Below are positions 1-20,000 of a DNA stretch of 20,000 nt, piece by piece. Position 1 is the stretch's first letter. Each line of letters starts with the position of its first letter. A program made the position numbers and the translations under genes. The notes under the pieces are model-generated. The model searched no databases and was not told the origin of the DNA. It saw nothing but the letters and a program-made list of their open reading frames with translations. Origin of the DNA: an uncultured virus (IMG/VR IMGVR_UViG_3300047550_002778) (taxonomy: Duplodnaviria > Heunggongvirae > Uroviricota > Caudoviricetes); the IMG/VR virus record IMGVR_UViG_3300047550_002778, positions 57,644-77,643 of that record, one strand, 5' to 3'.

Positions 1-632
1 ATGTCTTTCTTTTGACTATTTTCAATCTTTAATTTGAAAATTTCTTCATCAATTTTTATAGCCTTTTCTGAACCATCTTTCAACTTGGTATTTTCTGTTT
101 CTAGTTGAGAATTTATACCGGTAATTTGTTCATTAATTTGATTTTGAATGTTTTGAAACTGAATTGGATTTCTGGCAATCAATGCATTAGTAAGTGTTTC
201 ACTCAAACGAGACTCTTGATTAGCTCTTAGTGCCAATAATTTATCAATATTAGATTTAACAGCGTCCAGCTTTTTTGATTCATCTGTTTTTTGAGTTTCC
301 AACGTTGTTATCTTTGTATTGGCAAGTTCAGTTTCTAATGAAGATTTTTGATAAGCAGCTGTAAGATATCCGAAAATACCCAAAGAAGTAATACACATTA
401 ATACCAAAACGGCTGTTACCATGTATGTTTTCATCAATACATTAGCAATATTCCAATATCTAAATAACCAAGATGTAGTTACCAATTTACCCAATTCCAA
501 AGCACTGGCCATTATCATCGCAGCCAAAATAGCACCAGAAAATAATAATCCAATACCATACACACTAAAGAATGCAGCACAACCTGCAATCAACATGGAT
601 GTGAAAATTACGAGATGTTTAAATTTGATCAT
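1..632 (-). CDS. Membrane protein, N-terminal TM helices plus coiled coil (partial, runs off window start)
   Basis: Not in the ORF track. ATG at 632 opens MIKFKHLVIFTSMLIAGCAAFFSVYGIGLLFSGAILAAMIMASALELGKLVTTSWLFRYW...LVLMCITSLGIFGYLTAAYQKS followed by a heptad-rich segment, with no stop before position 1. TATTTATA motif 3 nt upstream. Confidence 0.85.
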   Translation of the reverse strand, partial: MIKFKHLVIFTSMLIAGCAAFFSVYGIGLLFSGAILAAMIMASALELGKLVTTSWLFRYWNIANVLMKTYMVTAVLVLMCITSLGIFGYLTAAYQKSSLETELANTKITTLETQKTDESKKLDAVKSNIDKLLALRANQESRLSETLTNALIARNPIQFQNIQNQINEQITGINSQLETENTKLKDGSEKAIKIDEEIFKLKIENSQKKD

Positions 633-649
633 ATATATAAATATCTTTA

Positions 650-681
650 AAAATAAAAAACCCTCCACTTAAGGAGGGTTT
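650..681 (-). terminator. Intrinsic terminator after hsp20
   Basis: AAACCCTCC-N6-GGAGGGTTT stem followed by TTTATTTTT on the minus strand. Confidence 0.85.
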
Positions 682-704
682 GAACATAACAATTTTTAAA
701 GATA

Positions 705-1181
705 TTAATTAATTTTAACCTTTTTTGTTGTAGGAGGTGTTGGTTTGATCTTGTTAACCGTCACTGTAAGCAAACCATTTTCAAACCTTGCTTCAGGATC
801 ATCCTTATCAAATAGATCACTCAAAACAAAAGCACGTTTAAAACTACTGTGTTTTAGTTCTCTACGAATATAGGTTTTATTGCTGTTCTCCTTGACATCC
901 TTAGTCTTTTGTCCACTAATAATCAAGAGATTTTCCTCAATTTCAACTGAAACTTCCTCCTTGGCAAGGCCTGGAATTTCGGCAACAATCTCAATGTGAT
1001 CGTCATAATCCACGACATCTACACGGGGATAACTTTGTTTCTCAAAAAACCCAACACCAAAATCCTTGGTCAATTCTGGGAATGTATTTGTGAAAACCTC
1101 ATCGAAAATTTTATCGAATGGGGTAATAAAATCGTCACGATTGATGTGACGCAATGCTGGCACTTTATATCTAACTGACAT
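705..1181 (-). CDS. hsp20: Small heat-shock protein (Hsp20/alpha-crystallin family)
   Basis: YPRVDV...AEIPGL.KEEVSVEIEENLLIISG...RRE...SFKRAF.L...A.FENGLLTV.V.K and a C-terminal VKI (IxI) motif. SD AGAAAGGA upstream. Confidence 0.95.
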   Translation of the reverse strand: MSVRYKVPALRHINRDDFITPFDKIFDEVFTNTFPELTKDFGVGFFEKQSYPRVDVVDYDDHIEIVAEIPGLAKEEVSVEIEENLLIISGQKTKDVKENSNKTYIRRELKHSSFKRAFVLSDLFDKDDPEARFENGLLTVTVNKIKPTPPTTKKVKIN

Positions 1182-1198
1182 ATATTTCCTTTCTTTTT

Positions 1199-1252
1199 AT
1201 AATAATTCTATTGAACTTATTATCATAGCAACCTCACTCGAGCGTTGCCGTG
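1199..1252 (-). promoter_or_regulatory. Structured hsp20 5' leader: two tandem hairpins, each with a bulged G
   Basis: GGCAAC-G-CTC-GAGT-GAG-GTTGCT (within 1224-1252) and ATAATAA-G-TTC-AATA-GAA-TTATTAT (1199-1223), just upstream of the SD. Confidence 0.6.
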
Positions 1253-1257
1253 GTGAT

Positions 1258-1287
1258 AATTTACCACCAAGAATATATATCTGTCAA
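1258..1287 (-). promoter_or_regulatory. Putative sigma70-like promoter for hsp20
   Basis: TTGACA-N18-TAAATT with TGn extended -10; the spacer also contains TATATATT. Confidence 0.45.
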
Positions 1288-1297
1288 GATCAAAAAA

Positions 1298-3235
1298 TTA
1301 CCATTTTACTATAGGAATTTGAACTCCTTGACCACCACCTGGGAAATTATGACCTATAACATTCGTTCCCATCACAAATCTTTGATTCTCACAATTTAAG
1401 TGCATGTATTCTTCTTCTTTATGTAACAAATAACAATCATTTACAGTCAATTGTTCACCATTTGTGCCAGTCAATAAATCACCAGCCTTAATATCAGTTA
1501 CAACTCTCCAAACACCATTTCCAACATACCATTGATGAGATGAATCAACATCAAATGGATTATTTTCTATAATGGTTCTATAAATTGGAGCTTTTGCTAT
1601 ATAGGCAACTGTTACAACATTCCATTTATCATCCTCAATATCACGTAGATGCATACCCACTTCAATTTCTCTAGCTGGTATAAATCCTCTTTCAAAAGTT
1701 TCCATGAGTTGCCATGCCGCTGGACATCCACCACCGATTTCATCGTCGCCACCTATAGAAGGAGGTGCAGCAGCAATAAAACATACAGATTTATCTAAAG
1801 TGGCAGTAATTTGTCCTTTTTTAAGTGTAACGGTAGGAGTTGTCGCAAATGATGCGGTAAATGAAGCTTTTGCTGAGAAACTTGAACTTTGATATGATTG
1901 ATTATAATAAGCCAACCCAAATCCATAATTCACAATCTGAGACTTACCTGGTGCCAATGCAAATGTTGATGGAGTAAATGTAGGCAACAGCTGTGCGATA
2001 CCAGCTGGAGCAGCATATAAAGACAGTCCATTAGCAAGATTTGTCCAATCAGGATTTAATGTAAACGAAGCAGTTAAAGTATTTGAAGATGGATTTGTGA
2101 ATATCGCACTACCTGTAAATTTTACTTGATTTGATAATGTTGGAGTATTAGTCAATTGCGCAGTAACTCCACAACGTTGAGTCACAGCTGTATTTGAAAT
2201 AGTTATAGAAGGAGCTGTTCCACAACCACTAACAGAACTTGGATCTGAAATTGTTGAAACAGAAAAAGTTGCACTTCCTTCAGTTGTTTGGGAATCAGGC
2301 ACTGAATATGTTAAATTAGGCCAACCAGCACAGCCTGTAGCAGAAATATACCCTGAAAAATATCTACCACTGGGATACGTGTTAGCTATAAATCCTTCGA
2401 CTGCAAACGTTCTTGTTCCAGCACCCGTGATAGTTACTGGTATAGAACGTGTATAACCAGATAATGTATAAGTTTCTGGGGTATTTATTAATGTAGAGAC
2501 AAAACTACAAATACTATTCAAATCGTTTTTTTGAAATGTTGTGATAGCACTACTAGCATTAATAGAAGTTCTAGTGGTATCAATTGCTGTTTGAAAATTT
2601 GTAGTATTTGAAGATTGAAACAATGAGGTTGCAGCGGTTGTTGATGTTGATGAACATGATCCTGTAAATAAACTTGAAGTAAAAGCATTAGAAACACCGT
2701 CTTTTAAAACAAACTTGTAAATATTATTACTTGTGAGATTCGTAATATATTCATCTGAATCATTTGGTCTTACATACGAATATTGTAATCTGAATGCTGC
2801 GCTACCCGGCGGGTTGGGTTTGGAATATAAAGAATATCTATATACTCGGCTGGATGTTTCTCTTGTTAAAAAATTAGAATTTGGAACTACACTATCTGGA
2901 TAAAACTGTCCAAACCACACGCCTTGATTAACTCCAGATTCTCGTATAGAAGCACTAATATAATTACCACCATAAAATTCACTCATTCTAGCATCTGTTG
3001 ATGTATTGAGTGTTACTAATCCTATGCCAATACCTAGTGAATCTTTTGTATCTGTCACTGGATTTCCCAAGTTTTTAATTAACAATCCAAGTGAAGCTGA
3101 TAATGAAACATTCTGTGTTGCCGGAGTTCCTACAACGTTATCAATAAGATTATTAATGGCACCATAGGCTGTTCCCGTTGTAATTTGAGAAAATGCAATG
3201 GGGCCTGTTCTATTTAACCTTGGTATGGCAGACAT
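1298..3235 (-). CDS. Ser/Thr-rich putative virion protein with C-terminal Hint (intein-like, BIL-type) domain
   Basis: Residues 504-630 run GGG|CPAAWQ...IPAREIEVG...DSSHQW...DIKAGD.L...VIGHN, followed by a 15-aa tail starting with Phe. The N-terminal 500 aa are S/T/A/G-rich and beta-like. Confidence 0.8.
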   Translation of the reverse strand: MSAIPRLNRTGPIAFSQITTGTAYGAINNLIDNVVGTPATQNVSLSASLGLLIKNLGNPVTDTKDSLGIGIGLVTLNTSTDARMSEFYGGNYISASIRESGVNQGVWFGQFYPDSVVPNSNFLTRETSSRVYRYSLYSKPNPPGSAAFRLQYSYVRPNDSDEYITNLTSNNIYKFVLKDGVSNAFTSSLFTGSCSSTSTTAATSLFQSSNTTNFQTAIDTTRTSINASSAITTFQKNDLNSICSFVSTLINTPETYTLSGYTRSIPVTITGAGTRTFAVEGFIANTYPSGRYFSGYISATGCAGWPNLTYSVPDSQTTEGSATFSVSTISDPSSVSGCGTAPSITISNTAVTQRCGVTAQLTNTPTLSNQVKFTGSAIFTNPSSNTLTASFTLNPDWTNLANGLSLYAAPAGIAQLLPTFTPSTFALAPGKSQIVNYGFGLAYYNQSYQSSSFSAKASFTASFATTPTVTLKKGQITATLDKSVCFIAAAPPSIGGDDEIGGGCPAAWQLMETFERGFIPAREIEVGMHLRDIEDDKWNVVTVAYIAKAPIYRTIIENNPFDVDSSHQWYVGNGVWRVVTDIKAGDLLTGTNGEQLTVNDCYLLHKEEEYMHLNCENQRFVMGTNVIGHNFPGGGQGVQIPIVKW

Positions 3236-3238
3236 AAA

Positions 3239-4582
3239 TTATTTATCTTCCAATGTTGCAACACGTTCTTGTAAATTTTCTATGAGTAATTGTTGTTCTT
3301 GAACAGTTTTAATCAATAACGACACAAAAGAATTGTATTTAACTACTTTATATCCATTCATGTCTTCTTTAACAAATTCTGGAAAGACTTCTTCTACTTC
3401 TTGGGCTATTAACCCAAAGTCGGCTTGTTCGGTATTATTCCAAACAAATGACACAGGGTTTAATGTTTTTGTCATGTCAATAGCATCTTCAATTGGTCTA
3501 ATGTCATCCTTTAATCGAGCATCAGATGAAGCAAATGTAGAGTAAGCTACGATATCACCACGAACATCTAATTGACCACTACCACTTACTCTCATCAATT
3601 TGGTATATGAACTTCCAGATGTTACCAAGAATACATTTTGGTTTGGATTGTATGTGCTATAATTAGGTGAATATGAGAACCCTGGCCACCCATAAGATCC
3701 AGTCAAATGAACATGTAATTGTGCATTAACATTACTTGATACTGGAAAATGTCCAACACCAACCAAACGTTGTCTTACACCAAAACTTACGAAACCAGTT
3801 TTGCCGCTCTTTGCCGAAGTATCAGGTCTCCAAATAGCATCAATTCCAGCACCAGACCAAGCACCAGCATCAAAAGATCCAGAATAGAAAATAGCAAAGT
3901 TAGCACCAGTTCTTATGTAGTTGTTTGAGTTTTGTAGACCCAAGTCATACATGAAAACAGATCCGCCAACAGTCGCTGATGATGAAAACTGTATCAAATG
4001 TTGCCCAACTAATCCACTACCAAGAGAACCTTGTGTTCCAACATTCAGTGGTCTCATTAGAACAGTTCTACCACTTGTAGAATCCCAACCACCACCAGGA
4101 CTACTCATGGTGGTTGATCTGCGTATATAACTATTGGCACCGACGGTATCTGTATCTACCCAATATGTAGAATAATCTGTAGTTCCTGATCCATTTGGAT
4201 AACCAGAAACGTATGATGCAGTTTTTGCAGTAACAGCTTTATTGGCCCAGCTAGCTGTTCCATAAAGACTTCCAGTATGTATGCCTGTAAATTTTCCTTT
4301 AAAACTACCTGTATAACTGCCTGAAAAACTACCAGAAAAATCACCAATATAACTACCGGTTGTAGAACTTAAAAAAGTGAGAAAATCATCAGCGGTAACT
4401 TTTCTTGAATACAAGTTGCCCGGCGATGATGTGGATCCACTTTGAATCAATAGAAAAATATCATCTGGGTAAATTACATTACCTTTTGGAAAAGCACCTG
4501 TTCCACTACTTCTCCCAGTTATACCATAAAGTGAACTTACCTTGATTGTCTGAACGTTTAAGCTGTTACATGGACTTGACAT
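3239..4582 (-). CDS. Tail fibre/spike-like protein with C-terminal intramolecular chaperone (peptidase S74) domain
   Basis: GDIVAY...SSDARLKDDIRPI...LNPVSFVW...GLIAQEVEEVFPEFV...V.Y...LLIKTVQE plus a terminal coiled coil. GSFSGSYTGS repeats in the N-terminal part. Confidence 0.9.
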   Translation of the reverse strand: MSSPCNSLNVQTIKVSSLYGITGRSSGTGAFPKGNVIYPDDIFLLIQSGSTSSPGNLYSRKVTADDFLTFLSSTTGSYIGDFSGSFSGSYTGSFKGKFTGIHTGSLYGTASWANKAVTAKTASYVSGYPNGSGTTDYSTYWVDTDTVGANSYIRRSTTMSSPGGGWDSTSGRTVLMRPLNVGTQGSLGSGLVGQHLIQFSSSATVGGSVFMYDLGLQNSNNYIRTGANFAIFYSGSFDAGAWSGAGIDAIWRPDTSAKSGKTGFVSFGVRQRLVGVGHFPVSSNVNAQLHVHLTGSYGWPGFSYSPNYSTYNPNQNVFLVTSGSSYTKLMRVSGSGQLDVRGDIVAYSTFASSDARLKDDIRPIEDAIDMTKTLNPVSFVWNNTEQADFGLIAQEVEEVFPEFVKEDMNGYKVVKYNSFVSLLIKTVQEQQLLIENLQERVATLEDK

Positions 4583-4622
4583 ATGTTAATAAATATCGTA
4601 TTGTTTCTTTTATACTTTAAAT

Positions 4623-7193
4623 TTAGCTACCGTAGTATGGCGATTTACCAACAATACCAGTCAATAAACTGTTGTTGACACGGTTCCATGTCCAGAACTT
4701 TTCTTGACCCGTGGTTGTGTCATACTCCAAACCATATGATTCCCAGTTAGAATCAGTCCAGTAATTAGAACCCTGTTGTGGAATTACAATAGTCTTTACA
4801 TATTGCAATTGTGGATCTCTAGTTGCTGCAGCCTGGGCCCACCATGCTCCAATATCATTAGAACTATACGCACTGATATTGAATATATCACACATACCAC
4901 TGTTGTTATTAATACAATACCATCTACGTTTAACTGGATTATATATGTTGGTTATTGTATTGTAGTTAATGGTGCCATTTATACTCACCAAATTTGAATT
5001 ACCCAATACAAGAGAATTATTCAATATATCCAATGCTGTTCCTACTGTAGCATAGGTATATGCAGATCCATTCCAGTAAACCTTATACATCGTTATAGCA
5101 TTAGCCCCATTACCTCCAGCTTGATACGAGTCGGGTAACAAGTAGAAAGTAGGGCGTGTTGGTGTTCCTGCACCGGTTCCAGGTAAACCAGAAGACGCAT
5201 CTACATACGCACATTTAAATTGATAAAAATTACCTCCGCCAGTTGAAAATTCTGTGATTGTTGGAGTTCCAGAAGTCAAAGCTCCGATTGCATATATGTA
5301 TGAACTATCGGTGACCACTATATAATCTCCAGTGACACCATTGTTGTCAAATTTATGAAGTGCCATGTGACCAGCATAAAACTGTCTTGCTGGAGAAAAA
5401 GTATTATTTCCGTCAAAAATTTTAGTTACTTCATTTGTAACTTGATTTAGTCTAAAAAAGTATCCTGTGTTTGTGAAATTGGCTTGACAATAGAAGATGT
5501 AATCTCCGTAAGTTATCGCACCAAGTGGATATCTTACTGCAAATGCATTTGCAGTTTTAGTTCCATAACCAAGTGTAGCATTTAATGTTCCTGCCACGGT
5601 CATGTCACCACCAACATAAACGTCACCAGCATTTGAACCAGAAGCACCCACACTGAAAATTGGAGCGTAACTACTAGAACCATAGTCTACATAAATTGCA
5701 TACTCAGGCAACTTCACAGTTCCAGTCAAAGCTTGTCCAGTGACTTTACCAACGTGTGCTTTGCTTGAACTAAAACATCTAACACTAAACTTACCAGGCA
5801 ACGTTGAATCAGTATCAGCCGATGTTGGTGGTTGAAAACCAATACCAATAGATCCTTCTCTTGATGGAGTATTTGCTGATAGATATGGCCAGAAATAATA
5901 TCCAGATCTTCTGCTTACAAGACCATAAGTTTGTTGAGCAGACCCCACTGCGACTCTGGTAGATGAAGAAAACTCAGCACTACCAATAGGCGCAACAAAG
6001 ATCAAACTTCCACTAGTAAATGATCCAATTGAATATCCAGAAATATTTGGATAACTTTTTGAATTATTCAAATTATAGAACGCAATTAAAGATTGATTTT
6101 GCCCACCAGATCCTCTAGATGATATTTGTATTCCGTTCAAATATCTTGATGATGATATTTCTAATAACTGATAATTGCCCGCACCATTTCCATTTGTAAT
6201 TCTTCTTAATCCAACGTTTGAAACTACTCTCGATTGTGAGAAAAATGCAATATTGAAACTACCACTGCCATTTCCAAGACCAGTTCCGTCAACTTCATCA
6301 GTAGTAGAAGATTTTAAAGCATAACTTGCACTAGATACTAAAGTAGGTAGATTCAAAACATTTTCCGCTGTTGCTGCAAATATAGCATACGAAGCTGATC
6401 CATTATTTGGACTATATGTTAAATATGAAGAACTTCTAGCACGTTGTGTAAAACTACCACTCAAAGAATATGACGCTGAAGTTGCAGTATCAGCGCTAGT
6501 AGCTGTTGTAACACAAACATATGAAGTGTCTGCCACTTTTGCATGAGATGATGATTTAGCTCTTGACGCATAACTTGAAGTTCCAGTAAACGTTGCATCT
6601 TTTACTGGTCCAGCACCGTTTTCTAGAATTTTAAGACCAGTAGCGGAATATACATCACCATACAGCCCACCAAAAAAGTTACCAGTTACAGTTGATGTCA
6701 AATTGGTAATAACAGCACTATTGGCAGTTATAGTTTGATCAAAATAAGAAGGTCCAAATATATTTATCTGTTCTGCTTCTATAAAAACTTCGGCATTAGT
6801 TATACCCGCGGCTGATAAAGCAATAGAGTTGGCACTCATATCAATTGTATTAGCTCGTCCACGTATTACTTGTCCTTGAGTTAAAGAAGAAGATACAAAT
6901 AAGGCAGCAGATTCAATGTTTCCATTTACTTTTATACCAAGTGCTGTAGTTCCGAATACTTTTAAGTTTTTCGTATTTGGAACGTAGAAAGATCCAGTAA
7001 ATTTATTATTTTGACTGGTAAGGTTGACATCACCCGAAACATTATTTAAAGCACCCGTTATAAAGTCGGATACTGTTATTTTTTTTGTTTGGTTGTTAGT
7101 AACATCTTGAATAACAAGAAGGTCACTTACGCTTGGGTTAGAATAAGCGTTTAATGCCGAAATCAATATACCTCTATTAGTCAATACTGCCAT
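4623..7193 (-). CDS. Putative tail fibre/structural protein (856 aa)
   Basis: N-terminal 'ISAL...DLLVIQD...TKKITVSDF' motif resembles the start of the neighbouring fibre gene. S(A/S)SYA-type repeats and an aromatic, beta-rich C-terminal domain. Confidence 0.65.
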   Translation of the reverse strand: MAVLTNRGILISALNAYSNPSVSDLLVIQDVTNNQTKKITVSDFITGALNNVSGDVNLTSQNNKFTGSFYVPNTKNLKVFGTTALGIKVNGNIESAALFVSSSLTQGQVIRGRANTIDMSANSIALSAAGITNAEVFIEAEQINIFGPSYFDQTITANSAVITNLTSTVTGNFFGGLYGDVYSATGLKILENGAGPVKDATFTGTSSYASRAKSSSHAKVADTSYVCVTTATSADTATSASYSLSGSFTQRARSSSYLTYSPNNGSASYAIFAATAENVLNLPTLVSSASYALKSSTTDEVDGTGLGNGSGSFNIAFFSQSRVVSNVGLRRITNGNGAGNYQLLEISSSRYLNGIQISSRGSGGQNQSLIAFYNLNNSKSYPNISGYSIGSFTSGSLIFVAPIGSAEFSSSTRVAVGSAQQTYGLVSRRSGYYFWPYLSANTPSREGSIGIGFQPPTSADTDSTLPGKFSVRCFSSSKAHVGKVTGQALTGTVKLPEYAIYVDYGSSSYAPIFSVGASGSNAGDVYVGGDMTVAGTLNATLGYGTKTANAFAVRYPLGAITYGDYIFYCQANFTNTGYFFRLNQVTNEVTKIFDGNNTFSPARQFYAGHMALHKFDNNGVTGDYIVVTDSSYIYAIGALTSGTPTITEFSTGGGNFYQFKCAYVDASSGLPGTGAGTPTRPTFYLLPDSYQAGGNGANAITMYKVYWNGSAYTYATVGTALDILNNSLVLGNSNLVSINGTINYNTITNIYNPVKRRWYCINNNSGMCDIFNISAYSSNDIGAWWAQAAATRDPQLQYVKTIVIPQQGSNYWTDSNWESYGLEYDTTTGQEKFWTWNRVNNSLLTGIVGKSPYYGS

Positions 7194-7215
7194 ATGTTAT
7201 AAATATAATTATCAA

Positions 7216-7926
7216 TCAATTTAACTTTTTAAGTTTTTTTAATATAAATTTGACTAATCCGCTTCTTACTACATCATCATCATCAAATCTAAATATATGA
7301 ATACCATTTTGTTTACTTTCTTCATCGTCAAACAAGTTCATAATAGGAGTTAGACCACTTTTACCATTAATATCACTTTGATCTGGATCACCACAAACAT
7401 ATAATTTACTAAATTCTCCTACACGGGTTATTAATGTTATCAATTCTTTTTTGGTCATATTTTGAGCTTCATCAGCGACAATACATTTGGCATTCCAGTT
7501 TAGACCACGTAAAAAGTTAACTGGTGCTCCATGAATTCGTTCTTCTTTTTTTAATTTATCAATGTCATGTTTTTGAAGTAACTCTTCCAATTTGTCTACT
7601 AACGGTTGAATATATGGACTCATTTTATCATCCATTTCGCCTGGTAAAAATCCCAATTTACTATCACTACTTTCTACAGCAGTTCTAATATAAATCAATT
7701 CACTGACTCTTTTATCGTTAATCAAATGTAATCCCGCAAGTATGGCAGTGTATGTTTTTGATGTTCCTGCTGGACCTGATACAAATACTAATTTTGTGTT
7801 TTTATCTCGTAATACTTCTATGAGCTGTTTTTGTTTTTCGGTTAAGTCTATACTTTTAATTTGAATTGAATCCCTTATTTTTGGATTTTGAGGGACTTTT
7901 GGACTTGTGTCTTTTTTCTTGCTCAT
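7216..7926 (-). CDS. phoH: PhoH family ATPase
   Basis: GPAGTSKT Walker A variant, R.AVES...LGFLPG, FLRG, DEAQN, TRVGE.SK, GDPDQSD, DVVRS. Confidence 0.95.
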   Translation of the reverse strand: MSKKKDTSPKVPQNPKIRDSIQIKSIDLTEKQKQLIEVLRDKNTKLVFVSGPAGTSKTYTAILAGLHLINDKRVSELIYIRTAVESSDSKLGFLPGEMDDKMSPYIQPLVDKLEELLQKHDIDKLKKEERIHGAPVNFLRGLNWNAKCIVADEAQNMTKKELITLITRVGEFSKLYVCGDPDQSDINGKSGLTPIMNLFDDEESKQNGIHIFRFDDDDVVRSGLVKFILKKLKKLN

Positions 7927-8230
7927 TAGGTTTTTGTTGGTTAATTATTTTTTGAAGTTTTGAAACACGTTCACAGAACTCATATTGTTCTGTATTAATA
8001 TAATAATTGTATATGTTTTCTAAGTTTTCTTTAAACGTAGACACATTCAAAACCACTATAAAATCCGTATTTCGAAAACTGAACACTTCAACGTTAGACA
8101 AATTGTTCTTCAAGGCAAATTCAATTGATGATACAACTTGCTCAGTCAATTTAAATTTATTCTTTATAACAAATTCCTCCATCGTTTTGAATTCCGATGG
8201 CAATACTTTTGATTGAAACTTTTTTGCCAT
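7856..8230 (-). CDS. Hypothetical protein (124 aa); start revised to ATG 8230
   Basis: The track start at 8269 lies inside a terminator. ATG 8230 follows TATTTATT by 3 nt. Contains EQYEFCERV (UvrB/C-like E.YE.C motif). The 3' end overlaps the phoH start by 71 nt. Confidence 0.75.
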   Translation of the reverse strand: MAKKFQSKVLPSEFKTMEEFVIKNKFKLTEQVVSSIEFALKNNLSNVEVFSFRNTDFIVVLNVSTFKENLENIYNYYINTEQYEFCERVSKLQKIINQQKPNEQEKRHKSKSPSKSKNKGFNSN

Positions 8231-8250
8231 GTTAATAAATATCACGAATA

Positions 8251-8286
8251 AAAACAATAAGGGCGCCAAATAATGGCGCCCTTTTC
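8251..8286. terminator. Intrinsic terminator, possibly bidirectional
   Basis: AAGGGCGCCA-AATAA-TGGCGCCCTT 10-bp stem with T-rich runs on both strands. Confidence 0.85.
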
Positions 8287-8311
8287 AACTAAACAACTTA
8301 TTAAATACTAT

Positions 8312-8527
8312 TTACTTTTTAACCTTCTTTGTTTTCTTCGTGACAACAGATTTATCTGGTGTTTGTGAAGGAACTGAATTTGTAAGTTCAGCAATTCTAA
8401 ACCTCGCAGTTGACTTCCAAGAACGTTTGGTTTGATCAGAAGCCCATTCATAGGATTTACCTTTGGAGACTAACTCAGTAACTTCTGTTTCTGTCTTGGC
8501 TTGTTTGATTTGTTCTCTTAGACCCAT
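8312..8527 (-). CDS. Hypothetical protein (71 aa)
   Basis: ORF co-oriented and tightly packed between 8531-8737 and the terminator; basic tail. Confidence 0.7.
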   Translation of the reverse strand: MGLREQIKQAKTETEVTELVSKGKSYEWASDQTKRSWKSTARFRIAELTNSVPSQTPDKSVVTKKTKKVKK

Positions 8528-8530
8528 ATA

Positions 8531-8737
8531 TTACTTACCTTTCTTTGAAAGATTTACAATTTCCAACTTACTACCATCTGGCCATCTGGTAATAACCTTG
8601 TTCCAATGTTCATACTCTGGCTGAGCCGCTTCCTTAACACTATACTCTTCATCAGAAACCCTAGCCCCATTTCTCAATATAACAAACCGGTCTACTGATT
8701 CATTAGTATTTTCGTTCTTCTTGTTTTTAGTGTGCAT
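8531..8737 (-). CDS. Hypothetical protein (68 aa)
   Basis: Globular-looking core RFVILRNGARVSDEEY...WPDGSKLEIV; its 3' end (AAAGG) supplies an SD for the next gene. Confidence 0.7.
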   Translation of the reverse strand: MHTKNKKNENTNESVDRFVILRNGARVSDEEYSVKEAAQPEYEHWNKVITRWPDGSKLEIVNLSKKGK

Positions 8738-8841
8738 TTACTTATTATATGTTTGCTGTTTTTTACTTGATATGTTTTATATAAAATATAAGAATTATCA
8801 GCTCCTATACTCACTATACAATATCACGTTAATTATATGTG

Positions 8842-9240
8842 TCAATCAACTTCAATAGATTTAGTGTAATATTCAACATCTTTGTGTTTGACCACAGATT
8901 CGGGATAAACATATTTTAGTTCTCCCAACGTTTTATTGTAAATTTTAATACCTCCATGTGGAAATGAAGGTTCACCGGGTTTATGATATTCAACCAAATA
9001 TATTTCGTGACTATCTGGATAAATTGAAGATAGTAACTTTCTACCTTTTTCAGTAGTATGATCAACGATCAATTCGTTTGGAATTTGATTGAACACATTA
9101 TATGTGGATCCGTTCAGTGTATATATTTTTCTTATAATTTCCAAACCTTTCGTAAGCTTAGAAATCTCACGATCCACTTCGATGTTTTTAACTACCTTTT
9201 TCTTTCTTTTGACTTTTGTATCTGTCTTTTGCTTTGGCAT
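8842..9240 (-). CDS. Hypothetical protein (132 aa)
   Basis: ORF preceded by a near-consensus promoter whose -10 lies 8 nt from the ATG. Confidence 0.75.
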   Translation of the reverse strand: MPKQKTDTKVKRKKKVVKNIEVDREISKLTKGLEIIRKIYTLNGSTYNVFNQIPNELIVDHTTEKGRKLLSSIYPDSHEIYLVEYHKPGEPSFPHGGIKIYNKTLGELKYVYPESVVKHKDVEYYTKSIEVD

Positions 9241-9248
9241 GATAGTTA

Positions 9249-9276
9249 ATTATATGAAGAAAAAATTAAAAGTCAA
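9249..9276 (-). promoter_or_regulatory. Sigma70-like promoter, probably leaderless transcript
   Basis: TTGACT-N16-TATAAT, then 8 nt to ATG 9240. Confidence 0.65.
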
Positions 9277-9324
9277 TGTTGAAAAATTTATAAATAGCAT
9301 CAAGCTAGAAGATAAAAAATCAAC

Positions 9325-9353
9325 AAAAAAACCACGTCGTAAAAAACGTGGTT
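9325..9353 (-). terminator. Intrinsic terminator
   Basis: AACCACGT-N8-ACGTGGTT followed by TTTTT. Confidence 0.75.
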
Positions 9354-9360
9354 GATATTA

Positions 9361-9540
9361 TTATGGAGTTGTAGTGGTAGCTTCTTCTACAACAGCTTTG
9401 ATCTCGTTTTCAATTTCCTTGATCTTTTCTTTATAACCAGCTGCTACATCCTTAAAGTCTTTTTTTACATACAACAACTTTTCGGTAAGTTCATATACTT
9501 TCTTTTGTGCGTCTGCTTTATTTAATTTAATTTGACTCAT
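9361..9540 (-). CDS. Small coiled-coil protein (59 aa), missed by the ORF track
   Basis: MSQIKLNKADAQKKVYELTEKLLYVKKDFKDVAAGYKEKIKEIENEIKAVVEEATTTTP. ATGA start/stop overlap with the upstream gene, tandem TAA stops, then a terminator. Confidence 0.75.
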   Translation of the reverse strand: MSQIKLNKADAQKKVYELTEKLLYVKKDFKDVAAGYKEKIKEIENEIKAVVEEATTTTP

Positions 9541-9950
9541 AACTTTGATAAATCTATAATTTCTTTGACTGATTCTATCGGTATATAAGTAGTAACAAAA
9601 TTGCCTGGATCAACACTTTTTAAGTCTGGCAATTTATTTTTATCTACTACAATTATTACCCCTTCACCTTTATCACGATAATTCACCAAAGCAAATCTAG
9701 CACTCAATTTAAAATCACTAGCTAGATAACTTCCATAAATTTGACGTGTATTACCTTTGCCTTTGGATGTCACTTTACCATGTTTTTGTAACACATCCAA
9801 TTCCTTTTTGCTCATACCTCTGAACAAATCATCCGAACCAAAATTATTCATTTGATCTAATTCATCCGCAATAATTTTGAGTTTACCTTGAGGTTCCCAA
9901 ATCAAATAGTCATAGATGCTTCGTTCGTATAGCAAACTGTAGGATTTCAT
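9537..9950 (-). CDS. Putative ADP-ribosyltransferase-fold protein
   Basis: LFRGMS..E, GSYLASD...A.FA, GVIIVVD and IPIESV follow the strand order of ART-fold domains (pattern recognition only). Confidence 0.5.
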   Translation of the reverse strand: MKSYSLLYERSIYDYLIWEPQGKLKIIADELDQMNNFGSDDLFRGMSKKELDVLQKHGKVTSKGKGNTRQIYGSYLASDFKLSARFALVNYRDKGEGVIIVVDKNKLPDLKSVDPGNFVTTYIPIESVKEIIDLSKL

Positions 9951-9973
9951 TGAATATAAATATACTTATAGAT

Positions 9974-10192
9974 ATGGACACCGTTAATTTTCATGATATC
10001 AAAATCAACAATCACGAAATAACCATATGGGATGATCGTTTTGTTGTATTAAGACACCCAGAAAAGTGTGATTTGTATGAAGACGATCATTGTAGAGAAC
10101 ACATGGTAAAGTATTTGACCGATGAAGGTTATATAGATCCGATCAATAAAAATTGTCTCATATTTGATAGTTATATTGACTTTGAACCATAA
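9974..10192 (+). CDS. Hypothetical protein (72 aa), the only plus-strand gene; start revised to ATG 9974
   Basis: TACTTATA motif 3 nt before the ATG; the ORF fills the gap up to the tmRNA terminator. Confidence 0.65.
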   Translation: MDTVNFHDIKINNHEITIWDDRFVVLRHPEKCDLYEDDHCREHMVKYLTDEGYIDPINKNCLIFDSYIDFEP

Positions 10193-10220
10193 AAAAAGCC
10201 CCGCGCAGAGCGACGGAGCC
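10191..10220 (-). terminator. Terminator ending the tRNA/tmRNA transcript
   Basis: GGCTCCG-T-CGC-TCT-GCG-CGGGGCT then a T run; preceded by a further hairpin ATAACCC-AAT-GGGTTAT. Confidence 0.75.
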
Positions 10221-10252
10221 AACTACATAACCCATTGGGTTATAAGATAAAA

Positions 10253-10637
10253 TGGTGGACGTGGCGAGAATCGAACTCGCGTCTTTAAGAATTGAACCAT
10301 ACCAGACTACACGCTTTTACAATTTGAATTTGTTAGAAAGTAAAATCAAAATTGTCAAAAATTTACTTCTTAAGATTTACATAAATTTCGATTGGAAGAG
10401 CAAATCAATCAACCAACCATAGTCCGATGATGACGTTTGTTTAACTATCGAACAATCATTAAACAAACGAGCAACCTTTTATTAGGCTGCAATTGCTACG
10501 ACATCATCATAAGAGAAGTCATAGCTAACTACGTTTTCTTCAGCAGTTATGTTTTGATAGACATTTAAAGAGGCCAACTATCATCCTCTGCGTGACTGAC
10601 ATGGACACATTTCTTAAATCGAAACCTGAACACGCCC
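10253..10637 (-). ncRNA. ssrA: tmRNA, 385 nt; tag (A)AEENVVSYDFSYDDVVAIAA* at 10544-10482
   Basis: Acceptor GGGCGTG/CACGTCC-ACCA with G3.U, GGTTTCGA 5' loop, TTTAAGAA/TTCTTAAA helix, T-arm GCGAG-TTCGATT-CTCGC, pk1-like GAGG/CCTC and GATAG/CTATC, ATAACT-GCT resume context, tag ending in IAA. Confidence 0.95.
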
Positions 10638-10643
10638 ATAAAA

Positions 10644-10742
10644 TTATTTTTTCTTACGTTTTTTAACACTGCAACTTTTGACGTTACAATAACCTTTTTT
10701 TGTTTTACGTAAATGTTGTCGTCTCATTCCTTTGGTTGCCAT
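10644..10742 (-). CDS. Small basic peptide (32 aa)
   Basis: MATKGMRRQHLRKTKKGYCNVKSCSVKKRKKK; fills the tRNA-Gly to tmRNA spacer and resembles the 12031-12159 peptide. Confidence 0.6.
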   Translation of the reverse strand: MATKGMRRQHLRKTKKGYCNVKSCSVKKRKKK

Positions 10743-10753
10743 AATACTTAAAT

Positions 10754-10827
10754 TGGAGCGGGTAGTGAGAATCGAACTCACACGTAGGCTTTGGAAGAGC
10801 CTCAGGCTACCATTACATCATACCCGC
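10754..10827 (-). tRNA. tRNA-Gly(TCC)
   Basis: GCGGGTA/TACCCGC-T-CCA; anticodon arm AGGCT-CTTCCAA-AGCCT; TTCGATT loop. Confidence 0.95.
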
Positions 10828-10838
10828 GTATTGTTTAT

Positions 10839-10866
10839 AGTCTACAATAATAAATAGAATGGTCAA
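10839..10866 (-). promoter_or_regulatory. Putative promoter for tRNA-Gly/tmRNA
   Basis: TTGACC-N16-TAGACT, with a TATTTATT motif nested in the spacer (10849-10856). Confidence 0.55.
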
Positions 10867-10890
10867 GACTAATATATCAATGATCAAAAT

Positions 10891-11634
10891 TTATTTAAAT
10901 AACATCCACTGATTATTATATACCAACACATCTTCCTTTAGAAATGATATTGGCGCCAATTTGTCTTTTATTTGATCTCTCAAAGTTAAATTAAGTGTAA
11001 ATGTTTTGGCTGCTCGAAGAACATCGTGCGTAACATCTGGGTGAGAAAAATCATCTCCAAACAACAAAGTGTTTGGTCCTAACAATTTATCCCAACATTC
11101 TACAATTTCAAGAAATGTTTCATTCTTACAATGAGAACTATCTAAATAAATTAAAGTGGGTAATGAAGAAATTGATTTATGTGTATTATACAATCTCTCC
11201 AAAAGATTTATTCCGGTGAATGCCGTGCAGTTAATAGGAACAATTTTATCTCTATATTGGTATGTATTTGCCAAAAATCTTTTATATATGGTTGGTATGC
11301 CATTTTCTAATCTCAGAAATCTATACCAATCTTGTAAAGTATATTCCAAATCCCACATGTTTACATCACCTGTAAATGGGTCTATACAAACTACATACGA
11401 ATCATTTAACTCTACTGTCTTAAATGACTCCAACATCTTTATACAACTATTGCCAACCATCGAACCAATCTCCAATACAAAATTTGGTTTAAAATGCTCG
11501 AACAAACAATCTAAAAGTGTTGAATCAATATTTGTATGTGGATAATTGTTGTCTATATACTTTTCTACTTCACAATTTGAATATGGAGTTTCATCTCTGT
11601 ATAGACGATAATTTAATTCAGTATAAATACTCAT
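10891..11634 (-). CDS. Class I SAM-dependent methyltransferase (Methyltransf_24-like)
   Basis: VLEIGSMVGNS, VCIDPF, LIYLDSSH, LLFGDDF motifs. Confidence 0.85.
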   Translation of the reverse strand: MSIYTELNYRLYRDETPYSNCEVEKYIDNNYPHTNIDSTLLDCLFEHFKPNFVLEIGSMVGNSCIKMLESFKTVELNDSYVVCIDPFTGDVNMWDLEYTLQDWYRFLRLENGIPTIYKRFLANTYQYRDKIVPINCTAFTGINLLERLYNTHKSISSLPTLIYLDSSHCKNETFLEIVECWDKLLGPNTLLFGDDFSHPDVTHDVLRAAKTFTLNLTLRDQIKDKLAPISFLKEDVLVYNNQWMLFK

Positions 11635-11640
11635 AAAATC

Positions 11641-11730
11641 AACCCTATCCTATCTGGAACAGATTCGTCCGGGTCAGACATACAGGGGTGTATCGTGTCC
11701 CTCACGCCGTGGCTAAACCACCACAAGATT
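11641..11730 (-). ncRNA. Candidate structured non-coding RNA (multi-branch, no CCA)
   Basis: GC-rich spacer with closing helix AATCTTGT/ATAGGGTT and internal arms GTGGT/GCCAC, AGGG/CCCT, TGTCTG/CAGATA. Confidence 0.45.
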
Positions 11731-11737
11731 TATAAAT

Positions 11738-11861
11738 TGGATGACCGTGACTTGCGAATATACGAGGATTTCACTAAGCGTTCCAAATGTCTCTCTCGTC
11801 AACGTCAGTCTCCTATACCCTCCTACGGGTATCGTGCTATAATTCTATACACTAACAATCA
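11738..11861 (-). ncRNA. Non-canonical tRNA-like RNA (124 nt) with greatly expanded T-arm
   Basis: Acceptor TGATTGT/ACGGTCA-T-CCA, D-arm GTGT/GCAC, anticodon-like arm ATACCC-GTAGGA-GGGTAT, and GACT/AGTC enclosing about 54 nt. Confidence 0.6.
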
Positions 11862-11864
11862 AAA

Positions 11865-11940
11865 TGGTCGGGATGGAGAATTTCGCAATCTCAACCTCCT
11901 GTCTCCAAAACAGGCCGTCTACTTTTGACATTACATCCCG
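11865..11940 (-). tRNA. tRNA-Pro(TGG), atypical D- and T-loops
   Basis: CGGGATG/CATCCCG-A-CCA; CCTGT-TTTGGAG-ACAGG; D-loop AAAAGTA; T-loop TGCGAAA. Confidence 0.8.
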
Positions 11941-11947
11941 AATAAAT

Positions 11948-12021
11948 TGGCAGGGGATAAGGGAATCGAACCCCTACAAGAAGATTCAAAGTCTTCCGCA
12001 CTACCATTATGCAAATCCCCA
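11948..12021 (-). tRNA. tRNA-Gln(TTG)
   Basis: GAAGA-CTTTGAA-TCTTC; T1.T72 mismatch; G73-CCA. Confidence 0.95.
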
Positions 12022-12030
12022 GTTATAAAC

Positions 12031-12159
12031 TTATTTTTTCTTTCTCTTAGAGTGAACGGTTTTAGAAGCCTTCACTCTGACTGTCTTTGTTCCTGTCTTG
12101 GTCTTAATTGTTCTATTATGACCTTTTCTGCTATGTGCTTTTACTCTTTTAAATCCCAT
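12031..12159 (-). CDS. Small basic peptide (42 aa)
   Basis: MGFKRVKAHSRKGHNRTIKTKTGTKTVRVKASKTVHSKRKKK; SD AAAGGA 5 nt before the ATG. Confidence 0.7.
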   Translation of the reverse strand: MGFKRVKAHSRKGHNRTIKTKTGTKTVRVKASKTVHSKRKKK

Positions 12160-12192
12160 AATATTCCTTTATATTAAAAAATTGATCGGTCT

Positions 12193-12237
12193 TACAAGAA
12201 GATTCAAAGTTTCCTACATTACCACAAATTTCCAGTT
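12193..12237 (-). pseudogene. Decayed copy of tRNA-Gln(TTG)
   Basis: 18-nt exact repeat tacaagaagattcaaagt (12193-12210 = 11975-11992) with degenerate similarity continuing to ccagtt; no T-arm. Confidence 0.7.
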
Positions 12238-12246
12238 GAAAAATTA

Positions 12247-12930
12247 TTAACGAATAATTGTTTTAAGTGTCGTGGTTGTCAGATCCATTTCGTTAACTGG
12301 AATTTTATTTTTATTTAAATGCCATTTAACAACATATTCATTTCTAAGTGGTGAATCTTGACCAGGCCAATTTGGTCCACGTAAATAATTTCTATATTCC
12401 ATGTCAGCAAATATGTAGTATATGTAATTTGAAAATATTTTACTGTATACTTCCATGTTGTTTATATTACCCACGGCAAACACATCACAGTATCCTCTAT
12501 GACATACTCTTGGATCAACACATGTTGACCACTTTGGTAAATTTATAACGTTTTTATCTAAACTATTTAGATCGTATACAAGATTATCATGATTTAAATC
12601 AAACCGTGTTCTAATTACAAAATCATAATTGTTAGATTTTTTAACAACCAAAAAAGATTGTCTAAGTGAATAATATTGGGATAAACTATTATGAATAGAT
12701 GTATTAGACCAAATATTACATTTCAATCCTCTTTCGTCAAATTCAATTTGATCGTCAATTTTATAATTAGCTGGTCGATATAAGTTTATTACATCTTCTT
12801 GTTGTGGATCAGACCATGAATGAAAATAAATATCACAATCATACTTGTCTAAGTAATTGCGTTTCAATGACTCAAAACTTCGTTTGTAATTGTTTCTAAA
12901 TTTTCCACTAAAACATATTGCTACTTTCAT
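12247..12930 (-). CDS. Putative glycosyltransferase-like protein of the 'MKVAICFSG..R' viral family
   Basis: MKVAICFSGKFR, DIYFHSW, YDFVIRTRFDL, D.FAVG...M..Y, NE...WHL motifs. Confidence 0.6.
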   Translation of the reverse strand: MKVAICFSGKFRNNYKRSFESLKRNYLDKYDCDIYFHSWSDPQQEDVINLYRPANYKIDDQIEFDERGLKCNIWSNTSIHNSLSQYYSLRQSFLVVKKSNNYDFVIRTRFDLNHDNLVYDLNSLDKNVINLPKWSTCVDPRVCHRGYCDVFAVGNINNMEVYSKIFSNYIYYIFADMEYRNYLRGPNWPGQDSPLRNEYVVKWHLNKNKIPVNEMDLTTTTLKTIIR

Positions 12931-12938
12931 AAATAAAT

Positions 12939-13012
12939 TGGAGCGGGTGGAGGGAATCGAACCCTCTCATCGTCCTTGGCAAGGATGTAGGCTACCGTTA
13001 CATCACACCCGC
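12939..13012 (-). tRNA. tRNA-Gly(GCC)
   Basis: GCGGGTG/CACCCGC-T-CCA; loop TTGCCAA. Confidence 0.95.
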
Positions 13013-13020
13013 GTTAAAAT

Positions 13021-13096
<76 letters not shown>

Positions 13097-13104
13097 ATAT
13101 AAAA

Positions 13105-13196
13105 TGGCGGAAAGGGAGGGATTCGAACCCTCGGTGGGTGTTTAAGCCCACAACAGTTTAGCAAACTGTCTCTTTAGACCACTCAGACACCTTTCC
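13105..13196 (-). tRNA. tRNA-Ser(GCT)
   Basis: Long variable arm; ACAGT-TTGCTAA-ACTGT; GCCA. Confidence 0.97.
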
Positions 13197-13203
13197 GTAA
13201 AAT

Positions 13204-13293
13204 TGGAGGAAGGAGAGGGATTCGAACCCCCGGAGGCTTTTACACCCCTGCGGTTTTCAAGACCACCGCCTTAGACCACTCAGCCACCCTTCC
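13204..13293 (-). tRNA. tRNA-Ser(TGA)
   Basis: Long variable arm; loop CTTGAAA; T73-CCA. Confidence 0.95.
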
Positions 13294-13392
13294 ATAAGGA
13301 ATTAAAAACTGGGTATGTGTGACTACACCCGAAAGGTCAATTACACTCAATGATCATACGACCAAATATGATTTTAAAGTCACTTTTTAATT

Positions 13393-13476
13393 TGGTGGGC
13401 ATAGAGGGACTTGAACCCCCACGGATTTCTCCACGAGCTTCTAAGACTCGCGTGTCTGCCATTTCACCATACGCCC
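13393..13476 (-). tRNA. tRNA-Leu(TAG)
   Basis: GGGCGTA/TATGCCC-ACCA; loop CTTAGAA; variable arm. Confidence 0.97.
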
Positions 13477-13481
13477 GAAAT

Positions 13482-13559
13482 TGGTCGGAGTGATAGGATT
13501 TGAACCTACGACATCTTGCTCCCAAAGCAAGCGCTCTAGCCAAGCTGAGCTACACTCCG
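13482..13559 (-). tRNA. tRNA-Pro(TGG), canonical
   Basis: CGGAGTG/CACTCCG-ACCA; loop TTTGGGA. Confidence 0.97.
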
Positions 13560-13568
13560 ATATTAAAA

Positions 13569-13643
13569 TGGTAGGCGGGAAAGGGATCGAACCTCCGACA
13601 ATCACGGTGTAAACGTGGTGCTCTACCACTGAGCTACCCGCCC
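13569..13643 (-). tRNA. tRNA-Val(TAC)
   Basis: GGGCGGG/CCCGCCT-ACCA; loop TTTACAC. Confidence 0.95.
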
Positions 13644-13668
13644 ATTTAAAAATTATTATTTTCTTAAT

Positions 13669-13772
13669 CCAGTTATCGCCAGTCGGGTTCTGCGCCGAGC
13701 ATATCACCCTCAGACCGATCAAGTGTTTTAACTTTCGTTGGGGACACCAGATAGAGTTTCAACCCCGAACAT
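13669..13772 (-). ncRNA. Candidate structured RNA at the head of the tRNA array
   Basis: GC-rich. Helices GTT.GGGG/CCCC.AAC, AGTTA/TAACT, TCGGTC/GACTGG, GGGT/ACCC, and a possible GGTGT/ACACT pseudoknot. Confidence 0.5.
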
Positions 13773-13778
13773 ATAATC

Positions 13779-13806
13779 ACTATACCACACCTTTTCTTAT
13801 TGTCAA
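13779..13806 (-). promoter_or_regulatory. Sigma70-like promoter reading into the tRNA array
   Basis: TTGACA-N16-TATAGT with TGn extension. Confidence 0.7.
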
Positions 13807-13811
13807 CGCCT

Positions 13812-13918
13812 AAAATCAAAAACCCATCATCTTTTTTGGATGACGGGTTGAATCTTTTAGAAGCAAACAACCTCGTCATCAATACCCCGATGGGGCTTGA
13901 CTTACTAGACTAGGTTGT
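13812..13918 (-). promoter_or_regulatory. Putative attenuator (segments 1-4) with intrinsic terminator
   Basis: 1=ACAACCTAGTC (13918-13908), 2=GATGACGAGGTTGT (13880-13867), 3=CAACCCGTCATC (13850-13839), 4=GATGATGGGTT (13831-13821) followed by TTTGATTTT. Confidence 0.75.
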
Positions 13919-13932
13919 GATGATAAAATCAT
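13879..13932 (-). CDS. Putative leader peptide MILSSQPSLVSQAPSGY
   Basis: ATG ATT TTA TCA TCA CAA CCT AGT CTA GTA AGT CAA GCC CCA TCG GGG TAT TGA TGA. It overlaps attenuator segment 1 and its stop lies on segment 2. Confidence 0.65.
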   Translation of the reverse strand: MILSSQPSLVSQAPSGY

Positions 13933-13984
13933 ATTTCTACTAATATATAGTGTTTTAAATTGAAATTCAATGAAATTTTTAAAT

Positions 13985-14014
13985 AAAAAAACCGCCGGTA
14001 TTACCCAGCGGTCT
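13985..14014 (-). terminator. Intrinsic terminator after the outer-membrane protein gene
   Basis: GACCGCTGG-GTAATA-CCGGCGGTT followed by TTTTTATTT. Confidence 0.85.
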
Positions 14015-14039
14015 GTATTGGTTTTATTTAAAATGACTA

Positions 14040-14744
14040 TTAGAAGGTCAACTTCAAACCAGCACTGTAAACTACATCATTATCAAAACGATTGACAGCA
14101 AATGCTCTTGATGCAGCTTCAAATGTTCCATTATGGAACCATCCAACTTCAGCAAATGGAGTTACAGAACCCCAAGCAAAAGTTACTGGACGAGTCAAAG
14201 AAGCCTTAGCGTTAAAAGCTTCATAACTAGTTGACTTACCCCATTCGACAGCAGGTGTCAAAACCAAACCAAATGGTAGTTTTTGAGCACGTTCTGCACC
14301 AACAAAGTAAGCATTCTGGTGCAACTCAAAGTTGAAAGCGCCACGAACATATGGAGTTACCCATGGGTTTTGTAGAGCCAACTTTACACCAGTTTCGGTA
14401 GAATTACCTAGAATGCTACCACCAGTTTGGTGACGAATAACACTGCCGTCTAGACGAGCAGTGAATTGATTCCAAGTATATAGGTTCTTTCCAGCACCTA
14501 CCAACCAGTGAGATTGATCTTGGTTACCATTTGCCAACAATGTGCCACCAACATATACATCAGCATACTTGAATGACTTCAATGCTCCAATACTTGCGTA
14601 TGGGAGATCTTGTGCGTAAGCAACACCATTGACAACATAATAGTTATTGTAACCACCCTCCAAAGAGAGGTTTGCAATATCTGCGGCACGTGCGACTGAC
14701 AATGCAGCAAACAGTGACATTACCAACAATACTAATTTCTTCAT
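14040..14744 (-). CDS. Outer-membrane beta-barrel protein (TorF/putative porin-like)
   Basis: Sec signal peptide MKKLVLLVMSLFAALSVARA, alternating amphipathic strands, C-terminal YSAGLKLTF beta-signal; SD AGAAGGA. Confidence 0.8.
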   Translation of the reverse strand: MKKLVLLVMSLFAALSVARAADIANLSLEGGYNNYYVVNGVAYAQDLPYASIGALKSFKYADVYVGGTLLANGNQDQSHWLVGAGKNLYTWNQFTARLDGSVIRHQTGGSILGNSTETGVKLALQNPWVTPYVRGAFNFELHQNAYFVGAERAQKLPFGLVLTPAVEWGKSTSYEAFNAKASLTRPVTFAWGSVTPFAEVGWFHNGTFEAASRAFAVNRFDNDVVYSAGLKLTF

Positions 14745-14780
14745 TTTATTATTTCCTTCTATTTGTTTATTTTACTTTAT

Positions 14781-14921
14781 TCACTTTGAACTGGCATATG
14801 ACTTCTGTGTAACATATGATTTTTGCAACTCATTAGTCAGTTCGCCGTTATTTGAAAGTTTACAGCACCCACTGTTACTTCCAAAAATTTTATTAAAAAC
14901 TCTACGTATAATTCCGAACAT
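14781..14921 (-). CDS. Small hypothetical protein (46 aa) with amphipathic N-terminus, missed by the ORF track
   Basis: MFGIIRRVFNKIFGSNSGCCKLSNNGELTNELQKSYVTQKSYASSK; SD GAAAGGA; TATTTATT motif upstream. Confidence 0.55.
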   Translation of the reverse strand: MFGIIRRVFNKIFGSNSGCCKLSNNGELTNELQKSYVTQKSYASSK

Positions 14922-14970
14922 AAAAATCCTTTCACATTAAGTTGGTCTTAATAAATATCACAGAATATAT

Positions 14971-15297
14971 CTAGAACTTAATTTTATCTTTAGGTATGCG
15001 TTTATGAATCATTCTATCTTTCTCAGGCATGTAAACATAAAAAGCAGAACATTTCTGTTTATCTTCAGACATAATGCTAAACGTTTCAGATGGTAATCCT
15101 GTAACTTTTACAACAGCTCCTTTTATAAAGTTAAAACTATCGCTACCACTTATTTCAATTCCCATACCGTAATTTAGTAAACGATAATTAACATTTTTAA
15201 CTCCATAATGGGATTTCAAAGTATTTTCAACATTGGTCTTAACTTGTTCAGTAAAAACCAATGAAGCCAATTCTTGTTTACTTATATTAATATTCAT
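14971..15297 (-). CDS. Hypothetical protein (108 aa)
   Basis: SD GAGGA and its own promoter. Confidence 0.75.
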   Translation of the reverse strand: MNINISKQELASLVFTEQVKTNVENTLKSHYGVKNVNYRLLNYGMGIEISGSDSFNFIKGAVVKVTGLPSETFSIMSEDKQKCSAFYVYMPEKDRMIHKRIPKDKIKF

Positions 15298-15309
15298 ACT
15301 ATGTTCCTC

Positions 15310-15337
15310 AGTATACTTGTTTATGCTAAGATGTCAA
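15310..15337 (-). promoter_or_regulatory. Sigma70-like promoter
   Basis: TTGACA-N16-TATACT. Confidence 0.7.
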
Positions 15338-15338
15338 C

Positions 15339-15376
15339 AAATAAAAAATACACCCACCGTAAAAGTAGGTGTATTT
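15339..15376 (-). terminator. Intrinsic terminator after the 1030-aa gene
   Basis: AAATACACCTAC-N7-GTGGGTGTATTT followed by TTTATTT. Confidence 0.8.
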
Positions 15377-15397
15377 CTAGAATAATTTAACGTTGTA

Positions 15398-18300
15398 TCA
15401 AATAAAGAACTTTCTGTAATCGTTAAGATCGTATAATCCTTCTTTAATTTGATTACCTAGATCATAACTAATACCTTTGCTCTTATCATTCTTGTTAGTC
15501 TTCATCAATTGAATTGCTTTGTCATAGTCGTTTCTACCATCCTTAGCAATTGCATTCAACTTAGCAATCTTATTGGCCGCACCCTTTGCATCAAGTGGTT
15601 GTAGACCAGTCTTTGTCACAAGATTCCATTTATCACCAAAATATTGATAAACAGCTTTTGGTGTCAATGGTTTTTCTTCTGGTCCAGCTATAACCAAAGT
15701 CTTTTCTTTAGGTTTAAATCCACCTTGTTGTGCTTGAGGAGCAGGTGCACCACCAGATCCGAGAATATCCAAACCTTGAAGGGCTGCATCAACTGCTTTG
15801 TTGGTCTTTTTACTACCCTTCTTATAAACCAAGACATCACCAATATCCAAGAATGTAATGATCAATTGTTTCAAGGAAGCTTTGTCCAAACTGTTAGGGT
15901 TAACTTTTTGTAGAATTGGACCCAGATCAATCAACTTGGCAAACATTCCTCGTGCATTAGCAATATCTGGAGCAGTCAAGTTACCAGATGCGCCTGGATT
16001 TGGCGTAACAGCCTTACCACGGGTTTCCAAATCTTCAGTGACCTTTGGCGTAAAACCAGCAGGCAATCCTTTTTGACCACCAATTACGGGAGGAGCAATC
16101 TTCAAACCTGGTTTTTGTGCAGGCATTGGAAGTTTTGGAGGTTGTGCGGGTTCTGTAGGCTTTTCTTCAAAGTTATAAATACTATTTGGATTGTTCTTGT
16201 TGAATATTTGACGTAGTTCAACAGTTGCACCAACTAGATTTGGAATAGCAGCATTAAATTCGCCCAAGAATGCTTGTCTTTCTTTGTTTTGTGCCAATAA
16301 ATCAGCAGCTGCTTCAGCCAAGGCCGCAAATGCTGGATTTGATTCAACTTCTTTACGAACAGCATTAGGATCTCCGACCTTTTGACGATATTGAGCAGAA
16401 GCTTCACTAATAGCTTTGCTGAAATTTACCAAGAAGGTCTTTAATGTAGCCATGCCTGCTTTTGCTTCTGGACTATTTGGATTGTCAGATGCCTTAAGCA
16501 TGCCCACTACACGTTGTTGTAAATTACCAGCAAATAATGGACTGCCTTTCAAAGCAGTCAAATACTTTGCTAGATTTTTGTTTGAATATCCGCCGCCAGG
16601 TCCAGGTGTTGGTGCTTCTGGTTTATTTGGATTATCCTCAGGCTTTGTAGGATTGGTTGGACTTGGATTTGGATTAGTTGGAGTAGGAACTTCTTCTGGC
16701 GGAACAACAACTGATTCTGGTTGTGGTTTATTGGATTCCGGTGTAGCACCATATAACCAATTACGAACCTTCATCACATAATCATATATGCCTGGAAAAG
16801 TCTTGTCATACTTCTTAAGAGTATCAAGAATATCTTTTTCGGTCTTAAGACCTAAACTACTTTCCATGTTGTTCAAGAACTTCAAATAGTCACTTTCGAC
16901 TTGTTTATAATCCAAACGTGCGTTTTTGCCACCCACTGCTGGTCCACCAGTCATGAAATTCTTGGCTGCTGTAAATGGATTTGCTTCGGTCAATGCAATA
17001 GCGCTACCCATCAATTCAGCTTTTAACAAATCAATTTCACTTTCTTGTAGACCAAATTTCTTCTTCAACAATCCCAAAGCACCCTTACGTGCCAATTGAT
17101 TTGTTACATTAGGATCTGCCAACATTGTTTGAGCTTCTGGTTGACTAATACCAGCAACCCAGTTTTGAACAGCTTGTCTTGCGGCCGGAGCAGTAGCACC
17201 TCTTACATCTGTCGAACTTGCTAATTTAGCTAAAGAATCAAGTTTTGGACGTAGATCTGTCAAAGTTGGTTGGATATCAACACCTGTTACTGGAGGAGGT
17301 TCTGGAGGCAATGTTCCGCCTGGTGGAATTGCGCCGACGCCAGTTGGGGCTGGAGCTACAGGTGGTGGATTTGCAGTAGAAGTGTAGTTCATCTCTGTAT
17401 CTGGTCCAAAACCTCTGTTGTTCATGTCTTCAGGCGCTATATATCCCGATTGCCATTGACCTTGAACTGGTGAAGATACAGACCCGCCACCATACATACC
17501 TTGATTTGGATCGTTTGCACTACCCGGAATAATTTTACTTGTATCAAACCCAGGTTGTTCTGGTGCAGTAGGAGCTGGAATTGGCTTTGGTGGCAGCGGC
17601 AATGCAGATCCATCACTTGGACCAGACAACCAACCTGCGATTTTATCATAAAATAGTCCCAATATTTTGCCAATTGCTATACCTGCACCTGATACTACTG
17701 CTGCTTTTGCAGCTGCTTGTGTTGCTTTTTCACCCTTCAATACACCAATCAGAGTTCTCAATGCTGTGCCGACTAAAAACTTACCTAACATTGGTATACC
17801 AAATAAACCGCCGCCAGTAGTCATTGTCAATACTGCAACCAAACCGGCAACAATCATGTTGGTCAACATTGGATGTTGTCTAGCAAAAATACCAATTTCA
17901 TCCAATATGTTATCGACACCCTTAACCATGCCACTAGAACGAATCTTGGAAATTAAACCTTCAATACGACCCATACCAGCTTGAATTTCAGCTGGTGTTG
18001 CTGGAGCATTTAGTTTTGGATTGTTTTGAAGAGCAGCAAATCTTTTACCAATTAAAGCACCAATTTGGCCAATTTGAGTTGGACTATTCTTGACATCTTC
18101 TTCGGATGGAGCATATGGACTTGGACCAGAACTGACAATTTTTTCAGTATTTTTCTTTAATGCGCCAAATAGATTTTGAATTACTTGTGTGTCTTTAGAT
18201 TGACCAAAACCTTTACCAAGCGGTGTGGTCAACCATGCTTTTGTCTTGGCTAAACCACGTTGAAAAATATCTTCTTTCAATACTGGATGTTGATTCAAAT

Positions 18301-18490
18301 ATTCATTGATAATATCAACTTGTATTTGTTTACCAGTTTGTTCACCCAATTGAATAGCGTGATATAGATTTGATTTGATATCCAATCCTTCACACAACAC
18401 TGATTTAGTTGATTGATGTTGTGATTCAACAAATTCTTGTATTAATTGTTGAATAAATTGATCTTTTGCTAAGTTTTTAAATTTTGCCAT
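15398..18490 (-). CDS. Large Pro-rich, helical hypothetical protein with a hydrophobic Gly/Ala-rich segment (possible internal virion protein)
   Basis: 1030-aa ORF; hydrophobic stretch around aa 208-285; three Pro-rich linkers; TATTTATA 20 nt upstream. Function is inference. Confidence 0.7.
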   Translation of the reverse strand: MAKFKNLAKDQFIQQLIQEFVESQHQSTKSVLCEGLDIKSNLYHAIQLGEQTGKQIQVDIINEYLNQHPVLKEDIFQRGLAKTKAWLTTPLGKGFGQSKDTQVIQNLFGALKKNTEKIVSSGPSPYAPSEEDVKNSPTQIGQIGALIGKRFAALQNNPKLNAPATPAEIQAGMGRIEGLISKIRSSGMVKGVDNILDEIGIFARQHPMLTNMIVAGLVAVLTMTTGGGLFGIPMLGKFLVGTALRTLIGVLKGEKATQAAAKAAVVSGAGIAIGKILGLFYDKIAGWLSGPSDGSALPLPPKPIPAPTAPEQPGFDTSKIIPGSANDPNQGMYGGGSVSSPVQGQWQSGYIAPEDMNNRGFGPDTEMNYTSTANPPPVAPAPTGVGAIPPGGTLPPEPPPVTGVDIQPTLTDLRPKLDSLAKLASSTDVRGATAPAARQAVQNWVAGISQPEAQTMLADPNVTNQLARKGALGLLKKKFGLQESEIDLLKAELMGSAIALTEANPFTAAKNFMTGGPAVGGKNARLDYKQVESDYLKFLNNMESSLGLKTEKDILDTLKKYDKTFPGIYDYVMKVRNWLYGATPESNKPQPESVVVPPEEVPTPTNPNPSPTNPTKPEDNPNKPEAPTPGPGGGYSNKNLAKYLTALKGSPLFAGNLQQRVVGMLKASDNPNSPEAKAGMATLKTFLVNFSKAISEASAQYRQKVGDPNAVRKEVESNPAFAALAEAAADLLAQNKERQAFLGEFNAAIPNLVGATVELRQIFNKNNPNSIYNFEEKPTEPAQPPKLPMPAQKPGLKIAPPVIGGQKGLPAGFTPKVTEDLETRGKAVTPNPGASGNLTAPDIANARGMFAKLIDLGPILQKVNPNSLDKASLKQLIITFLDIGDVLVYKKGSKKTNKAVDAALQGLDILGSGGAPAPQAQQGGFKPKEKTLVIAGPEEKPLTPKAVYQYFGDKWNLVTKTGLQPLDAKGAANKIAKLNAIAKDGRNDYDKAIQLMKTNKNDKSKGISYDLGNQIKEGLYDLNDYRKFFI

Positions 18491-18537
18491 AATACTTACT
18501 TGGTTATTCTTATAAATATAATTGTTTTGGTAAAAAA

Positions 18538-19209
18538 TTAAAGATTATAATTGGTTCGATACGTGGTTATAATCGCCCATTTGTTTTCTGGTTGAAATGC
18601 TTTTGGAAATTTTAAATAAGATGCGTGACTATCAGCAAAAATATAAGTAGACCCACCATTATGTTTCTTGAAATCTAACTCAGTCGCATCATTACCTTGT
18701 CCCTCAAAAATATCCATATAAAAATGTTTTGACTTACCCAACTTTTCACCAAACACAATCGTCTCGCTAACCAATGGTATTGAACTTGCCTTTACTGGTT
18801 CTTCCAGAACATCCCAGTCACCATCAAATAATTCGAAATAATAATCGTCAAATCCATTTATTATAAAACTTCTATTGACTCTATTTGCATTTGTTTCAAC
18901 CAAATTATTTGTAAACTTATCCACTGGACAAACCAATACATTTTGACTTTCATAATATGGTTTTAATGCAACTGGCCATTGATTAGTTAAACTCCTTGGT
19001 GGTATACTATCATTATAATCAATTTTATATTGTTCTAAAGCAATACCCAATTGTCTACTATTATTCAAACACTTTATTTGTTGAGCTTTACTTTTAGCAC
19101 CACTCAAAGCCGGTAATAACATACCTGCCAATATTGCAATTATAGCAATTACTACCAATAATTCTATCAATGTAAATGCCAAAGATTTATTTTTATTTAA
19201 TTTTTTCAT
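18538..19209 (-). CDS. Prepilin-type N-terminal cleavage/methylation protein with H-X9-DG-like C-terminal motif
   Basis: [45 protein letters not shown]...[19 protein letters not shown]. Confidence 0.92.
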
Positions 19210-19381
19210 TTGGTTCGCAATTTAAATTATTAATAAAATCAAGCCTATGTTTTTGAACCCAATCAGTCAACGCATATTCAAAACCAACATCGTGGTGATT
19301 TTTTTCACTTTCAAACCATTTATGACGGTCTATTTCTGTCTTCATATCAATAAAAATACTATATAATGATTTTTTTTCCAT
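19193..19381 (-). CDS. Small DUF4032-like protein (62 aa); start revised to ATG 19381
   Basis: [30 protein letters not shown] matches the EI..HKW..SE....D.G...A..DW pattern. The longer track ORF overlaps the upstream gene. Confidence 0.7.
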
Positions 19382-19385
19382 TATA

Positions 19386-20000
19386 TTACCAAGTCTTTGT
19401 TGAAGTTGTGATGATTTGAATTTTTGAAGCGTTAACTGGGAAATTTGAAAGAGGAGTCCAAGTTGAACCATCATTTGTGGTATAATATCCAGACCAACCT
19501 GGGACTGCATTTGGAGATACACTCATCTTCATAACTGGATATCTAGTTTCTGTAGCAGCATCTGTTGGAGCTTTTCTTACATAATAATCTCTAGTGCCAC
19601 CTGTAGATGTTCCAGCTGTGTTACCACCTATTTGAGTAATTGTATTACCATTAAAAGTGGTTGTATACCCAAGTGTTGTTTGACCAGTATTTTGGTTCCA
19701 AGCTTCAGATATCAACGCAATCACATATTCACCAGTGTCAATTTGGAACGATGGAGATCCAATAGTTCCATATGATACCCAATATGTTGATACGGTTGTT
19801 GCCCCTGCTCTTGTATTAACTTGGGCATCACTGTTACCTTTCTTAGTAGCACCAGTAACATTTGCGGCTACATTATTATATTCCGTTTGTGTTACCTTAA
19901 CCCAGTTACCAACAGTTGCTGAATCGTAAGATGCTACACTAGTTGTTAATTGTGCTCTAATTAAATCTCCACCCGGAGTAGCTGTTGGTGTAGGCGTAGG
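19386..20000 (-). CDS. C-terminal part of a Thr-rich putative virion protein with a PTPT linker (partial)
   Basis: The frame is open from 20000 (PTPTPTATPGGDLIRAQLTTSVASY...) to the stop at 19386; the track's 112-aa ORF is only its end. Confidence 0.8.
   Translation of the reverse strand, partial: PTPTPTATPGGDLIRAQLTTSVASYDSATVGNWVKVTQTEYNNVAANVTGATKKGNSDAQVNTRAGATTVSTYWVSYGTIGSPSFQIDTGEYVIALISEAWNQNTGQTTLGYTTTFNGNTITQIGGNTAGTSTGGTRDYYVRKAPTDAATETRYPVMKMSVSPNAVPGWSGYYTTNDGSTWTPLSNFPVNASKIQIITTSTKTW

Follow-up and report, generated by a model that had tools for sequence, protein, structure and literature searches.

The window analysed here, a stretch of 20,000 nucleotides, derives from an uncultured giant freshwater phage. 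No cultured relatives were found by blastn of the region or by tblastn of a neighbouring 856-aa ORF against 50,697 deposited phage records. The window carries a tRNA array closed by a tmRNA, preceded by a conserved RNA, a strong promoter and a short leader ORF that overlaps a set of alternative helices. Leader and putative attenuator together occupy positions 13932–13818 of the minus strand. The features of the locus, all on that strand, are as follows.

13989..14014, minus strand: intrinsic terminator of the upstream 234-aa ORF (14744–14040); terminator scan, 10 pairs plus T-run
13942..13970, minus strand: putative leader promoter, TTGAAT-17-TATATT; consensus scan, 9/12
13876..13932, minus strand: leader ORF MILSSQPSLVSQAPSGY with tandem TGA stops; read from the sequence, frame open in 30/30 distinct variants
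13908..13918, minus strand: segment 1, ACAACCTAGTC, under codons 5–9; paired with segment 2 in the MFE fold
13867..13880, minus strand: segment 2, GATGACGAGGTTGT, partner of either segment 1 or segment 3; folds and swap test
13839..13850, minus strand: segment 3, CAACCCGTCATC, shared by the antiterminator (as its 3' arm) and the terminator (as its 5' arm); terminator scan and folding
13818..13831, minus strand: segment 4, GATGATGGGTT, plus T-run, 3' arm of the intrinsic terminator; terminator scan, 11 pairs
13779..13806, minus strand: strong sigma70-type array promoter, TTGACA-16-TGnTATAGT, with extended −10; consensus, 11/12 matches
13665..13768, minus strand: conserved pseudoknotted RNA of no known family, near-invariant in relatives
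10754..13643, minus strand: nine-tRNA array, Val-TAC, Pro-TGG, Leu-TAG, Ser-TGA, Ser-GCT, Ala-TGC, Gly-GCC, Gln-TTG and Gly-TCC; ARAGORN and Rfam
12930–12247 and 11634–10891, minus strand: two ORFs interspersed in the array; ORF list and family scans
10253..10637, minus strand: phage tmRNA closing the array; ARAGORN and Rfam RF00023, 136 bits
10197..10220, minus strand: terminator past the tmRNA, where the unit probably ends; terminator scan

The initial annotation had counted ten downstream tRNAs for seven amino acids. The seven amino acids were correct, but ARAGORN and Rfam detect nine tRNA genes and one tmRNA. The conserved RNA extends from about the expected start site of the array promoter to just before tRNA-Val. 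Its alignment comprises 23 pairs, with 99.5% of the cells paired and seven pairs changed on both sides, and it gave no match in Rfam. Since it begins at about the start site of the array promoter, read-through from further upstream would alter its 5' end.

The 17-codon ORF, the three mutually exclusive helices (1:2, 2:3 and 3:4) and the T-run that had been annotated in the window were all recovered on re-analysis. The ORF begins with an ATG at 13932–13930 and ends with the tandem TGA at 13881–13876. The region 13950–13812 has an MFE of −40.6 kcal/mol (z = −4.8), which none of 200 shuffles equalled, and its MFE fold contains the 1:2 hairpin together with the 3:4 hairpin. The latter, with −15.0 kcal/mol in the window, was found by the terminator scan at 13849–13821 as 11 pairs followed by the T-run. 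Once segments 1 and 4 were removed from the fold, the annotated 2:3 antiterminator formed at −17.7 kcal/mol. The region thus has the four segments of an attenuator, with exclusive 1:2, 2:3 and 3:4 pairings and a 3:4 helix that is an intrinsic terminator with a U-run. The proposed geometry holds as well: segment 1 (13918–13908) coincides with codons 5–9 and the stops (13881–13876) overlap the 5' end of segment 2, a placement in which, as read from the sequence, a terminating ribosome would cover segment 2.

The leader has no SD, as had been noted with some caution. The absence is real, but it is not an obstacle to translation, because an SD-like word is present in just 8 of the 44 long ORFs and the ATG follows a −10-like box at a distance of 5–13 nt. 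In the window, 9 nt separate the end of this putative box from the ATG, which implies a leaderless or near-leaderless mRNA. Among 29 variants, such a box lies 4–14 nt 5' of the ATG in 24, and a TTG hexamer is found 16–18 nt upstream of the box in 19; in certain lineages the definition of the leader promoter is weak, 10/29 variants having no −35. The leader would accordingly be translated from a transcript with a start position predicted from these signals.

The comparison with relatives was based on 58 sequence sources, namely 57 viral or metagenome contig loci and the window, which gave 34 distinct upstream variants. Leader 1, the leader of the window and its counterparts, is open in frame 0 in 30/30 distinct leader-attenuator variants, while the +1 frame is open in none of the 30 and the +2 frame in five. 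Its length is 17, 18, 19, 24 or 35 codons, and the lineages have strongly diverged. A 2:3 antiterminator can fold in all 30 variants, at −13.4 to −24.0 kcal/mol, and the terminators are comparable (−13.2 to −18.9 kcal/mol). Because MAFFT leaves the helices of diverged lineages out of register and bulges slide, column-wise covariation was dropped for the attenuator and replaced by per-sequence folding and a swap test with eight lineage representatives. For 2:3, the cognate mean was −18.0 kcal/mol against −10.5 kcal/mol for non-cognate combinations, and the cognate partner was the best in 6/8; for 3:4, the means were −17.3 and −9.3 kcal/mol, respectively. For 1:2, the cognate partner was the best in only 1/8, so that this helix is not lineage-specific, which is explained by its conserved core. 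Segment 2 of several lineages additionally pairs with terminator-loop bases left unused by segment 4, which points to selection on 2:3 itself. A control in which only segment 2 was shuffled gave z values from −0.8 to −5.4 and is weak, since G-rich shuffles still pair with segment 3. The check initially suggested for the attenuator, conservation of the ORF together with compensatory change in the helices, was therefore passed: the frame stays open throughout, and segment 2 tracks its own segment 3 despite differing stems. One lineage (L035) has the array promoter, the conserved RNA and the array; the leader is absent from it.

Codons 4–16 of the window leader encode S, Q, P, L, V, A and G exclusively. 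Our own count agrees with the earlier one that 11 of these 13 codons are readable by the encoded anticodons with standard wobble, and CCT and GCC are not. Over the whole leader, 14/16 residues belong to the amino-acid set of the array, corresponding to a binomial tail of 4e-4 against the contig's own 44 long ORFs, and of 5000 shuffles that kept the letters and contained no stop, none reached 14 (mean 7.0). Runs of at least 13 set residues recur 15 times in 155,282 six-frame positions, so that the window alone is suggestive and the relatives decide. Among the 13 variants with arrays complete to the tmRNA, 11 have leaders in which 81–94% of the residues fall in the set of their own array. For codons 5–16, 13/16 non-synonymous alternatives remain within the set, compared with 45% expected (P = 0.0017). 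The variable sites of leader 1 are distributed over the three codon positions as 8, 11 and 10, without third-position excess, and the replacements are radical (S/Q/V/K/F at codon 4; A/S/L/F/V at codon 13); no purifying selection on the peptide, as for a small-protein gene, is seen in leader 1. The set-preserving alternatives and the lack of third-position excess indicate that the amino-acid set is kept, and not the peptide sequence.

The match has exceptions. Out-of-set residues lie mostly outside the predicted sensing window, in codons 2–4 and 17 of leader 1 and, in the second leader described below, in the codons encoding segment 2; codon 4 is often out of set, with F, I, K or N in 9/18 seventeen-codon variants. 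The 35-codon lineage has an N-terminal extension containing many residues for which the readable part of its array has no tRNA. The array of L006 lacks a Ser tRNA and its leader still has S (8/16 in set), and the array of L015 lacks Ser and Gln tRNAs according to ARAGORN while its leader retains S and Q (9/18 in set). Leaders of arrays without tRNA-Ser(TGA) still contain TCA. A match at the level of synonymous codons was not significant (11/14 versus 9.2 expected from the phage's usual usage, P = 0.19). Leader 1 is thus enriched in the amino acids of the genes that it would regulate, at the amino-acid level only.

Relatives, including one complete phage of 295,831 bp, have, in addition, a paralogous leader-attenuator in front of another tRNA cluster (cluster ii). 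This unit has the same build, with a box, an ATG, an ORF of 24–28 codons, a long 1:2 hairpin, a 2:3 helix of −20 to −22 kcal/mol, a terminator and promoters, and it carries a paralog of the conserved RNA; segment 2 lies within the last seven codons. A regex matched the unit in 15 of 17 further loci. In both units a short ORF between promoter and terminator is conserved as an ORF (leader 1, 30/30; leader 2, 11/11 distinct variants). The peptide of leader 2 is unrelated to that of leader 1, and its residues (H, Y, T, N, I, K, R, W, D, F, C, E and V) are the amino acids of the cluster ii tRNAs. In the complete relative, the reciprocal 2×2 test of leaders against clusters gave a table of 14 and 1 over 1 and 13 (Fisher p = 2.9e-6), and over three genomes the values were 2.9e-6, 1.1e-3 and 0.02. 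When leader 2 was shuffled with its own composition, 58/5000 shuffles reached 16/24, and for the union set 9/5000 reached 23/24. These letter-preserving shuffles rule out base composition as the cause of the match between leader and cluster. The initially proposed co-variation of leaders with their arrays consequently stands for amino acids, leader 1 fitting cluster i and leader 2 fitting cluster ii, and is not supported for synonymous codons or for the losses of Ser and Gln tRNAs in two arrays. Cluster iii of the complete relative is not preceded by a leader-attenuator unit; at the corresponding position there are repeated promoters and a conserved ORF of 67 aa, one homolog of which has an SD, and no terminator switch. 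No leader was found in the 525 nt upstream of the part of cluster ii present in L006, the actual leader 2 being located at a greater distance.

The initial annotation had cautioned that a promoter just after the terminator could drive the array independently, and this caution is both justified and general: TTGACA-N16/17-TGnTAnnnT occurs between terminator and array in 32/32 variants, the leaderless lineage included. With a promoter intervening in every variant, the array genes do not depend on read-through, and an attenuator could only add to a basal supply. Internal promoters are also found in classical attenuated operons, so that the array promoter speaks for a smaller effect more than against the mechanism. 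The same promoter, together with the existence of a lineage without leader, would suit another arrangement, in which the terminator acts only as an insulator that stops upstream or small stand-alone transcription, and in which the ORF of an unrelated short transcript and its composition have no role in control. A stop signal would be useful anyway in some lineages, where the end of the upstream gene directly adjoins the leader promoter. We consider this arrangement unlikely, since it leaves unexplained that both ORFs are open in all of their distinct variants, that segments 2 and 3 co-evolve, loop bases included, and that two paralogous leaders are each written in the amino acids of their own cluster.

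The attenuator could also be real and have another output, sensing general translation or amino-acid status and either acting on the adjacent promoter through interference or occlusion, or making a 5'-extended conserved RNA. The end of the terminator T-run lies about 11–12 nt from the −35 hexamer of the array promoter in the window, and 1–28 nt across lineages, and the change that read-through would bring to the 5' end of the conserved RNA fits this output as well. Contigs from four metatranscriptome runs, derived from relatives 88–95% alike, reach as far as 13825 and include the promoter region, the conserved RNA and tRNAs. Two RNA-library contigs from relatives extend from 13825 across the promoter region into the conserved RNA, which counts for this output, with DNA carry-over as another possible source. 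The count of RNA-library contigs on 13851–14100 was zero; Logan contigs of this kind, which may include DNA carry-over, are no evidence on absence, on starts and ends, on strand or on translation. A general sensor of translation would not need a block-specific amino-acid match, and the tRNAs would still be on the read-through transcripts, and we therefore regard this output, too, as improbable. Least of all do we favour a functional micro-peptide with helices that are incidental or only stabilise the message: the ATG, the stop and the 17-codon length are conserved in most variants and a QPS motif recurs, yet the even distribution of changes over codon positions, the radical replacements at codons 4 and 13, the range of 17–35 codons and the unrelated peptide of the paralogous leader make this highly improbable.

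The conserved ORF, the three alternative helices with their compensatory changes and co-evolution, and the correspondence of amino acids in both paralogous units, all obtained by sequence analysis, support the original interpretation of the locus. We conclude that it is probably a ribosome-mediated (leader-peptide) transcription attenuator, the test codons of which are those of the tRNA block that follows. In such a mechanism, the promoter-like box would give rise to a short mRNA that starts at the ATG or a few bases 5' of it. When the 17 codons are read fast, the ribosome at the tandem stops would cover segment 2, the 3:4 terminator would form and the transcript would end at the T-run, approximately 12 nt 5' of the array promoter. 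When the charged tRNA for Ser, Gln, Pro, Leu, Val or Ala runs short, the ribosome would stall at about codons 4–13 and melt 1:2, leaving segment 2 free to form 2:3 ahead of the synthesis of segment 4, and transcription would continue. Read-through across the array promoter would then take in the conserved RNA and, behind it, the nine tRNA genes with the tmRNA. Supply would hence be both basal and on demand, with feedback layered over a constitutive strong array promoter. Since the products of read-through would relieve the stall, this would be a direct product feedback. We infer translation of the leader, the transcript starts, the stall-dependent switch and the size of its effect, and the gain from the switch over the array promoter may be small. 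Induction by anticodon nucleases, as suggested earlier, is purely inferential.

More tentatively, it is possible, and may well be the case, that giant phages have a modular, demand-driven tRNA supply, in which each block is headed by a test gene that lists the amino acids of that block the host ribosome signals which tRNAs are scarce, and only the block in short supply is topped up, together with the tmRNA for block i. The conserved pseudoknotted RNA at the head of the blocks may likewise belong to this module. Product-feedback attenuation of this kind would be without a described precedent for stable-RNA genes, and it would provide a built-in alarm against host defences that cleave or deplete tRNAs. 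The paralogous units form a natural swap experiment and could serve as compact, codon-programmable sensors of tRNA availability.

To our knowledge, next to nothing is known of how phages regulate their tRNA genes, and the debate concerns why they are carried, codon compensation versus replacement. If the attenuator operates as proposed, the phage would measure decoding speed for exactly the codons of the block, and this debate would become testable by asking which attenuator is opened by a given starvation, nuclease or stage of infection. Leader-peptide attenuation, known for amino-acid and a few other operons, would be extended to stable-RNA genes, with a direct loop from tRNA via ribosome speed to tRNA transcription that covers up to about thirteen amino acids per leader. 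Phage tRNA arrays have been discussed as codon compensation or as a replacement of tRNAs cut by host defence (PMC10264068, PMC11555353). The window resembles the systems in these papers in being from a large phage with tRNA arrays, which possibly serve the upkeep of translation when host tRNAs are short or cleaved; in the parts of the two papers considered here, the subject is tRNA function and not the control of tRNA genes, and a term search of the main text of PMC10264068 did not give 'attenuat-', leader, terminator or promoter. Our literature searches yielded no control of tRNA genes by leader-peptide attenuation.

None of the Rfam leader families (Trp_leader, His_leader, Leu_leader, Thr_leader etc.) matched the window at gathering score; the sole Trp_leader row, with 14.9 bits against a cut-off of 41 bits, lies on the terminator of the upstream gene. 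The attenuator is thus analogous, and not homologous, to these families. Multivalent leaders are known from enterobacteria, such as ilvGMEDA with Ile, Leu and Val codons and thr with Thr and Ile codons. The unit described here shares with them a short leader ORF with codons for multiple amino acids, segments 1–4, an intrinsic terminator and a stop that masks segment 2. It differs in that the regulated genes are tRNA and tmRNA genes instead of enzyme genes, so that the product acts directly on the sensor, and in that leader 1 lists 6–7 and leader 2 about 13 amino acids, once or a few times each, whereas the enterobacterial leaders have runs of one to three. The mRNA is apparently leaderless, a strong promoter lies between attenuator and genes, and the unit is phage-borne and without sequence homology to those leaders, as reflected in the Rfam result.

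The pheM leader attenuator controls the pheST operon, which encodes phenylalanyl-tRNA synthetase, and senses one amino acid. It is similar in that leader-peptide attenuation acts on a gene of the translation apparatus rather than of biosynthesis; there, one amino acid and a protein product are involved, whereas here the tRNAs themselves would be regulated. T-box elements also couple transcription read-through to the state of specific tRNAs via a competing antiterminator and terminator, but they bind the uncharged tRNA directly, without translation, with one specifier codon and in front of aaRS or amino-acid genes, while the present unit has a conserved ORF; the T-box model gave no row in 13600–14100 even at E values up to 10. 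Bacterial rRNA and tRNA operons have tandem P1–P2 promoters under stringent or growth-rate control. The arrangement found here resembles these in that a stable-RNA operon is preceded by two tandem promoters, of which one responds to translational demand and the other is more constitutive. There, the upstream output is set by ppGpp/DksA at initiation, whereas here it would be gated by a translated attenuator.

The elements discussed here, namely the leader, attenuator, array promoter, conserved RNA, tRNAs and tmRNA, are all located on the minus strand, and are arranged as follows.

14744-14040, minus: 234-aa ORF, upstream of the leader
14014-13989, minus: terminator belonging to the 234-aa ORF
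13970-13942, minus: weak sigma70-like box TTGAAT-17-TATATT (putative leader promoter)
13932 (ATG), minus: 17-codon leader ORF MILSSQPSLVSQAPSGY, starting 9 bases past the box and ending in a double TGA
13918-13908, minus: segment 1, hairpin partner of segment 2
13880-13867, minus: segment 2, hairpin partner of segment 1
13850-13839, minus: segment 3, 5' arm of the intrinsic terminator
13831-13821, minus: segment 4, terminator arm, followed by a T-run
13806-13779, minus: near-perfect promoter TTGACA-16-TGnTATAGT (array promoter), ~12 nt past the terminator
13768-13665, minus: conserved RNA, ~105 nt
minus: nine tRNA genes, in the order Val, Pro, Leu, Ser, Ser, Ala, Gly, Gln, Gly, with two interspersed ORFs
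12247-12930 and 10891-11634, minus: the ORFs within the array, one phrog_13607 (unknown function), the other with a Methyltransf_24 domain
10637-10253, minus: tmRNA
10220-10197, minus: terminator past the tmRNA

The source contig is a 77.6-kb piece of the virus record with a G+C content of 35%; the proteins it encodes carry PhoH, Hsp20 and tail-fibre domains, among others, and no similar phage was found among deposited phage records. A 223-aa phage ORF at 18538-19209 (minus) carries an N-terminal methylation motif of the type IV pilin-like kind (PF07963).

We consider a ribosome-mediated attenuator the most likely mechanism at this site, and hold this view with reasonable confidence. The initial annotation had described a leader ORF whose codons mirror the downstream tRNAs and which overlaps three mutually exclusive helices, and this observation was confirmed for the ORF, the helices and the codon content alike. 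Its ten downstream tRNAs are in fact nine tRNAs and one tmRNA. The attenuator interpretation that it attached to them is supported by the comparative evidence below, as far as sequences can support it.

Relatives were gathered by anchoring searches on a protein encoded nearby and on the invariant RNA; this yielded 57 viral or metagenome-contig loci and, with the window, 58 sources with 34 distinct upstream variants. Thirty of these variants are distinct leader-attenuator sequences and represent five or more diverged lineages: a window-like lineage of 17 codons, one of 18-19 codons (MKYSLQPSSLAVAGQPSLT and kin), one of 17 codons with entirely different stems (L045), one of 24 codons (L024) and one of 35 codons (L034, 3777-3944; L056, 1699-1866). 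The N-terminal extension of the 35-codon leader abounds in K, T, F, Y, N, E and D and showed no enrichment for the tRNAs in the readable part of that lineage's array. This array also has Lys, Glu, Met, Ile and Leu tRNAs, which form a separate cluster iii in a complete relative. A sixth lineage (L035, reverse strand, ~770-1100) has the array promoter, conserved RNA and tRNAs without a leader-attenuator; there, the array promoter is directly abutted by the terminator of the upstream gene.

The leader frame is open in all 30 variants, compared with none for the +1 frame and five for the +2 frame. The -10-like box lies 5-13 nt upstream of the leader ATG across variants, and this short gap suggests that the message is leaderless or nearly so; a recognisable -35 element is absent from the leader promoter in 10/29 variants. 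Across the whole 77.6-kb contig, only 8 of the 44 ORFs of at least 200 aa have an SD-like word between -20 and -4, and many ORFs begin a few bases past an AT-rich box resembling ATATTTAT, which hints that SD-independent or leaderless initiation may be the rule in this phage.

The full leader folded at -40.6 kcal/mol (z = -4.8) into the 1:2 and 3:4 helices, and without segments 1 and 4 into the proposed 12-bp 2:3 helix (-17.7 kcal/mol). A 2:3 helix is possible in 30/30 variants (-13.4 to -24.0 kcal/mol), with a stability similar to that of their terminators (-13.2 to -18.9 kcal/mol). The stems vary by lineage with complementarity kept, as expected of compensatory change; examples of 2:3 stems are GATGACG.GGTTG/CAACC.CGTCATC, GACCGATGGTT/AACCGTTGGTC, GATAGGTG.GGTT/AACC.CACCTATC and GTCTGATGGG/CCCATCAGAC. 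When segments were swapped among eight lineage representatives, cognate 2:3 pairs averaged -18.0 kcal/mol versus -10.5 for non-cognate pairs, the cognate pair being best in 6/8, and the 3:4 pairs gave -17.3 versus -9.3 kcal/mol. The 1:2 pairs lacked lineage specificity (-19.0 versus -17.1 kcal/mol), because their CAACC/GGTTG core is conserved. In several of the lineages, the pairing of segment 2 also takes in terminator-loop bases outside the pairing of segment 4, which is hard to account for unless the 2:3 helix is itself selected.

Of the 13 codons from position 4 to position 16, the encoded anticodons can decode 11 by standard wobble (manual count), as originally reported. Since the seven amino acids of the array (S, Q, P, L, V, A, G) make up 44% of residues in the 44 long ORFs of the contig, the 14/16 in-set residues of the window's leader (leader 1) have a tail probability of 4e-4; none of 5000 stop-free same-letter shuffles reached 14 (mean 7.0). 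However, in-set runs of 13 residues are also found elsewhere (15 among 155,282 six-frame positions), so that the window by itself is not decisive. Among the 13 variants with arrays complete to the tmRNA, 11 have 81-94% in-set leader residues. Variable sites in the 17-codon lineage are spread over the codon positions (8, 11 and 10) without third-position excess, and the replacements are radical; at codons 5-16, non-synonymous alternatives are nevertheless in-set in 13/16 cases against 45% expected (P = 0.0017).

The strongest test of the amino-acid match is the reciprocal comparison of two leaders. The complete relative (295,831 bp, 31 tRNA hits in three clusters) carries a paralogous leader-attenuator unit upstream of cluster ii, which encodes His, Arg, Glu, Trp, Asn, Tyr, Val, Thr and Cys tRNAs, and in relatives additionally Phe, Lys, Ile and Asp tRNAs. 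This unit begins with a -10-like box of the same kind, followed by an ATG and the ORF MRVHYTNIKRWDTFTNCECVDGDIV (leader 2). Its 1:2 hairpin is long, its 2:3 helix has about -20 kcal/mol, and past its terminator lie promoters and a conserved-RNA paralog. It also occurs in both other records examined and, by regex, in 15/17 further viral-contig loci; of the remaining two, one shows the unit on visual inspection, its stems changed in a compensating way, and the other is incomplete. Counting only residues specific to cluster i (the window's tRNA block) or cluster ii, leaders and arrays co-varied in the complete genome ([[14,1],[1,13]], Fisher p = 2.9e-6) and in the genomes of the two other records (p = 1.1e-3 and 0.02). 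Leader 2 has 16/24 residues in its set (shuffle mean 10.1; reached by 58/5000 shuffles), or 23/24 for the union of cluster-ii amino acids (mean 16.9; 9/5000), and includes Trp, Cys and His, each ~1% of the proteome. These shuffles rule out base composition as the source of the leader 2 match. Out-of-set residues lie mainly at codons 2-4 and 17 in leader 1, and in leader 2 within the final seven codons, where segment 2 is encoded; these appear to be mainly positions where a ribosome stall could not release segment 2.

The match has limits. The correspondence between codons and anticodons holds at the amino-acid level and does not extend to synonymous choice (11/14 versus 9.2 expected, P = 0.19). 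ARAGORN found no Ser tRNA in the arrays of two relatives (L006 and L015), and no Gln tRNA in the latter, and their leaders retain those residues. No attenuator was found at cluster iii of the complete relative. A conserved 67-aa ORF (MKIKMLKNIDVD...) lies directly before the cluster iii tRNA-Arg(TCT) (L059, 1296-1500; L056, 3417-3638), 6 nt past a -10 box in one phage and with a strong SD in another; a terminator switch is absent there. The caveat that a promoter behind the terminator could drive the array independently proved well founded: a promoter lies between terminator and array in 32/32 variants, including the lineage without a leader, and thus permits array expression without need of read-through.

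The conserved RNA (13665-13768 in the window) is a structured RNA of ~105-125 nt that stands at the head of each tRNA block, starting near the expected start site of the array promoter. It is near-invariant in relatives and forms two paralogous families, with paralogs at L058 (~3630-3505, minus), L060 (870-1000) and L061 (1060-1185). Across 17 sequences, its 23 pairs are 99.5% paired, with both sides changed at seven, and two crossing helices form a pseudoknot; it had no Rfam match. It might signal processive antitermination or processing, or be an RNase P-released sRNA. RNA-library contigs of relatives cover it, although DNA carry-over is possible. Two of these, from runs X17 and X19 of two studies, span the promoter region (13713-13825) and both stop at 13825, in the terminator 3' arm; such contigs carry no information on starts, ends or strand. 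The shared end could reflect read-through or processed RNA, an assembly break from strain variation, or DNA carry-over.

In cluster ii of several relatives ARAGORN also calls a tRNA that is conserved and has the four-base anticodon ctct, without assigning it an amino acid (L058, 1925-2000, reverse; L060, 1227-1302; also L062, L064, L065, L076 and L077); it might serve to read a frameshift, or the call might be wrong. Rfam tRNA hits of 102-123 nt in cluster ii of a relative's genome record (G001, 199395-199496 and 199599-199721), together with Asn and Phe tRNAs reported by ARAGORN in intron mode (L058 and L060 among the loci), suggest intron-bearing tRNA genes.

Under the attenuator mechanism, a ribosome completing the leader would occupy segment 2 and let the terminator form. 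A stall at about codons 4-13, when charged Ser, Gln, Pro, Leu, Val or Ala tRNA is short, would free segment 2 for the antiterminator, and transcription begun at the leader promoter or in upstream genes would go on past the array promoter into the conserved RNA, tRNAs and tmRNA. The array promoter would then provide the basal supply and the attenuator an extra supply on demand, in a direct feedback loop, because the tRNAs produced relieve the stall. We infer leader translation, where transcripts end and how large the effect is.

Full-text literature searches turned up no paper in which tRNA genes or phage tRNA arrays are controlled by leader-peptide attenuation, and "attenuat-", "leader (leader peptide)" and "terminator" are absent from the main text of two phage-tRNA papers. 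The ilv- and thr-type leaders are multivalent leader-peptide attenuators, a design that the phage device shares. Neither Rfam leader families nor T-box models matched the phage element, which is thus not homologous to the ilv and thr leaders. In contrast to these, the phage leaders list from six or seven to about thirteen amino acids, and their message is apparently leaderless. The phage device further departs from the known attenuator class in that it regulates stable-RNA genes and has a promoter located behind its terminator.
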